Source: Escherichia phage phiP4
Sequence record: PP993145.1
Strand: one strand, 5' to 3'
DNA length: 64,000 bases
Shown: one piece after another, positions 1-64,000 of the stretch
Numbering within the stretch: position 1 is the first letter of the stretch
Layout of the letters: each line of letters opens with the position of its first letter
Made by a program: the position numbers and the translations under genes
Notes under the pieces: model-generated
What the model was told of the DNA's origin: nothing
The model's input: the letters and a program-made list of their open reading frames with translations, nothing else
Database searches by the model: none

Positions 1-1522
1 TTAGGATGCACTGTAATATGCCACCAGACACCTGATTTGCATCGGAAGTTCTTACAAGATTAAGAGCGTAGAATTGTGGAGTACTTGTCCAATCATACGA
101 TTGAAAAATCTTCCACTCGGTCCAATCCCAGCCAGTTGTCGAGGATTGCTTGATGTATTGGCGCATATAGAATGAACCATTAATGGAGTTGTATGGAAAA
201 TACAACTGGGTAGCCCCCTGCGGACCATTAGCGTTATTCTGCATTACAAGTAGTGCACCAGCACTATTTACAGGAAAATGACTTGCTGATGTAGCGCCGG
301 TATTGGCACCTTGATGATAAAAACCTGCTCTAGTACCATCAAGCATGTTAAGGTCCATACCGCCAAGATCTGCTTTTTGGTCCCTCATTGCATTAAGATT
401 GGTTAACGCAGAATTATAGTCACGTGCGCCAGTACCGCCCTGCTCTATTGCTAATGGCTTCCAATTTTGATCAGCTGGACTGTAATATCCCCATCTTCCG
501 CTAGCATCAAGCTGTAAATAACACCCTGTGCTTTTATCGTCAGATGAAAATATAACTGTTCTTTCGCCGGAGCTATGACTGAATCTCGAAACCTCATCTT
601 TTCTTGCGTGTCGAGTCCATTGTGGGCCTGTGCCTGTGCTCCAACGGTAAGTATAAAGCGATCTTGAGGCCCATCCTTGAAATATACCTGTATACCCAGG
701 TGTTCCATCCATCCGACTAATAAAACCAGTAAGGTTACTTTCACCTGATGCAATAGAAGGAAAACCTGTAGCATTTGAGGGGATGGATATAAAGCCAGTA
801 TAATTGGATGGCTCGCCGGAAATATCAGTGCAATAACGTGGGGATGATCCCAGGCCGATAGAAGCTTTCATACCAGAAGCTACACTTTCGGCTTTAGTAG
901 CTGAGGCGGCCGCATTAGTTTCCGAAGTTTTAGCATTAGTTTCTGATACTTTAGCAGCACTAGCACTGTTAGCAGCAGCAGTTTTACTACTATTAGCGTT
1001 AGTTTCAGAGGTTTTAGCGGCAGAAGCAGATGCAGCAGCATTAGTTTCTGAGGTTTTTGCTGCGGAAGCAGATGCAGCAGCAGCAGTTTTGCTACTATTA
1101 GCATTGGTCTCAGAAGTTTTAGCCGCTGTTTCACTAGCTTTTGCGTTAGTTTCTGAAGTTTTTGCAGCCGTCTCACTAGCTTTTGCATTAGTCTCAGAAG
1201 TCTTAGCAGCTTTAGCGCTATTAGCAGAAGCAGTAGCAGAAGAAGCAGACTGAGTTGCAGATTGCTGGGAAGATGCTGCGGAAATTTCTGCTTCATTCTC
1301 GGAATCTTTAGCGTTTAGCTCTGACTGTTTAGCATTAATCTCTGATTGTTTAGCTGCTGCAGCAGAAGCTTTAGAGGATTCTATAGCAGTAGTTAGTTCT
1401 CCTGCCGTAATAGAGCTAATAGAATTAGAAAGCACAACTGTATACTTAGGATATTTGCTTGCAGTTATGCTATTCTGGTCCATGGTGACCATTTGCTGTA
1501 AAATTATTTTAGTTATAGCCAT
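1..1522 (-). CDS. ltf: L-shaped lateral tail fibre protein pb1, N-terminal ~507 codons; ORF continues beyond the left edge of the window
   Basis: ATG at 1522 in a TAATG overlap with the p132 stop. The frame stays open to nt 2 in my hand translation ([30 protein letters not shown]..., then AKTSETNA-type repeats), matching my memory of T5 pb1. Absent from the ORF track because there is no in-window stop. Confidence 0.8.
   Translation of the reverse strand, partial: MAITKIILQQMVTMDQNSITASKYPKYTVVLSNSISSITAGELTTAIESSKASAAAAKQSEINAKQSELNAKDSENEAEISAASSQQSATQSASSATASANSAKAAKTSETNAKASETAAKTSETNAKASETAAKTSETNANSSKTAAAASASAAKTSETNAAASASAAKTSETNANSSKTAAANSASAAKVSETNAKTSETNAAASATKAESVASGMKASIGLGSSPRYCTDISGEPSNYTGFISIPSNATGFPSIASGESNLTGFISRMDGTPGYTGIFQGWASRSLYTYRWSTGTGPQWTRHARKDEVSRFSHSSGERTVIFSSDDKSTGCYLQLDASGRWGYYSPADQNWKPLAIEQGGTGARDYNSALTNLNAMRDQKADLGGMDLNMLDGTRAGFYHQGANTGATSASHFPVNSAGALLVMQNNANGPQGATQLYFPYNSINGSFYMRQYIKQSSTTGWDWTEWKIFQSYDWTSTPQFYALNLVRTSDANQVSGGILQCIL
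930..1260 (-). repeat. In-frame tandem Ala/Ser/Thr-rich repeats (AKTSETNAKASETAAKTSETNA...) within ltf
   Basis: Repeated gtttc(a/t)ga(a/g)gtttt(a/t)gc units are visible on the plus strand. They also create the spurious Leu-rich ORF 880..1296 in another frame. Confidence 0.7.
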
Positions 1523-1944
1523 TATTGAGTTACCCCATCACTAATATAAACCTTGCCTTCCATAATGCGGAAAGAACTAGTAGCACTACCAACAGCTGTT
1601 CTAGTAATAATTACATCATAGTATCCAGCCAACCTTTGTCTAGGGTTATATCTATCTCTTTCTTTAGATGCTTTGGAAGCAATAGTAGTTACGGCATTAA
1701 CAGGTAGACTTATAGATGCTACTCCTTGATTCGCATCAATAATAGATGTAGTAAAGGATGCTAAAGTTTCAGCTCCATCTTCTAAGCTACTTTTAATACT
1801 TCCTCTAAGAGAGAAGCCAGTAAGATCTACTGGCTTAGATGTAGCAGGATAAACACTATCATCTACATCCATAAATTGCATAAGTAAACCATAAGGTACG
1901 TTCTCATCTACTACTAAATCAATAACTCTATTTTCTGTACTCAT
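1522..1944 (-). CDS. Collar / tail-fibre attachment protein p132-like (140 aa)
   Basis: 140 aa ORF lying between pb4 and ltf, as in T5. Size and synteny match T5 p132. Confidence 0.7.
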
Positions 1945-1948
1945 TATT

Positions 1949-4069
1949 TTACCTTATATGGATATACCCGTTTTGCAGGTCTATCTTCATTTTGTAAGAT
2001 CCCTCTGGATTAGAGGATAGTGCTGCTGCACGATCATATATAATATTTACACCAATTTGTGATAAGAAAGCATTATTAGCAACAATTTTACTAGCAGTTA
2101 CCGTACCATTAACTATCATATCACCATGTAAAACCATTGCAGGGCTAGCCCATGCTGAACCATTCCACTGCCTAGTAAACGCTGTTCCTGGTGCCCCACT
2201 TTTATACTCGGTTAATACATCATATTTAACAGGACCAGTACCAAAGTTAGATGTAAAAAACGAATTAGCCTGAGAATCATTCCATGCGGTTAAATTTGCA
2301 ATAGCAAGAGAATACATTCCGGGACCACGTTGTCCATCTGCTCCTGGCCGCCCATCAGCACCTGGTTTTCCATCAGCACCTGGTCTACCATCAGCACCTG
2401 GTCTACCATCAACACCTTCAGTACCACTCCATTGAACTACATCTGACCAACTGGTTCCAGATACTAATTGATTAGTAACAGGGTCCAGAGTACCAGTAGA
2501 GCAGTAAATATTCTGAGTATTAGATGTTCTATTCGGGGGAGTTTTAGACCAACCAGAAGGTGGATATGCAGGGCTTGTTGGTTTAGCAGGTAATGAAGTA
2601 TCTAGAATATAAATAAATACTGTTTGTTTACCTTGTATACCTGTCTCTATATCGATGTCACCGTTAGGTGTGCCAATTACAACCCCACTAGAGATTCTTA
2701 ATGTATCACCATCATAACGAATGTACTGTGTAGCGTTACCAATGTCCAATTTTGGCTTTGCAGTAGCATTATCCATGCCCATCCAAATACCAGATTTTGT
2801 ATCTCCCCAAGTTTTACCCTGAGTATATATTGCTGGATTATCTTGACCAGTCAAATTAGTCATGACAAAGTTCGCAGCATTAATGGTTTTAGTTATTACA
2901 CTTCCATCAACGTTAACTATCTTTTTAATAGGGTCAAAAGATATTGGTGCTTTTCCTTCGGCATCTAGAAGACCTATATTAATAGCACCGGTGGCAGCGT
3001 CTATTAAAAAGGTTTGTTTCCAGGTAGATCCATCTTTAATCTTACCCTTAATATACGCGTAATTTACCTCTATACCAGTTTCGTTAACAAAACTATTATC
3101 TAATGGTGTACTTTCGTTTAGTATAAAGGTCTGTACTGTAGAATCAGTAATACTTTGAGCATCTGGTCCCCAGGCAATAGATGACACTTTAAATTTATGC
3201 TCTACTTTCCATGGGAATGATATAATTGTTGCAGACTGAGCAGCCCCTACGTTGATTTTTTGTGCCTTAGTCCATCCAGTTCTAGCAAATTCTGCTGAAT
3301 CTATATAAGATAGAACGAACTCACGAACGTTAGCACCTGTACCCCTATTCCAATCCCATTGTACACGTAAATCATAACGTTCTTTACCATCAGCTATACG
3401 TGCAGCTTTAAATACAACATTAATAGGGGCTGTAGGAGGTACAAAGTTATATCTAACTTCAAAGACAGTAGGATACTCATAGTATCCAGATGAATCAATA
3501 GTTACTCCATCTGGTAGAGATATTTGTCCAGAAATTCTTACCTTATAGGATCCGATTGGCACACCACCAAACATAATAGTTGGCATCAACGCACCAACGT
3601 AATATTTAACCCACGGATTATTAGCATTAGAATTATTTTTTAATTCTATAGTACAATAATCAGCTTCTCCTGTAGTATCTATATAAACTATTGGCGCTCC
3701 AACACCTACGTCTACAGGCTCTGATTCACATCTAGCACCTGTAATTCTAGGTGCTGACTTCATTTTAAAAGTTTGTTTGTCAGATAGATTAATACCTATC
3801 TGAGCATTAAGTAGTTCAGAGTCTATTATAGAATCATAAAATGCACCCTGAACTTCATAAGTTGTTGTAGGTTTTAGGTTATTAATAGTTACAGAGAAGG
3901 TATCAACTCCAGTAAAATCTCTACGAGTAACGTTGCTACCTTCTTTAAGCCAAAAAGACCTGCCTATAACGTCATAATCAGAATAGATAGAATGCTGGAT
4001 ATACGCCAACGTATATCCAGTTAAGACGCTATTTAGGACCATTTTAGCTGGTGCATTATTTGAAATCAT
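1949..4069 (-). CDS. Central straight-fibre protein pb4-like (706 aa) with collagen-like segment
   Basis: Position directly downstream of pb3 and size close to T5 pb4 (~690 aa as I recall). Contains [30 protein letters not shown]. Confidence 0.75.
2320..2412 (-). repeat. Collagen-like G-X-Y repeat (about 10 triplets) encoded by 15-bp tandem units ccatcagcacctggt
   Basis: Four near-identical 15-bp units are seen on the plus strand. They translate to the GADG(R/K)P repeat. Confidence 0.8.
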
Positions 4070-6919
4070 TTAAATAGTAGCCCAACCAACAGATTGCTCA
4101 CCATTTTCCCCTTCTGCTCTAATCCTGAATCGTATTTTACGATTAATTCCTAAAGCACCAGAGTTTAATAGTGCAAAATCCGCCTTATTATATGTTAATA
4201 GATAGTCATAGGTATAGGCATCCTCTATCCTAATACTACGAAGCATTCTATCCTGAGAATCATGTATTTCTAGAGTATAATAAATTTCTGGAATTATTTC
4301 TTCTTCAGGTATTTTATCCCAAGCAAGTTTCACGTCCGGGCCCACAAATTCGGTTACATCTCCAGAAGCTGTATTAGTTACTCTGAAGTTACTAACTACA
4401 CTCAAGTTTCTAGCAGAGTTAAGATCCACGGAAAGAGTAACAGGAGAACTACGTCTACCGTTAATATCAACAGCACGTAATTCAAAAATAGCTAAACCAG
4501 CAGGCTCACCTATAATCTCCTGAACCATCCTTTCATTAGGATTATTCTCTAATTGCTGAATTATGTAAGGGTCTACATGACCTGAATGAGCTATAGAATA
4601 ATATACTACGTTATTAGTAAGACTAGGTAGCCAAGATAGTTCCCCATTTTTACCTATAGCACCTATCATACCGCCAGGAGTTGGTGTATACTTAAAGTCT
4701 CTAGGAGGAAGAACATTATTACTAATATCTGGAATATCATTACCACTATTATCTACTTGATCAGAGTTGATAAATACATCTTCACCATACTCTTGTAGTG
4801 TTAAATTAATCTTACCATCACGAGTATTTTCTACTTCATCTACTAAGAAGAACTTGTCTTTCCACCCATAACGCTCATAAGTAAAAGCAATCGGGTCATT
4901 TGGCTCTATACCAATAAATTTATATGGTACTGAGAAGCTAAGTGTACGTGAGTACCTGGACTTTTTAAGCTCTCTATCAGCGTAACTACGAGCGGTGTAG
5001 TAGTTAGTAATATTTGCAAAAGATAGCTGAAGTTTTTTATCCAAACCCTTATCTTGTTCTTTAAACTTAGAGTTATAGAATGTAATAGAGTTTGTTTTCC
5101 AACTTAGCGCAGGGTCTACTAGGGATGCTTGTACTGAGTTAAACTTATTTCTACCAGTAGTATCAGATAAGTCTAAGTCCCCATAAGTATCTAGAAAACT
5201 TATCTTCAAAGGAGTTGTAGAATGCTTCTCTACAGTTATTCTATACTCGCCAGATAAGTTATTTATAGCTCCGCCAAAAGAATCCAGTACTCCTTGAACA
5301 TTTTTAAATACTGATTCGGAGGTATCTAATATAGTATTTAACTGAACTACTTGGCGATGTTCAGAAATAGAATCACTCCAACCAACATATCTCCAATAGG
5401 GTTGCCAGCTAACCTGATAAGATTCATCAATTATATCTAGAATTTTTGCTTCTGATATAATCTTTTGTAGTGGGAACTGATCTAGAGTTATATTAGCTCC
5501 ATAACGTTCAGAGGTTAGATAGTCCATGAGCTGCCAGATACCATTAAGGCTGGTTTTATCTGCTTTAACAGACCCATCAGAGTTATATACTTTGACTTTC
5601 TTACCTTGTACTTCGGCACTAATTTCTGGAATTTCAGTTCTATTCTCGTTAATAGTAAATCTAACTACAGCATAGGCTGTGTCTAAGAGCTTATAACGAG
5701 AATCCCAGTATTCTGGACCGTTGCCATTTTGATTCTGTAAATAGAAACCTCTTCTTTTAGCAATATCTACTAGTACTTGAGCTGCTGTCTGGTCTGGTTT
5801 GCCATGAAAAGTCCATATTCTTATATCACCATTACCATCGTTATACTTGTACTCCTGGCCATGAACGGAGGGCTGAGAAGTACTTGTACCCGCAGCTAAT
5901 CTATGCATTGTATCGCCCACTAGTTTCTTACGGCCGAAGCAGGTTCTAGCATTGGAATCCGTTTCATCGAAACAGATCATTGGGCTATCACCAATATAGA
6001 AATCTAGAAATCCGTCAATTTCTCCTTCCGAAAACGCATAGACTACATACACTATATTAGGGTTATTTAGCTCAGTATCTGCAAAAATAGGGATACCAGG
6101 AATTTTCTGAACCCCATATACAACAGGTATGAATTTAGCAGCTAAGTTAAAGTCTAAATCAACTTCTTTAGTTACAGTCTCATAATACTTTTTAAGACTG
6201 TAACTTCTTGATAGCCCAAAAAGTTTCTTCTTGGACTGAAGTTTATAGCGTTCTTCTTTTACCTGATATTTAGCTAATATAGTAGTACTTTTATTAGAGT
6301 GGAAGAAACCATAGTCTTCTTGATATTCAGGACGTTTAGCACCATTTGAAGGCTGAAGAGTCCCATTAACAACTTCAAGACCTCGGTGAGAAGCATCATC
6401 AGTATAACGACCATTCACTCTATCAAAATCATAGAACTGGTTAGAACAGTTCCATGTTATAACAGAAGTTCCTATACCGGAAGTACTAACATTATCCTTT
6501 ATTCCTCCACCAGTAATTTTACCACGAAAGAATAGTAAAGGTCCATTAGTATCAGGATCTACAGGAAGAATATTACCTTCTTCATCAATTATAGCTTGAT
6601 GTATAGTGATAGTTCTATCTAAGAAAGATACTCCATTTTGAACTAGTTTTAATACTTCATCTTCTGCTGTACCAGTTATGGTAAAAGATAGGCTACCAAT
6701 AGATAGTTCACGGTTTTGTTTATGAGAGCCGATACTTTTTACTTTACCAGATCTATATAAGATTCCGTTATAAGTAACATCTCTAAAGTAGTCAGTTAAA
6801 TAAATATAAGTAGCAGCAGAGCCTGATGAACTAGGAAGCTCTAAAGCTATAAGACAAGCTGTTTTTAGCTTGTCATGAGTATTAAGATATGTTTTAGCAC
6901 TATCGAGTATCTGCTTCAT
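4070..6919 (-). CDS. Baseplate hub protein pb3-like (949 aa)
   Basis: Its 949 aa equals the length I recall for T5 pb3. Synteny is pb9-pb3-pb4, with an ATGA-type overlap with pb9. Confidence 0.85.
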   Translation of the reverse strand: MKQILDSAKTYLNTHDKLKTACLIALELPSSSGSAATYIYLTDYFRDVTYNGILYRSGKVKSIGSHKQNRELSIGSLSFTITGTAEDEVLKLVQNGVSFLDRTITIHQAIIDEEGNILPVDPDTNGPLLFFRGKITGGGIKDNVSTSGIGTSVITWNCSNQFYDFDRVNGRYTDDASHRGLEVVNGTLQPSNGAKRPEYQEDYGFFHSNKSTTILAKYQVKEERYKLQSKKKLFGLSRSYSLKKYYETVTKEVDLDFNLAAKFIPVVYGVQKIPGIPIFADTELNNPNIVYVVYAFSEGEIDGFLDFYIGDSPMICFDETDSNARTCFGRKKLVGDTMHRLAAGTSTSQPSVHGQEYKYNDGNGDIRIWTFHGKPDQTAAQVLVDIAKRRGFYLQNQNGNGPEYWDSRYKLLDTAYAVVRFTINENRTEIPEISAEVQGKKVKVYNSDGSVKADKTSLNGIWQLMDYLTSERYGANITLDQFPLQKIISEAKILDIIDESYQVSWQPYWRYVGWSDSISEHRQVVQLNTILDTSESVFKNVQGVLDSFGGAINNLSGEYRITVEKHSTTPLKISFLDTYGDLDLSDTTGRNKFNSVQASLVDPALSWKTNSITFYNSKFKEQDKGLDKKLQLSFANITNYYTARSYADRELKKSRYSRTLSFSVPYKFIGIEPNDPIAFTYERYGWKDKFFLVDEVENTRDGKINLTLQEYGEDVFINSDQVDNSGNDIPDISNNVLPPRDFKYTPTPGGMIGAIGKNGELSWLPSLTNNVVYYSIAHSGHVDPYIIQQLENNPNERMVQEIIGEPAGLAIFELRAVDINGRRSSPVTLSVDLNSARNLSVVSNFRVTNTASGDVTEFVGPDVKLAWDKIPEEEIIPEIYYTLEIHDSQDRMLRSIRIEDAYTYDYLLTYNKADFALLNSGALGINRKIRFRIRAEGENGEQSVGWATI

Positions 6920-7530
6920 AGACTTTCCCTCAAGGAAAGTGAAATACCAGAGTAAGTACCATTGTTATTTAATGTAGAACCAAAAGAATCAGCATTCATT
7001 AGCTTAGTTCTAAATAAGATACCATTAAAAACTGGTTTTTCACTACCCGTAGTAGTAATAAATAGGTCAGGGTATAAGGATAAGTTCCATACATTTCCTG
7101 AGCTAGTAAAATTTGTTATTTTATAGACTTTTGGGTGATTTGATAATTTAAATAGATCTCCAGCTTTTGGTAGTCCTGTCAAGGTTCCATTAGTATTTAG
7201 TATAATCTGAGAACCTTTCTGTCCTGCTGGTATAGTAACATTTTTAGTATCACCACGTACTCTAAATGCTTCATACTGAGGTAGAAGTACTTCTAGATAA
7301 TCTCCAGTTCTTTTATATTCTAAAATTTTAGAATCTAGGAACGCATATTCATCTGGGAAAAGTTCCGGGTATGATATATTAATTCCCCAGTATTGAGCAG
7401 ATATTTTAACCTCTTTGACTTTACCATTAGGTAATTCATCACGAATCATAGGGTCATTATCTACTACGTTGACGCTTTCAAAACCTAACCCTGGGTATTC
7501 TGGGTTCGTGTATGGATCTGGTAGTCTCAT
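6916..7530 (-). CDS. Distal tail protein (Dit) pb9-like (204 aa)
   Basis: 204 aa, the same as T5 pb9. It sits between the tape measure and hub genes. Confidence 0.8.
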   Translation of the reverse strand: MRLPDPYTNPEYPGLGFESVNVVDNDPMIRDELPNGKVKEVKISAQYWGINISYPELFPDEYAFLDSKILEYKRTGDYLEVLLPQYEAFRVRGDTKNVTIPAGQKGSQIILNTNGTLTGLPKAGDLFKLSNHPKVYKITNFTSSGNVWNLSLYPDLFITTTGSEKPVFNGILFRTKLMNADSFGSTLNNNGTYSGISLSLRESL

Positions 7531-7557
7531 AGTTAATTTCTCCTCTTTAATAACAAT

Positions 7558-7586
7558 ATTATAATAGTATTGGAAAATTTTATCAA
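7558..7586 (-). promoter_or_regulatory. Sigma70-type promoter upstream of pb9 gene (-35 TTGATA, 17 bp, -10 TATAAT)
   Basis: The reverse complement reads aaaaatttcTTGATAaaattttccaatactatTATAATattg, with an A/T-rich upstream tract. Confidence 0.55.
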
Positions 7587-7603
7587 GAAATTTTTATTTT
7601 TCC

Positions 7604-7632
7604 ATAAAGAAAAGGAGGACATAAAGTCCTCC
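7604..7632 (-). terminator. Rho-independent terminator after pb2
   Basis: Minus-strand hairpin GGAGGAC-TTTAT-GTCCTCC followed by TTTTCTTTAT. Confidence 0.7.
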
Positions 7633-7639
7633 TCCAATA

Positions 7640-10600
7640 TTACATATTACCAAGAGATTTAAGGGTGGATCCATTCTCGTTAAGAGCCAGTTCCACGGCA
7701 TCTCTTAAAGCAGTGCTGTTATTCGATGCAAAATCTCTAAAGCTAGCAGCATCCATTGTGCTAATATTCAGAATGATTGGTCTTCCAGAGGTAGTCTTTG
7801 ATCCATCGGAAAGCTGATCATTAGGTGTGGCTTTCATAGGAACCATAGGAGTTACTACTTCGGTACCGTGCTCACCCATTTGATAGCTAACTCCAGGGTA
7901 CATCATACCACCCTCAGCACGCGGAACAAATGAATTGGCATTACCAATACCCTTATCACCACGTAGGTAGGATAATTCTCCTGAACTAGCTTGCATAGAT
8001 ACATCAATGTTCTTCTGTCGCTCACCTAAAGTTAGGTACTGAGTAGTATCTGCTCCAGAATCTGCAATAGAAGACATACCAGATGCAGAAGATGCTTGAG
8101 CAAGAGCTAAGGCACCTGCCAAACCTGCCGCCACCATCAAAGGAATAGAGAACGGGTATGGTACAGCTGTTGCCGCTTGCATTACTGCTACTGCTGTCTG
8201 GATAATAATTTGTTTCTTAGCTGCATCTTGCTGAATTTTTAACTTTTCAGCTTCTAACTTTTTCAGTTTAGCTTTAGATGCTTCAGATTTACCATCTCGT
8301 TTCTGTTCTGCTGCAATAGCCTGGTCAATCGCACTAACCTGCTGACTAGCACTATACTGAATCACAGAAGATACAGCTTGCATACCTGCTGCGATCGTAG
8401 AAGTAGTATCTAAAGACCCCATGGAGAACTGAATCATAGCATTGGTTAAATTACCCATGCTTTGAGCCACAGCAGTTGCTTCGGAGTTTAGCTCAGATAA
8501 CTTAGAGATTGCCTGATCATAAGAAGCCATTCTATTTCCCATATCAGCAAAATCTTTGTCTTTTCCAGATAGTCCAGTTGTAGGAGTATACACAGCACCT
8601 AAAGAAGACCCAACAGAAGCTTGCATTTGAGCATTACGTTGTGCTGTTAAAGCCGATATCTGAGCCCTTGTCTTGGCTATTTCAGCATTCCAACGCATCT
8701 GCTCATTAGCATTACCCTTAGTAAGTTCCTTCATCTGAGTATAAAAGTCTAACTGCATTTCCATTTTTTGCATTTCCCCTGCCAGAGGGAACATGGAAGT
8801 TAGGGTATTTTCAAAGGCTTCTTGCCTTTTACTGGTCATTTCAGCTTGCTGGTCCTGACGGAATTTCCATATTTCACGTTCAATTTGGGCTTGAGAACGT
8901 CTAGACTGTTCAGCCTCTTTCTGTTTGTCCGCTTGTTTTGTATACCATTCGTACTTCTCTTTTTCAATGGTCAATTCAAGATTTAACTGCGCTAGACGAT
9001 ACTGAGTATCTGTCATAGTACGGTTATTTAAGAGAGCTATCTCACGATCTACACCAAGAATTTTATCTGTGTAATCCTTGACCTTCTTCTGAGCTTCCAT
9101 ACCCTGATTGGTAAGTTTAAGTTTCTCCAGCTGAATTTTTTCAATTTCTTTCTCAACAGCTTTATTTCCCTGGTTTGTTTGAAGAACACGGCGTAAAGCA
9201 GCTTCTTGCTCTTCTAACTGTTGGAGTTCTAAACGCCTACCGGCTTCCTGTGCCTTTTCTTTATCTTTAGTTTGGTTGTATACGTCAGCTATCTTCTGTT
9301 GAACTGCTAACTGGTTCTTAGTCTCATTACCAGTTAGTTTAACGTACTCAGATAAGGCCTGAGACGCAGTTTTCATTTCAGACAGAGTGTTAAACCCTAA
9401 GTTGAGACTTTTAACATACTCATCCGCACTCTTACCAGTTCCTGCGGAGAGAGATTCTACATTTCTAATTACCTCTTCAAAAGTTGCACTAGTTTTAGCA
9501 GCGGTATCTGTACTATTAGCTATATTTTGAAAGTCGTTAGCTAAATCACTAGACGTTTTCTTAGTTTGGTTATATGCTTTTTGTTGCTCTGTCAGACCCT
9601 TTAGAGCAGCAGAATTAAAATCATATACAGCATCTGGGTCATATACATCTTTCTGTAGATTAATCTGTTTCTGGAACTCCGGATTAGCCTTTGCAGCAGC
9701 AGCTCCTGCAGTTTGGAAGGCTGATTTCCAAGCAGTAAGATTCTCTGTAGAATCTTCTACTTCTTTATCTAATCTACTTACTTGTAGTCCCATAGCGGCA
9801 GTTTCTGCTACAAATTGTTTATTAGCTTCCGAAGCACCTGCTGCTGCAAGACCAACAGGAATACCTTCACCAACTTGACGTATAGCTAATTTTGTATAGA
9901 AATCTGCTTGTTCCATTCGTTTATCGAACTCAGATTTTAGCTTATTACGCTTATCAAGAGATTCCTTATACATATCTAGAGCTTTATTATAGCCTTCTTC
10001 AGAAGCAGCCAAACTTAAAGCAACAGCACCAACGTTGGTAGGGTCTATCTGTCTATTAGTTTTTTCTTGAGCTCTAGCTGCTTCAGCAGATACAGAAGCC
10101 TGAGAAGTATAAAATACTGTGTTGATAGCATCAATTACTGGTCCTAAGTACTTAGCAGCAGCTTGTTGTATTGTTCTTAGTGCAGCATCTGCGTTAGCAG
10201 CAAACTGCTCCCACGGAGTAGCACGTAAAACTTCATCTAAGTAACCAAAACGTTTAGTAGATTCTGCTATAACAGCATTAGCATACGCTTGCTGTTTCTG
10301 GAAGGTAGTAAGGCTATTAATATTATATGTTATACCTGTGTTTGCAGCATTTAACTGTTTAACGTAATCAGCATAAGCATCGTTAAGACGAATAGTAACA
10401 CCAAGTTCATCCAGAAGTTCGATTTCTTGTTTAGATACACCCTTAATTACACGGTTAAGTGCATCAGTCATATCAACACCAAGAACAGCAGCAGCACGAC
10501 GAGCTACTAAACCAAATTTATTAAGTTGTTCGGCATCAAATCCATAAGCGGACGCTGAAGATGCCTGTCTCATTGCTTCTTCAAAAGAAATAGCATATCC

Positions 10601-11323
10601 AGCAGCTTCTTGTAGTGATCTAGCAAGGGACTGAACAGGAGTACCTGTCTGAGTACCTACTATAACACCAAATTTTTCAAGACGATTTAACTGATCACCT
10701 AGTTTAAGTTGTTCGAATGCAGATTGCAAAACGAAGATGTTGGAAGCAATAGCAGCGTATAACAGTGGTAAACCGCCACCTACCTTAGCCATTGCCGCAA
10801 AATCACGAGTTGCACCACGTGCTGAACCAGAAGTATTACCAATGGCTCTAGAAGCTCTACCAGCGGCACCAGCAGTATCATTAAAACCTCTAGCTGTACC
10901 ACCTAAAACTCTATTGGTGTCATACAGCCTATCTTGAACTTTCTCTGTTGCAGCTGCAACATCATTACCCATTGCTTTAACAGATCTAGAAACTCCATCG
11001 AATCCAACTTCTAGTTTATCCGTTACTTCAATAAGCTGGATAGCCAGGTAATCTAGCTTATCACCAATACCATCAATGGATTTAGTGATACCAGCCATAC
11101 CCCTACTAGCTTGCATTTTAGTAAGACTTTTTGCTGCCCTATCCGCTGCCCTCTCAATGGAGTAAAGGGTTTTGGGCATTTTACCTAACTGCTCATTTGT
11201 CAGTTCGGAAGCAGCAGCAGCGTTTTCCAACGCATCAGATACGTTTTCAATAGACTTTGCAGTACGAGTTGCCCCCTTCTGCTTAACATCTATTAATAAT
11301 TCTCGTATTAGCTTATCAGTCAT
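7640..11323 (-). CDS. Tape measure protein pb2-like (1227 aa)
   Basis: Very long Ala/Gln/Glu/Lys-rich coiled-coil ORF with a hydrophobic segment near the C-terminus. Size is close to T5 pb2 (~1219 aa) and the position is upstream of Dit. Confidence 0.9.
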   Translation of the reverse strand: MTDKLIRELLIDVKQKGATRTAKSIENVSDALENAAAASELTNEQLGKMPKTLYSIERAADRAAKSLTKMQASRGMAGITKSIDGIGDKLDYLAIQLIEVTDKLEVGFDGVSRSVKAMGNDVAAATEKVQDRLYDTNRVLGGTARGFNDTAGAAGRASRAIGNTSGSARGATRDFAAMAKVGGGLPLLYAAIASNIFVLQSAFEQLKLGDQLNRLEKFGVIVGTQTGTPVQSLARSLQEAAGYAISFEEAMRQASSASAYGFDAEQLNKFGLVARRAAAVLGVDMTDALNRVIKGVSKQEIELLDELGVTIRLNDAYADYVKQLNAANTGITYNINSLTTFQKQQAYANAVIAESTKRFGYLDEVLRATPWEQFAANADAALRTIQQAAAKYLGPVIDAINTVFYTSQASVSAEAARAQEKTNRQIDPTNVGAVALSLAASEEGYNKALDMYKESLDKRNKLKSEFDKRMEQADFYTKLAIRQVGEGIPVGLAAAGASEANKQFVAETAAMGLQVSRLDKEVEDSTENLTAWKSAFQTAGAAAAKANPEFQKQINLQKDVYDPDAVYDFNSAALKGLTEQQKAYNQTKKTSSDLANDFQNIANSTDTAAKTSATFEEVIRNVESLSAGTGKSADEYVKSLNLGFNTLSEMKTASQALSEYVKLTGNETKNQLAVQQKIADVYNQTKDKEKAQEAGRRLELQQLEEQEAALRRVLQTNQGNKAVEKEIEKIQLEKLKLTNQGMEAQKKVKDYTDKILGVDREIALLNNRTMTDTQYRLAQLNLELTIEKEKYEWYTKQADKQKEAEQSRRSQAQIEREIWKFRQDQQAEMTSKRQEAFENTLTSMFPLAGEMQKMEMQLDFYTQMKELTKGNANEQMRWNAEIAKTRAQISALTAQRNAQMQASVGSSLGAVYTPTTGLSGKDKDFADMGNRMASYDQAISKLSELNSEATAVAQSMGNLTNAMIQFSMGSLDTTSTIAAGMQAVSSVIQYSASQQVSAIDQAIAAEQKRDGKSEASKAKLKKLEAEKLKIQQDAAKKQIIIQTAVAVMQAATAVPYPFSIPLMVAAGLAGALALAQASSASGMSSIADSGADTTQYLTLGERQKNIDVSMQASSGELSYLRGDKGIGNANSFVPRAEGGMMYPGVSYQMGEHGTEVVTPMVPMKATPNDQLSDGSKTTSGRPIILNISTMDAASFRDFASNNSTALRDAVELALNENGSTLKSLGNM

Positions 11324-11337
11324 GTTTTATTTTTCCC

Positions 11338-11371
11338 AATAAAAAAGGCTCTGGGCAAATCACCCAGAGCC
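11338..11371 (-). terminator. Rho-independent terminator between chaperone genes and pb2
   Basis: Minus-strand hairpin GGCTCTGGG-TGATTTG-CCCAGAGCC followed by TTTTTTATTGGG. Confidence 0.65.
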
Positions 11372-11406
11372 AAGCCTCATCGTGGAACGCCCATTGGAGG
11401 AAACTT

Positions 11407-11775
11407 TTACCGTGCTCGAGATTTAGCATGTGGCTTAACGTTAGGAATCCTTCCGTTTTGCGGTTTATGCTTCTCAGCACGTTTACGTGCAGCATCTACA
11501 GCTTTAGCATCAAATATATTGATAATGTGTAGAACAAATTCTTTTTCTATAGGATCAGTAATCCCATAAATATCAAATAAAACACCTAGAGCAGCTTTAT
11601 CTTTGCCTATAAAGATAGGAAAGTCACCCGGTATGAAACAGTCAATTAGACTATTATAAATATTCATACTAATAGCTACAATAGGTGGAAAATCTTCAAG
11701 TTCAACAGGCATAGCTTTAGGATCAGGTTCTATACCCATTGACTCACAAAGTATTAAATATTGTTGTTTAGTCAT
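11407..11775 (-). CDS. Tail assembly chaperone-region protein (122 aa)
   Basis: Occupies the G/GT-equivalent position between the tube-side genes and the tape measure. Its frame is open 29 codons upstream of its ATG, overlapping the end of the preceding ORF. Confidence 0.5.
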   Translation of the reverse strand: MTKQQYLILCESMGIEPDPKAMPVELEDFPPIVAISMNIYNSLIDCFIPGDFPIFIGKDKAALGVLFDIYGITDPIEKEFVLHIINIFDAKAVDAARKRAEKHKPQNGRIPNVKPHAKSRAR

Positions 11776-11836
11776 TTTAGATGCTGAGCTTTTAATACAC
11801 TTATCAGCAAAGTCAGCAACAGCATCTAATAGTTCT

Positions 11837-12241
11837 TTACGCTTTTGAGCTACGAAAAGTGTCTAAGTGGAACACTGTCTGGTTGATCCAAGAATCAAAC
11901 GCAGCAGAGTTCTGCATAAGCATTACAGCATTATCACGGCTAAAAGGAACCTCAGTAGCAGGATCAGCATCTGTTTCAATCAGCATCAGTTTTTCAACGT
12001 CACCTACGGTCAAGCCAGTCCAGCCCTTAATCGCAGCATCAACGAAGGCTTCAATAAACTTATCATCATCCTGTACCTGAATCAAAGTACCGTTAACCCA
12101 TTCGTCACGCTTAGCAGAAGTGATAACTCGCTTAGAAGTAGCACGAGACATATAATTAAGCTCTAGCTTAAAGTTCGGCATACCTGGGTATGAAAGAGTG
12201 ACAGTACGAGTTTCTAGAGTAATATCTTTTAAGTTAATCAT
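11837..12241 (-). CDS. Tail assembly chaperone-region protein (134 aa)
   Basis: Assigned from its position upstream of the tape measure and its small acidic character. ATGA-type coupling with the upstream gene. Confidence 0.5.
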   Translation of the reverse strand: MINLKDITLETRTVTLSYPGMPNFKLELNYMSRATSKRVITSAKRDEWVNGTLIQVQDDDKFIEAFVDAAIKGWTGLTVGDVEKLMLIETDADPATEVPFSRDNAVMLMQNSAAFDSWINQTVFHLDTFRSSKA

Positions 12242-13137
12242 TATTTTCTTTCTCCAAAGAAGTTTATTTCTACAGGATCTGAATCAGCAGTAGGTATTAC
12301 ATCATACTCTACCTGATACAAATCTGAGAAGTTTAGGCGTTTTGAAATACGTGCTAAAGGGAATGTTATAGAAACATATTTATTTTTAATAATTAGGGGA
12401 GTTCTTGTTTCAGGATCTAGATTCAAGAACTTATCTCCTACCAATCTCTTAACGTAATAGAAAGCTAGCGTTGCGGAAGCATTCATTTCATTGACATAAG
12501 CTCGTTTATTAGTATAAACTTTGTTTATATCAAATATACTTCTATCTTCTCTCCAAGAACATTGTTGTTGGAAGGACATAGATGCTGAAATTAATGCCGG
12601 CAGCGGCGCGCTATTAGTATACACAGCTGGGGGACTATACGGAAGTACTTCACCTTGTGTAATTGTATATCCATCACGGAAAGTAGATACTTCAGAGAAT
12701 TTTCCAGACTCAATACCAACATTTAGAATTGGTACACTCTTATCTAGAGAAAAATCAACTGTTGATACATAACAGTTTTCGAAATAAATACAGCTATTAT
12801 TATAATTAATAATATACATATTGAACATAATAGGTTCAATATTGGGAGTATTTCTTGGCAAAAATAAAGAATTCCCCTCACGCGTGAATCCCATCCAATC
12901 AAAGAAATTAGACTCAATAAGCGTAGTACTGAAATTTATTGCCAATGAAATAGATGAAGGATCTTGAGCATTAATAATAGAGTCTGCATAGTTAGTACGA
13001 TTATGGATAGTACGTCTAAGAGTCTTAAACTCTTGAAAAGACGTACTAGCATCATAGTTAGAGAGGGCATCGAAATGATACCCCCTACCATCGTACTCAA
13101 TAACTATTTTAGACTCTCGCATGAGAGAATAAAACAT
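12241..13137 (-). CDS. p140-like tail/collar protein (298 aa)
   Basis: Assigned by synteny immediately downstream of the tail tube gene, from my recollection of T5 gene order. Confidence 0.55.
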   Translation of the reverse strand: MFYSLMRESKIVIEYDGRGYHFDALSNYDASTSFQEFKTLRRTIHNRTNYADSIINAQDPSSISLAINFSTTLIESNFFDWMGFTREGNSLFLPRNTPNIEPIMFNMYIINYNNSCIYFENCYVSTVDFSLDKSVPILNVGIESGKFSEVSTFRDGYTITQGEVLPYSPPAVYTNSAPLPALISASMSFQQQCSWREDRSIFDINKVYTNKRAYVNEMNASATLAFYYVKRLVGDKFLNLDPETRTPLIIKNKYVSITFPLARISKRLNFSDLYQVEYDVIPTADSDPVEINFFGERK

Positions 13138-13141
13138 TTAA

Positions 13142-14533
13142 TTAACCACCTGTTACAGTAATCTGTTTAGTGCCTTTAACTCCGGAACCATCTTTAGCAG
13201 TAGCTTCCACAGTTACTGCACCAGTTTTACTAGCATTTGCTGTTAGTAACCCTGTTGCGCTGATAGTGGCTGCATCACCGGCAGTAATAGCCCAGGTAAC
13301 ATCCTTATTCCTTGCAGAAGAAGGAGTAACTTCAACACTCATCTGAAGAGTTTGTCCAGTCCGAACAGAAGTAGCCTCACCGGCAGATTTAACAGTAATT
13401 GCAGTTACAGCATCAGTAGCACCATCACCATTAACAATCAAGTTATTAATAGTTGTTTTAGTATATTTACTAGAGAAACCTAAGTAACCCTCATCACCAG
13501 CATCTAGGTCTGACGGAATAGCCTTAAACTCTACTGAAGTACCAAGTACATCATCAGTTTCAATAGTAGGAATATTAACGTGGGCTTGTTTAGCTACTAG
13601 AATAGCTGCAGGACGTTCATTATCGTACTCGCCACCAAGTACTAGAGCGATTTCGAAACGATTAACTACCTTCAGAGTTTTGATAAGATCTTTATACAGT
13701 TCCATGGAACCAAGAGATTTATCATTCAGATAAGCAGTTAATGAACCAGTTAATTCAAAAGCACCAGTAAAGGAACCAATTGGAATAGTAACACGGGACA
13801 TTACATTAGGTGTTAAATAAGTAATGTTGTTGTTAATAGTAAAAGTACCACCGGTAATCGGTATGTCATAAGACTTATTGGTATCCATGTCCTTGATCTT
13901 CAAGATCGTTAGTTTGTTCTTAATATAAGAACCCTGGATAGTCATATAAGTTTCATCATCAATACCTAGCTGATCTGGGTCAAATGGGGCGGAATCCAGA
14001 GGAATAAGCTGATTACCATTACCAGACCAAGTTACACGGCCAATATCTTCGATATCAACGTTAACTTCTGCCTGATTAATCTGACAGGAATCAATATAAC
14101 TCCATGCTTTATCAGTCAGAATATAAATATGTAACATTGCTAACTCATGATAGGAGTTATCTTTGAAGTTAACCATGAAGTTAGTTGTGTTATTGTGTGC
14201 CCCTGTATTACCTTCTAAGTTAATAGCTTTACCACTAGAAAGTGCATGCCATAACATATAGTCAGGAACAATTTGTTTGCTAGTAGTTTTATCTTTATAC
14301 GGTAGGATGTAAGTAGAAAAACTCCACTCAGCTGCGTTTAAAGAGTCGTTAAAACGTTTAGAACCACGAGTTGGACGCGGACCAGCTTCATTAACAGTAA
14401 TATCTGTTGAGTTACTGTCCTGACCCCAAGAAATATCATCCTGAACTAGAATCTCTTGCGTGTTGGTCTTATTATGACCAGTCTTAACCGTAGACACGAA
14501 GATTCGAGTATTACGTAATAGTTGTAAAGACAT
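13142..14533 (-). CDS. Major tail tube protein pb6-like (463 aa) with C-terminal Ig-like (Big_2-type) domain
   Basis: Size is close to T5 pb6 (464 aa). The C-terminus TVKSAGEATSVRTGQTLQMSVEVTPSSARNKDVTWAI...ITVTGG is typical of Big_2 decoration domains. Confidence 0.85.
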   Translation of the reverse strand: MSLQLLRNTRIFVSTVKTGHNKTNTQEILVQDDISWGQDSNSTDITVNEAGPRPTRGSKRFNDSLNAAEWSFSTYILPYKDKTTSKQIVPDYMLWHALSSGKAINLEGNTGAHNNTTNFMVNFKDNSYHELAMLHIYILTDKAWSYIDSCQINQAEVNVDIEDIGRVTWSGNGNQLIPLDSAPFDPDQLGIDDETYMTIQGSYIKNKLTILKIKDMDTNKSYDIPITGGTFTINNNITYLTPNVMSRVTIPIGSFTGAFELTGSLTAYLNDKSLGSMELYKDLIKTLKVVNRFEIALVLGGEYDNERPAAILVAKQAHVNIPTIETDDVLGTSVEFKAIPSDLDAGDEGYLGFSSKYTKTTINNLIVNGDGATDAVTAITVKSAGEATSVRTGQTLQMSVEVTPSSARNKDVTWAITAGDAATISATGLLTANASKTGAVTVEATAKDGSGVKGTKQITVTGG

Positions 14534-14559
14534 TTAATTATTTTCTCCTAATCTGTAAC

Positions 14560-15045
14560 TTATCTGCGAAGTGACCTACGTGGAGGCTGATACCTCACTG
14601 TTACATTTATTTCTGCTAAACCATATGGGGCCAGTAGACCCTCATCTGTACTAACTGATGTAATGATCATATCAGTTGCCTCACATGGGAAGGTCGATCC
14701 ATTAGGTTTACTAACAGTATATTCTAAATTTCCACCTGTGTCAATAACGGTTTTTATATCCGCTACGAGTTTTTCAAGTTGCTCTTGAATGTCTGTTTTC
14801 TCTTTATCGTACACCAGGATTGGAAGTTCTAAAAACATCCACTGTTGGCCTGAAGGAAGATACTGCCCAGTTTCAGTTCCGATATGAACTGCCACATAAG
14901 GAAACTCTCGTATTTCCTCAAATTTATAAGTTTGACGAGAAACGTTTCCGTATAGGTTATTAAAATATTCGTCAGGTTGAGAACCATCCATTTGTTTAGA
15001 GATTCGATCAACCATAGCTTGTGCAATACTTGTTCTATGATCCAT
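14560..15045 (-). CDS. Tail terminator/completion protein p142-like (161 aa)
   Basis: 161 aa, the same length as T5 p142, and directly upstream of the tube gene. Confidence 0.65.
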   Translation of the reverse strand: MDHRTSIAQAMVDRISKQMDGSQPDEYFNNLYGNVSRQTYKFEEIREFPYVAVHIGTETGQYLPSGQQWMFLELPILVYDKEKTDIQEQLEKLVADIKTVIDTGGNLEYTVSKPNGSTFPCEATDMIITSVSTDEGLLAPYGLAEINVTVRYQPPRRSLRR

Positions 15046-15048
15046 TTA

Positions 15049-15816
15049 TTAGGTTCCTTGATTAACCTTAATTTTATATCTGGAGTGAATCAGGTCTCTT
15101 GCAGCCTTTGCTATAGCCTCACCAATAAGTTTTTGTGGGTTTCTAGCGCCAGGATAAGGTCGTAGAGATAATCTTCTGTAGGTAGATACTGCCGGATTGA
15201 ACACAGAATATGGACGAGTCATATAATTATATGTTACGTTCAATTCAGGAGAGCCTTTACTGGTTTCAGAATCACGAAGCATAACATCTTTAATTTTTAA
15301 AGAGTTTGCAAAGCGACCGGTCCTAAATTTTAGTGGTGCTCCCGCTTTTTTCATATCCTTTATTAAGTATTCTTTAGCAACTATCTCTAGTATAACTTTC
15401 ATATTGCTATTAGACACAAAACGTCCAGAAGCACCTGTTACTGCACCAGAGTATCCATCTTCAACATCACTAGGATCACCAAAGTTTACCTGCACTCTAC
15501 CAGTAGAACGTTTTTTACCTACTGAGGATTTTTTACCAGCAGTTGCTTGTATTAGGTTTTCTAGAGCACCTAAATCTCCAGAAAGATCTAAACTAGAGGA
15601 TACAGCTTTTAGTATAGAGGCTGTTCTAACATCAAGAAGATCTTGGGATACAGGTTTTGAAAACTTAAAAGATACTTGAGCAACAGTACCATCTCTGGTA
15701 GGATCTTTTAGCCCTGTTTCAACAGAGTATACAACAGTATTCTTATTATTTTCAGATCGTCCTGCAGTATCTAGCTGCTCTTTAATAATTTGTTTAGCTA
15801 GATCGGAAAGAGACAT
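15049..15816 (-). CDS. Head-tail joining (neck) protein p143-like (255 aa)
   Basis: Assigned by synteny between the head and tail modules. Confidence 0.5.
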   Translation of the reverse strand: MSLSDLAKQIIKEQLDTAGRSENNKNTVVYSVETGLKDPTRDGTVAQVSFKFSKPVSQDLLDVRTASILKAVSSSLDLSGDLGALENLIQATAGKKSSVGKKRSTGRVQVNFGDPSDVEDGYSGAVTGASGRFVSNSNMKVILEIVAKEYLIKDMKKAGAPLKFRTGRFANSLKIKDVMLRDSETSKGSPELNVTYNYMTRPYSVFNPAVSTYRRLSLRPYPGARNPQKLIGEAIAKAARDLIHSRYKIKVNQGT

Positions 15817-16328
15817 TATACTCTCCTATATACTTCAATAATAGTACGAATATGCTCTGGAATACCAGACTTAGTGCTATTGAAGGTTACTGTTTCCCCA
15901 CCAATTGTTTTAGCTTGGCGGTAATCTTGTTTGTGCCAATGATCTACTAGCATACATGCTGCAAGTTTGAGATCTTCAGGTATTGGATTGAATCCACCTT
16001 GTGTATACGCTACATCCATATAACCTTCTGGAGGATTAAATTTGAGAAGGATAATACCGTCAGAGTATAGCTTATACTGCTCTGGGTCAATCTCATTATC
16101 GTTAATCGTCACTTTAGTTACGGAGGTAGCAGATGGTGAGCTCAGAAAATATTTTCTACGTGTAGGTTTTGTATTGATTAACTGGTCTACCGCATCAGCA
16201 TCATCCATGCCTAGAAGGCTCGTGATCAGCGCATTGGCAGCAGTAATCATCATTTCTACACCAGATTCTAATTCAGGTCGTTTTAAACCACCATATAATC
16301 TATAATCTTCGGCTGTGATGATTTGCAT
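15816..16328 (-). CDS. Head completion / head-tail adaptor protein p144-like (170 aa)
   Basis: First gene downstream of the major capsid gene, ATGA-coupled to the next gene. Size is typical of gp6-like adaptors. Confidence 0.55.
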   Translation of the reverse strand: MQIITAEDYRLYGGLKRPELESGVEMMITAANALITSLLGMDDADAVDQLINTKPTRRKYFLSSPSATSVTKVTINDNEIDPEQYKLYSDGIILLKFNPPEGYMDVAYTQGGFNPIPEDLKLAACMLVDHWHKQDYRQAKTIGGETVTFNSTKSGIPEHIRTIIEVYRRV

Positions 16329-16339
16329 TTATTTTTCCC

Positions 16340-16368
16340 AATAAAAAAGGAGAGCCGAAGCTCTCCTT
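16340..16368 (-). terminator. Rho-independent terminator after major capsid gene
   Basis: Minus-strand hairpin AAGGAGAGC-TTCG-GCTCTCCTT followed by TTTTTTATTGGG. Confidence 0.7.
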
Positions 16369-16387
16369 ATCGGCTGAAAAGCCTGTA

Positions 16388-17764
16388 TTAAGATGCAGCG
16401 TAAGCACCGGATACAACGCCATTTTCAAAGTAACGTTGCAGGTTAACACGCTGAGTAACGTAGTACGCGTCACGCTGTTTACCAGCTTGGCGCTCACGTT
16501 CAACAGTAACAGCACGCTGACGCGGCATTACGAAGTTATCTTTGTAAACAATAACTGCGAACTCTGCGGAGGTAGCTTTAGCCGGGAAGAACTCAGAAAC
16601 TACAACCGGCAGACCGTAAATACGACCGACCTGACCTTGCAGTTTAACAGCATCATTACCAACCTGGGCAACATCCTGCCATTCTTCATCTTCCAACAGA
16701 TCGTAATAAGCATCCATAGATACGATCAGTACCAGTTTGCTCAGTTTCAGACCATGACGGCCCAGTTTACGACGCAGTTTAGAGATAGTTTTAGCAGTTA
16801 CCAGAACAGAACCATCAGCTTTAGCTTCAGTAATAACTTTAGCACTATCGCCTTCAGCCAGTTTCAGCAGACCTTTCGGCTTACCAGTACCGTCACCAGT
16901 CATAAACGCTTCTTCGATAGAAACAGCGTGTGCTTCAATCAGACGCTTACGCAGCAGCGGTAGCAGGGAGAAGATTGCATCTTCTTCAGTTTCATCAGTA
17001 ATGAAGGACTTAGCAGCCAGTTTATAGGTTTTGAACTGAATTTCAGTCAGAGCACCTTTAACTTCGTTACCAGTAGTAGTGTCAGTACCATATGTATTAG
17101 CATCTACCCAAGTAGCTTTACCAGCATCTGGTTCAACCAGCATAGTAAGAATTTTGCTGGACATTGGTAGCTCTTCAAACAAAGCACCAACTACTAGTTC
17201 TTTCTGCAGGTCACGAATAATACGCTGGGAGAAAATAGTTTCATAGCTTTCACTAGAAACTTCTACTGAAGAGGACTGGTTTACAGTTTTCAGGTGTCTC
17301 TGGCCATGTTCGGTATCAAATACACCTTTTTCCATCACGTAAGACAGAAGAACCAGTTTTTCAACTTCATCTTCAAAGTTTTCCTGAGTACCGTACAGTG
17401 CTTTAGCTACGCTATCACCAACGAAGGAACGACCTTCACGAGCTGCTAGCAGAGATTTAATTTCATCCTGGAGACCAACAATAGTTTCCTGCTGTTTTTC
17501 TACAGTCTGTGCAAACAGTTCTGCGCTCTTTTTAGATTTTTCATCCAGGGATTTAACCAGTTCCAGAGCTTCTTCTAGCTTCTGACGATCTTCGCCAACT
17601 GCTTTAGAAACTAGATCATTCATACGAGCCAGTTCTTTTTCTTCCTGCTCTTTACGCATACGTTCAGCTTCAGCAGCTTTCTGAGCAGCGGTCAGACCTT
17701 CCAGAGATTTAGCCAGATCACCCAGACCAAGTTCTTCTTTCAGCTTATTAATATCAATAGTCAT
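16388..17764 (-). CDS. Major capsid protein precursor pb8-like (458 aa)
   Basis: Its 458 aa equals T5 pb8. It has an N-terminal coiled-coil delta/scaffold-like region (KEQEEKELARMNDL...) followed by an HK97-type body, and high-expression codon usage. Confidence 0.9.
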   Translation of the reverse strand: MTIDINKLKEELGLGDLAKSLEGLTAAQKAAEAERMRKEQEEKELARMNDLVSKAVGEDRQKLEEALELVKSLDEKSKKSAELFAQTVEKQQETIVGLQDEIKSLLAAREGRSFVGDSVAKALYGTQENFEDEVEKLVLLSYVMEKGVFDTEHGQRHLKTVNQSSSVEVSSESYETIFSQRIIRDLQKELVVGALFEELPMSSKILTMLVEPDAGKATWVDANTYGTDTTTGNEVKGALTEIQFKTYKLAAKSFITDETEEDAIFSLLPLLRKRLIEAHAVSIEEAFMTGDGTGKPKGLLKLAEGDSAKVITEAKADGSVLVTAKTISKLRRKLGRHGLKLSKLVLIVSMDAYYDLLEDEEWQDVAQVGNDAVKLQGQVGRIYGLPVVVSEFFPAKATSAEFAVIVYKDNFVMPRQRAVTVERERQAGKQRDAYYVTQRVNLQRYFENGVVSGAYAAS

Positions 17765-17781
17765 TTTTAAATAATTCTCCG

Positions 17782-18414
17782 TTATTCTTTAACGTAGCCT
17801 AAAGCTATCGCAAGTTTTTCTAGTTCAGAAAGATTACGTTCTTGAGCTGGGACAGCTTTAGAACTTATTGCAGTAAAAGATTTACGCCATTCAGTATAAT
17901 CATGACCATTCATGCTCTTAGCGAGATTGAATGTCGAGTCCTGATTACAAGGTACAGAAACTACCGAAACTTCGTATAGTTCTAAATCTTTAATAATAAA
18001 TATATCAGTAGCTTCATCCCACTCTGCATCTAGGCAGCGGAATCCGATACTAAAAGTTTTCAGTACACCGTTTTTAATTAGTGAAAAGATAGCCGGATCA
18101 GAACTTTCATAGATCTCGCATTCGATTTCGAGACCCATTTCAGTAGGGTTAAGATCAATACACTTGCCGATTGGACGACGATGGTCGTGTCCGAAAAGAA
18201 TAATCGGGTTTTTCATGTAGTTAGCAAGTGCATTAGATGTTTTCCATGCCGAAGCAGGGATTACATCACCAGCGCGATCTTTACTAATTGTATTAGCGAA
18301 TCCACGGATTTTTACAACACCCTCTTTGGATTCGCTATCAATAGATTTAATATAAGCATCTAAATGAACCGGTGCTGATTTTAACTTGTTATAGTCAATA
18401 GCAGCTTGTGTCAT
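17782..18414 (-). CDS. Prohead protease pb11-like (210 aa)
   Basis: 210 aa, the same as T5 pb11. It lies between the portal/decoration and capsid genes. Confidence 0.8.
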   Translation of the reverse strand: MTQAAIDYNKLKSAPVHLDAYIKSIDSESKEGVVKIRGFANTISKDRAGDVIPASAWKTSNALANYMKNPIILFGHDHRRPIGKCIDLNPTEMGLEIECEIYESSDPAIFSLIKNGVLKTFSIGFRCLDAEWDEATDIFIIKDLELYEVSVVSVPCNQDSTFNLAKSMNGHDYTEWRKSFTAISSKAVPAQERNLSELEKLAIALGYVKE

Positions 18415-18417
18415 TTA

Positions 18418-18909
18418 TTAGCCTCCAACACCGGGATTAACCGTTACTGTACATGCAGTAGAATCCTTACTAACTTTCTTACTATCTGTTACAGTTACTT
18501 TATAAGCTCCAGAATCCCCAGTAGCTGCTGCAGACTTAGTATAGGTAGCATCTGTAGCATCTGGAATAGGAGCACCATCTTTAGTCCAAGCATAAGTATA
18601 CGGACCAGTGCCACCGGTTGCAGTAACAGAAAGTGTTAACGCTGCTCCCTCTTCAACAGACATGCTAGCAGCTAAATCCTTGGAAAGAGTTAAGGGTGGA
18701 GCAGGCGGAGCAGGAGGAACTGCTGCACCATAAGCCTCTACAAATTTCTTCCATACTTTACGGTTAGTATGCGCAGATGAAAGTCCTAGTTCTCTACGCA
18801 GAAAAGCATAGCTAGGAACATATTTATGCGCAGCAACCGTAGCAAAGAAGATATGAGATTCTGGCAGTTTTTCACCAAAAATGGCCTTTAGACCACTATA
18901 ATCAATCAT
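18418..18909 (-). CDS. Capsid decoration protein pb10-like (163 aa) with C-terminal Ig-like domain
   Basis: Size is close to T5 pb10 (164 aa). The C-terminus LTLSVTATGGTGPYTYAWTKDGAPI...YKVTVTD is an Ig-like motif. Confidence 0.75.
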   Translation of the reverse strand: MIDYSGLKAIFGEKLPESHIFFATVAAHKYVPSYAFLRRELGLSSAHTNRKVWKKFVEAYGAAVPPAPPAPPLTLSKDLAASMSVEEGAALTLSVTATGGTGPYTYAWTKDGAPIPDATDATYTKSAAATGDSGAYKVTVTDSKKVSKDSTACTVTVNPGVGG

Positions 18910-20123
18910 TCTTTATCTCCCTCGGTGGAACCTTGAGGTCTACCACCTTCTTGACCGGATACACCTGTTGCAGAACCAGCAACGTTAGCAGGAATACGAA
19001 TCTTATTCATCTGCTCATCATCTAAAGGTTCAAGGTTCAGCTCTAAACGAGCTTCATTACCAGTTATAATACCATTATTAACCAATGAGGTTAAATGTTT
19101 AGCCTCAGATTCTTTATCTGGTGTTAATGCAGCTACTTCCTTAGTATTAGGAGTAATCTTATAACCAAAAAAGAAAGTAAGAGAACTAGTCAGTTTGTTC
19201 AGCATAGGGATGATAGTCATGTAATAGAACAGCTCGATATTTGGTCGAATGTTCGCATTATTACCACCATCAAGTAGCACTTGCGGAACACCAAAGGCTA
19301 GACAGATGGATTTATTAAATCCTTCAATGTCTTCCTTAAAGTCTAGATCTTTAAAAGAGGATATTTGGGAGTACGGTTTAGCTTTCATACCACCATCTAG
19401 AATCAGGACAGAGGACTGACCAGTACTAGGATTATAATCTAGTTGTAATTCTTCTTGTTTACGCTCACGCAATTTCTTGTTCAGGATTTCATCCGTCTCA
19501 AGAATAAGACCAATCACGGTTCCGTTATCAAGGAATTTCTCTTTAAAGTTAAGCATCTTAGAACGCTTCTCAAGAGAATCAATAACAGTAGCAACACGAG
19601 ATTGTCCAGAAATTTGAGAATTTGTGCCACACACGTAACTGTTATCCTTTATAAAGATAATCTCATCTACGCGATAGTCTATCTGATTATTAAATATAAA
19701 TTTTTTGATAAACTTATTGGCATCTGCCTCTACTTGCACTAGTGCAGCAGGGACATGGTAAAGTGCTGTGCCATCCCAATAGATGTATGCACAACCTTCA
19801 AAAAGTAGGTCAGTGACTACAAGTCTACGGAATGTGCTTATATCCATGAATGGATTAGGTCGTACATTTAAGAGAGTGTCTAGAGTCTTTGTCTTGATGC
19901 CATTAGCATACGTGACAATATTATATTTATCTCCGACAGTATAAGAACACTCCGCCGCACTATCTATAACCATATTAGCAGTTCTATTGAGAATCTCAAT
20001 TTTACTGTAGGCTTGTCCAGTGGTAAAAGGCTTACGGTTAGTGCGATGACTAACTGGTTCCATGTCTCTTATAATACGTTGACCCGGATTTAGCTTTTCA
20101 GTAATCCAGCTTTTAAAACCCAT
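18906..20123 (-). CDS. Portal protein pb7-like (405 aa)
   Basis: Size and position match T5 pb7 (~403 aa). It lies between the terminase/HNH genes and the head genes. Confidence 0.85.
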   Translation of the reverse strand: MGFKSWITEKLNPGQRIIRDMEPVSHRTNRKPFTTGQAYSKIEILNRTANMVIDSAAECSYTVGDKYNIVTYANGIKTKTLDTLLNVRPNPFMDISTFRRLVVTDLLFEGCAYIYWDGTALYHVPAALVQVEADANKFIKKFIFNNQIDYRVDEIIFIKDNSYVCGTNSQISGQSRVATVIDSLEKRSKMLNFKEKFLDNGTVIGLILETDEILNKKLRERKQEELQLDYNPSTGQSSVLILDGGMKAKPYSQISSFKDLDFKEDIEGFNKSICLAFGVPQVLLDGGNNANIRPNIELFYYMTIIPMLNKLTSSLTFFFGYKITPNTKEVAALTPDKESEAKHLTSLVNNGIITGNEARLELNLEPLDDEQMNKIRIPANVAGSATGVSGQEGGRPQGSTEGDKE

Positions 20124-20560
20124 TATAAGAACCTTGCGAATCCTGATTTTGTTTCAGTCTTGACTTGTGTCTTTTCTTGAGGATTCTGTAATTTGTCTTT
20201 CTGCTTTTGAACCCACACTTTTTGCTTATTAGCAGAAAATAAGGGAGGTTCTTTTGTGTAAACCTTATGTAATAATTGGTGATGGTGTACACAAAGGGTA
20301 ACAGTGTCTTCTACTAGCTCATGCCTATATCGATCATAGAATGCCGTCCTATTTGAGAGGACTGTTTCTTCGTCAGTGAAATCCAATTGGAGTTCTTTAG
20401 CAAATTTTTTAACTAGTAGAGACACCGTATGGTAATGATGAAGTTCTAATTCTTCAGCACAACCGCAGATAGCACATTGAGAGTCTTTTTTATATTGACT
20501 TTTTATTCCGTCTCTCATAAGGGATATAGCATCGCGTTTATATTTTACATTGCTTGCCAT
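20123..20560 (-). CDS. HNH-family endonuclease (146 aa from the SD-preceded ATG at 20560; ORF track gives 20647)
   Basis: Motifs CAICG...ELHHYH...CVHHHQLLH fit the HNH/zinc-finger pattern. GAGGAGAACACTATG precedes the start. Located between TerL and portal, a common terminase-associated HNH position. Confidence 0.65.
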   Translation of the reverse strand: MASNVKYKRDAISLMRDGIKSQYKKDSQCAICGCAEELELHHYHTVSLLVKKFAKELQLDFTDEETVLSNRTAFYDRYRHELVEDTVTLCVHHHQLLHKVYTKEPPLFSANKQKVWVQKQKDKLQNPQEKTQVKTETKSGFARFL

Positions 20561-20586
20561 AGTGTTCTCCTCAACTGTATGAATAT

Positions 20587-20615
20587 AGTATACATAATCG
20601 TATCGAATTTGTAAA
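20587..20615 (-). promoter_or_regulatory. Candidate sigma70 promoter upstream of HNH/portal genes (-35 TTTACA, 17 bp, -10 TATACT)
   Basis: The reverse complement reads TTTACAaattcgatacgattatgTATACT. Confidence 0.4.
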
Positions 20616-20621
20616 GGGGAT

Positions 20622-20661
20622 TTTAAAATGCAGGAATGGGATACCAACTGAGTAGTATCCC
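20622..20661 (-). terminator. Hairpin/terminator after terL
   Basis: Minus-strand stem GGGATAC...GTATCCC followed by ATTCCTGCATTTT. Confidence 0.45.
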
Positions 20662-20674
20662 ATCCTATACTTAT

Positions 20675-21991
20675 TTATTTACCACGGGAAATAGAGTAAA
20701 TTCCATAGCGCAGCGCATCACAAAGGTGAGAGTTAGCATCATGACGTGGTTTTTCACGTGATAATTTTTCTTCACCTTCTTGGAAATCCCACTTATAGTT
20801 CTGCAATGCATGAATTAATGAGGAACATGAAGCGTCTACAATAATCTTACCCTGCTGGAATAGCGCTTGCAAGCATGCTAGGCCATCTAGGACAGATTTC
20901 TTAGCGGGAGCAGAGGCAATTTCATGTTCATAAGCTAAGTCCTGACGGAACTGAGCTGCTGCAGAGTCAACGAAGATACGATCTACATTATAACGATCTA
21001 TACAGTGCTGAATATACGCAGCATGCTGAGCTGTGGTTTTCTCAGCCTGCTGGTACTCTTCTAATACATAGTAAGTATCTGTATCATAGTGATACTTGAT
21101 AGTAAGAACTGCTGTAGGATCACGATAACCAACGTCAATGCCAAGCAACGTTTCGAATGCTTCATCATCTTTAAAGAAGTGACGCATACCTTTAAGGTCT
21201 TTAACATGATCAATAGCATTAAAGGTATCAAAGATCTGACCTTCGAATACAGAGAAGTCAGCCTCGTATTCTTGGCGGAAGTAGTTTTTACTAACAGTAC
21301 GACGTGCCTCCTCAATATCATTCAGGTCAGCACGTGGATTATCACGATATGTACCATGAATAGATACCCAGTTAGGCAACGTATCATCAAACCCATAGGC
21401 ATAAAATTCTTTAAACCAGTTACCACCACGAGGAGTAGAGATAAACAGAGCCTTAGAATTAGGTTTATCTAGGGTAGGACGCAACTGAACTCTAAAGGCA
21501 TCACCACCTACATCGGAAATTGCCGCCTCGTCAAAGATGATAAAGTCATATGAACGTCCAACCGCGGAGTCGGCCTGCGCCGCGGAAGCTAGTTTAAACA
21601 GCGAGCCGTTTGCCAGCTCAATCTCTTTATCTTTAGCATTCTCACGTTCGGTTTGCAATCCATACTTCTTAATAAGACCACGAATCTGAGACCATCCGAT
21701 GTTGGCTAGTGAATAGTTAGGAGCAACTACTAGTACTTTTACATTAGGTTCCAGCAATTTTAGGAACCCAAGCGTATATGCTATGAAGGATTTACCTACA
21801 CGGCGTGATACACACGCCGTTACAAAACGATGTCTAGGATCTTCTAGCGCATTGATAATTGCTATTTGAGGACCATTAGGTGTAATACCTTCTTGTGCTA
21901 GTATTCCCGAAACAGGTAGACGAAAGAAACGTTTATCTATTCCGAAATCTATAACATCTACTGTATTAACGTAGGGTCTTGATACTTCCAT
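20675..21991 (-). CDS. terL: Terminase large subunit (438 aa)
   Basis: Walker A-like RRVGKSF and Walker B-like FIIFDEAA, a C-terminal nuclease-like region, and the same size as T5 TerL. Confidence 0.9.
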   Translation of the reverse strand: MEVSRPYVNTVDVIDFGIDKRFFRLPVSGILAQEGITPNGPQIAIINALEDPRHRFVTACVSRRVGKSFIAYTLGFLKLLEPNVKVLVVAPNYSLANIGWSQIRGLIKKYGLQTERENAKDKEIELANGSLFKLASAAQADSAVGRSYDFIIFDEAAISDVGGDAFRVQLRPTLDKPNSKALFISTPRGGNWFKEFYAYGFDDTLPNWVSIHGTYRDNPRADLNDIEEARRTVSKNYFRQEYEADFSVFEGQIFDTFNAIDHVKDLKGMRHFFKDDEAFETLLGIDVGYRDPTAVLTIKYHYDTDTYYVLEEYQQAEKTTAQHAAYIQHCIDRYNVDRIFVDSAAAQFRQDLAYEHEIASAPAKKSVLDGLACLQALFQQGKIIVDASCSSLIHALQNYKWDFQEGEEKLSREKPRHDANSHLCDALRYGIYSISRGK

Positions 21992-22473
21992 TACTTCTTA
22001 CCTCCAGTAGCTAGGGAAGTAATTAAGTCCATGTAGTTTTGATCCCCAGCTCCAGCAATAATATTATTCTGGATATTGGTCTGATTAGCAGGAGCACGGA
22101 CGGCAGCTTTAGCTTTTTCTAGTTCCACCATCATTTTCATCTCTTCCATCTTCATTTTATGTGCCTTCCAGAGAATATCCATAATATCCTGGTCAGAACC
22201 CATGCCAGTTTCTTCCAATTCCTCTAGCTTACGTTTAATAACTTCATCTAGAACACCGAACAAACGATCTCTATTACGGAAACCACTTTCCATAAAAATA
22301 TCGTTTAAGTAGTTCTTAACCTCACTACGATTCATAATATCTCGGAAAGCAATTTCGGACATTCCAAGACTACGTGCGGCAGAAGGCACATCACTGCCAC
22401 ACTGTAAATAAGCTTCAATTACATCCATCCCTTCAGGGGACATAAGATCTGGTACTAATACATCATTTGCCAT
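21991..22473 (-). CDS. terS: Terminase small subunit (160 aa)
   Basis: ATGA-coupled immediately upstream of terL. It has an HTH-like N-terminus and a coiled-coil middle region. Confidence 0.65.
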
Positions 22474-22483
22474 ATTTCCTCCT

Positions 22484-24271
22484 TTAGGTAAGGCGTTGAA
22501 CTGTTACTCGTAGTCTCGGTAAGAAAACTGCAGCGGATTCATTTGCATGTATAACTACACCTAACTCAGCGTTACCGTTACCCAAATTTTTAATAGTATA
22601 AATAAATCCACTTCTAGTGAATGTTAAATCATCAGGTCGACTAGCCCACTGCTGTGTATAGCTATAAGAAGCTGTAGTATGGAAGGGCACCAACTGATTG
22701 GGTGGTAAAGTTAATATTTGATGGAATACCCCGTCACCACCTGTATAACTTTGTTGTCTTCTACCTTGCACCTGCCACGCAGTACCACCATATGTTCGTA
22801 TAGGACCTCCTGCTGTATTAAGATTTCCGGCAACTACTTCAGTAGTTAGGATTACTGTAGAGTTTGCATTAGGTAATCCAAGACCTACTGTAGATAGGGC
22901 TACATACTTATTCCCTGTACCTGGATAAGAGGGGTTTATGTCATCACCTATGTAAGTACTAGCTACGTTATTTGGTAGTAATCGTAAAGGTACTGAAGAA
23001 GGTCCCCAAACAACTCCATGCTCATTACCTATAGTATTATTATTGGAATTAACATACCATTGTTTACCAGCAGAGAATTTGTAAATACTTATCTGAGACT
23101 TAGAACCTCCATAATTTACAGGCGACCATAAAGAACCTTTGTTAGAGCCTACAATTTCACATCTTGCTGTAGTATCTCCAAAGACTCCGGTATAAGCAAC
23201 GTTATTACCAATATATTCCATATCAGGTCTAGATGATAAGTTACCAAAAGCATTCTGATTAATGAATTTGTAACTGGTGTTTGGAAGACTAACACCTTTT
23301 ATAGTAAAGTTAGAAGGACTTATACGAATATCAGACCCAGTAAAAGGATTACTAGCAACGCTCATACTACCATTAGAGTATCTAAGATTCAGCACATACC
23401 AAATAACTTTGGTCGGAGTAATATTATAGCTATCTTGAACATACTTCTTCTTTGCTGCCTGTGATGCTAAATTAGATGTCGAGCCCCTACATACATAAAC
23501 CTTATTCGGATAGGTCGAAGAATTATATAGTACACTCACATTACTTGGCGTAGTGCCTTTTTTACCCGCGTATCCACGTATATTGGAGTTACAAACATAA
23601 AACCAATTATGACCCCTTTTCCCAGCCCCTATAGGGGCTTGCCAATTAGGGTGCCAGAAGTCAACATTACCACTATTTATAGATACTTTAGACGCCCCAG
23701 CTGGAAATCCTGCTAAAGTCCATGCTCTACCGATAGCTTCACCGGCATATGCCCCTCCAGGTCTGTATAAGTTAAATCCAGAAGCCTGTGATATAGTACC
23801 GCCAGTACCCTGTCTAGCTATTGACTCTTCATGGCCCAGACTAGAGTTATAAGTATAAGTACCATGTGCTAAACTATTACCAGATGCAAAAGCTGACGTA
23901 AGACCTAATTCAGCACCAGCCCTACCAATAGGGGGGTCTTCAAAAAATGCAAGAAATTGTCCAACCTGGGATTGAGTACCATTAAGAAAAGCTCTATGTG
24001 TACCATTTATCTCAACAGCGGTTAGTATAACCCTACCAGGATCATTACTCTTTAGGTTAGCTATTACAGAAGGCATCTGACATACAAAAAACCCATTTCC
24101 AGCGCTACTTAATGCACTTTCATAAGTACTCTCAACTAGAACAAAGGGCATATCAGAGTGAAATATAGTATTGGCATTAGGAGTTTTGTGAGCATTAATA
24201 TCCCCACCATTCACTTTGTTTAGTGATAATACAGTTTTACCATCACTATATTTTCCAGCGAAAAAACCCAT
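22484..24271 (-). CDS. oad: Receptor-binding protein pb5-like (595 aa)
   Basis: Last late gene, divergent from the llp lipoprotein gene exactly as in T5 (oad/llp). Gly/Asn/Ser/Thr-rich beta-type composition. Its length differs from the 640 aa I recall for T5 pb5. Confidence 0.7.
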
Positions 24272-24356
24272 ATAATCTCCTATTATAAAAATGTATTTGC
24301 TTTCATCTCTCTATTTTGCTATAATATATTCATAAATTAGAAATGGAGAGATAAAT

Positions 24357-24623
24357 ATGAAAAAGTTTGTGATTGCACTAGTTGCCACAGTTATGTTATC
24401 TGGTTGTGCACCTGCTCCCAAACCATTTTGTACGGGATTTGTAAAATCTTTTGGTGGTGCGGGAGAAGAACATTACGGTCTCAAGGTTCAAAAAGTTCGT
24501 ATTAAGGGAGATCGCTTTCCAGTAGTACAGCTCCGTACTAAGTTTGGATGGTGGGATCTCAGTCAGTTTGACCTTAAATATGGTGATTGTAAATTTAAAC
24601 TAGAACAATCTAATTACTTGTAA
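24357..24623 (+). CDS. llp: Receptor-blocking lipoprotein Llp-like (88 aa)
   Basis: Signal peptide with lipobox MKKFVIALVATVMLSGC. It is divergently adjacent to the RBP gene, as T5 llp is. Confidence 0.7.
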   Translation: MKKFVIALVATVMLSGCAPAPKPFCTGFVKSFGGAGEEHYGLKVQKVRIKGDRFPVVQLRTKFGWWDLSQFDLKYGDCKFKLEQSNYL

Positions 24624-24785
24624 TTAGTATAAAACAAAAAGACATCCAAGTAAACTAAATTTTTTATTTCTTGGATGGTGTACTGGCAGAAACCACTATG
24701 TAAGAAAATTAGAAGTCCTTCTAGAAAGTCACGAGTATGGTTGGTTATGCACAAATTATAAAATATTTATTGGAGCACGAAATAT

Positions 24786-24914
24786 ATGTCAAACAAAAGA
24801 AAGAACAGACGCGGAGAAGTGTACAATAGCTGGATAAATAGTTTTGGGTTCGGAACTATCTTATTCCTAGTCTTCGTAGGTTTTTGGTTAGCAGCTATGG
24901 TGGGGTGGATTTAA
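24786..24914 (+). CDS. Small single-pass membrane protein (42 aa)
   Basis: Hand-translated as MSNKRKNRRGEVYNSWINSFGFGTILFLVFVGFWLAAMVGWI. Preceded by an SD (ttggagcacgaaatatATG) and joined to the next ORF by a TAATG overlap. Confidence 0.5.
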   Translation: MSNKRKNRRGEVYNSWINSFGFGTILFLVFVGFWLAAMVGWI

Positions 24915-25021
24915 TGGAATGGGTAATTATTGCACTGCTGGGGATTGTGATTATTGGGCAGTGTATTCTAGATAATCACTTAGCTAGAATTGAAACCTTA
25001 CTATCGGAGAAACGTAAATGA
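24914..25021 (+). CDS. Small single-pass membrane protein (35 aa)
   Basis: MEWVIIALLGIVIIGQCILDNHLARIETLLSEKRK, translationally coupled on both sides. Confidence 0.45.
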   Translation: MEWVIIALLGIVIIGQCILDNHLARIETLLSEKRK

Positions 25022-25212
25022 TGGAAGCGGCAGTTACACTAATAGTAATATTAGTCTGGGTAATCCTCATTGTCTCTCGTATCGTGTATCTCCGCCTAAA
25101 AACTCTAGAGGCTCAGGTAAAACAACAACAAGTTATTATAGAAAAGCTAGTACTACTGCAACGTTGTGATAGCACCCGTATTCTGCAAATTGAGAGGGAA
25201 TTAGATGTTTAG
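25018..25212 (+). CDS. Small single-pass membrane protein (64 aa)
   Basis: N-terminal TM segment AAVTLIVILVWVILIVSRIVYL followed by coiled coil. ATGATG overlap with the upstream ORF. Confidence 0.55.
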   Translation: MMEAAVTLIVILVWVILIVSRIVYLRLKTLEAQVKQQQVIIEKLVLLQRCDSTRILQIERELDV

Positions 25213-25450
25213 TATTATAATTGCTTTTATTATCGGGATACTCGCGGGGGTTTTCGGGACGACTGCGGCAATCAATAAGCACCGGAAATATATTGCGGGA
25301 GTGTCGCGGGAGATTGCGGAAAGGGAGCGGAAGTTTGACGAGAAACGTGCGGAGTTTGAGAGGGAATGGTCGGATGGATCTCGGGCGTCGCGGAAGAGAT
25401 TCCGTGAGTTCAGACCAGAACACAGGTTTGATGACCCTTCTATGCGCTAA
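25205..25450 (+). CDS. Small single-pass membrane protein with Arg/Glu-rich tail (81 aa)
   Basis: TM segment FSIIIAFIIGILAGVFGTTAAI followed by a charged tail. Fourth member of a coupled chain of small ORFs. Confidence 0.55.
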   Translation: MFSIIIAFIIGILAGVFGTTAAINKHRKYIAGVSREIAERERKFDEKRAEFEREWSDGSRASRKRFREFRPEHRFDDPSMR

Positions 25451-25551
25451 TTTGACTTTTGCCAAATTTCATAAGATTACACATGGAGGTGTGTCCAGTG
25501 GCCTCCCGGATGAGAATGAGTCTCATTACCGCCTGGTACTTAGCAAGCTAA

Positions 25552-25596
25552 TAGTCACGATATGCAATGATAACATACCGTGACTATTTCAATTTT
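25552..25596 (+). terminator. Convergent-operon hairpin/terminator between the small plus-strand ORFs and dmp
   Basis: Stem TAGTCACG...CGTGACTA (8 bp) followed by TTTCAATTTT. Confidence 0.45.
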
Positions 25597-25601
25597 AATT
25601 A

Positions 25602-26336
25602 TTACGCGACTTTTAATTTCTCAATATATTGTTGCGGGCTGCAACTATATTCTGCGCGTTCTTCCTCGGTCATACTTTCCCAACATAATTTCAATCGGTC
25701 CGCTAGGAACTGATAATCATTATCATCATCAAGCGATTCATCAATAAAGGTTCCGCCTATCAATGCCACGCCGATTGATAGAATATCATTAACGGCTTGC
25801 GCATCCAGCGTTTTAAATCCGTATGATGCCGCCGCCGCCAATACTCCTTTATGGTCATCAATCATTGTAAAATCAGCGTTCGGGTATAATTGTTTGAATA
25901 GCTCGAAATAATAACTTTTATATACTGCATCCTTGCTGTGGTATATTTCGCTAACCTTATCAGCCGTAAAATATTTGTGAAGTGTATCGCGGGAAAATAC
26001 ACGGATATTGGTATCCCCACGCCCGCGCAATCCTTGTTTGCGTAGGAAGTAATAATCTGACTTGCTCATCAGGCGAGCGGTGCAAATAATGTTTAAAGTA
26101 TTTGCGTCATTCATGCATTGGCGCATATATTCCACCAAAGGCAATAAAGTATCTTGCATTATTAAATGATGCTTGCAAGCCTCGTTTTTGTATTTATTTA
26201 AATCTAAATTCCCGTCGCTATCAAAGCAAGGCGCTACACGATGGAATGAATTAACGATAGTGCCATCAAGATCCCAAATCATGACGCGGGAAATATGCGG
26301 AAAATTACGGGTAATATTCGTTTTAACTTGATTCAT
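25602..26336 (-). CDS. dmp: 5'-deoxyribonucleotidase (pre-early), HAD-type (244 aa from ATG 26336; ORF track start 26378)
   Basis: HAD motif I VMIWDLDGTIVNS. 244 aa from the SD-preceded MNQVKT start, equal to the size I recall for T5 Dmp. Synteny with A1 and A2. Confidence 0.75.
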   Translation of the reverse strand: MNQVKTNITRNFPHISRVMIWDLDGTIVNSFHRVAPCFDSDGNLDLNKYKNEACKHHLIMQDTLLPLVEYMRQCMNDANTLNIICTARLMSKSDYYFLRKQGLRGRGDTNIRVFSRDTLHKYFTADKVSEIYHSKDAVYKSYYFELFKQLYPNADFTMIDDHKGVLAAAASYGFKTLDAQAVNDILSIGVALIGGTFIDESLDDDNDYQFLADRLKLCWESMTEEERAEYSCSPQQYIEKLKVA

Positions 26337-26416
26337 TTTGTTACGTTCTCCAATAAAGGGATCTAGTTTATCCAGCATTGCCCGCTATTTATAAGCGGGC
26401 AATAATAAATCAACTA

Positions 26417-26809
26417 TTAAAGGCCATAAGCCAACGCATCAGCGATAAAACTAATATCCTCGCCAGATACACCGGAACGAATACCAGCACAAGTATATAC
26501 TTTCGCGCTAGATAGCTGATCATCAAAGCAAGCTGGGCAAGGCGCGACAACTGCAAACGCAAGGCCAGCTTTCACGGCGTCGATGATAATCGTTTCCTGC
26601 TTCACCGTATCAACATAAACGCCCGCGGCCTTGATGTGACTACTTGCGCGGCCTTGCGTATAGGCGAAAGTCGTGATCTGTAGCGCCTCATTAAACTCAA
26701 TTAAGTCATCAACAACGTGACCGGCCTCAACGTGATACCGCTCACCATTTGAATAAACCAGAACGATTGAGGACTGAGCGCGATCGAATGGAATATTTTG
26801 CTTTTTCAT
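26417..26809 (-). CDS. Pre-early hypothetical protein (130 aa)
   Basis: ORF between A1 and dmp with E. coli-like codon usage. No motif recognised. Confidence 0.6.
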   Translation of the reverse strand: MKKQNIPFDRAQSSIVLVYSNGERYHVEAGHVVDDLIEFNEALQITTFAYTQGRASSHIKAAGVYVDTVKQETIIIDAVKAGLAFAVVAPCPACFDDQLSSAKVYTCAGIRSGVSGEDISFIADALAYGL

Positions 26810-26881
26810 ATTTATAAAACTCCAATTAATTTAATAAACTTTTATAGCGGCTATATTTCAAGCCGCTGGGGAATAATTTAA

Positions 26882-28546
26882 TTACGCGAAAAATTTGCCG
26901 TTTTTAAAGTCAATCAAAGTGCGCTGCCCGTTCGCATAGGTAATTAAATGCGTTTGCGTCCAACTTGACGCGCCAACGTTGTAACCCATATCCAGACTAC
27001 CAGCAACGCCAGCGGTATAAACGCCGCCGTAAATGCTGGCGGTGTGGGTGTGCCCCGTGTTTAATTTGCCCAATTTCTTAAACTGCTTCGGATTACCACG
27101 GCTGCCGTTAATGCCGTTGTGACCGTGTACGCCGCATTCAATGCCTGCAATTTTAAATGATTGGTCAGTGGTCAGGAAAATTGCGTTAAACTCGCAACCT
27201 GCGACGTCACGCAGCGCATAATCCAGCACGTTGAAAGTATCGTCATGATTACCGATTGCCGCGTAAATCGCAGCATTAAGGCGGTGATATAGTTCCGCAT
27301 TGGCTGGATCGTCTTTAATGTTAGCATTGCGATCATCAAGCCAACGGGATAACGCCAAATCGTGGTTTGATTCGACAATGATCGTTTGACTAAAATCGCG
27401 CTCCATTGACTCCAGCACGCGCCCGGTATCGATCAGATCATCCAGAACTTTATCACGTCCGGCTGCATACTGTTTCGCTAGGAATACACCAGAGGCGCGA
27501 TTATGATGATTGCGCGATGTAAAATCATGCACGTCATGCACAAACTGATATTTAGGCTTGAGAATATCAAGCAAGCTGTTTTCGCCAGCCCATGACGCTG
27601 CGGCGCACTCCTCATCTAATTTCTCGGCGTGTACGTCGCCATATTGCAAGCCTAAAACATGCCCCGACGTTTCAAAACATCCGGCGGGAGTGGCGCAAAT
27701 ATTCAAATCGTAAAACATGCCGCTTTCGTCCATCGTTTCAAGCTGGCGAACAAAAAATTCCCCGTCCTCGTCGAACTCAACAATCAGCGCACCGTAATTA
27801 TGCAGCGCCTCCGCTTTTTGCCCTGCTTTTTGCTGAATGTAGTTTTTGAGCGTTGCCGTTCCGGTTGAGTACATGCGGCGTACTACTTCACCTTTGAGAG
27901 CTGGCACGCTTTCAGCGGTGATTTTAGCGTGACCAATTGCCAGACCTTCCAGATTAAGCGCGGTTGCAGTTTCAGCAAATCCAGATAGCGGATAATCTGC
28001 CGTTGGCAAAACATTAATTTCAGCCATGAAAGCAAAACGGCGATTGTTTAAAAACACGTTTTTGCTGCAAATATATTTATCAAACGCGGAATCATATTTT
28101 ACACCGTCTGCGCCTTCTCCGTTCTGAAAACCGTTTTTATTATAAATATACTTAGAAACAAGCAAATCAGCGCCGATAAATTTAGCATATTGTTCAAGCG
28201 AGGCTAAAAAGTTTTTATGCGGGAAAGTATTGTTCTGAATTGATGTAATAATAAAGCGTTTGCCCTGTTTTACTTCCCACTGTTCCACCGTGCTGGAAAT
28301 AATTCCAGCCGCCTCGGGGCGCTCGTCGTTTTTAATGGCTTTTGCTACTTTCGCCGCTTTTGGTTTTGCTGGTTTATTTGCTTCCAGCCAATCACAAATC
28401 GCGGTCGAGTGTTTCGTTGTATCGTAGACCGCTTTTGATATATCGTCGCAGACTTCCAGCTTAGTAGCGCGCAGACGTTTACCGTAGAAATTAAAGTCAG
28501 CGGCCAGCTTCAGGATAACGGTTTGTTTTTCTGCGGAAATAATCAT
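26882..28546 (-). CDS. A1: Pre-early protein A1-like, metallophosphoesterase-type (554 aa from SD-preceded ATG at 28546; ORF track start 28636)
   Basis: Calcineurin-like phosphoesterase motif series (GDVH, VHDVHDF, ESNHD, GVHGHNG, TGHTHT). Size is close to T5 A1 (556 aa as I recall), and it is adjacent to A2 and dmp. Confidence 0.75.
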   Translation of the reverse strand: MIISAEKQTVILKLAADFNFYGKRLRATKLEVCDDISKAVYDTTKHSTAICDWLEANKPAKPKAAKVAKAIKNDERPEAAGIISSTVEQWEVKQGKRFIITSIQNNTFPHKNFLASLEQYAKFIGADLLVSKYIYNKNGFQNGEGADGVKYDSAFDKYICSKNVFLNNRRFAFMAEINVLPTADYPLSGFAETATALNLEGLAIGHAKITAESVPALKGEVVRRMYSTGTATLKNYIQQKAGQKAEALHNYGALIVEFDEDGEFFVRQLETMDESGMFYDLNICATPAGCFETSGHVLGLQYGDVHAEKLDEECAAASWAGENSLLDILKPKYQFVHDVHDFTSRNHHNRASGVFLAKQYAAGRDKVLDDLIDTGRVLESMERDFSQTIIVESNHDLALSRWLDDRNANIKDDPANAELYHRLNAAIYAAIGNHDDTFNVLDYALRDVAGCEFNAIFLTTDQSFKIAGIECGVHGHNGINGSRGNPKQFKKLGKLNTGHTHTASIYGGVYTAGVAGSLDMGYNVGASSWTQTHLITYANGQRTLIDFKNGKFFA

Positions 28547-28635
28547 AATAATAAACTCCATTAAAGGGATAAGGTTAATAACGGCAATATTGCCAAATAT
28601 AACGCCTCCAATAATAGGCGTTATAATTTGCAACA

Positions 28636-28833
28636 TTAATTTAAAGGCATCAGGCTAGAACTAACACCACAAACAACGGCGGCAATAAAACAAATCAGGC
28701 CCAAACGCTTCGCTAACTTAGATTTGCGTTTAAAATAATACGAATCTAAATCATTTTGAAAATATGCGAACAATAACGAGGCCGCCATAATAAATAAGCC
28801 TAGAATCAACGATTCAGTAGGGTAAAAGATCAT
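28636..28833 (-). CDS. Small two-TM membrane protein (65 aa from SD-preceded ATG 28833)
   Basis: MIFYPTESLILGLFIMAASLLFAYF...LGLICFIAAVVCGVSS, preceded by an SD (ctggagttattaaaATG). Confidence 0.5.
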   Translation of the reverse strand: MIFYPTESLILGLFIMAASLLFAYFQNDLDSYYFKRKSKLAKRLGLICFIAAVVCGVSSSLMPLN

Positions 28834-28890
28834 TTTAATAACTCCAGTTAAAGGGAAATTATAGTGGGGAATAATCCCCACTATTTAAAT

Positions 28891-29298
28891 TTATTCACCT
28901 GCGGCCTGTTTTACTTCATCGGCAACGCCTAACAACTGCGCCACGGCGTCCAGCGTTTCCAGCTTCGCGCTTTCAAGGCTTGCCAGATCATCGGCGTCCT
29001 TGATAATGCCGGAATCAATAGCGTGTTTTGCAATCACTCGCACGTAATGAGCTTTGCGGATTGAACTACCGCCGCCAACTTTGCGCGGCTTATCGCTTTT
29101 TTGATATGCTTTCGCGCTGGTCAATTTTGAGCGAACTGACACGGGAGAAGCCGCGCCAACTGCTTTCGCAATCTCTTTCAGGCCGTCGCTATTTGCGAAA
29201 TCTAAACCGTTTTCATTGATTAACTGCTGATACATGGTAACAGCTTTTTGGGTGTTTTCTTCGTTCCAAGAAAATTTTGCGGTTTTTGCGTTAGTCAT
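28891..29298 (-). CDS. A2: Pre-early DNA-binding protein A2-like (135 aa)
   Basis: Its 135 aa equals T5 A2, and it lies immediately upstream of A1. Confidence 0.7.
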   Translation of the reverse strand: MTNAKTAKFSWNEENTQKAVTMYQQLINENGLDFANSDGLKEIAKAVGAASPVSVRSKLTSAKAYQKSDKPRKVGGGSSIRKAHYVRVIAKHAIDSGIIKDADDLASLESAKLETLDAVAQLLGVADEVKQAAGE

Positions 29299-29398
29299 GG
29301 TAAAAACTCCAATTAATTTAATTTAAGGGATTAAATGATTAACTAATGTTAATCGTTATATGCCCCGAACTACTGGGGCATATAAAGTTAACACTATA

Positions 29399-29650
29399 TT
29401 ATAAAACGGCTTCCCATTTTTCGTTACGTTGAACAACCTTTACAACGTCGCCGGATTTAACGCGAACGCTAAAAACGGTTTTTCCGTTGTTACTGCGCTC
29501 ATTTTCAGCGTATACCGCGTCGATTGTATCAAACGGCATAAGCGCCGCGCCTTTAATACGTTCGGCTTTTCCGGTTAATTCATCCGTTTTAGTAACGAAA
29601 GGAATAAAAACAGATTGACCAATTTTCGGCGCGGTAATAACGTTTTGCAT
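29399..29650 (-). CDS. Pre-early hypothetical protein (83 aa)
   Basis: ORF with an SD (aactggagtttatattATG), upstream of A2. Confidence 0.55.
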   Translation of the reverse strand: MQNVITAPKIGQSVFIPFVTKTDELTGKAERIKGAALMPFDTIDAVYAENERSNNGKTVFSVRVKSGDVVKVVQRNEKWEAVL

Positions 29651-29687
29651 AATATAAACTCCAGTTTATTTGATGGATTGTTCCGCA

Positions 29688-29715
29688 TTATCTGCTAGAA
29701 AATACTAGCAGATAA
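29688..29715. promoter_or_regulatory. Perfect 11-bp inverted repeat TTATCTGCTAG-aaaata-CTAGCAGATAA (operator-like) upstream of the leftward pre-early operon
   Basis: Palindrome read directly from the sequence. It overlaps a GATAAT -10-like hexamer on the minus strand. The TAGCAGA half-site recurs at 30636 and 30697. Confidence 0.55.
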
Positions 29716-29853
29716 TAAGAAGAAATCCGCTCGCCATTATAAAATCAATTTAAGGAACTCCACGCGGGCCGCTATATCCCAGTTAGGGGGCGGGATGCAT
29801 TATGGTAAGCACCGACCGTCAAATTGTATCAAGTTATCGCTCTTATCGAACTG

Positions 29854-29876
29854 GGTACATCTTAAAGCCTATCGGC
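29854..29876. repeat. Left copy of 23-bp inverted repeat (GGTACATCTTAAAGCCTATCGGC) flanking the 67-aa ORF
   Basis: Its reverse complement matches 30120..30142 at 22 of 23 positions. Confidence 0.85.
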
Positions 29877-29883
29877 TAGGTTG

Positions 29884-30087
29884 TCAAACTATTTTTTGCA
29901 GTTTTTTATGATTTTCCTTCAGGTCGATCATAATATTTCGCCAGATCATTTCTAGTCCTTGCTGGCGGCCTTTCTTGTACTGCTCAAATCGATATTTTAC
30001 CGATCTTTGCGCTACTGTCAATAAATTTTTTGTTTTGCTATCCAGTGCCTTGCTAGGTTTACCAGTGATCAATAAAGTTTGTTTCAT
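29884..30087 (-). CDS. Small basic protein (67 aa) bracketed by a 23-bp inverted repeat
   Basis: ORF MKQTLLITGKPSKALDSKTKNLLTVAQRSVKYRFEQYKKGRQQG..., Lys/Arg/Gln-rich. Function unknown. Confidence 0.45.
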   Translation of the reverse strand: MKQTLLITGKPSKALDSKTKNLLTVAQRSVKYRFEQYKKGRQQGLEMIWRNIMIDLKENHKKLQKIV

Positions 30088-30119
30088 ATCGTCGATTCCT
30101 TATAATGAATAAGTTTACC

Positions 30120-30142
30120 GCCGATAGGCTTTAAGATATACC
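30120..30142. repeat. Right copy of 23-bp inverted repeat flanking the 67-aa ORF
   Basis: GCCGATAGGCTTTAAGATATACC, with one mismatch to the reverse complement of 29854..29876. Confidence 0.85.
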
Positions 30143-30635
30143 CAATTTTTAAAGAGCGCGGCGGTAAACTCCCCGCCGTGTAGTTCGTCATTGCCGCCCT
30201 ACGAGATAAATAATAACAAACAACGAAAAAGGCGCAACCTTATATTTGTAAAGAAATGTAAAGACAAACGCCACCGGACACCGTGCGGCGACCTGGGCGC
30301 GGCGCATTAAAATTAAAAGAAACGGGCGCGCGAATACCACAAAACACAGCAGATAGGCAAGTAATTTTTTCATTTATATTTGCTTTGCCCTACTTGACAA
30401 AATCTAAAAAGCTCGTGGCAGCGATAAACGGCTTATCCCCTTATGATGGGATGGCTAAAAACTTTATTGCGTTCTGGGGCGTTTTAGGCCGCCTATTTTC
30501 GACTTAACAAATCATTAACAAACGCAAAATTGAAAAATAGTTGGAAAAGGTCTTGACTTTTAAAAATCAAGATCAAATGACTTATTTTATAAAATAAATT
30601 AATTGACTTTTATTTGTTAGTATGCATCGGAAAGA

Positions 30636-30714
30636 TAGCAGACTATTAATCACTAGAAGGATGATCATGCTGGTGGATTGTAACGGCCTGAATTATTAGC
30701 AGACTATTAATCAC
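30636..30714 (+). repeat. Two 18-bp direct repeats TAGCAGACTATTAATCAC (30636-30653 and 30697-30714)
   Basis: Identical 18-mers with starts 61 bp apart. They share the TAGCAGA core with the palindrome at 29688. Confidence 0.8.
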
Positions 30715-30776
30715 GGAAAAACTCATTAGCCAACTAACTATTTCATGATATATAATATACTTATAAATTAATGAGA

Positions 30777-30857
30777 AATAATAACTATAAGAAATCATCA
30801 CCATTATAATAATAACTATAAGAAATCATCACCATTATAATAATAACTATAAGAAAC
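30777..30857 (+). repeat. 31-bp tandem repeat AATAATAACTATAAGAAATCATCACCATTAT x about 2.6
   Basis: Two exact copies plus a 19-nt partial third copy, read directly. Confidence 0.85.
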
Positions 30858-30866
30858 TATCGGCAT

Positions 30867-30998
30867 AAGTGAGAACCACTATCATTTAAGTTATCCACAA
30901 TGTTATCCACAGCACAAAATAATTTGACACGATAGGCGGCGATATAAGGGCTTATCCACAGACTTATCCACAGGTTATCCTACTGTATAAATATACAG
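30867..30998. repeat. Left arm of large imperfect inverted repeat (pairs with 34010..34143)
   Basis: AAGTGAGAACCACT...TTATCCACA...TTGACA...CTTATCCACAGACTTATCCACAGGTTATCCTACTGTATAAATATACAG aligns along its whole length with the reverse complement of the right arm. Confidence 0.75.
30891..30983 (+). promoter_or_regulatory. DnaA-box cluster: 4 perfect TTATCCACA (30891, 30903, 30952, 30964) plus TTATCCTAC (30975)
   Basis: Exact matches to the 9-mer DnaA box consensus TTATCCACA, read directly. Confidence 0.8.
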
Positions 30999-31263
30999 GG
31001 TAAAAAGGCAGTGTTAACGACTGCAATCAATTTTAAGCGGCCTAAAACGCTTTCTAACGAGCTAAACGCTGTGGGGTAATATTAAAGTAAAGACCCAACG
31101 CGGTGCCCTGGTGGCTTCGCCGTGTTTTGCTCTTTACCGTACCGCTGCGCGGTTATCATAAAAATAGGCGTTAGGCAAGGAAAATAAAAAAGTAAAATAA
31201 TCTTTGCCTATGCTAGAAAATTACCCTTATCATTTACTCACCGATTAACGAGAGGGCCAACAA

Positions 31264-32256
31264 ATGAGGCTATATAAACCAGATAACGCAACCGTCTTAA
31301 AAGGTGCGCTGCGTAACCTGCTGGATGGTAGCAGAACAACCAGCATCCGGCATTTTGTTTTCAATATTGAAACTATTCATCAAAACTTTTTTGATGAATA
31401 TGACGCTTATAATATGAATAGTTTTCTACCGTTATATAAACAAGGGGCAACGCTTGTTTTGTATAATCAGGATTATCAATTGCTCACTAGTCGGGGGCCG
31501 GATACTGATTTCATAATCGTAAAAGGCAACACAGTAAAAGCCTATGATACTGGGGCGGGCTTAGAAGTTTTTTCAATAGAAAACTATGAGGCTAATGATA
31601 ATGATCTTTATGACGTAGAAAATTTTCTTGATTCATTTTGGCGTTATTTATCAGTTGGCTGGAATCGGTCGGATTCTGATGGGTATCGTTTTGCGGCTAT
31701 AATGGCCTTCGATGATAACGGTAATTTTTTGCTACCGTCGGAACTATGCCCGTATGTTTATAATGATCTGATACAGGAGGCCGGTTTTACTTTCTGGAAA
31801 GATGAGGATCAGATTATTAACAGTATAGAAAAACATGCTGTAAATTCTAACACTCAAAGCGTTATCACTCAAACTACTGAAAATAAAGGAAAAAACACTA
31901 TGACCAAGATCGCTAACATCGTTGCCGCCAATAAGTCTGCCGTTGTAAACGCTGCAAAACTGGAAGCGGGTAAAATTGCACTAACTCAAATCACGAAAGT
32001 AGCGGCTAAAAAAGCACCGTTCATGATCAAAGGTTATATCGATACGCCGATTGGTCGCGTAGTAATCGCTAACCTGCTGAGTGTAGCGGTTGACCAGTAC
32101 GCCCCGAGTAACCAGAAAGCGAAAGCGGTAGCGGGGGCGGCTATGGAAGCGGCAATGTTGGAAATGGTGCAAAGTTTTAACATCGCTGAGATGATCGATG
32201 AAATGGTAAAAGGTATCGATATTTCTACTTTTACCAATAACACCGAAAACGAGTAA
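31264..32256 (+). CDS. Hypothetical protein (330 aa), possibly two in-frame products (internal SD+ATG at 31900)
   Basis: Long ORF. The N-terminal ~210 aa are Asp/Asn/Phe/Tyr-rich, and the C-terminal ~118 aa are Ala/Lys-rich and amphipathic, preceded by AAGGAAAAAACACTATG. Confidence 0.6.
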   Translation: MRLYKPDNATVLKGALRNLLDGSRTTSIRHFVFNIETIHQNFFDEYDAYNMNSFLPLYKQGATLVLYNQDYQLLTSRGPDTDFIIVKGNTVKAYDTGAGLEVFSIENYEANDNDLYDVENFLDSFWRYLSVGWNRSDSDGYRFAAIMAFDDNGNFLLPSELCPYVYNDLIQEAGFTFWKDEDQIINSIEKHAVNSNTQSVITQTTENKGKNTMTKIANIVAANKSAVVNAAKLEAGKIALTQITKVAAKKAPFMIKGYIDTPIGRVVIANLLSVAVDQYAPSNQKAKAVAGAAMEAAMLEMVQSFNIAEMIDEMVKGIDISTFTNNTENE

Positions 32257-32283
32257 TAACTAGCCCATTGTAAAGTTTTGTAA

Positions 32284-32311
32284 AGGCCGCCTTTTATGGT
32301 GGCCTTTTTTG
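32284..32311 (+). terminator. Rho-independent terminator after the 330-aa ORF
   Basis: GGCCGCC-TTTTAT-GGTGGCC followed by TTTTTT. Confidence 0.7.
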
Positions 32312-32376
32312 TTATAATGCCTTTACACCGTTTGAGGACGGTTGAAAATTTTCCCAAAAAATTTTGGAGGCTTAAA

Positions 32377-32607
32377 ATGGTTGCTTTTTCTTCTTCTGAC
32401 GCTCTTTTCACTGGAAAAGGCTGGGTATCAAATCGCTGGATTATTCAGGAAATGGTGCAAGAGTACGGCATTGCTAAAACTTATACTACCATTCAGGCGC
32501 TTTATGATAATGATCAAATCGATCAGCAAACGGCGGGCTTTTTACTGGATACCCTGAAGGCGGAACACTGTACCAAAAAACAAGCCGCTAAAATTGTTTT
32601 AATGTAA
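32377..32607 (+). CDS. Hypothetical protein (76 aa from SD-preceded ATG 32377; ORF track start 32296)
   Basis: TTGGAGGCTTAAAATG ribosome-binding context. The ORF-track N-terminal extension overlaps the terminator. Confidence 0.55.
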   Translation: MVAFSSSDALFTGKGWVSNRWIIQEMVQEYGIAKTYTTIQALYDNDQIDQQTAGFLLDTLKAEHCTKKQAAKIVLM

Positions 32608-32656
32608 TTAATAACGGGGCGAAAGTATCGCCCCACTAACTAGGGGAGTATCACAA

Positions 32657-32839
32657 ATGATTATTTTTCGAGCTTTTTTAGCGGGTATCTTGGGAGCTAT
32701 TTTGACCCTTTTCGCCACCGCTTACGGTATTCAGGATTCCTATTGCGGTTTGGTAAACACAAAACCTATGGTTACTATAGGCGCTGGTATCGCTGTATTT
32801 TCTTATCTGCTGGGCTGCATGAATAGTAAAGGAGAATAA
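32657..32839 (+). CDS. Small two-TM membrane protein (60 aa)
   Basis: Hydrophobic segments FRAFLAGILGAILTLFATAYGI and VTIGAGIAVFSYLLGCM. SD taggggagtatcacaaATG. Confidence 0.55.
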   Translation: MIIFRAFLAGILGAILTLFATAYGIQDSYCGLVNTKPMVTIGAGIAVFSYLLGCMNSKGE

Positions 32840-32841
32840 AA

Positions 32842-33054
32842 ATGATCCGCAACGTTTCTCTTGCACGTTCGAAAGGTTTTAAGCTGGTGGACGCTAACAC
32901 GTTCGAGCGTCCAGATTGCAAGATCGAATATGTAGCACGTAATAAAAATGCCTTTCGTGTTACCGAGAAAAAATTTGATAAGCGCGGCAACGTGATCCTT
33001 GAAACGGTTAGGCACTTTGCCACCTTTTACGCTGCATTTCGTGGGGTACTATGA
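32842..33054 (+). CDS. Hypothetical basic protein (70 aa)
   Basis: SD aaaggagaataaaaATG. ATGA overlap with the next ORF. Confidence 0.55.
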   Translation: MIRNVSLARSKGFKLVDANTFERPDCKIEYVARNKNAFRVTEKKFDKRGNVILETVRHFATFYAAFRGVL

Positions 33055-33194
33055 AAAGCGTTATTGTTGTTATCCTTGCAATGGCTGGCGGTTTTATCGC
33101 CACCTTATTTAAGAATGATCCCACTTCGTTGGGTATCTTTATGCTTTTATCGGGCTATCTGATCGGGAGGTTGTCAAATGATAGCGCAAATTAA
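33051..33194 (+). CDS. Small membrane protein (47 aa)
   Basis: Hand-translated as MKSVIVVILAMAGGFIATLFKNDPTSLGIFMLLSGYLIGRLSNDSAN, translationally coupled. Confidence 0.45.
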   Translation: MKSVIVVILAMAGGFIATLFKNDPTSLGIFMLLSGYLIGRLSNDSAN

Positions 33195-33300
33195 AACGGC
33201 TTTTCGTTTTTGGGGCGTCCTGCCTTCAATTGGTTTTATTCTGATAATCATTAGTCAGCTAATGATTATCGTTGGCGTTATCTGGGAGCTATGCAAATGA
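33178..33300 (+). CDS. Small membrane protein (40 aa)
   Basis: MIAQIKTAFRFWGVLPSIGFILIIISQLMIIVGVIWELCK, preceded by an SD (GGGAGG). Confidence 0.45.
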   Translation: MIAQIKTAFRFWGVLPSIGFILIIISQLMIIVGVIWELCK

Positions 33301-33641
33301 TCATTTACGAGGGCAATCGCTTTGTTGCTAATTGCCGCCCGGCATTGTTAGCAAACTATTTAAACCAGCTTTCACCAGCTTATAAGGGCGTTATTAATAT
33401 TTACGAGGGCAAGGCGCATTATAAAATCAATGCGGTCGTTGCCCGTGAACTAGCGTTTCAATTTTTAACCTTTGCATCTTGCGACGTTCAGGTTATGGGT
33501 GAGGCGTTAATTGCAGAAAATGAAGACGATTTTATTAATATTTTCCGTAAGGTATGCACCGAGCGCCTGATAATCAAAGGCGCATATATTCAATCCACGG
33601 CTGATAGTATTGAAACAGCGTTTCGAAAGGTGGCGCAATGA
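33291..33641 (+). CDS. Hypothetical protein (116 aa)
   Basis: ORF coupled to its flanking small ORFs. No motif recognised. Confidence 0.55.
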   Translation: MQMIIYEGNRFVANCRPALLANYLNQLSPAYKGVINIYEGKAHYKINAVVARELAFQFLTFASCDVQVMGEALIAENEDDFINIFRKVCTERLIIKGAYIQSTADSIETAFRKVAQ

Positions 33642-33751
33642 AACGATGGTTTAATCACTGGTACAAGCGGTTTTTAGTACGCCGTCGCAAGTCTAGGCAT
33701 CAAGATGAGTGGCGGGAGTGGGCAAAGCGTAACGGTTGCCCACTAATATAA
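33638..33751 (+). CDS. Small Arg/Trp-rich protein (37 aa)
   Basis: MKRWFNHWYKRFLVRRRKSRHQDEWREWAKRNGCPLI, with an ATGA overlap with the upstream ORF. Confidence 0.35.
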   Translation: MKRWFNHWYKRFLVRRRKSRHQDEWREWAKRNGCPLI

Positions 33752-33790
33752 TAATCACGGGGCGCAACTATCAGGGAGTGCCCCCAATTT

Positions 33791-33813
33791 TCAAATGATA
33801 ATCATTCTCATTT
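33791..33813. promoter_or_regulatory. Fur-box-like palindrome TCAAATGATAATCATTCTCATTT
   Basis: TCAAATGATAATCATTCTC matches the 19-bp Fur consensus GATAATGATAATCATTATC at 15 of 19 positions (hand alignment). Confidence 0.5.
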
Positions 33814-34009
33814 GACCGCGCCCGCGATGGTTAGCCTGCTAATGGTTCGGGTGTTACGTGTCGCCTTGTGTGATCGTTAGCTCGCTAACTAATTTTCAAG
33901 CCTCCTCCAATTTTGCCCTTGTTTTAGTATCCCCACCAAAATTAAACGCGTTAGAATGCGTTTGAGAGCGTTTTAACGCTATATTAGAATTATTCGCTGC
34001 GTAGGAATA

Positions 34010-34143
34010 CTGTATATTTATCCAGTAGGATAAGCTGTGGATAAGTCTGTTAATAACGCCTCAAAATGGCTAGGGTTTTGTCAAGTCAAATCGTGCTGTT
34101 AATAAGTCTGTGGATAACTTAAATAACAGTGTTTCTCACTTCC
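34010..34143. repeat. Right arm of large imperfect inverted repeat (pairs with 30867..30998)
   Basis: Its reverse complement reads CAGACTTATCCACAGCTTATCCTACTGGATAAATATACAG...GAAGTGAGAAACACT..., colinear with the left arm. Confidence 0.75.
34025..34117 (-). promoter_or_regulatory. DnaA-box cluster on opposite strand: TGTGGATAA at 34036 and 34109, GTAGGATAA at 34025, degenerate TGTTAATAA at 34048 and 34097
   Basis: Two exact reverse complements of TTATCCACA plus three variants, mirroring the left arm. Confidence 0.75.
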
Positions 34144-34149
34144 GTTCTT

Positions 34150-34367
34150 AAATGAGAATCATTATCATTTGTATTTCACTATCTAACTAATAATCATTCC
34201 ACTATCTAACTAATAATCATTCCACTTTCTAAATGAGAATCATTCCGCTTTTTAAATGAGAATCATTTCACTTTTTAAATGAGATTGATTCTCATTTCAC
34301 TTTCTAAATGCGAATTATTATCATTCTCATTCCGCTTTTTAAATGAGAATGATTCTTATTATCATTC
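34150..34367. repeat. Degenerate ~23-bp tandem array (6 copies) of AAATGAGAATCATT(N)C(N)CTTTTT containing Fur-box-like palindromes
   Basis: Copies start at 34150, 34231, 34254, 34277, 34306 and 34341. The first (TTAAATGAGAATCATTATC) matches the Fur consensus at 15 of 19 positions. 34277-34297 is the palindrome AAATGAGA-TTGAT-TCTCATTT. Confidence 0.7.
34177..34222 (+). repeat. 23-bp exact tandem duplication CACTATCTAACTAATAATCATTC x2
   Basis: Read directly from the sequence. Confidence 0.85.
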
Positions 34368-34374
34368 GTATTTA

Positions 34375-34400
34375 GCGCAGAGCAATTGCTCTGCGCTTTT
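34375..34400 (+). terminator. Perfect 22-bp palindrome GCGCAGAGCAATTGCTCTGCGC followed by TTTT
   Basis: Perfect hairpin with a T-run. It separates the AT-rich Fur-like array from the iteron array. Confidence 0.55.
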
Positions 34401-35000
34401 GTGCAAATCCGACATTGCTCCACGGGTGTTACGTGCGGGCGTGTATGTGCGAATCCGACAATTTTTGGTAGTGTGCAAATCCGACCCGAAAAATTTTTAT
34501 AGTGTGCAAATCCGACAATGAATTTTCCTAAAAACTCCAGCAATCCGATGCTGCGCATCAATCCTGTGGAATTAGCTAGAGTATGTGCAAATCCGACATG
34601 GGTTTATTTGTGCGAATCCGACAAGATTTTTGTGACTTCGATTGGAGGGTGTGTGATTGTGTGGGTTTGGGGAGAAGTTGAGAGAGCGAGAGAAAATAAG
34701 AGGAGAAGCTAGAGGGGCAGCAGTGGTGGCGTGCAACGCCTGATTTGCTGCGTTTTTGGGGAGAGTTGAAAAGATTTGGGTTAATTTGAGATTAGTGGAG
34801 ATAAAGTAAAATTTTATTAGCAAAATGGGGCAAAATAGCTTGACAAGTGAAAATTTCTGTGGCTCTAAAAACTCAGGCAATCACGGGCCTTCGGCCCGAA
34901 ATAATGCTGCCATTTTCAGGAGATTATATGTTCCTAAAAACTTAGGCAATTGTGCAAATCCGACCATAAATTTCTAGAAACACAATGTGCAAATCCGACA
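34401..35000 (+). repeat. Iteron array: 8 same-orientation copies of GTGC(A/G)AATCCGAC(A/C)
   Basis: Copies at 34401, 34447, 34473, 34504, 34585, 34610, 34952 and 34987. They are interspersed with CCTAAAAACT..GGCAAT (34527, 34865, 34932) and TTTCTAGAAA-type motifs, and there is no credible ORF. Confidence 0.85.
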
Positions 35001-35043
35001 GTAATTTCTGGAAATGTGTTTTCAAAAAATGTCTCCTAGAAAT

Positions 35044-35114
35044 AACCGCCCTCCCCATAACCGCCCTGTATTAAACCGCCTAGTATATGTTCCTAGAAAC
35101 TTGGGAGAACCGCC
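35044..35114 (+). repeat. Four direct AACCGCC heptamers (35044, 35059, 35074, 35108)
   Basis: Read directly. The first three are spaced 15 bp apart. Confidence 0.6.
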
Positions 35115-35249
35115 CACTAGAAGCGTGAGATCTCGTGAGTATTTCGTGAGAACTCTGGAGTTTCTAGGAAAGTGTTGTGCCATCCTAGCAGATGAGCGGC
35201 AACCGGTGTATCATCTTGAATGTAAATTATGTGGTCAAAAGTTTTACCT

Positions 35250-35431
35250 TTAATTTAAGTATAAGATCCCCCAAGATTGGAAGAGATGCTCCACCCCTGG
35301 GATACGAATTGCGTGAGATGGTACAAAACTTCTTAAGATTTCCCTAGTCCTTCGACAAGCTACGGGGGAAATAGAAGTTTCCCATCCACCATCCGTATCC
35401 GGGTGGATCTCTTTATTCTATGTTATTTCAT
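35250..35431 (-). ncRNA. Candidate non-coding transcript/leader driven by the promoter at 35438..35466, reading into the repeat region
   Basis: No ORF longer than 10 codons lies downstream of a consensus promoter. It contains hairpins ATCCACC...GGTGGAT and GGGAAA...TTTCCC. Confidence 0.3.
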
Positions 35432-35437
35432 AGAGTT

Positions 35438-35466
35438 ATTATAACATGCAGAAATCATAACGTCAA
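35438..35466 (-). promoter_or_regulatory. Early-type sigma70 promoter (-35 TTGACG, 17 bp, -10 TATAAT) pointing toward the terminal-repeat block
   Basis: The reverse complement reads TTGACGttatgatttctgcatgtTATAAT. Confidence 0.55.
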
Positions 35467-35473
35467 GTAGAGT

Positions 35474-36364
35474 TTATTCATCGAACATGAGATTTCCTTT
35501 CATCCCCATCTCCGCATACTCCATGAGTTCTTTGATGGATCTCACGGGGTAATCTACTTTACTAAAGTTATCATAGATCTTACATGAACTCTCATACAAC
35601 TCGTTAGGTATCTGCAATTTGTTATCTGTTAGCTTCTCATAACGTGCAGAAGAATTTGTACCGTCAAACAGAACTGCGATAACTGCGGCGATTTGTTTAG
35701 TAAGATCATCTGCTCCTAGAATTATTCTATTAATAGCAATCGTTACTTCATGCTTAGGTTTAGCAGGTGGAAGGATAGGTTTGAGATCCTTAGGTAAAGG
35801 TTCTGTTCCTAGGAATCCTTCTTTTGTGCGGAACCAATAATTATCTAGATCAGATATCGTCTTAGACTTATTCCAAATAGTGAAGCAGGGTTTATTTCCT
35901 TCACGATCTCTGTATTCACGAATTGGAAGGTAATGATCAGGGAATGAATTGAGTGCATCATGCATCGGTGAGCCTGTCTTTTTGAATGACAAACCATACA
36001 ACTCATTATAATTCATAACTTCATCTTCGTAAACATGGAAATCTTTATATGCTGGAAGATTAAACCATTCCTGAAGTGAATGAACTGCAAAACGTTGTGC
36101 CCAAGCATGCATCACTAGAACTCTGTATTCTTTTACTTCATCTTTTGGAGAAGTACCTTTAGCTGTTCTAGCTGAACGAATACAGAACATCTCAACAACA
36201 CGTTTCTCATTTAAAGAGAGTTCAGAATAACAACGTTCATGGCAACCTTCTAGCATTTCTAGAAGTTCACGTAGTTTCTCTACATCGACCGGTGGAAAAG
36301 GTCTTTCTTCAACTGCGAATTTACCAGTTACACCTTTTGGTTTTCTATTACTATAAAATCCCAT
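35474..36364 (-). CDS. Hypothetical early protein (296 aa)
   Basis: Long ORF, ATGA-coupled to the upstream gene. No motif recognised. Confidence 0.7.
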   Translation of the reverse strand: MGFYSNRKPKGVTGKFAVEERPFPPVDVEKLRELLEMLEGCHERCYSELSLNEKRVVEMFCIRSARTAKGTSPKDEVKEYRVLVMHAWAQRFAVHSLQEWFNLPAYKDFHVYEDEVMNYNELYGLSFKKTGSPMHDALNSFPDHYLPIREYRDREGNKPCFTIWNKSKTISDLDNYWFRTKEGFLGTEPLPKDLKPILPPAKPKHEVTIAINRIILGADDLTKQIAAVIAVLFDGTNSSARYEKLTDNKLQIPNELYESSCKIYDNFSKVDYPVRSIKELMEYAEMGMKGNLMFDE

Positions 36365-36966
36365 TAATTACCTCTCTTATCTTCATTAATAGCAGCTCCC
36401 AACGCTTCAAGGATAGCATCACTCATACTCCCAGGCTTAAGATTATTAAAGTGAGTAACATAAATGGGACTTCTAAAACCCTTAGCATCCGCAGGTGCTA
36501 CGCTTCGCATATCAGATTCAAAAGCTTCTTGAGTGTGTTTCAACTGTACAGAAGGGCCGTAATCTTCCCCAAACTTATATGACTGCGTACTACTTACCAC
36601 ACTCCCACAAGGAACATTGTGCAAATCCGGTGATTTATTTAGCATTGAGATTGTCCCTGACTGCCACGGATCTCTAATAGTCACTGGAGTACTAGGGCGG
36701 TTCACCTCAGTCTTCACAAGTTTATATCCTGCATCGATTAATACGTTAATTAGATTATCAGCTGGGATGCGAGCCTTACCAAAAATCTTACGAGCATCTT
36801 CGAGCTTATCCTCAAGATCTTTACACGCTCTAAGGTCAGTGTGTGCAAATGTTAGCTTCATGGATTTGAATTGTACAGTAGCAGTTAGATCTTTAAAGCT
36901 ATAATCCCATGTGTTCAGTTCATGGTCTGGTACTACTTGAATAGATTGTTGTACATTAAAAGTCAT
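36364..36966 (-). CDS. Hypothetical early protein (200 aa)
   Basis: ORF coupled to its neighbours. Confidence 0.7.
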   Translation of the reverse strand: MTFNVQQSIQVVPDHELNTWDYSFKDLTATVQFKSMKLTFAHTDLRACKDLEDKLEDARKIFGKARIPADNLINVLIDAGYKLVKTEVNRPSTPVTIRDPWQSGTISMLNKSPDLHNVPCGSVVSSTQSYKFGEDYGPSVQLKHTQEAFESDMRSVAPADAKGFRSPIYVTHFNNLKPGSMSDAILEALGAAINEDKRGN

Positions 36967-37151
36967 TATTTATTCTCCAGTTTGTCTAATAGCTTATGAG
37001 CTGCTAGATTATATTGTTTGAGTTCACGATTAAGGATTTGATTCTCACACTTTAGCTCTAGATTCTTATTATTAAGAATATTGCAGATTAGTAGAAGTGC
37101 TAATATTAGTAACAGAGAACCTACGAGCATTAAAAGAAAAAGAGTTTCCAT
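36966..37151 (-). CDS. Small membrane-anchored coiled-coil protein (61 aa)
   Basis: N-terminal TM segment LFLLMLVGSLLLILALLLICNIL followed by coiled coil. Coupled starts and stops. Confidence 0.55.
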   Translation of the reverse strand: METLFLLMLVGSLLLILALLLICNILNNKNLELKCENQILNRELKQYNLAAHKLLDKLENK

Positions 37152-37591
37152 TATTTTATCTCCATTCTTAACTTTGAAAACTTATTATACCAAACTATAT
37201 GATTATCGTCAATTACAAATTTATGATAACATGCTGGTACGGTATAAGTTCCATAATCTGTGACACGCTGCACAACCTTGTGTGCACACAGTCGACAACC
37301 ATGCCCTTCTAAATGAGATCTAGCAGTTTGCCAGTAATAACCATCATGATCTGGACAATAGATCTCGACTTGCTGTTGCATTGTTTTGTAATTTACACGC
37401 TCATATCCAAAGAAAGCTCCATGAACTGCAACAGCTTTCTTGATAAATATAAGGTTTAGTGCTTCTTGTTGAAAGTCGGGATGTAGCTGCTTAATCTTAG
37501 TTCTATTAATAGATCCATCCGATTTGATGAACCTATTTATTGGAAAGTTGTTAGCTTCCTCGATTAGTAATTCATTTACTTTTTCTCTCAT
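37151..37591 (-). CDS. Hypothetical protein with Cys/His cluster (146 aa from ATG 37591; ORF track start 37693)
   Basis: CPDHDGYYWQTARSHLEGHGCRLC is a zinc-ribbon-like motif. The TAATATG junction with the upstream ORF argues for the shorter start. Confidence 0.5.
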   Translation of the reverse strand: MREKVNELLIEEANNFPINRFIKSDGSINRTKIKQLHPDFQQEALNLIFIKKAVAVHGAFFGYERVNYKTMQQQVEIYCPDHDGYYWQTARSHLEGHGCRLCAHKVVQRVTDYGTYTVPACYHKFVIDDNHIVWYNKFSKLRMEIK

Positions 37592-37592
37592 A

Positions 37593-37796
37593 TTATATAC
37601 TCTCACAGCTAAGGTAAAAACATTCGTAAGCATCACCAGTAAACTCTTTATCTTGTAGTATACATTTAGCCTGGTCTTCTGGTACTCCGGCATCTAATAA
37701 TTGTTGTTTACTTGGCTTTTCAGCGAATACTTTTACAAAATATTCACCATCCTGATTATACTCATTTATATCTCTAGTAAGGACATATAATTGCAT
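37593..37796 (-). CDS. Hypothetical protein (67 aa from SD-preceded ATG 37796)
   Basis: AAGGAACTTCAGATG context. The longer ORF-track start would lie inside the terminator T-run. Confidence 0.5.
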   Translation of the reverse strand: MQLYVLTRDINEYNQDGEYFVKVFAEKPSKQQLLDAGVPEDQAKCILQDKEFTGDAYECFYLSCESI

Positions 37797-37810
37797 CTGA
37801 AGTTCCTTGA

Positions 37811-37844
37811 AACACAAAAGGCCAGAACAATTAAGTCCTGGCCT
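37811..37844 (-). terminator. Rho-independent terminator
   Basis: Minus-strand GGCCAG...CTGGCC stem followed by TTTTGTGTTT. Confidence 0.6.
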
Positions 37845-37850
37845 CTAGAA

Positions 37851-38222
37851 TTAATGAAGTTGTTTACCACTTCTTAAAATAGTGGCCGTTTCCATAAGAT
37901 TTAACGTTGTATCACGCTTTTTGATTTGTTTGTCGAGTTCATCGGTACGTTTGCCAATGTAAGCGTTAATAGCCATATTCATAGCGGAGGCGAGATCTTC
38001 TTTGGTTATCTCTTCGTCATCTAAGGCTAATTTAGCCAAAGAATCGAAAGTACTAGAAAGTCCTATAAGATCAGAAGCTTCCCCAGCCAAAATAGGGTTA
38101 ACATTATCTATTGTTACTTCTAGCATAGAGTTAACAATATCTTCTCCGTCTACTAGACCAGATTCAATATTACTCTCCCATTCCTTCATCTGCTCCAGCA
38201 ATGGATTTTTCTTTTCTGTCAT
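37851..38222 (-). CDS. Hypothetical acidic protein (123 aa)
   Basis: ORF only; no motif recognised. Confidence 0.6.
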   Translation of the reverse strand: MTEKKNPLLEQMKEWESNIESGLVDGEDIVNSMLEVTIDNVNPILAGEASDLIGLSSTFDSLAKLALDDEEITKEDLASAMNMAINAYIGKRTDELDKQIKKRDTTLNLMETATILRSGKQLH

Positions 38223-38631
38223 GGTAGAGGTTTCCTGTGTCAGTTGGTAAGAAGGACGATTGAGCTTTAGGCGGATGTTGTTTAGTAATCCAGTTAAGAA
38301 TCAGTACACGACTAGGAACAATATCAGTGTTGCACCAAAAATCATGAACCCATTGACGAGCATCCTCAAACTTACCAAATTTATATGCTTTCTTAAATAA
38401 TTCAAACCCAAAACAATCTGGTGTAAAGTCTACTTCACGATATTGAATTACTTTAGAACCAGTTAGGTCTTGGATCGCTGCATTAATTTCTGTATGCGAG
38501 AATTTTGTTTCGTGAAACTTATTAAAGAATCGGTAGTTGAAGCGTCCGTTCGTTTCGACAAACAACTGGATGAAGAGATCGTTAAATTGGTTATCAAACC
38601 AGTAATTCTGTAGTTGTTGTAGTGCTGTCAT
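38170..38631 (-). CDS. Hypothetical protein (153 aa)
   Basis: ORF that overlaps the downstream gene start by 53 nt. Confidence 0.6.
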   Translation of the reverse strand: MTALQQLQNYWFDNQFNDLFIQLFVETNGRFNYRFFNKFHETKFSHTEINAAIQDLTGSKVIQYREVDFTPDCFGFELFKKAYKFGKFEDARQWVHDFWCNTDIVPSRVLILNWITKQHPPKAQSSFLPTDTGNLYHDRKEKSIAGADEGMGE

Positions 38632-38828
38632 TTACGAACTCCGTTAATTGCCACGATGATGCCTTCGTACATAAAAGGAAGTAGCCCAGAAGTATAGAAG
38701 ATATTTTCCGTTATTCCTAGATGTCGAAAAAGTATATTAAATAACGCTGTTAGAAATACAATCTGAGGCAGTAATACAAAATATTCAGTTACAATCTTTG
38801 GTGCCTGATAAACAAGACGTTTTATCAT
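38628..38828 (-). CDS. Small membrane protein (66 aa)
   Basis: Strong SD (AAGGAGACTTAAAAACAATG) and two hydrophobic segments. Confidence 0.6.
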   Translation of the reverse strand: MIKRLVYQAPKIVTEYFVLLPQIVFLTALFNILFRHLGITENIFYTSGLLPFMYEGIIVAINGVRK

Positions 38829-38931
38829 TGTTTTTAAGTCTCCTTATTACTTTGGCCTGCTCCACAATAATAAAAACTGCAAGCACTAATAGTGCTATTA
38901 GCCCAGCAGTAACTGGTACTAAATCAATCAT
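38785..38931 (-). CDS. Small membrane protein (48 aa), not in ORF track
   Basis: Hand-translated as MIDLVPVTAGLIALLVLAVFIIVEQAKVIRRLKNNDKTSCLSGTKDCN, with an ATGA overlap with the upstream gene stop. Confidence 0.4.
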   Translation of the reverse strand: MIDLVPVTAGLIALLVLAVFIIVEQAKVIRRLKNNDKTSCLSGTKDCN

Positions 38932-39254
38932 GGGAGACGCCACACGTAATTAGCTGTCTGTAGGATCTTAGTGGTATCATCATGGTACATTACTACAGAC
39001 TTTGGTGAATAGCTATCAGCTAGTTCTTTACGAATCATTTCACACTCTTCACCAGTATCAATATTTTTAACTATCACTTTCATATTAAGTGGTGTTAATA
39101 CAGAAAGTGGTTTCCAAGAGTCCTCAATTTCAATCCCTACCTTTTTCTCGATTAACATGAGGACTTCTAATGTATCGTCCGGAATACTAATATTATTATT
39201 CACAAACTGTAATATCTCATGTAAGGTATTTAATTCATTAAAATTAAGCTTCAT
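38928..39254 (-). CDS. Hypothetical protein (108 aa)
   Basis: ORF only; no motif recognised. Confidence 0.6.
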   Translation of the reverse strand: MKLNFNELNTLHEILQFVNNNISIPDDTLEVLMLIEKKVGIEIEDSWKPLSVLTPLNMKVIVKNIDTGEECEMIRKELADSYSPKSVVMYHDDTTKILQTANYVWRLP

Positions 39255-39489
39255 CTTTAAGAATATCCTCTACCATATCACAAGACTGTTGCAATTCATC
39301 CGCAATTCGTTTAATATCGGTTTTTGTTACTTTACCAACTAACATCACCAGTAACATAGAAAAGATAATAAGTGGAACTGGAATAACAAATAAAGCTACC
39401 TTAACAACATTCTTTGGTGCCCATGTGTGGTACTTAGTAACCAGTACACCAACCACAATTAGATAAAACGCTAGAATAAACATCATCAT
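39244..39489 (-). CDS. Small two-TM membrane protein (81 aa)
   Basis: Hydrophobic segments MFILAFYLIVVGVLV and VALFVIPVPLIIFSMLLVMLVG. Confidence 0.6.
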   Translation of the reverse strand: MMMFILAFYLIVVGVLVTKYHTWAPKNVVKVALFVIPVPLIIFSMLLVMLVGKVTKTDIKRIADELQQSCDMVEDILKDEA

Positions 39490-39767
39490 TTTTTAATCTC
39501 CGTAATTATCTGTGCACGCATTACTTTATTAGGTAATTTTGTATTCCCAGCTATTGCTTCAATATTGTTTAGTTTTTCTTTTAGAATATCTGAGCGTCTT
39601 TGCGCTAGTTCAATATCTTGTTCTTGTTCTATTAAGCGACAGTGGAGTCCACTATTAGTAATAAGCATACTCTCCATGTTTTTTCGTATGCTTACAATAC
39701 CAATAACCCCACCAATCGCTGCTAGTGTCATAAGCACTAGCAATCCAATGAGAATTTCAATTAACAT
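39486..39767 (-). CDS. Membrane-anchored coiled-coil protein (93 aa)
   Basis: N-terminal TM segment LIEILIGLLVLMTLAAIGGVIGIV. Confidence 0.6.
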   Translation of the reverse strand: MLIEILIGLLVLMTLAAIGGVIGIVSIRKNMESMLITNSGLHCRLIEQEQDIELAQRRSDILKEKLNNIEAIAGNTKLPNKVMRAQIITEIKK

Positions 39768-39931
39768 TAAATACCCCTACATTTTTCGTTATCCGGGACT
39801 AATTTACACATTTCTACATTTAACTCATGGAGAGATTTGTCTACCTCAGTTAAGTGTACGTTAAGAGCAACTATATTATATATTAGTGTTCCTATAAGGA
39901 ATGACAGTATTGAAATTGATACCCTTTCCAT
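39767..39931 (-). CDS. Small membrane protein (54 aa), not in ORF track
   Basis: Hand-translated as MERVSISILSFLIGTLIYNIVALNVHLTEVDKSLHELNVEMCKLVPDNEKCRGI, with TAATG overlaps at both ends. Confidence 0.45.
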   Translation of the reverse strand: MERVSISILSFLIGTLIYNIVALNVHLTEVDKSLHELNVEMCKLVPDNEKCRGI

Positions 39932-40182
39932 TATTTCTTACCTTTCAGTTGCTTAACTTCACGCTCAAAAGATGCTGCACGACGTTCGGCAGTTGCCTGA
40001 TGTTCTTTCGCAAAACGTGCTTCCTGTTTTGCTAGGTTGAACGCCATAGCATTCTTATTCAGGGAATCATACATCTTTTTCATTGCCGGGATAGACATCT
40101 TCATGAGCTGGCCTTCAAAACCCTGCATGTCGAGGAGAATTGCCAGAACGTTAGCCATTTCATTTTTAGTCATGTTTTCCAT
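39931..40182 (-). CDS. Hypothetical protein (83 aa from SD-preceded ATG 40182; ORF track start 40200)
   Basis: GAGAGAGGAAATTCTAATG context. First gene after the promoter at 40215. Confidence 0.55.
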   Translation of the reverse strand: MENMTKNEMANVLAILLDMQGFEGQLMKMSIPAMKKMYDSLNKNAMAFNLAKQEARFAKEHQATAERRAASFEREVKQLKGKK

Positions 40183-40214
40183 TAGAATTTCCTCTCTCAT
40201 TAACTTATGAACTT

Positions 40215-40243
40215 ATTATACAGAATTTTAAGGCTTAAAGCAA
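40215..40243 (-). promoter_or_regulatory. T5 early-type promoter (-35 TTGCTT, 17 bp, -10 TATAAT)
   Basis: The plus strand reads attata-N17-aagcaa, with an A/T tract beyond the -35. Confidence 0.65.
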
Positions 40244-40260
40244 CTGAATTTTTTAATTAC

Positions 40261-40689
40261 TTACCAATCGTTAACGAAACCTGAGAACTCAGAAGCCAAT
40301 ACTTGCTCAAATTTTTCTGCAATTTCAGGATGATTTTTGCAAATCAGTTCAATGCACGCTTCTGGCGTCATCCCATCATCTTCAGGATTACCATAGTATT
40401 TATCCCAAAGATCATCAGGAATGATGCGTTCAGCGAGGTCTTGGAAATAAACTGCCTGATACCGTGGAGCCTCTTCAGCAAAAAGTTCTTCGATCTCTTC
40501 GTCTGCCTCACCTCTGTAATCTGCCATTAATAGGGCATCAGTTGCGTAACATTCCCAGACCATCAAGCGTTCAGAGATAGGGTTAGACTTATCCTGAACG
40601 TAGGACTGGAACAAGGTTCGGAAAGTTGCCTTAACTTGTTCAAACTTATCTGCTGCTGCGAAAACTAGAGCTTTATCAACTTTGTTCAT
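40261..40689 (-). CDS. Hypothetical acidic protein (142 aa)
   Basis: ORF preceded by promoter 40720..40748. Confidence 0.65.
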   Translation of the reverse strand: MNKVDKALVFAAADKFEQVKATFRTLFQSYVQDKSNPISERLMVWECYATDALLMADYRGEADEEIEELFAEEAPRYQAVYFQDLAERIIPDDLWDKYYGNPEDDGMTPEACIELICKNHPEIAEKFEQVLASEFSGFVNDW

Positions 40690-40719
40690 TTTGATTCCTT
40701 CTAATCAATTTATAAAGTA

Positions 40720-40748
40720 ATTATACAGAAACTTAAGCATTTTAGCAA
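40720..40748 (-). promoter_or_regulatory. T5 early-type promoter (-35 TTGCTA, 17 bp, -10 TATAAT)
   Basis: The plus strand reads attata-N17-tagcaa. Confidence 0.6.
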
Positions 40749-40864
40749 ATAAAACTTTTAATTAAAATGCCTAATCCCGTGCCAATAGCAATACAAATGA
40801 TTATAAGTATTGCTATCGCTTGTATGACTCGTTTAATAATAGCCTCAGCTATATACTTAGACAT
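40742..40864 (-). CDS. Possible small membrane protein (40 aa), not in ORF track
   Basis: Hand-translated as MSKYIAEAIIKRVIQAIAILIIICIAIGTGLGILIKSFIC. It overlaps the upstream gene end by 8 nt. Confidence 0.3.
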   Translation of the reverse strand: MSKYIAEAIIKRVIQAIAILIIICIAIGTGLGILIKSFIC

Positions 40865-41378
40865 TTAACATCCAGCTAGTTTTATCATGTGAGGTATACT
40901 TACCACTCATGATGTCTTCCAGACGTACTGGTGATTTTGCATATTCGACACAAACGTTAATATAACGAGGATCCCCCATTAGCTCAAAGTGAGTATGCCC
41001 ATGTAAATTCTTCTTACCTCTCAGCTCCCCATGGTGTATTGGAGCATGGGAAAGCCAGAAGTTTTTATACTTAACTAGTGATTGTACGTTATCTACAACC
41101 CCTATTAAGTCTTTGAAAGATAATCCTTCTCGTTCTAAGTCGTGGTTTCCCAAAACTAACGTAGTTCTAACATTGCCAAAGAGTTTTTCGAACTTTTCCA
41201 AACCATTTCTAGATACAAATGCGTCTCCTAAAATATAGAATACTGTACGCTTATCTTTCACGGATGTAATAGTATCCATAATAAATTCGTCATGCTCTTC
41301 CATAGTAGAGAAGATTGGTCTGAATTTAGTAATATTTGCATGCCCCAAGTGGAGATCACTCCAAAAACAAACTTTCAT
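40857..41378 (-). CDS. Metallophosphoesterase (173 aa)
   Basis: Calcineurin-like motifs SDLHLGH, ILGDAF, LGNHD and HGHTH. Confidence 0.7.
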   Translation of the reverse strand: MKVCFWSDLHLGHANITKFRPIFSTMEEHDEFIMDTITSVKDKRTVFYILGDAFVSRNGLEKFEKLFGNVRTTLVLGNHDLEREGLSFKDLIGVVDNVQSLVKYKNFWLSHAPIHHGELRGKKNLHGHTHFELMGDPRYINVCVEYAKSPVRLEDIMSGKYTSHDKTSWMLNV

Positions 41379-42241
41379 TAAAGAACCCTCTGTACACCAC
41401 AGCTATCTTCCCGGAGTGTAGTAAATGTGGTGATTTTGCCCGTTTCATCGTTAACTTGCGCAACCGTCAACTGCCCGTTGAAAACACCGCCAGTATCAAG
41501 ATAAACACGGTTTTTATAGAGAAGTGGATAAGGAACCCCAGTATGTCCGTGAAACACGAAATCTACCCCTTTAACTTCTGGTACTTCTACCGTGTATTTT
41601 TCTTTAAATCCTGCGTAACGCTGGAAATATGGGTGTTCTTCTCCATTTTTGGACAAGTGGAAGCCTATTTCTTGGATTACATCTCGATCCCATAAATATG
41701 GCTCAACATGGTATCCAGGATGGTCATGTGGGTCTTCCTTAGCTGCTTCTACTTGCGCAATAAGATTATCCCATACTGGGGTTTCTACCTCATTACCACA
41801 TTCTTTGTATGTAAAAGGTACACCACCGTGAACAACACCAAATTTCTTACCACGATGTCTAACAGTTAGGAATATTGGCATTTTTTCAGCCATATCTTCG
41901 GCAATATTTTTAATGGTGTCTGCATCCAGCTCATTCATAGCCCACATACCACCGTTATACATCCAATTAGCCCAATCTCCCACAATCATAAATTGATCAT
42001 GATTACCACGGACACTGATAAAACGTGGATTATACAGGAATTTGGCTAAAACTTGTAGGTTTTGTGTGCCTCGGTCTATTAAGTCTCCGACACATACTAC
42101 GCAATCTTTTTTGCTATTATACCCAGCTAATTTCAACGCATCTTCTAGCAAATCATTGCATCCATGAATATCACCAACGAAAAACAAGTTGGCCTCATCC
42201 GGCACTACTAGAGTTTTATGTACATTAAATTCTTTTTTCAT
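41378..42241 (-). CDS. Ser/Thr protein phosphatase, lambda-PP/ApaH-like (287 aa from ATG 42241; the ORF track start 42253 is a TTG)
   Basis: PPP-family motifs VGDIHGC, VGDLIDRG and RGNHD. Confidence 0.8.
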   Translation of the reverse strand: MKKEFNVHKTLVVPDEANLFFVGDIHGCNDLLEDALKLAGYNSKKDCVVCVGDLIDRGTQNLQVLAKFLYNPRFISVRGNHDQFMIVGDWANWMYNGGMWAMNELDADTIKNIAEDMAEKMPIFLTVRHRGKKFGVVHGGVPFTYKECGNEVETPVWDNLIAQVEAAKEDPHDHPGYHVEPYLWDRDVIQEIGFHLSKNGEEHPYFQRYAGFKEKYTVEVPEVKGVDFVFHGHTGVPYPLLYKNRVYLDTGGVFNGQLTVAQVNDETGKITTFTTLREDSCGVQRVL

Positions 42242-42517
42242 AATTATTCCCAAATAACAGTTAAAATAGTTGTGCCATAGTCATTAGATAGTTGGAGAGT
42301 ATAACCCTCTTTATAGAGGGCTTTTATAGCTTCATAACTAATTTCATCACGATTAAACTGCACAAAAGAACCCCCCAATCCCCACAGAAGAAACTATTCT
42401 CTTTTTAACATACTTATATGGTTTCTTTCTGCTATTAAGAAGTGCAGCTCTATTTATCCTGGCTAAACGTTTTGCTTGTTCCGCTAACATTTAATCCTCC
42501 AATCAATTTATATAACT

Positions 42518-42546
42518 ATTATACCAAAATTTTTAGCAAAAAGCAA
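42518..42546 (-). promoter_or_regulatory. T5 early-type promoter (-35 TTGCTT, 17 bp, -10 TATAAT)
   Basis: The plus strand reads attata-N17-aagcaa. Confidence 0.65.
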
Positions 42547-42547
42547 G

Positions 42548-42580
42548 TAAAATAAAAGCCTGATCAGCTAAGATCAGGCT
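42548..42580 (-). terminator. Rho-independent (bidirectional-looking) terminator
   Basis: AGCCTGATC-...-GATCAGGCT stem, followed on the minus strand by TTTTATTTT. Confidence 0.7.
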
Positions 42581-42587
42581 TTGTTTA

Positions 42588-42878
42588 TTAGTCCTCTGGA
42601 TTATCATCCAGGAAATTTTTAATAGCTTCGTGCATAGTTTCTTTACGAAGCTGACGTCCAATCAGAATATGATTAGCTTCTACTCGACCATTGGGTAAAC
42701 GATCCGCCAGAACTACTACAGGAACTTGGCGCACACCAAATTTCTGCATTAATTCTGTATTATCAGTCTCTTTATGGATTTCCAAATTATAGTCACTGAC
42801 TACTTTATCAAATACTGGCTCAAACATTTTGCAAGGGTTGCAAGTGGAACCTTTCAATAGATATACTAATTTACTCAT
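42588..42878 (-). CDS. Thioredoxin/glutaredoxin-like protein (96 aa)
   Basis: CNPC (CxxC) motif near the N-terminus, and thioredoxin-fold length. Confidence 0.65.
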   Translation of the reverse strand: MSKLVYLLKGSTCNPCKMFEPVFDKVVSDYNLEIHKETDNTELMQKFGVRQVPVVVLADRLPNGRVEANHILIGRQLRKETMHEAIKNFLDDNPED

Positions 42879-43302
42879 AGTTATTAATGGCCTCTAAGAA
42901 GTTTTTCATAGTTTTTACGGTTGCGGTGCTTAGATCAAGATTTACACCCAAACACTCGGTTAATGCTTCCTGATAAGGAGCCTTCAATCTGCCTTCTGGG
43001 ACTTCTACCTTTTTATACTCTTTATTTTTGACCTTTTTAATCATAGTCTCTAGTACAAGAAGCGGTAATTTAGCACCTTCAATATCAGTACCCAAAAGTT
43101 CAGTTAAAATTTTATTAAGATCAAGACGAGTTAACTTTTTGCCCTTAGACATAGATGCACCTACCTTTGTATCAATAGATTTTTCCGCTTTCTTTTCGAG
43201 CTTTTTGTACTCAGGAGAGTCATGATCACGGAGTGCAATGTTTAGCTCGTAATGTGGTATACGAAAATGTTCCGCCATTTGAGTATAGAAACGATCAGAC
43301 AT
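42871..43302 (-). CDS. Hypothetical protein (143 aa)
   Basis: ORF downstream of the promoter at 43336. Confidence 0.6.
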   Translation of the reverse strand: MSDRFYTQMAEHFRIPHYELNIALRDHDSPEYKKLEKKAEKSIDTKVGASMSKGKKLTRLDLNKILTELLGTDIEGAKLPLLVLETMIKKVKNKEYKKVEVPEGRLKAPYQEALTECLGVNLDLSTATVKTMKNFLEAINNYE

Positions 43303-43335
43303 AATATATACCTCTCTTAACTAATTTATGTATAT

Positions 43336-43364
43336 ATTATATAATAACTAGGGCTAAAAGTCAA
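43336..43364 (-). promoter_or_regulatory. T5 early-type promoter (-35 TTGACT, 17 bp, -10 TATAAT)
   Basis: The plus strand reads attata-N17-agtcaa. Confidence 0.6.
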
Positions 43365-43377
43365 CTACTTTTTTATC

Positions 43378-43794
43378 TTAATCTACTACATGTATAAATC
43401 TTTTCCTAACTAGATACATAGTTATTGGGTAAATTGAGTACATAAGTATCGGGGAGAAAAGGGTGAAATACGCTGTAACTCCCCCAGCTAACATCAAAGG
43501 TATTAATGCTAGAGTAAGGGCCATAAGAATCATGCCGAATGAAACAGCCAAAGCTATGGATATAGGATTCTCTAGTTCCATCCATAACCAACAATATTTC
43601 GTATCTCTATGGCAATTGCATTTACAAACGCCGAATGAACCCATAATTATATACTCTAGTCCGTGAATAACCTTTATTAATAAGCTATTTCGGGTAGTTA
43701 ATGCAAGGATAGTAAAGACTATCATTAAAACGAATACTACTAGACTTATTTTCCAGATACCTAGCAGCATCATAGTGAATAGTTCTGCAAACAT
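43378..43794 (-). CDS. Multi-pass membrane protein (138 aa)
   Basis: At least four hydrophobic segments. Confidence 0.6.
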   Translation of the reverse strand: MFAELFTMMLLGIWKISLVVFVLMIVFTILALTTRNSLLIKVIHGLEYIIMGSFGVCKCNCHRDTKYCWLWMELENPISIALAVSFGMILMALTLALIPLMLAGGVTAYFTLFSPILMYSIYPITMYLVRKRFIHVVD

Positions 43795-43835
43795 GGCTTT
43801 CTCCTATCTTTAAAAATTATTAAAGCCCCCTTTGC

Positions 43836-43860
43836 CTAAAAAGGCGGGAATATTCCCGCC
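43836..43860 (-). terminator. Rho-independent terminator after endolysin
   Basis: GGCGGGA-ATAT-TCCCGCC followed on the minus strand by TTTTTAGG. Confidence 0.7.
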
Positions 43861-43871
43861 TCAGTTATTAA

Positions 43872-44285
43872 TTAAACTAGTTCGACATGACCGCCATCAT
43901 AGGTACCACGTTTTATTTCATCGTGGTAATCTCCCGAAGCATTCCAATCAGCACCAAAACGAAGTTTAATGCCTAGTTCTTTACCAGCTTGTTCAAAAGC
44001 CTTTTTAACTGCCCAAAATGCTTCTAAATCATTCCAATCAATTTTGCCATTAATGTATGGAGCAAAATCAAGGGCATCCCCAGTAATATGCTTGCTTTTA
44101 CTAGGATCTTTTAAAAATGAAGTACCATTAGCAATATTCTGGGCACTTTGTGCTACTGTACGAATACCCTGTACGATTGTGAAATCATATGGAGATAATT
44201 CTAAAGCTCTACGAGCTACTTTTTGTAGCTCTGGCTTAACGGTAGCTAATTGTTTTTCGCTATTTTTACCAAATTTAAAACTCAT
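43872..44285 (-). CDS. lys: Endolysin, L-alanyl-D-glutamate peptidase (T5 Lys-like, 137 aa)
   Basis: 137 aa, and the sequence (MSFKFGKNSEKQLATVKPELQKVARRALE...HVELV) matches my recollection of EndoT5. Adjacent to the holin gene. Confidence 0.85.
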   Translation of the reverse strand: MSFKFGKNSEKQLATVKPELQKVARRALELSPYDFTIVQGIRTVAQSAQNIANGTSFLKDPSKSKHITGDALDFAPYINGKIDWNDLEAFWAVKKAFEQAGKELGIKLRFGADWNASGDYHDEIKRGTYDGGHVELV

Positions 44286-44938
44286 ATTGATCTACCTAAA
44301 GATCTCTGTTGTGGGGAACAGAGCTTTGTTAAATACTCGTTAAATTTCTCAGAATCGGCTGCATCTACAGGATTATCTTTCCAAGCAATACCAATATATC
44401 CAGCATAGATATTGTTTAGATTGAAATACGGACAAGTGTATATGTAATTAAAAGTAACGTTCTTAAACGCAGGTATATTTAACCCCATATATTTATTTAC
44501 TTTTACACTTAAATCCGATGCGTAGTTAAAGCCTTCCAAGTGACGTCTATATAGCTCAGACGTTTTATTTACCGCTTTATCGGCCAAGTCAGCCCTATCT
44601 AATTGCGCATTGCTTTCCCATGCAATAATGTTAGAATAATCATTAATGGCATCGGGTTTATACTTGACGACAAAAACAGCATCCGCACCCGTTTGAGAAA
44701 AGAGTACCATGCTCTTTTCTCTAGCTACATTAGGAAAGTTATCTATCCTTTGAGTTTGAACATCCTGTAGAACCGCAGACGTGGAGAAAGTCTTTAAGAA
44801 TGACATCACCTCGCTAGTATTACTAACAAATAAGAAAATAATGACAGCAACTAAGATAGTTAGCAGACGTTTAAGAAGCGATGCTGGATCTTTCGCTTCT
44901 TGGAGCAGTACCGTTAATAATTGTAAGAACTTTTCCAA
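44282..44938 (-). CDS. hol: Holin (T5-type, 218 aa)
   Basis: N-terminal TM segment (LLTILVAVIIFLFV). ATGA-coupled upstream of the endolysin. The 218 aa size matches the T5 holin as I recall it. Confidence 0.7.
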   Translation of the reverse strand: MEKFLQLLTVLLQEAKDPASLLKRLLTILVAVIIFLFVSNTSEVMSFLKTFSTSAVLQDVQTQRIDNFPNVAREKSMVLFSQTGADAVFVVKYKPDAINDYSNIIAWESNAQLDRADLADKAVNKTSELYRRHLEGFNYASDLSVKVNKYMGLNIPAFKNVTFNYIYTCPYFNLNNIYAGYIGIAWKDNPVDAADSEKFNEYLTKLCSPQQRSLGRSI

Positions 44939-44963
44939 TTGTAACCTCCTCTAACCAGTACCA

Positions 44964-44992
44964 TTATACTAATTTTGGAGGAAAATTACAAT
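44964..44992 (-). promoter_or_regulatory. Early-type promoter (-35 TTGTAA, 17 bp, -10 TATAAT)
   Basis: The plus strand reads attata-N17-ttacaa. Confidence 0.5.
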
Positions 44993-45051
44993 GTGTTTTT
45001 AAAGATCACTTCTGGAGCATAAAATTTTGTCGTTGTCAAGAAGAATTTTAG

Positions 45052-45084
45052 ATAAAAGAAAAGCCAGGGTCGTTAAACCCTGGC
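45052..45084 (-). terminator. Rho-independent terminator
   Basis: GCCAGGG...CCCTGGC stem followed on the minus strand by TTTTCTTTTATC. Confidence 0.7.
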
Positions 45085-45094
45085 TTAAAACTAC

Positions 45095-45694
45095 TTACTC
45101 TTCTTTATGCTCCTCTGATTGAGGTAACTGGGCTTTATTATATTGCTCAGATCGATATTTTGCCAAGATTTCAATACGCTTATGGATTTCTTTGCTATCT
45201 AGATAGATATTTTTGTTGTCTTTTACCATCTCGTCGATTTCGTCTATTGAGAAGAACGGATAGTAGACATCTAGCATCATATCTTCTACGAACTTGTTGT
45301 AAGATTCATAGGCTTTCTTGATTTCTTGACCCTTCTCACAGAATCCGCCAGAGAACGTGTGTCCCATTAGCGTAGCATGTGGATGTACTACCCACCCATG
45401 GCAGGATAAGAAAATTGTGCAGTAAGCAGAAGCACTAGGACCAACCAGATGTCCTATAACTGTTCCACGGCAATTAGCAATTAAGTTAGATAACTGTGCA
45501 GCAGTATCAACATAACCACCCGGGCCATTAATCATCAGATTAATTTCGTCGTCCTCATGTGCCTGCATAAGTACCATTGATAAATCACGGTATTCATCAG
45601 GTGGACCTAATTCTTCATCAAAGAAAAAGGTATACTCATTAGATTGGCGAATGGAGTGAAACAGGTTAGTCTTTTCTTCTTTTTTATTAGTCAT
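45095..45694 (-). CDS. ClpP-family (S14-like) serine protease (199 aa)
   Basis: The pattern INGPGGYVDTAAQLSNLI...GPSASAYCTIFL...HPHATLMGHTFSGG parallels ClpP (INSPGG...AASMG...IHQPxGG). Confidence 0.65.
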   Translation of the reverse strand: MTNKKEEKTNLFHSIRQSNEYTFFFDEELGPPDEYRDLSMVLMQAHEDDEINLMINGPGGYVDTAAQLSNLIANCRGTVIGHLVGPSASAYCTIFLSCHGWVVHPHATLMGHTFSGGFCEKGQEIKKAYESYNKFVEDMMLDVYYPFFSIDEIDEMVKDNKNIYLDSKEIHKRIEILAKYRSEQYNKAQLPQSEEHKEE

Positions 45695-45706
45695 AGCGAT
45701 CCTTGA

Positions 45707-46459
45707 TTATCCAACTAGTGGTTCTAGCTCTAAGTCACAGAAGTTATAAACTTCTAGTTTAAGGTTATTGATACCATCGAATTTATTAACTAATTCGTGA
45801 GTAATATATTTTGCAGGAATACCACTTTCAGATGGATGATCTGATTTAATAGTGAACTTCTGCTCAGCGGGCACTACATTTACTATCAAAGAATCCATAT
45901 CTAAATGGTTTGTTTCTCTGAGTAACTCTCCTTCATTGGGGAATCTAACATCTGTTATTACGGCGACATCTGGGTCGTCTTTAGCGATGGATTGCTCCAG
46001 AATTATGAGCCAAATGCGTTCATGCACCAGCTGCCTTCCTAGCTCTGTCCCTACGAGCTGTAACATTTTTCTCGGAGAAATAAATAAACTATAAAGTCCG
46101 TCTTCTTTATTCTCTGAGATAAGTTGTTGAGGATTAAGGTATTTTTCCTCAAAAATAGGCCAAACGTACGAGAAGTCTTCAAACTTATCGATACCGTACT
46201 TAAACCATACATCTCTGGCTCGCTCCAATTGAGATTGTGTGACCGTAAACCATTGGTCAATCTCTTTTCCTCTGCGCTCTCCTAGAAACTCTGGAGTTAC
46301 ACCGAGGATTACGGATGCAAGTTCATAAACTGGCTTAGCAAAACTATAACGACGAGAAAAACACGTTGGATACGTGTCATTACACCAATCGATAATTAAT
46401 TTTGCAACGGTATCTTTTCCCGAACCAGCTTCACCATGTAAACCGACTAATACTGACAT
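45707..46459 (-). CDS. dnk: Deoxynucleoside monophosphate kinase (250 aa)
   Basis: P-loop GLHGEAGSGKDT. The 250 aa equals T5 dNMP kinase as I recall it. Confidence 0.75.
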   Translation of the reverse strand: MSVLVGLHGEAGSGKDTVAKLIIDWCNDTYPTCFSRRYSFAKPVYELASVILGVTPEFLGERRGKEIDQWFTVTQSQLERARDVWFKYGIDKFEDFSYVWPIFEEKYLNPQQLISENKEDGLYSLFISPRKMLQLVGTELGRQLVHERIWLIILEQSIAKDDPDVAVITDVRFPNEGELLRETNHLDMDSLIVNVVPAEQKFTIKSDHPSESGIPAKYITHELVNKFDGINNLKLEVYNFCDLELEPLVG

Positions 46460-46812
46460 TAATCTTTCCTATTGTTAATTGGTGGATAATATACTAAACA
46501 ACGTTTTTCTTGCAAATCTTGACGATAGAAGCAAACCATACTTGTCAGTCGTGAAATATATGAATATTCTGCCTCACGGCATTTTGCCAACATATTCCAA
46601 TCTTTATATGGTACAACAACTACTACGCCATCTTCTCCATTTGTAGCTAATTTCTTTTCAAACTTAAAGTCAAAGCTACAAGGTTGAAGTCCTTTAGGCC
46701 AATCTACATGAGCTGTTGGTAACTCATGTGAGGGTTCTGACTCTATTTCTTGTGCACAGCCTGTGATTGTGATTGCGGCTGCGAGCAGTATTCCAAGTTT
46801 CCAGTTAAACAT
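46459..46812 (-). CDS. Outer-membrane lipoprotein spanin component (o-spanin-like, 117 aa)
   Basis: Lipobox LLAAAITITGC. Its start is embedded in the 3' end of the i-spanin-like gene. Confidence 0.6.
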   Translation of the reverse strand: MFNWKLGILLAAAITITGCAQEIESEPSHELPTAHVDWPKGLQPCSFDFKFEKKLATNGEDGVVVVVPYKDWNMLAKCREAEYSYISRLTSMVCFYRQDLQEKRCLVYYPPINNRKD

Positions 46813-47192
46813 GCTAATCTTTCCTCGAACTCTTTACTCTGCTTTTTAGCAATTAATGTTACCAATCCAGGCTTTGCAGCTATAATGTCTTGACGACTAA
46901 GTGCTTTATCAAGCTGACTAATTTTCTTATCTAAGTCTGCTTGAGAAATATTATTCATCGTGAAATACTGATTCATTCTAGTCTCACGAAGTTCACTTTC
47001 AGCTTTCACCTTATTAAGGGAAGTCTCTAGAGAAGAAATCTTTTTAGTAGCTACTGCAAGATCTCCCGCTAAAGTCTCCACTTTATCTACTAAGTGATAA
47101 GCACCGAATCCGATGCCTATCGCTAGACCTGCTCCCAGGATATACCACTTACCGTGCCATATTCCTGAAAGAAGTTTTTGTATCAAATCCAT
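46743..47192 (-). CDS. Inner-membrane spanin component (i-spanin-like, 149 aa)
   Basis: N-terminal TM segment (WYILGAGLAIGIGFGAY) and a coiled-coil periplasmic domain. It overlaps the lipoprotein gene by 70 nt. Confidence 0.6.
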   Translation of the reverse strand: MDLIQKLLSGIWHGKWYILGAGLAIGIGFGAYHLVDKVETLAGDLAVATKKISSLETSLNKVKAESELRETRMNQYFTMNNISQADLDKKISQLDKALSRQDIIAAKPGLVTLIAKKQSKEFEERLACLTGNLEYCSQPQSQSQAVHKK

Positions 47193-47847
47193 GCGCTGCT
47201 AACCTGTCTTTATCTGATACTTTAATCATATCAGGCTCACCAGTTCCTAGTACACCGAAGATATACTGTTCGAGAACTTGGTGTAAACGGTATAAGTTAC
47301 TTTCAATTTCCTGCCACGGAATACCTGACTGATGGAAACGAATGTTAGTCTGAATTACGAAGTTACGAACATCATCGTTATCGTTCTTTTTAATACCTTT
47401 CACATATGCAATCGGTACGCGCAGTTCGGATAAGATACGTTCTGCTTTAGGTTTTGCTTCAGCTAGCAGATCACGCATTGTTTCACGAACATCTCCACGA
47501 CTCTTATCCATTAAGTAAGAGCGAGCATGCAATCCCATCTCTTCCATTTTATCGAACATAGTGTCGAGATTAAACGTTTTGAAGCTAAATGCTGGATGCC
47601 AGCAGTACAGCTCGTGTAACCAGTAAACTTCACCTGCAACAAACAGTGGATTTACGAAGTATTCGAAATCACCACGGAAAGATAGTGAACCATCACGAAA
47701 TACCTGGCGAGTATGCACAATGTTCTTTTCTGCATCATCGGTTACTTTAACCAGCAACTCCTCAGTTTTACGTTCCCACACACGATCTGGGTCGAACAAA
47801 CTGTTCTGCAAATCATACACATCGGCGAACTTAGAAATAATCCTCAT
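47149..47847 (-). CDS. Hypothetical early protein (232 aa)
   Basis: First ORF after the promoter at 47879. Confidence 0.65.
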   Translation of the reverse strand: MRIISKFADVYDLQNSLFDPDRVWERKTEELLVKVTDDAEKNIVHTRQVFRDGSLSFRGDFEYFVNPLFVAGEVYWLHELYCWHPAFSFKTFNLDTMFDKMEEMGLHARSYLMDKSRGDVRETMRDLLAEAKPKAERILSELRVPIAYVKGIKKNDNDDVRNFVIQTNIRFHQSGIPWQEIESNLYRLHQVLEQYIFGVLGTGEPDMIKVSDKDRLAAHGFDTKTSFRNMAR

Positions 47848-47878
47848 ATTTAATCCTCTTGCCTCAATCTATAAACAT

Positions 47879-47907
47879 ATTATACAAAAGTTTGGGCATC
47901 TAAGCAA
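47879..47907 (-). promoter_or_regulatory. T5 early-type promoter (-35 TTGCTT, 17 bp, -10 TATAAT)
   Basis: The plus strand reads attata-N17-aagcaa. Confidence 0.65.
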
Positions 47908-47920
47908 CTAAAATTTTATT

Positions 47921-47957
47921 ATAAAAATAGCCCAGTCGCAAAAGTGCAGGCTGGGCT
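47921..47957 (-). terminator. Rho-independent terminator
   Basis: AGCCCAG...CTGGGCT stem followed on the minus strand by ATTTTTAT. Confidence 0.6.
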
Positions 47958-48001
47958 TTGTCATTATTTGCTTTTGCTAGTAAGTTGATTTAGTATCAAT
48001 C

Positions 48002-48346
48002 TTATGTAATATTAGTTTCTCTAGCTTTGCGTAGTACCCCTGCGTTTCTCCACAATTTGATGTCAGCAACTGTTTCTTTATATGGAGCAATGGTAGAACC
48101 AATTGGGCCAGCAACTAATAACCCAAAGAACCCTACAATACGCATGTAGAACAAGCATTCTTTGGCTGTCATATTATTTACTGCTTTTTTCTGCTTTTCA
48201 TCTTTAAACTTCTGTTCTTGATCATCAATACGTAGATACTTAATAAACCATTCAGCAGAATATTCGTCCAAATGTCTAATAATAGCTATCGCATATACAG
48301 CACCGATTAAAAACCAAGTTGTAACAAGAATTAGTAATATAGTCAT
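48002..48346 (-). CDS. Membrane protein (114 aa from SD-preceded ATG 48346)
   Basis: ACTGGAGATAATATG context. TM segments at the N-terminus and in the middle. Confidence 0.55.
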   Translation of the reverse strand: MTILLILVTTWFLIGAVYAIAIIRHLDEYSAEWFIKYLRIDDQEQKFKDEKQKKAVNNMTAKECLFYMRIVGFFGLLVAGPIGSTIAPYKETVADIKLWRNAGVLRKARETNIT

Positions 48347-48456
48347 ATTATCTCCAGTTATGGCTAGCAGCCACCTCACCACTTACCGCACTAAGGGGCA
48401 CGACTCCCTTATCCGTAACAGTTGCAGGTGACGCAACTCGGTCCTACGCGAGTTCT
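48347..48456 (-). ncRNA. G+C-rich structured intergenic element (candidate small RNA / leader)
   Basis: 110-nt ORF-free spacer, visibly far more G+C-rich than its flanks. Stems AACTCG/CGAGTT, AAGGG/CCCTT and TCACC/GGTGA are seen on the minus-strand reading. Confidence 0.3.
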
Positions 48457-48741
48457 TTAAGTATTCTGCATTTCAGCTTTAAATTTTTTCATATTACGAG
48501 TTTTTCTATAAAAGAAAAACACAGATGTTGGGCCTAGAAGAATATCTACAATAAATATCATAGATCTAGCACATCTGAGTAATGTTTTATCATCAAGAGG
48601 TGGCAGATCTAACGGTCGAGTTTTATGTATAACGTATAATATTACATCTTTATTCTTAGAAATATACAGATCATCAACCAAGCTGTAAATAGCAACCACA
48701 GATCCAATGACGAACCAAAGAGCAAATGGAGAGATAATCAT
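48457..48741 (-). CDS. Membrane protein (94 aa)
   Basis: Two hydrophobic segments. Confidence 0.55.
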   Translation of the reverse strand: MIISPFALWFVIGSVVAIYSLVDDLYISKNKDVILYVIHKTRPLDLPPLDDKTLLRCARSMIFIVDILLGPTSVFFFYRKTRNMKKFKAEMQNT

Positions 48742-49034
48742 TTCAGATCCTTTTCATTAATTAGAATATTAGTAAACAGTGGAGTAAATCCTAGACTCAT
48801 AGTGGGTCCAAAGGTTTTCATAGCTACCCATAACTGCAGGGTAATCATCCCATCTTTAATCTCTGGATCTTTATATTCACCAATACGTTTTTTGGCAAAG
48901 GCAACTACATCTGGGTTATTTTTATTTTCCTGAATATAGTCATGCCAAAACTGAGTATTCTCACTACGTAGGAATGTTAAAACATCCTTAGTTGCTGGGA
49001 TCTGCACTGTGCTGTTGATGTTTAGTCTTTTCAC
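48738..49034 (-). CDS. Hypothetical protein (98 aa)
   Basis: ORF with an ATGA overlap with the downstream gene. Confidence 0.55.
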   Translation of the reverse strand: MKRLNINSTVQIPATKDVLTFLRSENTQFWHDYIQENKNNPDVVAFAKKRIGEYKDPEIKDGMITLQLWVAMKTFGPTMSLGFTPLFTNILINEKDLK

Positions 49035-49431
49035 GTTCTTCTCTCCGACGTTTACTTTCTTTCATCATATGAGCTGCTACAACTTCATGGTAGTAGTCAT
49101 TAATGTTACCTTCTGGCAAGAAATGCTTAATAGTCTCTAACTGACAAATAACTCGATGAAGATGGTTATTTGGTAGACACAATTTTATACCTGCAACAAA
49201 TCCTGAGAAGCCTGGAATACTGAACATGGGTTTGGCTTCTACTCTACCTTCAGAGTTGATGTTAAGCTCAATTGAAATACCCATTTTCATGCTATAAAGC
49301 TGGCAATATTCTCCATTACCAGACCTTGACCAAACAGTGAAGTCCTCATCAATTTGATCTTGGATTTCTGTAATTGCAAATTTAATTCTAGGGTCTAAAT
49401 TATTCATCTTCACCTTCAAAGTCGCAATCAT
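48988..49431 (-). CDS. Hypothetical protein (147 aa)
   Basis: ORF only; no motif recognised. Confidence 0.55.
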   Translation of the reverse strand: MIATLKVKMNNLDPRIKFAITEIQDQIDEDFTVWSRSGNGEYCQLYSMKMGISIELNINSEGRVEAKPMFSIPGFSGFVAGIKLCLPNNHLHRVICQLETIKHFLPEGNINDYYHEVVAAHMMKESKRRREEREKTKHQQHSADPSN

Positions 49432-49699
49432 AACGACAAGTAAAAGAATCAGAACTATTAGTACGTTGAGTGGTTATTTCACCGCGTTTGCTAATAGTAA
49501 CGGCTGGAGTAGAGAAGTTTTTATTAGTATATATTTCTACTTTACCATTACGTTCCTTAACATCACGAACTTTACCATACTCGGTAATAATGCCGTTCTG
49601 TTGGACTTTAACATTACCATTTTTCATAGAAACTTTGGTAGACGCCAGAGAACCGAAACTAACTGCGGAGATCATCAGTGCAATAATAAACTTATTCAT
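49400..49699 (-). CDS. Secreted/periplasmic small protein (99 aa from ATG 49699)
   Basis: Signal peptide MNKFIIALMISAVSFGSLAS, preceded by an SD (GGAGG). The ORF-track start at 49786 is unlikely. Confidence 0.55.
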   Translation of the reverse strand: MNKFIIALMISAVSFGSLASTKVSMKNGNVKVQQNGIITEYGKVRDVKERNGKVEIYTNKNFSTPAVTISKRGEITTQRTNSSDSFTCRYDCDFEGEDE

Positions 49700-49973
49700 C
49701 TTCATCCTCCCCACTACAATCACGACATACATCATAATCGTTGAAAGAACGTTCGTGGGCTTCACACCACCAAGAACAAGAATCACAGAGAAACATTTCG
49801 GTTTTCTCCAGTGCTTGACCTAAAAGATCATCAGCTTCCTCAGCAGTAATCTTCAATCCGCACACATCTGCCACACGTTCTTTAATTAAACGACCTGCTT
49901 CGTGGTAAGACATACAGGTTCCCGCAACATCATGTTCAAGAACATGAACAGCACAGTCTAGACGAGTTTTCAT
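49692..49973 (-). CDS. Cys-rich acidic protein (93 aa)
   Basis: C-terminal CDSCSWWCEAH...CRDC is a zinc-binding-like cluster. Confidence 0.55.
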   Translation of the reverse strand: MKTRLDCAVHVLEHDVAGTCMSYHEAGRLIKERVADVCGLKITAEEADDLLGQALEKTEMFLCDSCSWWCEAHERSFNDYDVCRDCSGEDEDE

Positions 49974-50003
49974 TTCAAACCTCTCTCATCAATTTATAAA
50001 CAT

Positions 50004-50032
50004 ATTATAGCAAGAAAAGAGAGGTTTAGCAA
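50004..50032 (-). promoter_or_regulatory. T5 early-type promoter (-35 TTGCTA, 17 bp, -10 TATAAT)
   Basis: The plus strand reads attata-N17-tagcaa. Confidence 0.65.
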
Positions 50033-50049
50033 ATGAATTATTTCAGAAT

Positions 50050-50397
50050 TTAGTCATAGCACCACCATAACCCACGTTTACGCATGTCATGATCGCGATT
50101 ATAATCATAATTTTCTGGATCTTTCATCACGCGGTGGAGTTCTTGACGATTCCCTTGACGAACCATTTTATTAGAATGCCACTTAACATTCTTACTAATA
50201 GAATTCCAGTTATAACCATCCTTTTTCTCATTACGAATGGTTGCTTCCTTCATTTCTTTTTTGATGTCGTCCCAGGATTTGGCATAAATAACACGAATCC
50301 AGTAGCCATTTTCTTTGAGGAAAGAATATTCTTGAGAGAATTGTTCTTTAGACTTCCACCACTGATCACCAGATTGTCTACGATAAGTACGGCTCAT
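50050..50397 (-). CDS. Hypothetical basic Trp-rich protein (115 aa)
   Basis: ORF only; no motif recognised. Confidence 0.55.
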   Translation of the reverse strand: MSRTYRRQSGDQWWKSKEQFSQEYSFLKENGYWIRVIYAKSWDDIKKEMKEATIRNEKKDGYNWNSISKNVKWHSNKMVRQGNRQELHRVMKDPENYDYNRDHDMRKRGLWWCYD

Positions 50398-50473
50398 ATT
50401 ACCTCCATTAAGTCTTTTAAATTAACCTAATGTGGATGAATTTTATTATACATATATTATGTACCTTTATACA

Positions 50474-50508
50474 GAAAAACCCCAGACTACTTATTCAATA
50501 GCTGGGGT
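50474..50508 (-). terminator. Rho-independent terminator
   Basis: CCCCAG...CTGGGG stem followed on the minus strand by TTTTTCTG. Confidence 0.65.
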
Positions 50509-50518
50509 TTGTTATTAA

Positions 50519-50824
50519 TTACAGATCGGGGCGTTCATCTTCGAACGCTACGAAGCCATCAAATTCATCATTTGAAATACCACCAGTATAGGTGATGTCC
50601 GCAATCATCGCTTCCATTTTCCTGATCTCCGAGGTTTTCATACCTGCTTTACTATTCTTATAATATTTGCGAGGGTTCCCACACATCCAACAAGAACAGA
50701 TGCAAGGAGTAGTAGTGATAATACCTAACCGCTTAGGGCTTTCTTCATGTGGAAAGACTGTCCAATACTTCTTACGGTTGTTCTTCACACGTTGCCGGTG
50801 ATGGCGTCTTAATGCTCGATCCAC
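50519..50824 (-). CDS. Basic Cys-cluster protein (101 aa, GTG start)
   Basis: CICSCWMCGNPRKY motif. An SD (AGGAGA) lies 6 nt upstream of the GTG. Confidence 0.5.
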   Translation of the reverse strand: MDRALRRHHRQRVKNNRKKYWTVFPHEESPKRLGIITTTPCICSCWMCGNPRKYYKNSKAGMKTSEIRKMEAMIADITYTGGISNDEFDGFVAFEDERPDL

Positions 50825-50905
50825 ACATTTCTCCTAAAACTTGGGAGATAAACGGAGTTTGCTCGACTACCTTGCGTAGCTGGGAGAAATCGTATCCAAA
50901 CCCCA

Positions 50906-51274
50906 TTACATCGCCTGAGTAAATGTACGACTAATAACGTCGTTCTGTTGTTCACGAGTCAGTGCATTAAATCGAACAGCGTAGCCAGAGACACGGATGG
51001 TCAACTGAGGATATTTTTCAGGATGTTTCTGCGCATCCAAAAGCTGATCACGGCTTAACACATTGACATTTAGGTGCTGACCACCTTCGATTTGAGGGAC
51101 GACTTCCACCTTAACTTCACGGAAGGATTCAGGATCGAATTGCGGTGTGATACCTTCTAGATCTTCAACTAGAACTTTCTGTTTAAGTTCACCGTTGTCG
51201 GAGTATAGCTGAATAATCTGATTTTCATGAACAAGGTTAATTACGCCAGATTTAAGATTTTGATATGCTTTCAT
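50906..51274 (-). CDS. grcA: Autonomous glycyl radical cofactor GrcA/YfiD-like protein (122 aa)
   Basis: C-terminus [29 protein letters not shown] closely matches the glycyl-radical motif RVSGYAV and the tail of E. coli GrcA/PflB. Confidence 0.8.
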
Positions 51275-51316
51275 TAGATCTCCCCGATGTTAGAATTTGG
51301 CTCAGCTTTTTATTCT

Positions 51317-51511
51317 TTATACTTTTCCATAGTATACGGAAACTGTCTTACCAGTTTGGTTCATGACATATGCTACTTCATCTTCTTTTAAAAAGATGGC
51401 TTGGTCTACTCCAACTATAGCCAATCTTTTATTTCTAGGATTAAAGCTTACACTTTTGCCTGTATGAATCTGTTCCCCATTCTTGGCTGACATTATTTTA
51501 ATTGTTAACAT
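51317..51511 (-). CDS. Hypothetical protein (64 aa)
   Basis: ORF only; no motif recognised. Confidence 0.5.
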   Translation of the reverse strand: MLTIKIMSAKNGEQIHTGKSVSFNPRNKRLAIVGVDQAIFLKEDEVAYVMNQTGKTVSVYYGKV

Positions 51512-51548
51512 AGCTGCTCCTAAATTTAGCTATCTCTAGCTATTTTAA

Positions 51549-51624
51549 TGGTAGTTAGTAGTGGATTTGAACCACTGTAATCGCTCCGTATGAAGGAGGT
51601 GCATAACCGCTCTGCCAACTAACT
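51549..51624 (-). tRNA. tRNA with CAT anticodon (Met or Ile2/lysidine type)
   Basis: Acceptor AGTTAGT/ACTAACT, A73, encoded CCA. Anticodon loop TTCATAC, T arm AGTGG-TTCAAAT-CCACT. Confidence 0.75.
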
Positions 51625-51720
51625 ATTATGTTTTACTAGACTAAGTAAGTATTCTTTATACTCTTTAGTCCAATTAGCTTTTTTAAACTTTCCTGGACGC
51701 ATAGTCTTAATTCCTAAATT

Positions 51721-51797
51721 TGGTACTCCGGGAGGGATTTAAACCCCCGATCTCTCGGTTATCAGCCGAGTGCTTTAGATCGCTAAGCTACCGAAGT
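51721..51797 (-). tRNA. tRNA-Ile (GAT)
   Basis: Acceptor ACTTCGG/CCGGAGT, anticodon arm CTCGG-CTGATAA-CCGAG, encoded CCA. Confidence 0.8.
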
Positions 51798-51798
51798 A

Positions 51799-52005
51799 TT
51801 AACATTTTACAGCAGAACGTTTGCCATTTCTAGGCGCACCTGGAAGTCGTGCACGTTCTGCCATTATTCGCTTAATCTTTGAGATATTTTCTAGTGTTTG
51901 TTTTTCAGGCTTAATACCTGAAACACTACACCACTGACTACCATCCCATGCGGTAATGATCATAACACCATTACTCATGATCTTTTCTGTGAAAGTAATC
52001 CTCAT
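51799..52005 (-). CDS. Hypothetical protein (68 aa from ATG 52005, TAATG-coupled)
   Basis: ORF that abuts the tRNA-Ile 5' end. Confidence 0.5.
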   Translation of the reverse strand: MRITFTEKIMSNGVMIITAWDGSQWCSVSGIKPEKQTLENISKIKRIMAERARLPGAPRNGKRSAVKC

Positions 52006-52298
52006 TATAGCAACTCGTCTAAGCAAGAGGTATATTTAAGTTTACCATCTTTATCTACTTTGATTTCGACTTCCGCTCGTGGTACTTGACGAACTACACC
52101 ATGAATCATCTTATAGCGAATGCCTTTAGCTGGTTCATGCTCTTTTGGAAATACTTGCTTAACCGTTACTACCTTGAAACCCTCACGCGGTGTTAACACT
52201 ACTACTTGATCACCTTTTTTGATCTTCCAAGAGCTAGGAAATTCATAGGTATAGCGTTGACCACCAGTTTGGAACACAACAGAAAGATAACGTTTCAT
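52005..52298 (-). CDS. Hypothetical protein (97 aa)
   Basis: First ORF after the promoter at 52329. Confidence 0.55.
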   Translation of the reverse strand: MKRYLSVVFQTGGQRYTYEFPSSWKIKKGDQVVVLTPREGFKVVTVKQVFPKEHEPAKGIRYKMIHGVVRQVPRAEVEIKVDKDGKLKYTSCLDELL

Positions 52299-52328
52299 TT
52301 GGTTTCCCTCTCATTAATTTATATAAAT

Positions 52329-52357
52329 ATTATAACAAGAAATAAGAGAGAAAGCAA
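52329..52357 (-). promoter_or_regulatory. T5 early-type promoter (-35 TTGCTT, 17 bp, -10 TATAAT)
   Basis: The plus strand reads attata-N17-aagcaa. Confidence 0.65.
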
Positions 52358-52365
52358 ATGAATTT

Positions 52366-52533
52366 TTAATAGAGTTTAGTCACTTCATAAACTATACTAC
52401 GAGATTCTTTATTACGTTCTATTAAATTAGCGTATGCTTTTTCAGCTTCGTTTTTAGTATTAAAGTCTATAACGTGGGAGGTATTAGCTCTGTTTGATTG
52501 ACTATACCAGATAACTACTAGGAGTTTAAACAT
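52366..52533 (-). CDS. Small protein (55 aa from SD-preceded ATG 52533)
   Basis: TAAGGACTAGTATG context. The ORF-track start at 52560 would overlap the tRNA at 52548. Confidence 0.45.
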   Translation of the reverse strand: MFKLLVVIWYSQSNRANTSHVIDFNTKNEAEKAYANLIERNKESRSIVYEVTKLY

Positions 52534-52547
52534 ACTAGTCCTTAAAT

Positions 52548-52634
52548 TGGTGCTGGGCACAGGATTCGAACCTGCAGTGGGATTACTCCTCCTGATTACA
52601 AATCAGGTGCATTCAACCATTCTGCCAACCCAGC
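52548..52634 (-). tRNA. tRNA with TGT (Thr) anticodon and a 15-nt long variable arm (class II-like architecture)
   Basis: Acceptor GCTGGGT/GCCCAGC, A73, CCA. D arm TGGCAGAATGGTTGAATGCA (Ser-like), anticodon arm CCTGA-TTTGTAA-TCAGG, variable region AGGAGTAATCCCACT, T arm GCAGG-TTCGAAT-CCTGT. Confidence 0.65.
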
Positions 52635-52642
52635 AGAACCCG

Positions 52643-52807
52643 TTATTTCAACGGGATTTCTTTTTCAATAACAGGAGACTTATCAGTCATAACTGTCATT
52701 GCCATTTGTTGTAGAAATTCAAAGGTGAAGGCTACACGTTCTTCACCAATCTCTACTTCTACACGTTTCTTTTGTTTATCGATCTTGACTTTTAGGTTAT
52801 CAGCCAT
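52643..52807 (-). CDS. Small protein (54 aa), not in ORF track
   Basis: Hand-translated as MADNLKVKIDKQKKRVEVEIGEERVAFTFEFLQQMAMTVMTDKSPVIEKEIPLK. Its start overlaps the stop of the upstream ORF. Confidence 0.4.
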   Translation of the reverse strand: MADNLKVKIDKQKKRVEVEIGEERVAFTFEFLQQMAMTVMTDKSPVIEKEIPLK

Positions 52808-53021
52808 CTTCGGGTTCTCGTTGCTGTGCTACTTCTAGCCAGTCTGGTAGAAGAAACTTTGTACGAAATTCTTCGTAAGTTTCTTTGGGATAAAAGCTAA
52901 AACCTCCTTTCTCATCATTCAGGATAACAGAGCCGTCCGTTTGTTCGTATGCTCGGTATGTTTCTCCAATAACAATAACTCGTTTATCGGTACTTTTATT
53001 ACGAAACTCAAAAACGTGCAT
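52800..53021 (-). CDS. Hypothetical protein (73 aa)
   Basis: ORF only; no motif recognised. Confidence 0.5.
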   Translation of the reverse strand: MHVFEFRNKSTDKRVIVIGETYRAYEQTDGSVILNDEKGGFSFYPKETYEEFRTKFLLPDWLEVAQQREPEDG

Positions 53022-53037
53022 AACGTTTCCTTAAAGT

Positions 53038-53113
53038 TGGAGCGGCTAGAGGGAATCGAACCCTACTCAGCGAGGCTTGGAAGGCCTGCGACACAACCCG
53101 TGTGCTTAACCGC
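53038..53113 (-). tRNA. tRNA-Gly (TCC)
   Basis: Acceptor GCGGTTA/TAGCCGC, anticodon loop CTTCCAA, T loop TTCGATT, encoded CCA. Confidence 0.75.
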
Positions 53114-53121
53114 TTATTATT

Positions 53122-53197
53122 TGGCTGGAGAAGGAGGAATCGAACCTACCATTAACGGAGTCAAAGGCCGTTGTGCTAACCGTTACACTACTCTCCA
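53122..53197 (-). tRNA. tRNA-Gln (TTG)
   Basis: U1:A72 and G73 as in E. coli tRNA-Gln. Anticodon loop CTTTGAC, encoded CCA. Confidence 0.8.
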
Positions 53198-53203
53198 ATT
53201 GTT

Positions 53204-53279
53204 TGGCTGGGATGCCACGGATCGAACGTGGAACCTTCGGAGTCAGAGGCCGACGATCTGCCAATTGATCTACATCCCA
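53204..53279 (-). tRNA. tRNA-Gln (CTG)
   Basis: U1:A72 and G73. Anticodon loop CTCTGAC, encoded CCA. Confidence 0.75.
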
Positions 53280-53288
53280 AGAATGCTA

Positions 53289-53525
53289 TTAGCTAGATGC
53301 TGTTTCTACTGGCTGAGAAACAGCAGGCTGTTCTAACGTATCTGGTGCTGATACAGAGAAAAGAGCTTGTAATGCTGCAATATCACGCTCGTAAGTATCA
53401 ATACGAGTAGTAAGAGTATCTACCATCTGTTTATGGTAGGATAAGTTATTCTGAGATTCATCTCGAAGAGTTTGCAGTTCTGCAAGACGTGTTAACATAA
53501 TTTCACTAATTAAAGCATTACTCAT
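53289..53525 (-). CDS. Coiled-coil protein (78 aa)
   Basis: ORF only; no motif recognised. Confidence 0.5.
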   Translation of the reverse strand: MSNALISEIMLTRLAELQTLRDESQNNLSYHKQMVDTLTTRIDTYERDIAALQALFSVSAPDTLEQPAVSQPVETASS

Positions 53526-53715
53526 TTGTTTCTCCTAAGTTTTCCTGTTCTTCTAAACGTTTGCCTTCATGATCTACTCGAATAACTCCGCATCCTTCGC
53601 AAATCACAACTGCACCATAACCTTCTTTGACCTCAGCTTCTGTAATCAAACCAGAAAGATCACCAGTATCTCTGCCCCACATATCAATGGAGCATTGTTT
53701 GCAGAAATCAGCCAT
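53518..53715 (-). CDS. Zinc-ribbon-like protein (65 aa)
   Basis: CKQC...CEGC Cys pairs. Confidence 0.5.
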   Translation of the reverse strand: MADFCKQCSIDMWGRDTGDLSGLITEAEVKEGYGAVVICEGCGVIRVDHEGKRLEEQENLGETNE

Positions 53716-53740
53716 ATTTTATTTCCTATTTAAGTTAATT

Positions 53741-53817
53741 TGGGGTGGCTAGTGGAATTCGAATCCACATAGGCCTGATTCACAATCAGGATCATTAACC
53801 AATTATGATATAGCCAC
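53741..53817 (-). tRNA. tRNA-His (GTG)
   Basis: Acceptor GTGGCTA/TAGCCAC, C73, CCA. Anticodon arm CCTGA-TTGTGAA-TCAGG. Confidence 0.8.
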
Positions 53818-53932
53818 AATTGAAAACTCGCAGGGTTAGCGAAACCTTCCTCAATTAGCATGTTCTAGAATACTAATCAAGTTATCTCCTATTGCACGCA
53901 GCTCAAGACGAGTACGAATTTTCAATTGTGGC
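53813..53932 (-). ncRNA. Stem-closed ~120-nt element sharing the 5' acceptor strand of tRNA-His
   Basis: Perfect 14-bp inverted repeat GCCACAATTGAAAA (53813-53826) / TTTTCAATTGTGGC (53919-53932). Confidence 0.4.
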
Positions 53933-54035
53933 GGCTCTCAGAAACTCTTCTACTCTAGCTTTAGCAGCTTACTCCCGAACGCATGTCGGGGAAGTCTTAC
54001 CAAGAGCATCAAATAGCACCGTTACACTTTGAGCC
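53933..54035 (-). ncRNA. Stem-closed ~100-nt structured spacer element
   Basis: Terminal GGCTC/GAGCC pairing and an internal CCCGA-CATGCGT-TCGGG hairpin. No ORF. Confidence 0.25.
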
Positions 54036-54046
54036 ATAGATGTATC

Positions 54047-54178
54047 AAGAAGCAGAAGGATTTGAACCTTCACGAGATAGACCAGTTATCTCAGCCGCTT
54101 TATGAGGTATGTTGCAGGGAGTGGATGTTCCCTATAAACCTTTTAGGCAGCCCCGTCTACCGATTCCGGCATACTTCA
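54047..54178 (-). ncRNA. Oversized tRNA-like gene (132 nt): Leu-like class II scaffold with ~40-nt expansion in the anticodon-loop region, no encoded CCA
   Basis: Acceptor TGAAGTA/TGCTTCT (U1:U72 mismatch), D arm GCCGGAATCGGTAGACGG (resembles E. coli tRNA-Leu), helix GCTGC/GCGGC enclosing 48 nt, variable arm GAGATA-ACTGGTC-TATCTC, T arm GAAGG-TTCAAAT-CCTTC. Confidence 0.45.
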
Positions 54179-54186
54179 AGAATTTT

Positions 54187-54360
54187 TTATAAACCAGCAG
54201 AAGCCTCATTTAAAGCATCAACAATAGCTTCACGTTGGGTCATTCCATACCCGGTGGAATCTAGGTGTGGCAAATAAGCCATCCATCCCTTATCTGTTTC
54301 ATGAAGACATGCTTTAAATTTTTTACCATCCTTCATTGTTACAGTAACTGTTTTGCTCAT
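54187..54360 (-). CDS. HicB/UPF0150-like small protein (57 aa), not in ORF track
   Basis: Hand-translated as MSKTVTVTMKDGKKFKACLHETDKGWMAYLPHLDSTGYGMTQREAIVDALNEASAGL. The pattern G-W-x-A-x-x-P-x-L-x-x-x-G-x-G-x-T-x-x-E-A resembles HicB-type antitoxin N-domains. Confidence 0.4.
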   Translation of the reverse strand: MSKTVTVTMKDGKKFKACLHETDKGWMAYLPHLDSTGYGMTQREAIVDALNEASAGL

Positions 54361-54380
54361 AAGATTTCCTTATAGTTAAT

Positions 54381-54470
54381 TGGCAGAAGATAATGGAGTC
54401 GAACCATCACCGTATCGCTACAGCGGGCTGGTTTTCAAGACCAGTTACGTACCACTACGTCCTATCTTCT
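54381..54470 (-). tRNA. tRNA-Ser (TGA)
   Basis: Acceptor AGAAGAT/ATCTTCT, G73, CCA. Anticodon arm CTGGT-CTTGAAA-ACCAG, with a long variable arm. Confidence 0.8.
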
Positions 54471-54483
54471 AGTATTTATTATA

Positions 54484-54831
54484 CTAATAGTCACTCGTAC
54501 TAGTGAAGTTTTCTACTTTTCCACAGATTTTACAAGTCCTACGATGATAGTAGGTAATTTTTACTTTAGACCAGCCATCGTGATCATTACCTAGGTTTTC
54601 TGTTACTCCCCAAGTATGAGAACACTCATTTTCAATTTGCTTAGTAAGAGCGTTATAGCGAGTATAAAACTCCTCCTGAGCAATAGCAAATTCTTTCTGT
54701 AGTTTATCACGAGCAATAATAGCACGTTCCAGATATGTTAAATCAGGCATTCCAGCTTTTTCAGCAACATCTATAATCTTATCTTCATCTAAAGATGCTA
54801 AAAACTCTAGAGCTTTATCTTTTGTTAGCAT
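54484..54831 (-). CDS. Hypothetical protein with C-terminal zinc-ribbon-like motif (115 aa)
   Basis: CSH...CKIC motif. Confidence 0.55.
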   Translation of the reverse strand: MLTKDKALEFLASLDEDKIIDVAEKAGMPDLTYLERAIIARDKLQKEFAIAQEEFYTRYNALTKQIENECSHTWGVTENLGNDHDGWSKVKITYYHRRTCKICGKVENFTSTSDY

Positions 54832-54850
54832 TATTATTACCTCAAGTGTT

Positions 54851-54941
54851 TGGCGGAAGAGGAGAGATTTGAACTCTCAAGCCGTTTTACCAGTCAGCCA
54901 CTTTCCAAGCGGTTTTCGTCACCAATTCGATTTGCTCTTCC
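54851..54941 (-). tRNA. tRNA-Ser (GGA)
   Basis: Acceptor GGAAGAG/CTCTTCC, G73, CCA. Anticodon loop TTGGAAA, with a long variable arm. Confidence 0.75.
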
Positions 54942-54961
54942 AATAATAAGATGATGCCTCT

Positions 54962-55040
54962 ATCACACCAGGCAGTTACGCCTCGCTGGGATTCGAACCC
55001 ATTAAAACAGCTCAACCGAGATAGTAGGTTTAATTTACTC
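54962..55040 (-). pseudogene. tRNA remnant (intact T arm TGGG-TTCGAAT-CCCA with no matching 5' half)
   Basis: A T-arm consensus is present, but I could not build a full cloverleaf. An alternative hairpin AGGC-GTAACT-GCCT exists. Confidence 0.3.
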
Positions 55041-55053
55041 TGACCATCAAATT

Positions 55054-55130
55054 TGGTGCGTGACAAGGGATTCGAACCCTCAAAACCCGACTTCTAAGGA
55101 CGGTATGTATGCCAATTCCATCAATCACGC
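55054..55130 (-). tRNA. tRNA with TAG (Leu) anticodon but a short 5-nt variable loop
   Basis: Acceptor GCGTGAT/GTCACGC, A73, CCA. Leu-like D region ATGGAATTGGCATACAT, anticodon arm CCGTC-CTTAGAA-GTCGG (one U:U mismatch), variable GTTTT. Confidence 0.65.
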
Positions 55131-55135
55131 ATATT

Positions 55136-55214
55136 TGGTGGAGAATAACGGAATCGAACCGTTCTGATGTCCTCGGTGCAAGCGAGGTGTCCACTCCATG
55201 CAGACCCATTCCCC
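55136..55214 (-). tRNA. tRNA-Ala (TGC)
   Basis: G3:U70 identity pair is present (GGGGAAT/ATTCTCC). Anticodon arm CCTCG-CTTGCAC-CGAGG, encoded CCA. Confidence 0.85.
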
Positions 55215-55230
55215 AAATTCTTTAGTTTAC

Positions 55231-55410
55231 TAAGGCTATTAGCTCGGCGTAACTACAGCACCTTCGCTTCGAGCGGAAGGAACTGCGTCATCTCGCAAAC
55301 CCAATACACTATTCAGTTGCCGCTGAATCTAGTGGACCAATCTAGAACTTCTCCCGAATCAGGGGGATCGTGCTTTTTGGCAGCCAGTCCTAGGTCGAGC
55401 TAATACCTTA
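55231..55410 (-). ncRNA. Stem-closed ~180-nt structured leader element upstream of tRNA-Ala
   Basis: A ~15-bp long-range helix (TAAGGCTATTAGCTCG at 55231 / CGAGCTAATACCTTA at 55396) encloses several hairpins (TCTAG/CTAGA, TTCAG/CTGAA, CCTTC..GAAGG). No credible ORF. Confidence 0.35.
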
Positions 55411-55452
55411 GTGAACTATGATGAGGATTTCTCCTCATCAATTTATATAAAT

Positions 55453-55481
55453 ATTATAACAAGAAATTAAGCATCAAGCAA
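55453..55481 (-). promoter_or_regulatory. T5 early-type promoter (-35 TTGCTT, 17 bp, -10 TATAAT) driving a tRNA operon
   Basis: The plus strand reads attata-N17-aagcaa. Confidence 0.65.
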
Positions 55482-55500
55482 CTGCGTTTTTTCTTGAAAT

Positions 55501-55579
55501 TGGTAGATCGCCTGGGACTCGAACCCAGAACCTTCCGATTAAAAGTCGGATGCTACTAAACCTATTGAGCTAGCGATCT
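55501..55579 (-). tRNA. tRNA-Lys (TTT)
   Basis: Acceptor AGATCGC/GCGATCT, A73, CCA. Anticodon arm TCCGA-CTTTTAA-TCGGA. Confidence 0.8.
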
Positions 55580-55580
55580 A

Positions 55581-55748
55581 TTAGTAACCATTATACACTT
55601 CTTTAATAGAGTGGACTTTTAAGTAAGGGTGATTAGTACTAAACTCTACCATTACTTCATCCCAATTTTTACCATAATGAGCAAGTAAGGATTTTGATGT
55701 ATTCTTACCTAATCGTTTATCACTTACTACTAATCGAAATACTTTCAT
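55581..55748 (-). CDS. Small protein (55 aa), not in ORF track
   Basis: Hand-translated as MKVFRLVVSDKRLGKNTSKSLLAHYGKNWDEVMVEFSTNHPYLKVHSIKEVYNGY. Its stop abuts tRNA-Lys. Confidence 0.4.
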   Translation of the reverse strand: MKVFRLVVSDKRLGKNTSKSLLAHYGKNWDEVMVEFSTNHPYLKVHSIKEVYNGY

Positions 55749-55768
55749 TTCGAAATCCTCTATTAAAA

Positions 55769-55846
55769 TGGAAGCGGGTGCAGGAATCGAACCTACCTCT
55801 TTCTAGCTTATGAGACTAGCGATCTCTACCAGAGATCTAACCCGCG
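55769..55846 (-). tRNA. tRNA with CAT anticodon and a C1:U72 mismatch (possible initiator-type)
   Basis: Acceptor CGCGGGT/ACCCGCT has an unpaired 1:72 position, reminiscent of the bacterial initiator C1:A72 mismatch. Anticodon arm CTAGT-CTCATAA-GCTAG, encoded CCA. Confidence 0.65.
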
Positions 55847-55852
55847 ATTATT

Positions 55853-55928
55853 TGGTCAGTGCGGCAGGACTCGAACCTGCGACCCGAAGCATCCAAGGCT
55901 CCCACGCTACCAACTGCGCTACGCACTG
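55853..55928 (-). tRNA. tRNA-Pro (TGG)
   Basis: C1:G72 (CAGTGCG/CGCACTG), A73, CCA. Anticodon arm GGAGC-CTTGGAT-GCTTC. Confidence 0.8.
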
Positions 55929-55959
55929 TTAATTTTTGTTAACTCACTTTATAAGATAT

Positions 55960-55988
55960 ATTATACAGAGAATTAAGCAGAATAGCAA
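55960..55988 (-). promoter_or_regulatory. T5 early-type promoter (-35 TTGCTA, 17 bp, -10 TATAAT) driving a tRNA operon
   Basis: The plus strand reads attata-N17-tagcaa. Confidence 0.65.
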
Positions 55989-56008
55989 ATGAATTTTTAA
56001 TAAATTTA

Positions 56009-56122
56009 CTTATTGTGTAGGCCACCTAGAGGCTATGAACCCCACGGCTGACAAAGAAGTTTGCGAGACTTCTCTTAAATGCCAGAATAGACCCGCCGAT
56101 CTATCGGAACCTACATAATAAG
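56009..56122 (-). ncRNA. Stem-closed 114-nt structured element
   Basis: 13-bp terminal helix CTTATTGTGTAGG (56009) / CCTACATAATAAG (56110) with one mismatch. Internal 6-bp stem AGAAGT-CTCGCAA-ACTTCT with a 7-nt loop. Confidence 0.35.
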
Positions 56123-56137
56123 TAAACTTTATAGTGT

Positions 56138-56258
56138 CATTCTAGACAGGACTCGAACCTGTTATCACTTGTGCGGACTTACGAGAACCATTCTTTCACT
56201 CGAATCGAACGAGCTTCTGCCCTCGCCAAGCTGGTTTCCCCATCAACCACGCTAGAAT
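56138..56258 (-). ncRNA. Oversized tRNA-like gene (121 nt) with perfect 7-bp acceptor, canonical T arm and an internal second T-arm-like hairpin; no encoded CCA
   Basis: Acceptor ATTCTAG/CTAGAAT, T arm ACAGG-TTCGAGT-CCTGT, internal GCTCG-TTCGATT-CGAGT, D-like stem TGGTT...AACCA. Confidence 0.4.
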
Positions 56259-56271
56259 GTTTGATTGTTTT

Positions 56272-56372
56272 CAGTGCAAGAGTCCGAGTCTTGGACACGA
56301 CCGCTTCGCAAGTACATAGGCAGCTTATCATGAGTCAGCACTTCCGAATTGCTAGCTCCGTGTTCTGCACTG
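56272..56372 (-). ncRNA. Stem-closed ~100-nt structured element
   Basis: 7-bp terminal helix CAGTGCA (56272) / TGCACTG (56366). No credible ORF; 56171..56389 (+) is judged spurious. Confidence 0.25.
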
Positions 56373-56380
56373 AAATTTTA

Positions 56381-56728
56381 TTAGTTTAACCGTAAAGTAT
56401 TATCTACTTCACCATTAATTGTTCGGCATTCTTCTGGGATTGCCGGGGTAGCCTTATATTCCCACCACTCAGCACCATCATATTCCCCACGTTCTAACCA
56501 AGTTCCATCGGCAAACCATACATTACCATAAAGTAATTGTCCACCGTATCCAGAATCATATTCAAAGTCTAGGTTATTAAGAAAATCCTCAATATCTTCT
56601 TCTGTATAACCTAAAGGTAATACCCAAACTTTTTTATCCCCATAATACCCGAATTCTATTTTAATACACTTAACTTCAGAATTAGTATTTTTTAAGGCAA
56701 GTAACAACTCTTCTTTAGCATTACGCAT
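56381..56728 (-). CDS. Hypothetical protein (115 aa)
   Basis: ORF rich in Trp/Tyr/Glu. Confidence 0.55.
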   Translation of the reverse strand: MRNAKEELLLALKNTNSEVKCIKIEFGYYGDKKVWVLPLGYTEEDIEDFLNNLDFEYDSGYGGQLLYGNVWFADGTWLERGEYDGAEWWEYKATPAIPEECRTINGEVDNTLRLN

Positions 56729-56753
56729 AATATATTCTCATACTGAATTAATT

Positions 56754-56830
56754 TGGCGCGACCGATGGGATTCGAACCCACATTCTCTCCCGTGACAGGG
56801 GAGTACCATTACCAAGCCAGCCCCGGTCGC
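56754..56830 (-). tRNA. tRNA-Asp (GTC)
   Basis: Acceptor GCGACCG/CGGTCGC, G73, CCA. Anticodon arm CTCCC-CTGTCAC-GGGAG. Confidence 0.85.
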
Positions 56831-56839
56831 ATGATCTGT

Positions 56840-57025
56840 TTATTCAGCTTTGAGTTTTTCAATAGCTGCATTAAGTTCTTTAAGAAACTCTTTTCGTACA
56901 TTAAGACGATTGAGACTTACTAGTATATCATGTTTAAGTTCTTCGATGTATTTCTTCTCAACTTCAATATTGTTGATAGTGCTATCACGATGAACTTCTA
57001 ACTGTGCAATTACATTCTTGGACAT
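56840..57025 (-). CDS. Coiled-coil protein (61 aa)
   Basis: ORF only; no motif recognised. Confidence 0.45.
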   Translation of the reverse strand: MSKNVIAQLEVHRDSTINNIEVEKKYIEELKHDILVSLNRLNVRKEFLKELNAAIEKLKAE

Positions 57026-57052
57026 GCTTATTTCCTCAGTTATTAATGAAAA

Positions 57053-57125
57053 TGGTATCTGTGGCTGAATTCGATGTCAGCAATGATAGCTGGTTGGCTA
57101 CCGGTTTACTTAACTCTACACAGAA
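57053..57125 (-). pseudogene. Non-canonical tRNA-like gene (73 nt) with encoded ACCA end but aberrant D arm and 6-8-nt anticodon loop lacking U33
   Basis: Acceptor TTCTGTG/CACAGAT (U1:U72 mismatch), stem GGTAGC-CAACCA-GCTATC, T arm GCTGA-CATCGAAT-TCAGC. It lies 2 nt from the next tRNA. Confidence 0.35.
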
Positions 57126-57127
57126 TT

Positions 57128-57210
57128 TGGCGGGCCGTGTAGGATTCGAACCTACGTTGTCTTTCGACATGGATTAACAGTCCACCGCCAAACCGCTTGG
57201 CTAACGACCC
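57128..57210 (-). tRNA. tRNA with GTT (Asn) anticodon and a 13-nt long variable arm (class II-like)
   Basis: Acceptor GGGTCGT/ACGGCCC, G73, CCA. Anticodon arm GTGGA-CTGTTAA-TCCAT (like E. coli tRNA-Asn), variable region GTCGAAAGACAAC (GTC-GAAA-GAC hairpin), T arm GTAGG-TTCGAAT-CCTAC. Confidence 0.65.
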
Positions 57211-57219
57211 TAAATTTAT

Positions 57220-57360
57220 ATTGCTGACTAGGATTTTCACCTAGACGGAGTTAGCACCGTAGCGTGTAGCGGCATACCTCTCCAAACCGTGCCTCATCTT
57301 TCAATTACGGAGACAGTGTTCCTACGCGTGCCTGAATTGATTTAACAATTCTTTCAGCAA
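57220..57360 (-). ncRNA. Oversized tRNA-like element (141 nt): perfect 7-bp terminal helix plus T-arm-like hairpin
   Basis: TTGCTGA/TCAGCAA terminal helix, CTAGG-TGAAAAT-CCTAG hairpin adjacent to the 3' strand, GAATTG-TTAAAT-CAATTC stem near the 5' end. It lies 2 nt upstream of tRNA-Cys. Confidence 0.35.
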
Positions 57361-57362
57361 AT

Positions 57363-57438
57363 TGGACGACCGCATGAGATTTGAACTCACATAAAAAGGA
57401 TTTGCAATCCTTCGCCTAAGCCATTCAGCCAACGGTCG
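57363..57438 (-). tRNA. tRNA-Cys (GCA)
   Basis: U73 (the Cys identity element). Acceptor CGACCGT/GCGGTCG, anticodon arm AAGGA-TTGCAAA-TCCTT, encoded CCA. Confidence 0.8.
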
Positions 57439-57505
57439 ATTTATTATCTTTCATAACGTGCAGCTACATGGTCGGAACCACAACACTTAAATCTAACTAA
57501 TCGTT

Positions 57506-57730
57506 TCATTTAACACGCTCCGGTAGATCTTCTAGTTTATATTCAGTAGCCACATTAGCAGCATCTAAAAGTAATCCCATGTGTTTAAGGATTTTAGTGA
57601 TAGATTCGCCTTTGGCTTCTTCTACGAAAGAACGTAGATGAACAAAGTCAATTCCACCGTCCATACCAGAGAAAATATTTAGTAAGCGAAGCATTACCAG
57701 CTTACGTTCATTCAATTCTTGTTCTGTCAT
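57506..57730 (-). CDS. Hypothetical protein (74 aa from SD-preceded ATG 57730)
   Basis: TGGAGAAGCAACATG context, downstream of the promoter at 57760. Confidence 0.5.
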   Translation of the reverse strand: MTEQELNERKLVMLRLLNIFSGMDGGIDFVHLRSFVEEAKGESITKILKHMGLLLDAANVATEYKLEDLPERVK

Positions 57731-57759
57731 GTTGCTTCTCCAGTTCAATTTATATAATT

Positions 57760-57788
57760 ATTATACAGAACTTTTGGAAACTAAGCAA
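57760..57788 (-). promoter_or_regulatory. T5 early-type promoter (-35 TTGCTT, 17 bp, -10 TATAAT)
   Basis: The plus strand reads attata-N17-aagcaa. Confidence 0.65.
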
Positions 57789-58068
57789 CTACATTTTTTA
57801 AGAATTTGATGCCTTTCTTTTTCTTCTTATATTTCCACGTTAAGGGATTCTGTCGATTATGAACGCTTGAGATCTTCGTCTCGTCAAAGTTCTTCAATAT
57901 CATGTAATCACAAGATAATTGTTCTAGTGGAATGTGATCACCGTCAAAAGCGTATACATAAGGCTGTTGACTAGCACGATAATGATAGACTTTGTTAATT
58001 CTACGTTTCAGCGACTTATCCGCGCAGTAAATAAAGAAGTTTTCAGGATGCATCAGCAGCTCCTTCAA
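57781..58068 (-). CDS. Hypothetical basic protein (95 aa)
   Basis: ORF whose 3' end overlaps the next promoter. Confidence 0.5.
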   Translation of the reverse strand: MKELLMHPENFFIYCADKSLKRRINKVYHYRASQQPYVYAFDGDHIPLEQLSCDYMILKNFDETKISSVHNRQNPLTWKYKKKKKGIKFLKNVVA

Positions 58069-58070
58069 TT

Positions 58071-58145
58071 TGGTGCACCCTGTTCGTATCGAACGAACCT
58101 CTCAAGCTCTTCAGGCAAGCGCTAATCCATCTCAGCTAAAGGTGC
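58071..58145 (-). tRNA. tRNA-Phe (GAA)
   Basis: Acceptor GCACCTT/AGGGTGC, A73, CCA. Anticodon loop CTGAAGA (stem has two U:U mismatches), T arm GTTCG-TTCGATA-CGAAC. Confidence 0.65.
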
Positions 58146-58152
58146 AAATTTT

Positions 58153-58229
58153 TGGCAAACCTACTAGGACTCGAACCTAGACCGTACGGTTTTGGAGACC
58201 GACATGCTGTCCAGTAACACTCTAGGAAT
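58153..58229 (-). tRNA. tRNA-Trp (CCA)
   Basis: Anticodon arm CGGT-CTCCAAA-ACCG (like E. coli tRNA-Trp), G73, CCA. The acceptor ATTCCTA/TAGGTTT has two U:U mismatches. Confidence 0.6.
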
Positions 58230-58237
58230 GCAGGAAT

Positions 58238-58314
58238 TGGCGTCCTGTGAGGGGATCGAACCCGCAAATCCTACCTTGAAAGGGTAGTGACTTTACCAGT
58301 TTGTCTAACAGGAC
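58238..58314 (-). tRNA. tRNA-Glu (TTC)
   Basis: Acceptor GTCCTGT/ACAGGAC, G73, CCA. Anticodon arm CTACC-CTTTCAA-GGTAG. Confidence 0.8.
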
Positions 58315-58320
58315 TTAAAT

Positions 58321-58408
58321 TGGTGGGGAAAGATGGAGTCGAACCACCCGAGTCGCAATGACAACTGATTTACAGTCAGCTCTGCTACCACTTACAGAAT
58401 ATTTCCCC
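58321..58408 (-). tRNA. tRNA-Tyr (GTA)
   Basis: Acceptor GGGGAAA/TTTCCCC, A73, CCA. Anticodon arm GCTGA-CTGTAAA-TCAGT, with a long variable arm. Confidence 0.8.
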
Positions 58409-58474
58409 ATATTTAGAAGTATTCAAAAAATTCTCATTTAAACACTTTTAAATATGTTTCCAAATTAGATAAAT

Positions 58475-58503
58475 ATTATATCAAGTTTTATAGCACTGAG
58501 CAA
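58475..58503 (-). promoter_or_regulatory. T5 early-type promoter (-35 TTGCTC, 17 bp, -10 TATAAT) driving the Tyr-Glu-Trp-Phe tRNA operon
   Basis: The plus strand reads attata-N17-gagcaa. Confidence 0.6.
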
Positions 58504-58539
58504 GTCAAATTTTAAAGAACTTGCTCAGTGCTGTATTAG

Positions 58540-58815
58540 TTAGTCGAACTTAGGAGTGACAGTTAAGGAGAATGGAAGTTCGAAAACTTCTTCACCCTCA
58601 TCACTAACAGTAATTACACGACCTTTAAGTTCAGACATTGAAATATCAATATCAGCTTTTGCATCTGGAGCCATGCCAGCTTCAACACATTTAGCTTTAA
58701 TTTCCGGTAGAAGTTCTACATCGTAGAAATAAAGCCATTCAATCTCACCTTCCCAGCCTTCCCAGGATTTACAGATTGCACTTTCAATACCAGCTGCTAT
58801 AACACGATTTTGCAT
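58540..58815 (-). CDS. Hypothetical acidic protein (91 aa)
   Basis: ORF downstream of the promoter at 58846. Confidence 0.55.
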   Translation of the reverse strand: MQNRVIAAGIESAICKSWEGWEGEIEWLYFYDVELLPEIKAKCVEAGMAPDAKADIDISMSELKGRVITVSDEGEEVFELPFSLTVTPKFD

Positions 58816-58845
58816 TCGTTAACTCCTCCATCAATTTATATAACT

Positions 58846-58875
58846 ATTATACCAGAAATTTAAAGCAAAAGGCAA
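58846..58875 (-). promoter_or_regulatory. T5 early-type promoter (-35 TTGCCT, 18 bp, -10 TATAAT)
   Basis: The plus strand reads attata-N18-aggcaa. Confidence 0.55.
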
Positions 58876-58905
58876 GTACATTTTTAAAAATTCTGTTTGG
58901 AAGAG

Positions 58906-59112
58906 CTAAACTCCAGACTCTTCAGCCAAGTCTAGACTAATAAGAGATATAGCCATAATTGCTGCTCCATGTTCTTTTTCTCCAGTTTCTTTAGCTAGAG
59001 TTATAATATCAAGAAATTGCTTATGAAAATCTGCAACCTCTTGAGTTAAACCCGCCTCAGCAATCATACCTTTAAGCATGAAACGTTGTGCGGTAATTTC
59101 AGGATTAGCCAT
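58906..59112 (-). CDS. Hypothetical protein (68 aa)
   Basis: ORF only; no motif recognised. Confidence 0.5.
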   Translation of the reverse strand: MANPEITAQRFMLKGMIAEAGLTQEVADFHKQFLDIITLAKETGEKEHGAAIMAISLISLDLAEESGV

Positions 59113-59272
59113 GTTGTTTCTCCAGTTTCATCTTTAATAGTCTACAAATAAAATCAATGTCTTCATCCGTGCCTAGATCTCTATCTTCAAGAGTTGCCTT
59201 GAAGTTTTTAGTCAATTCCATGAGAATAACTTCTCTAGAACGACGTGTTGGCGGAGGTGGATGTCTATACAT
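59105..59272 (-). CDS. Small protein (55 aa), not in ORF track
   Basis: Hand-translated as MYRHPPPPTRRSREVILMELTKNFKATLEDRDLGTDEDIDFICRLLKMKLEKQHG. It overlaps the downstream start by 8 nt. Confidence 0.4.
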   Translation of the reverse strand: MYRHPPPPTRRSREVILMELTKNFKATLEDRDLGTDEDIDFICRLLKMKLEKQHG

Positions 59273-59287
59273 CTTATTTCCTTAATT

Positions 59288-59364
59288 TGGTAGGGGTGGT
59301 GGGATTCGAACCCACAAAACCTGAATTTTAAGTCCAGTACCTATGCCAATTCGATTACACCCCC
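59288..59364 (-). tRNA. tRNA with TAA (Leu) anticodon but a short 5-nt variable loop
   Basis: Acceptor GGGGGTG/CACCCCT, A73, CCA. D region ATCGAATTGGCATAGGT, anticodon arm CTGGA-CTTAAAA-TTCAG, variable GTTTT, T arm GTGGG-TTCGAAT-CCCAC. Confidence 0.7.
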
Positions 59365-59465
59365 ATGTAATCAGTTTATTAGTTGATACATATTATAGCC
59401 TAGTGAAAATCCTACTACTAATCCCACAAACCAACCAATATAATAATCTTTTAGTTTCACAGGTA

Positions 59466-59651
59466 TTATCCTCGTTCAATATCTAGGGAAATACCGCAGT
59501 TAGGATTAATACCTGTACCATTGCAATTTGCGCAAACCCAGATATTGCAAAAAGTATCTCCTGCTTCTGCATCAGAACTTTCACCAATTCCCCTACACTC
59601 AGGGCAGGCACATTCCTCTAGCTCTTGCTTGAGTTCTTGAAACTTGGACAT
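59466..59651 (-). CDS. Zinc-ribbon protein (61 aa)
   Basis: CPECRG...CANCNG, two CxxC pairs. Confidence 0.55.
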   Translation of the reverse strand: MSKFQELKQELEECACPECRGIGESSDAEAGDTFCNIWVCANCNGTGINPNCGISLDIERG

Positions 59652-59659
59652 ATAGTCTC

Positions 59660-59848
59660 CTAGTTAATTACTTTTGAGGCTTCTAAAGCATTGACGTAGT
59701 AAACATCTTCTACATTATACATATAGTCTACTACTTTGTCCATAGCATGGAGTTCAGATGTAGCCTTTACTAGTCTGTACCCTTGCTTAAACTCGTCCGA
59801 ATGTTCTCTATCTTGTGCAAATTTAACAGAAACTATGAATAATTCCAT
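59660..59848 (-). CDS. Hypothetical protein (62 aa)
   Basis: ORF only; no motif recognised. Confidence 0.5.
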   Translation of the reverse strand: MELFIVSVKFAQDREHSDEFKQGYRLVKATSELHAMDKVVDYMYNVEDVYYVNALEASKVIN

Positions 59849-59867
59849 TAGTTGTCCTTATTTAATT

Positions 59868-59945
59868 TGGTGGCTCCCCGAGGATTCGAACCTACGTACC
59901 TTCCGGTTATGAGCCGGGTGCTCATACCATATGAGCTTGAGAACC
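59868..59945 (-). tRNA. tRNA with CAT anticodon (Met-type), weak T stem
   Basis: Acceptor GGTTCTC/GGGAGCC, A73, CCA. Anticodon arm CCCGG-CTCATAA-CCGGA. The T stem has two mismatches, so it is possibly impaired. Confidence 0.55.
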
Positions 59946-59951
59946 AAAATC

Positions 59952-60040
59952 TGGCGGAAGAAGTGGGAATCGAACCCACAAGGCTATATTTCAAGCCGAC
60001 AGATTAGCAATCTGCTGCAATACCGTTATGCTATTCTTCC
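59952..60040 (-). tRNA. tRNA-Ser (GCT)
   Basis: Acceptor GGAAGAA/TTCTTCC, G73, CCA. Anticodon arm GCAGA-TTGCTAA-TCTGT, with a long variable arm. Confidence 0.8.
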
Positions 60041-60055
60041 GAATTTATAAGATAT

Positions 60056-60084
60056 ATTATATTAGAAATTTAGCTTCATAGCAA
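60056..60084 (-). promoter_or_regulatory. T5 early-type promoter (-35 TTGCTA, 17 bp, -10 TATAAT) driving the Ser/Met tRNAs
   Basis: The plus strand reads attata-N17-tagcaa. It overlaps the 3' end of the Toprim gene. Confidence 0.6.
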
Positions 60085-60580
60085 GAAAATTTTTCAAGTT
60101 TTCGGTAGACATCTCATCCACATCTACAGGAGAAACAAAGCCGTTTAATTTTCTAGCAAATTTTTCACCTGCAGGGTCATTATCCCCGACAGCTACCAAT
60201 TTAAAAGGTAATAATTTCAGTTGCTTTAATAACGCTTTTCCTGGAGAAGAACCCAACATTGCCAGGGCTGGATAACCAGCGTTATGTAACGCAACTGCCT
60301 TAAATACAGATTCAGCAATCAATACTACTTTTTCATCTCCATTGAGAGTTTCTAGTCCCCATACACACTGGATAGTAGAATAAGTAAAATATTTAGCTTC
60401 AAATGGGCACTTACCATGACCTTTTGGAGCAGAAGGATTATACGTCTGATAGCCTCTCAACATCCCAGAGAAGTCATACAACGGGACTGTTAGCCATCCT
60501 TCCGGACTTAACCAGCAATGATATTTATCTGTATCAAATCCTCTAGATAAGAGGTGCTGTGTTAGCTCATCAACATTCAT
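60062..60580 (-). CDS. Small Toprim-domain protein (172 aa from SD-preceded ATG 60580)
   Basis: Toprim signature: a conserved Glu (VLIAESVF) and DxD (VGDNDPAGEKFA). SD GAGAGAGGAACCAAATATG. It is embedded in the tRNA cluster. Confidence 0.6.
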   Translation of the reverse strand: MNVDELTQHLLSRGFDTDKYHCWLSPEGWLTVPLYDFSGMLRGYQTYNPSAPKGHGKCPFEAKYFTYSTIQCVWGLETLNGDEKVVLIAESVFKAVALHNAGYPALAMLGSSPGKALLKQLKLLPFKLVAVGDNDPAGEKFARKLNGFVSPVDVDEMSTENLKNFLAMKLNF

Positions 60581-60610
60581 ATTTGGTTCCTCTCTCAAAT
60601 TTATAGATAT

Positions 60611-60639
60611 ATTATACAGAGAATTTAGCATTCAAGCAA
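60611..60639 (-). promoter_or_regulatory. T5 early-type promoter (-35 TTGCTT, 17 bp, -10 TATAAT)
   Basis: The plus strand reads attata-N17-aagcaa. Confidence 0.65.
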
Positions 60640-60755
60640 TCAAATTTTTTAACTTTTTAGAGGAAAATCATATGGCACTTAAGGGTAGCAGATAAGTGGT
60701 GAGGACCAAAATTTGTGACCCCACTAAAAATCCGGGGGTAATTTTTAAAGACCCC

Positions 60756-60784
60756 TTGACATTTTCTCGGGGGTAGTGTAAAGT
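60756..60784 (+). promoter_or_regulatory. Plus-strand sigma70 promoter (-35 TTGACA, 17 bp, -10 TAAAGT) for the 60847-62463 operon
   Basis: ccccTTGACAttttctcgggggtagtgTAAAGTatacg, with an A/T-rich tract upstream. Confidence 0.45.
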
Positions 60785-60846
60785 ATACGTTATGGATGAG
60801 TGATCAAAGAGACACACATTTTCTATATACTAGGAGGTGTCAAAAA

Positions 60847-61833
60847 ATGACAGAAGAAGTAGCTAAGAGTCCTGAGACCGTCGCTAGCGTTGCAGCAGAA
60901 CTGCACCGTCACGAGGAATCGGATAAGAAAAAGTGGGAGAAGGTCAGAGCCTACGAAGAGAAACATCGCGAACACGACGATGAAGAAGATGACGATGATG
61001 AACATTGTCATAAATATGGAAAACATAAAATGCAAGAACCAGTAAACGTATTCACTAGTGGCTTCCCTGGCCTACTGGGTGGTTACCCAGCAAACGCAGG
61101 TGCTTTCGGTGGTGAAGGTATGGGACTATTCGGAGCTATCCTAATCGGTGCTCTATTAACAGGCGGATTCGGTGGTTTCGGTGGATTCGGTGGACGTGGT
61201 GTAGTTGGTGATGGTACCGCAGTTGATGCAGTACTTCAGAACCAAGATACCGCTAGTATTCTAGCAGCTATTAACACTACTCGTACAGAAGCTAACCAGG
61301 GTACTGGAGCTGTTTTAAGCGCAGTTAACAATGGTTTTAGCCAGACATCCCAAAACCAGAGCCGTGATACTCAGTCTGTACTAACTACGATCTATGGTAC
61401 AGGTGCTAATCTGTCTAATCAGATCTGCCAGGAAACTCGCAACGTTATTCAGGGTCAGTTCGATCTTTCTCGCCAGATTGATCAATCTTTCGCAGCTAAC
61501 CAGATAGCTCGTGCACAAGATAAGTTTGATTCTGCACAGATCGCTTTCCAGCAGACTTTACAAACTAATAACCAGTTTGCCGCTGTTCAGGCTCAGATGT
61601 GTGCTAACCAGAACTCTCTGGAACGTCAGATCGCTGAATGTTGCTGTGAACTTCAGACTGCGATCGCTGGTGTAACTACTGCGCGTATCCAGGATGAGTT
61701 AGACGCATGTCGCCTACGTGAAGCAATCGCTGCTGGTAGCGGTGCTAACGGTCAGGTAATTAATCAAATCGCTTTAAGTCTTGGTGCTATCACTCAGACT
61801 CTGGCTGGTCTGCAGGCTAAACTGCCGGCTTAA
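60847..61833 (+). CDS. Low-complexity protein: acidic/His-rich N-terminus, Gly-zipper hydrophobic segment, Gln/Asn/Ser/Thr/Ala-rich C-terminal 200 aa (328 aa from SD-preceded ATG 60847)
   Basis: AGGAGGTGTCAAAAAATG context. Segments EEKHREHDDEEDDDDEHCHKYGKH, GLFGAILIGALLTGGFGGFGGFGG, then repetitive Q/N-rich helices with an ECCCE motif. Opposite strand to all neighbours. Confidence 0.65.
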   Translation: MTEEVAKSPETVASVAAELHRHEESDKKKWEKVRAYEEKHREHDDEEDDDDEHCHKYGKHKMQEPVNVFTSGFPGLLGGYPANAGAFGGEGMGLFGAILIGALLTGGFGGFGGFGGRGVVGDGTAVDAVLQNQDTASILAAINTTRTEANQGTGAVLSAVNNGFSQTSQNQSRDTQSVLTTIYGTGANLSNQICQETRNVIQGQFDLSRQIDQSFAANQIARAQDKFDSAQIAFQQTLQTNNQFAAVQAQMCANQNSLERQIAECCCELQTAIAGVTTARIQDELDACRLREAIAAGSGANGQVINQIALSLGAITQTLAGLQAKLPA

Positions 61834-61854
61834 TATTAAGGGGAGGAGCCCATT

Positions 61855-62259
61855 ATGAGTAAATATGGTTTTGTAAATAACGGACTTAATCAAAGTATGG
61901 GCTCCCAGCAGCCCATGCCGGGTCTGGATAACCCCTACTTACAACAGTTGCAACAGCGTTTAGCAGAAGCGCAACAGATGCAGCAACAACTCCAGCAAAA
62001 CCCTGGAAGTGTGAGTCCTATGCAAATGATGCAGCAAATGAGCGGGCAGTCGCAAATGCCTCAACAAATGCAGCAACAGGTGCCGCAGCAGCAAACCCAA
62101 CAACCGCAGGTTTCTGCGGAAGGACAGGCAGTACTAGCCCTTTTCGAAGACTTCGCAAAGACAGAGGATGGGAAACAGCTTGTATCACTTATGGGTAAGT
62201 TTAATAGCTTCTGCCAAAGCCAAGTTGCAAAAGCTCAAAATGGTGGTAATAACTCCTAA
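61855..62259 (+). CDS. Gln-rich (prion-like composition) protein (134 aa)
   Basis: SD GGGGAGGAGCCCATTATG. QQLQQRLAEAQQMQQQLQQNPG...QMPQQMQQQVPQQQTQQPQ. Confidence 0.6.
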   Translation: MSKYGFVNNGLNQSMGSQQPMPGLDNPYLQQLQQRLAEAQQMQQQLQQNPGSVSPMQMMQQMSGQSQMPQQMQQQVPQQQTQQPQVSAEGQAVLALFEDFAKTEDGKQLVSLMGKFNSFCQSQVAKAQNGGNNS

Positions 62260-62268
62260 GGAGGAATT

Positions 62269-62463
62269 ATGTGTTGCAGAAAATCTGTTTCGTGCTGCCC
62301 AATGCCTGTAACACGTTGTTGCTCTCCAGCAATGTTTACGCAAATACCGGCGTTCAATCCGTTTGCCTTTAAACCTATTCTTATCCTGCCCCCTAGAGTA
62401 GATTTTCAGTCAAGATTGGCCTCCCGTATGGGTGGTTGCTGTACACCGAGAGTGTGGTTCTAA
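62269..62463 (+). CDS. Cys-pair-rich small protein (64 aa)
   Basis: SD AAGGAGGAATTATG. MCCRKSVSCCPMPVTRCCSP...GGCCTPRVWF has four CC doublets. Confidence 0.55.
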   Translation: MCCRKSVSCCPMPVTRCCSPAMFTQIPAFNPFAFKPILILPPRVDFQSRLASRMGGCCTPRVWF

Positions 62464-62476
62464 ACCAAAAAACAAA

Positions 62477-62510
62477 AGCCCCTGCCGAAAGGTAAGGGGC
62501 TTTTTCTTTT
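62477..62510 (+). terminator. Rho-independent terminator of the plus-strand operon
   Basis: GCCCCT-GCCGAAAGGTA-AGGGGC followed by TTTTTCTTTT. Confidence 0.75.
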
Positions 62511-62520
62511 GCCTTAAATA

Positions 62521-62555
62521 CAGAAAAGCCCGCGCTCTCGGAGGAAACGCGGGCT
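62521..62555 (-). terminator. Rho-independent terminator of the SPFH gene
   Basis: Minus strand AGCCCGCG-TTTCCTCCGAGA-GCGCGGGCT followed by TTTCTG. Confidence 0.65.
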
Positions 62556-62579
62556 TGGTTCGAAGATTACGTGTAACTA

Positions 62580-63527
62580 TTACTTGTTACGCATATCCAT
62601 GATCATTTGACCATCGTAGCCAGTACCTACCACAGTCTGAGGCACACCACCTTGATACTTCTGAGCACGAATCATTTCAACTTCCAGTTGCTTCCAGCGA
62701 ATCATCTCAGGAGTAATGGTACGTTGCAATGCGGCGTTAGCTTCAGCTTCTTTTTTAGCTGCGTACAGTTTAGCATCTGCGTCACGTTCGTTAGCAATAG
62801 CCTGGTTATTACGGGCTTCACGGTCTGCTTCTGCCTGTTTAACTTTTTGCTGTGCTTCTTGTTCAACACGAGCCAACTCAGCTTTTGCAGCATTAACTTG
62901 CTCTTCACGAACTTTGGTATTCTGTACCTGTTCCATGATTACTGGTGGCAGAGTAATATCCTGAAGGAATACCTGCTTAACTGTGTAACCATATGGGCGT
63001 GCATACTCTTCAACTTCTTGTTGAATTGCAGTTTGCAATTGAGCCTGAATTTTAGCATCAAACAAATCTTGTGCTTTAGGTACAGACTTACCAAACTCAC
63101 GAATAGTAGACAGTAATTTTTCAGTTACATATTTGTCTAACGCTTGATCCTGAGTACCCGCATTAATACGGTTAATCGGTGCCTTAGAACCATCAAACTG
63201 CAACATAACAGTCAGGTCAACAGTGGATTTAAACTTATCCTGGCTAGGAACCTGAAGTTTATCTAATTTTACAGCAATATCTTTTGTACTAAAAGTATCG
63301 AAAGATGCAAATGGGTTTACAAGATGGAAACCCGGTAATACTGGGTTAGGATCTACTTTACCCAGAAATGTTTGGGTTTTAACCGTACCATCAGAAACAA
63401 TAGTATATGAATTAAAGGCTAGAATCAAGCCTGCTAAACCAACTACAGCACCAATACCCCAACGTTTAATAGTACGAATTACTTTCTGCTCAGAAGTCAG
63501 TTCTTTCATATTTTTAGTATTAAACAT
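62580..63527 (-). CDS. SPFH/band-7 (prohibitin/HflC-like) membrane protein (315 aa)
   Basis: N-terminal TM segment (WGIGAVVGLAGLILAF), an SPFH-like core, and a long Ala/Glu/Gln/Lys coiled coil (EQVNAAKAELARVEQEAQQKVKQAEADREARNNQAIA...). Confidence 0.7.
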   Translation of the reverse strand: MFNTKNMKELTSEQKVIRTIKRWGIGAVVGLAGLILAFNSYTIVSDGTVKTQTFLGKVDPNPVLPGFHLVNPFASFDTFSTKDIAVKLDKLQVPSQDKFKSTVDLTVMLQFDGSKAPINRINAGTQDQALDKYVTEKLLSTIREFGKSVPKAQDLFDAKIQAQLQTAIQQEVEEYARPYGYTVKQVFLQDITLPPVIMEQVQNTKVREEQVNAAKAELARVEQEAQQKVKQAEADREARNNQAIANERDADAKLYAAKKEAEANAALQRTITPEMIRWKQLEVEMIRAQKYQGGVPQTVVGTGYDGQMIMDMRNK

Positions 63528-63561
63528 ATATTTCCTTTGTTTTAGTTACAGTTAATAAAAT

Positions 63562-63636
63562 TGGCCGAGGTGACAGGATTCGAACCTGCATAAAGGAATT
63601 TAGAAGACTCCTGCCTCTCCCTTAGACTACACCCCG
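63562..63636 (-). tRNA. tRNA-Arg (TCT)
   Basis: Acceptor CGGGGTG/CACCTCG, G73, CCA. Anticodon arm GGAGT-CTTCTAA-ATTCC, T arm with TTCGAAT. Confidence 0.75.
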
Positions 63637-64000
63637 TTTAAGTATTTTTAAGAACTCTCGTAAAAACTCTTAAAAATACAGACGATACCGGGAGAGTCAT
63701 AAGTCTCACTCATTAAGTATTTCAAGACAAAATACAGTAACGTCTATTATTTTCCAGTTTAAGTCAAGGTGACTTAGTGGTTATGTCCTGCGGTATATTG
63801 AGGACTCGGTTAGGCTTGGGGTCATGACTTCCCGCCTTTTGCTGCTACTCAACAGGAGTTATCGCGAATTACCTGTGCTATTGTGCACCATTAGTGACAT
63901 CTCTCATGTCAGCATTTCCCACTTTGTGGATAGCTTGAAAAACTACTCCGATATGGAGAAAGAACTTCACTATCCTAGAATACCTTCTAAAGTTCTTCTT

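Follow-up and report, generated by a model that had tools for sequence, protein, structure and literature searches.

The genetic organisation described here is that of a moron, a unit with its own promoter and terminator that was reportedly defined in lambdoid phages by Hendrix and colleagues. At the protein level, the described systems that invite comparison are the superinfection-exclusion proteins, of which T4 Imm and Sp, P22 SieA and lactococcal Sie2009 are membrane-bound examples, the class I viral fusion proteins, and the Rz/Rz1 proteins of lambda. The locus of Escherichia phage phiP4 is homologous to T5.077 to T5.079, which GenBank has listed since 2004 with promoter P12, the terminator ter1 and three ORFs labelled hypothetical; the main texts of the literature contain no mention of T5.077-080, DUF7841 or the PHROG identifiers given below. 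The operon itself is no discovery, and it is packaged genetically as morons classically are; the novelty lies in how large a family its first product belongs to.

Anatomy and distribution of the cassette

The window, meaning the whole 64,000-nucleotide stretch of phiP4 DNA that was analysed (PP993145.1), carries its 22 tRNAs, without exception, on the minus strand, together with every credible ORF between about 33.7 and 64 kb, as stated in the preliminary description, apart from one lone plus-strand unit (60756-62510). Its sigma-70-type promoter, three SD-led ORFs and strong terminator were confirmed by reading of the sequence and by prediction tools (Table 1). The promoter, with TTGACA at 60756-61 and TAAAGT at 60779-84 separated by a 17-nt spacer, matches the consensus at 10 of 12 positions at the sequence level, and the terminator hairpin (62474-62504) has a z-score of -3.97, with none of 200 shuffles folding as well. 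The ORFs encode proteins of 328, 134 and 64 aa, here called P1, P2 and P3. The mechanical ORF list places the start of P1 at 60796; the SD-preceded, annotated start is at 60847. The same features are annotated in AJ604531 and in T5 (NC_005859), comprising P12, a bidirectional terminator, three RBS and three ORFs (327, 138 and 64 aa).

Table 1. Positions of the cassette, its signals and the regions of its products in the window.
Feature	Position	Strand	Remarks
Cassette (moron), full extent	60624..62517	.	In phiP4, absent from Tequintavirus Bas31; blastn homology ends at 60623 and resumes at 62518
Sigma-70-type promoter, TTGACA-N17-TAAAGT	60756..60784	+	Equivalent of T5 P12; annotated as P12 in AJ604531 and NC_005859
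SD of P1, AGGAGG	60832..60837	+	9 nt before ATG at 60847; RBS annotated in AJ604531
P1, 328 aa	60847..61833	+	T5.077 homologue (phrog_8119)
P1 residues 12-44, charged N-terminal helix	60880..60978	+	T5-type branch only, absent from remote members; AF2 pLDDT 92-96
P1 residues 41-60, acidic/His-rich REHDDEEDDDDEHCHKYGKH	60967..61026	+	Poly-His expansion in some relatives
P1 residues 91-116, glycine-zipper hydrophobic peptide GMGLFGAILIGALLTGGFGGFGGFGG	61117..61194	+	KD19 1.72; family hallmark, resembles HA2 fusion peptide
P1 residues 125-325, Q/N/S/T/A-rich helical domain	61219..61821	+	AF2 helices 125-162, 171-298, 304-325
P1 Cys triplet C265-C266-C267	61639..61647	+	Invariant; only invariant columns across 98 members
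SD of P2, GGAGG	61842..61846	+	Precedes ATG at 61855; RBS annotated in AJ604531
P2, 134 aa	61855..62259	+	T5.078 homologue (phrog_7894); variable Gln-rich middle
P2 residues 85-127, conserved C-terminal domain (…LALFEDFAKTEDGKQLVSLMGKFNSFCQSQVAK)	62107..62235	+	63-84% identity
SD of P3, AAGGAGG	62258..62264	+	Precedes ATG at 62269; overlaps P2 stop codon
P3, 64 aa	62269..62463	+	T5.079 homologue; 14% Pro; intact in 16/16 loci, always MCC start
Intrinsic terminator (hairpin and U-tract)	62474..62510	+	-21.4 kcal/mol; annotated ter1, 'efficient bidirectional terminator' (AJ604531, NC_005859)

The GC content of the cassette is 47% against 39% for the window, a difference that is due in part to the Ala/Gly/Gln-rich amino-acid composition of its products. 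The biased codon usage described earlier for the operon was found in P1 (GGT 0.71, GCT 0.60, CAG 0.77) but not in P2 or P3, and the bias of P1 resembles that of the late structural genes of phiP4 itself, not foreign DNA.

Self-contained and accessory, the unit is a moron that lies between a T5.076-like Toprim gene and an SPFH gene. These two genes lie 96 bp apart in Bas31, which differs from phiP4 by a clean 1.9-kb indel in blastn alignments, and a query of the flanks plus the operon matched 413 records, with the operon itself in at least 221 at the sensitivity of megablast. Disruption of the ORFs in close relatives, raised in the preliminary description, takes the form of clean absence of the whole block in some Tequintaviruses and in T5 st0, a viable mutant whose deletion includes the locus; where present, the cassette is intact and conserved. 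The cassette is therefore dispensable, however non-functionality does not follow from this. T5.077, T5.078 and T5.079 were all scored 'Not Fit' in a CRISPRi-ART knock-down screen of T5 (PMC11879866 supplements), which is weak evidence because the endolysin gene scored 'Not Fit' too (PMC11879866). In common with morons, the cassette is a discrete block that is polymorphic in presence, has its own promoter and terminator at the sequence level, deviates in base composition and is dispensable for lytic growth. It differs from them in carrying three genes without a recognisable fitness factor and, since its carrier phage is strictly virulent, it cannot act through lysogenic conversion.

The genes for P1, P2 and P3 travel together, in divergent T5-like phages and on a non-T5 contig of 61.7 kb with a Mu-type portal, and the left neighbours of the module vary between phages. 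The T5-type neighbourhood is an accessory or counter-defence region full of tRNAs, in which T5.076 is listed as anti-retron (PMC11879866 supplements). It is scarcely credible that the three ORFs are just carried along on a mobile DNA segment, decaying and without function, as might be suggested by their dispensability, their absence from many relatives and the 'Not Fit' scores. Across 16 loci, in which P1 identity ranges over 40-98%, none of the three is disrupted, strong SD sites are kept, specific segments and motifs are conserved, the variable sites of P3 are enriched at the third codon position (7, 5 and 13 for the three positions), and the family of P1 is very large and shares an invariant motif.

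The convergent gene at 62580-63527 had been recognised as encoding an SPFH protein, which is borne out by a Band_7 match (Pfam E = 2e-17). The functional link proposed between this protein and the cassette did not hold up, as the module occurs without SPFH at three loci (L022, L023 and L024) and SPFH occurs without the module in Bas31. The SPFH gene and the cassette are convergent, separate transcription units with separate terminators; as SPFH is not conserved with the module, their adjacency is coincidental.

The P1 family and its weak likeness to fusion proteins

As in the preliminary description, no named family was found for P1, P2 or P3 in Pfam, NCBIfam, PADLOC and PDB scans. Scans of P1 to P3, 98 family members and 10 conserved neighbours against Pfam, NCBIfam, PADLOC and PHROG turned up nothing beyond DUF7841 and PHROGs without annotation, with no match of the PADLOC defence-system models to P1, P2, P3 or remote members. 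P1 does have relatives, however; a profile search collected 657 representatives at 50% identity (PHROGs 8119, 16490 and 9288), a family without a Pfam model, structure or paper. P1 matches phrog_8119 at 2.7e-204 and 83 of the 98 members match phrog_16490; these PHROGs, as well as 7894 for P2, are sequence clusters without assigned function, and membership says nothing on mechanism. Members are encoded by T5-like, crAss-like, Bacillota, Bacteroidota, Vibrio and Edwardsiella phages and are commonest in phages whose hosts are strict anaerobes of the gut and rumen. In remote phages the P1 homologue is one of several genes of a conserved cassette, the rest of which are just as uncharacterised and include genes for Gln-rich and R/Y/G-rich small proteins. 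Outside T5-like phages the family occupies structural or lysis-proximal blocks, which could point to a role other than the envelope function proposed below.

P1 has every element of a 'Gly-zipper-helix-CCC' protein, namely an N-proximal Gly-rich peptide, a helical domain of about 130-200 aa and CCC, and the motifs reported earlier are all present: REHDDEEDDDDEHCHKYGKH (residues 41-60), GLFGAILIGALLTGGFGGFGGFGG (93-116) and ECCCE (264-268). Nearly all members of the family have the Gly-rich hydrophobic peptide and CCC. The triplet was found in nearly all of the 150 representatives listed, many of which have exactly three Cys, and G107, G112, G115 and G118 are nearly invariant in the 98-member alignment. 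Residues 91-116 are the one hydrophobic segment of P1, and a membrane segment, as the preliminary description had suggested, appears credible from the family-wide hydropathy of this region (median Kyte-Doolittle over 13 residues 2.24); KD13 of the hydrophobic core is above 1.6 in 86% of members. Enrichment of K+R falls on the C-terminal flank of the core in 120 members versus 14. The core of a Vibrio member is only 8 residues long and therefore too short for a bilayer span. A Cys/Pro-rich tail is fused to the C-terminus in 129 of 390 remote members.

The part of P1 described earlier as about 200 aa of Gln/Asn/Ser/Thr/Ala-rich repeats has that composition, but no repeats could be demonstrated in the helical domain. 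The AF2 monomer model is of moderate confidence (pLDDT 66 overall and 78-87 for residues 170-250, pTM 0.27) and shows helices without a packed hairpin. Across the family the charge of the C-domain is very low (K 2.2%, E 3.7%). Hydrophobic periodicity in the helical domain of P1 is about 3.6 residues with no clean heptad, and significant heptad power, as expected for a canonical coiled coil, was detected in only 25 of 272 members; the value of 3.6, not 3.5, was weighed against oligomerisation. Fold searches with AF2 models returned nothing at E < 0.6, only vimentin rods and miscellaneous helices. The membrane-associated, assembly-forming role put forward in the preliminary description is plausible given the long predicted helices of P1.

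Of the matches to known structures, the best PDB hits of the family profile are all to class I fusion proteins, influenza HA2 residues 4-91 and coronavirus S2. This raises the rather improbable reading of P1 as a fusion-protein-like membrane remodeller, in which the Gly-rich peptide acts as a class I fusion peptide and helix refolding perturbs or fuses membranes; P1 could then be an accessory lysis or membrane-repair device or, in other phages, an ejected protein that opens the host membrane. The HA2 segment, covering the fusion peptide and first helix, scores 22 bits (E = 1e-3), which is marginal, and the HA2 matches all belong to one family. The similarity is weak and order-dependent, with the real segment at 21.4 bits versus 3.0 +/- 3.0 (maximum 18.0) for region-preserving shuffles, 0 of 3000 of which reach it. 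Like HA2, P1 places a long N/Q/S/T-rich helix after a Gly-rich hydrophobic peptide (GLFGAI…GG·G), and this peptide in T5 P1 opens with GLFGAI, as does the fusion peptide of HA2. One family member weakly matches Pfam CoV_S2, crAss-like records name homologues 'spike protein/glycoprotein', endolysin or holin genes often lie within a few kb of the cassette, and the Vibrio core, too short for a bilayer span, points the same way. P1 alone, however, has no PDB match below E = 0.06, and fold searches were empty as described above. In contrast to class I fusion proteins, P1 is made inside a bacterial cell and lacks a receptor-binding subunit, a cleavage site, a C-terminal transmembrane anchor and a demonstrable HR1/HR2 hairpin; the AF2 monomer gives no evidence of a second heptad region or six-helix bundle. 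The cassette is dispensable, the family is present in phages of hosts without an outer membrane, and T5-like phages are already equipped with an overlapping spanin pair besides holin and endolysin (PMC6658699, PMC4342426). It is doubtful that P1 founds a very large, hitherto unrecognised phage family akin in mechanism, and perhaps by descent, to class I viral fusion proteins, in which an HA2-like peptide, refolding helices and a CCC lock serve to remodel or breach the cytoplasmic membrane of the host. If true, tailed phages of hosts both Gram-negative and Gram-positive, crAss-like gut phages among them, would employ such proteins, and T5, whose copy of the gene is dispensable, would offer a tractable model.

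P2 and P3

P2 matches phrog_7894 at 4.3e-76, and a P2 HMM had no matches beyond the T5-type module. Its Gln content, given earlier as about 40%, is 26% overall; a value of about 48% was counted only within residues 29-84. The protein is 25-46% identical outside residues 85-127 in modules where this C-terminal segment reaches the identity given in Table 1, and the parts of the module conserved together are P1 residues 251-328 (60-74% identity) and this segment of P2. GenBank labels P2 homologues 'cAMP-dependent protein kinase catalytic subunit', however no kinase family was found in Pfam or NCBIfam (E up to 1 or 0.01), and the label is most likely a poly-Gln artefact. Kinship of P2 with the Gln-rich partners of remote P1 homologues was likewise rejected, with an hhalign probability of at most 35% over 6 columns.

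These observations bear on the suggestion, first made in the preliminary description, of an amyloid or condensate-like matrix built from all three low-complexity proteins, with the SPFH scaffold next door as a possible organiser. The Gln-rich core of P2, the Q/N-rich helices of P1 and the Gln-rich and R/Y/G-rich small proteins of remote cassettes would fit such a matrix, however we regard it as very unlikely: it is the Gln-rich middle of P2 that is least constrained and the folded C-terminal domain that is conserved, the Gln-rich partners elsewhere are not homologues, the SPFH association is unconserved in either direction, and P1 after residue 125 is predicted to be helical, not beta-rich or disordered.

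P3 is, as first described, a 64-aa protein with four CC doublets, and diverges fast except at its cysteines. Hydrophobic signal peptides are absent from both P2 and P3; P3 starts MCCRKSV… and its maximum KD19 of 1.13 lies mid-protein. The P2 stop and P3 start are separated by 1-10 nt, or overlap as TAATG. Read-through of the P2 stop was considered, as the two genes share a frame and are separated by one TAA in close T5-likes, and was rejected because the frame is not kept in L022-L024. P3 is also not a split-off tail of a P1 homologue; against a profile of the 129 tails, 1141-1985 of 2000 P3 shuffles score at least as high as P3, and the resemblance is only compositional.

Two further possibilities were considered. 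The first is that the module is concerned with metal handling, the His/acidic head, CCC and metallothionein-like CC/CxC peptides binding Zn, Cu, Ni or Fe-S at the membrane. Poly-His heads in relatives (HHYHHHHHEH…), the CC doublets of P3, CGCGCG or CxC tails in 129 of 390 members, the invariant CCC and a His-rich partner protein encoded after the homologue in phage eiAU are suggestive of such a function, however it appears improbable: no metal-binding family was matched in Pfam or NCBIfam, the His-rich head is limited to one branch and poorly conserved (16-37% identity), P3 diverges rapidly outside its cysteines, and no transporter or enzyme is associated with the module. The second is a spanin role for P1 and P3, which resemble lambda Rz/Rz1 in pairing a membrane-anchored helical protein with conserved cysteines and a small Pro/Cys-rich partner, with an endolysin within a few kb. 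This candidate was rejected. Unlike Rz1, P3 has neither signal peptide nor lipobox, and the cassette genes are not embedded or overlapping; T5 st0 is viable without the locus, relatives of P1 occur in phages of hosts without an outer membrane, and a separate pair of overlapping spanin genes is reported for T5-likes (PMC6658699, PMC4342426).

A possible membrane-anchored assembly

Our preferred reading, held tentatively at a probability of roughly 0.3, is that the cassette encodes a membrane-anchored helical P1 oligomer and two cytoplasmic partners with an accessory envelope function. P1 would insert in the cytoplasmic membrane through its glycine-zipper hydrophobic peptide and extend about 200 residues of long, uncharged, Q/N-rich amphipathic helices that may self-associate, while CCC would lock or anchor the assembly through a covalent bond, a metal bridge or a lipid. 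P2, with its Gln-rich, helix-prone middle and conserved C-terminal domain, and P3, with its MCC start and CC doublets, are putative cytoplasmic partners of P1 on account of their lack of signal peptides and the tight gene spacing, as if translationally coupled. The complex would form a membrane-associated protein layer conferring a non-essential, envelope-related advantage on the infected cell, most plausibly by keeping out the incoming DNA of other phages, or by shielding the cell from premature lysis or from host defences that act on the membrane. We infer this envelope or exclusion role only from the architecture of the proteins and the logic of morons. Superinfection-exclusion proteins are similarly small to mid-size membrane-anchored accessories that are dispensable in the laboratory and often autonomous units, however none has sequence or profile similarity to P1-P3, a Gly-zipper with long helix and CCC, or two soluble partners.

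The topology of P1 presents a difficulty for this membrane-anchored assembly. The charged, 90-residue head of the T5-type proteins should stay cytoplasmic, so that a single-span P1 would place its C-domain outside, away from P2 and P3, and the low charge of the C-domain and its resemblance to the HA2 ectodomain look extracytoplasmic, counting against the preferred topology. It is possible, if unlikely, that the large domain of P1 is indeed extracytoplasmic (N-in, C-out), forming a helical fibre that is stapled by disulfides, with CCC as an interchain cystine knot, and lies on the outside of the inner membrane. P1 would then modify the envelope, for example as a periplasmic-side block of superinfecting DNA, and P2 and P3 would act on the cytoplasmic head. 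Apart from the head, which is highly charged and has no signal peptide, this arrangement is suggested by the co-occurrence of the N-terminal extension with P2 and P3 (T5-type members and L024 have both, remote members neither), by the few charges and Q/N/S/T/A-rich composition of the C-domain, typical of exported helical proteins, and by the fact that the likeness is to the ectodomain of HA2. Adjacent cysteines staple extracellular helical oligomers such as collagen III and COMP. The family-wide flanking-charge bias, however, points the opposite way, it is the C-terminal part of P1, not the head, whose conservation goes with that of the best-conserved part of P2, and many members have exactly three Cys. 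The abundance of the family in phages of strict gut and rumen anaerobes also argues against an extracytoplasmic fibre; to our knowledge, strict anaerobes generally lack periplasmic disulfide-forming systems.

A module so widespread and strongly constrained must serve something general in phage infection. As natural (Bas31) and laboratory (T5 st0) cassette-minus phages exist alongside cassette-plus phages (Bas32, wild-type T5), its function is directly addressable in E. coli, and insight gained there on P1 would be transferable to gut phages that are hard to culture.

Anatomy of the cassette and its surroundings

The three-gene cassette of phiP4 is a complete plus-strand unit in a region where the minus strand carries all 22 tRNAs and the genes neighbouring the cassette. 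The promoter, the three ORFs led by Shine-Dalgarno sequences (products P1, P2 and P3), the hairpin terminator and the minus-strand surroundings reported in the preliminary description were all confirmed by sequence reading and by tools, as was the convergent gene, which encodes an SPFH/Band_7 protein (Pfam, 2e-17). T5-like phages (Tequintavirus) match the region at 97-98% identity, with Salmonella phage GSP044 as the best match. The operon was correctly observed, yet it is already on record as annotation, because AJ604531 and T5 NC_005859 show the identical layout, including promoter P12, three ribosome-binding sites, the bidirectional terminator ter1 and ORFs of 327, 138 and 64 aa. The T5 NC_005859 equivalents of P1, P2 and P3 are T5.077, T5.078 and T5.079, and that of the SPFH protein is T5.080.

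Features of the cassette and its flanks, in window coordinates
Feature	Position	Strand	Remarks
Second plus-strand ORF group	31264-33641	+	330, 103 and 116 aa; amid minus-strand region
T5.076 homologue, Toprim or 'DNA primase-like' protein	60062-60631	-	divergent neighbour of cassette
Promoter	TTGACA 60756-61, 17-nt spacer, TAAAGT 60779-84	+	consensus scan 10/12
P1 Shine-Dalgarno AGGAGG	9 nt 5' of ATG at 60847	+	sequence reading
P2 Shine-Dalgarno GGAGG	precedes ATG at 61855	+	sequence reading
P3 Shine-Dalgarno AAGGAGG	precedes ATG at 62269	+	sequence reading
P1, P2, P3 ORFs		+	328, 134, 64 aa
Terminator, hairpin and U-tract	62474-62510	+	-21.4 kcal/mol, z = -3.97
SPFH gene terminator hairpin	62526-62556; GCGC at 62533-62536	-	holds Pu-GCGC consensus
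SPFH gene	62580-63527	-	convergent with cassette
Start of RNAX	63637-64000	-	stable RNA, about 720-785 nt

GC content is higher in the cassette (47%) than over the window (39%). P2 had been described as about 40% Gln; the figure for the whole protein is 26%, and only residues 29-84 reach approximately 48%. The codon bias, earlier likened to that of highly expressed E. coli genes, is seen in P1 alone, where usage is like that of the phage's own late structural genes, and no true repeats could be shown in P1.

In a published T5 re-annotation, T5.076 is listed as an anti-defence gene ('subverts retron-mediated defense') scored 'Semi-Fit', and the homologue in the window has a PADLOC match to RTasDnaG-like (DRT; E = 5.9e-7). 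The site in T5 equivalent to the SPFH terminator hairpin is marked in its record as a nick ('major DNA single-chain interruption'); the Tequintavirus isolate Bas31, which lacks the cassette, still has this hairpin and its GCGC. The SPFH protein widely carries a 'lipoprotein' label via phrog_200; a transmembrane helix is present at its N-terminus and a lipobox cysteine is lacking. Its gene lies within the deletion of the T5 mutant st0 and is scored 'Not Fit'. RNAX is annotated beside tRNA-Arg in T5 and AJ604531, and is missing from T5 st0.

Presence, absence and dispensability

The cassette is a moron, each defining feature that could be tested having been found in it. In Bas31 (DaisyDussoix), only 96 bp separate the SPFH gene from the Toprim gene, and homology to the window stops at 60623 and restarts at 62518, so that the 1.9-kb block of promoter, three ORFs and terminator is a clean indel; the isolate Bas32 carries this block. 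The operon itself is matched by 221 phage records, a lower bound set by megablast sensitivity, versus 413 matching the region with its flanks. In Sepoy (Epseptimavirus), a NadR/PnuC pair lies to the left of the cassette in place of the Toprim gene.

T5 st0 is a viable laboratory mutant of 113,238 bp, versus 121,750 bp for the wild type. The recombination junction is found immediately after tRNA-Asp, with the sequence restarting just before the endolysin gene; T5.077-079, SPFH, tRNA-Arg and RNAX are therefore missing. In a published T5 knock-down screen, T5.077, T5.078, T5.079 and T5.080 are all entered as 'Not Fit' and as of 'unknown function' (PMC11879866 supplements); because the endolysin gene is likewise 'Not Fit' there (PMC11879866 supplements), the screen alone is weak evidence. 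The location of the cassette, next to T5.076 within the tRNA island, fits an accessory role. The existence of the operon, its signals and its dispensability are known or derivable from public records.

The conserved module and the P1 family

P1, P2 and a P3-like ORF are kept together in divergent T5-like contigs, where P1 is approximately 40% identical, and in a 61.7-kb contig with a Mu-type portal and terminase adjoining; SPFH is absent downstream of the module in all of these. The three proteins form a module and SPFH lies outside it. The functional link to SPFH proposed earlier is not supported, as the module occurs without downstream SPFH in divergent contigs and SPFH without the cassette in Bas31. 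An amyloid or condensate matrix with SPFH is very unlikely.

Each of 16 loci keeps an intact P3 that opens with MCC and has further CC doublets; the P3 start follows the P2 stop after 1-10 nt, or the two overlap as TAATG. By codon position, the variable sites of P3 number 7, 5 and 13, the third predominating. That the cassette is decaying passenger DNA is most improbable. Metal handling, likewise raised from composition, is an improbable role for these proteins. Conservation between modules is highest in the CCC-containing residues 251-328 of P1 (60-74% identity) and in P2 residues 85-127 (63-84%), and is low (16-48%) in the head of P1, in the centre of its helical domain and in the Gln-rich tract of P2. 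P2 and P3 are restricted to the T5-type branch, the same branch in which P1 carries a long, charged head at its N-terminus.

Close T5 relatives all have P2 and P3 in one shared frame, with one TAA and three codons between them (window 62257-62271); programmed read-through from P2 to P3 is unlikely because the shared frame is lost in divergent modules. Many GenBank/RefSeq T5-like records (for example AY587007 and Sepoy NC_048760) label P2 homologues 'cAMP-dependent protein kinase catalytic subunit'; no kinase domain is present, so the label has most likely spread as an artefact of poly-Gln.

The unnamed family to which P1 belongs is very large. A word-indexed search returned only 30 clusters of P1 homologues; an exhaustive profile search yielded 657 at E <= 1e-3 (counted as 50%-identity representatives), with 61 reaching <= 1e-10. 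CCC is found in nearly all representatives, and in a 98-sequence alignment (mean column identity 12%) no column is invariant other than its three Cys, and four glycines of the Gly-zipper hydrophobic peptide are nearly so. Members fall in PHROGs 16490, 8119 and 9288, none with an assigned function, and no Pfam, NCBIfam or PADLOC model matches, which bears out the earlier statement that no known family was recognised. Carriers include crAss-like contigs, Bacteroides phage C3_41T2LP, Butyrivibrio phage Ceridwen, Edwardsiella phage eiAU and Vibrio phage 1.259.O, as well as many phage-sized contigs binned with Bacillota and Bacteroidota of gut and rumen.

In eiAU, the gene following the P1 homologue encodes gp09 (locus L010, 7541-7906), a strikingly His-rich protein of 121 aa, reminiscent of the His-rich head that forms part of P1 in the T5-type phages. 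In 1.259.O (L133, 2095-2835), a 177-aa P1-family gene and a 65-aa ORF stand alone on the opposite strand, an arrangement that repeats the 'island' of the T5 cassette; one flank holds an M15 endolysin with two TM proteins, the other a gene for a small lipoprotein.

Clustering of neighbouring ORFs across about 130 P1-family loci places the main-branch gene within a conserved cassette of its own (loci L025-L101, L134-L136, L132 and L003-L008). One or two Gln-rich proteins (144-166 aa and ~70 aa; phrog_22984) are encoded upstream; downstream are a beta-rich protein with CC doublets (~150 aa; phrog_20016), a charged or R/Y/G-rich protein, a DC[VA]IRA-motif protein (~123 aa; phrog_3754) and often a DUF7841 protein, and in Bacteroides and crAss-type phages the cassette includes a small HExxH 'PolyVal' metallopeptidase. 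These proteins are wholly uncharacterised. The remote cassette lies between tail fibres and holin-endolysin, within a head module or after tail genes, and given these varied contexts it is mobile too.

Predicted structure, topology and a proposed role

The AF2 model of P1, built with 100 sequences, has an overall pLDDT of 66, rising to 78-87 at residues 170-250. In this model, residues 12-44 form an N-terminal helix predicted with confidence; next comes a disordered acidic/His and Gly-rich stretch, followed by helices at 125-162, 171-298 and 304-325. Hydrophobic periodicity is 3.6 residues and no more than 25 of 272 members have significant heptad power, so a canonical coiled coil was set aside in favour of 'long amphipathic helices'. 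Foldseek searches of P1 models against PDB and viral models gave no match (E > 0.6).

Against PDB sequences, the only top matches of the family profile are class I fusion proteins, namely influenza HA2 residues 4-91 (22 bits, E = 1e-3; marginal) and coronavirus S2. The HA2 segment scored 21.4 bits versus 3.0 +/- 3.0 (maximum 18) for region-preserving shuffles, and 0 of 3000 shuffles equalled the real score; the resemblance, though marginal, thus depends on residue order and is taken here as a 'works-like' lead. P1 is not placed among the class I fusion proteins, since it lacks their second membrane anchor, and a fusion-like membrane remodeller is an unlikely identity for P1. Some crAss-like records call homologues 'spike protein/glycoprotein' or 'outer capsid protein/viral fiber', presumably from the same kind of weak match.

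The hydrophobic core begins at median residue 42 (243 members), and K+R is commoner on its C-terminal flank in 120 members versus 14 the other way. No P1 partner protein has a signal peptide, and the conserved domain of P2 parallels the C-terminal part of P1 in degree of conservation. These observations favour a cytoplasmic helical domain. Counting against it, the charged 90-residue head of T5-type members should not cross the membrane, and the helical domain is strikingly poor in charged residues, as in exported helical proteins. An extracytoplasmic fibre stapled by disulfides is a rival reading, and an unlikely one. Both sets of observations would be accommodated if the Gly-zipper peptide entered from the cytoplasmic face, monotopically or as a hairpin, which would also fit the short core of the 1.259.O member, which is only LLWLLLLL.

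The reading tentatively preferred, at a probability of roughly 0.3, is that the moron encodes a membrane-anchored helical assembly of P1, which CCC would lock or anchor, with P2 and P3 as its cytoplasmic partners. The assembly may confer a non-essential envelope benefit, for example by excluding incoming DNA or by countering membrane-acting defence or premature lysis. A spanin role was rejected, as P3 has no lipobox, T5-like phages have a separate overlapping spanin pair (PMC6658699; PMC4342426) and the cassette is dispensable.

The public records and literature consulted assign no function to the T5.077-079 products, and none of the defining tests placed P1-P3 in a known family. The genetic packaging is that of an ordinary moron, however the protein system is regarded as outside known kinds, since no known family fits and the large family has an invariant motif. 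The main value of the finding is that T5 offers a tractable way into a conserved module from the dark matter of gut phages.
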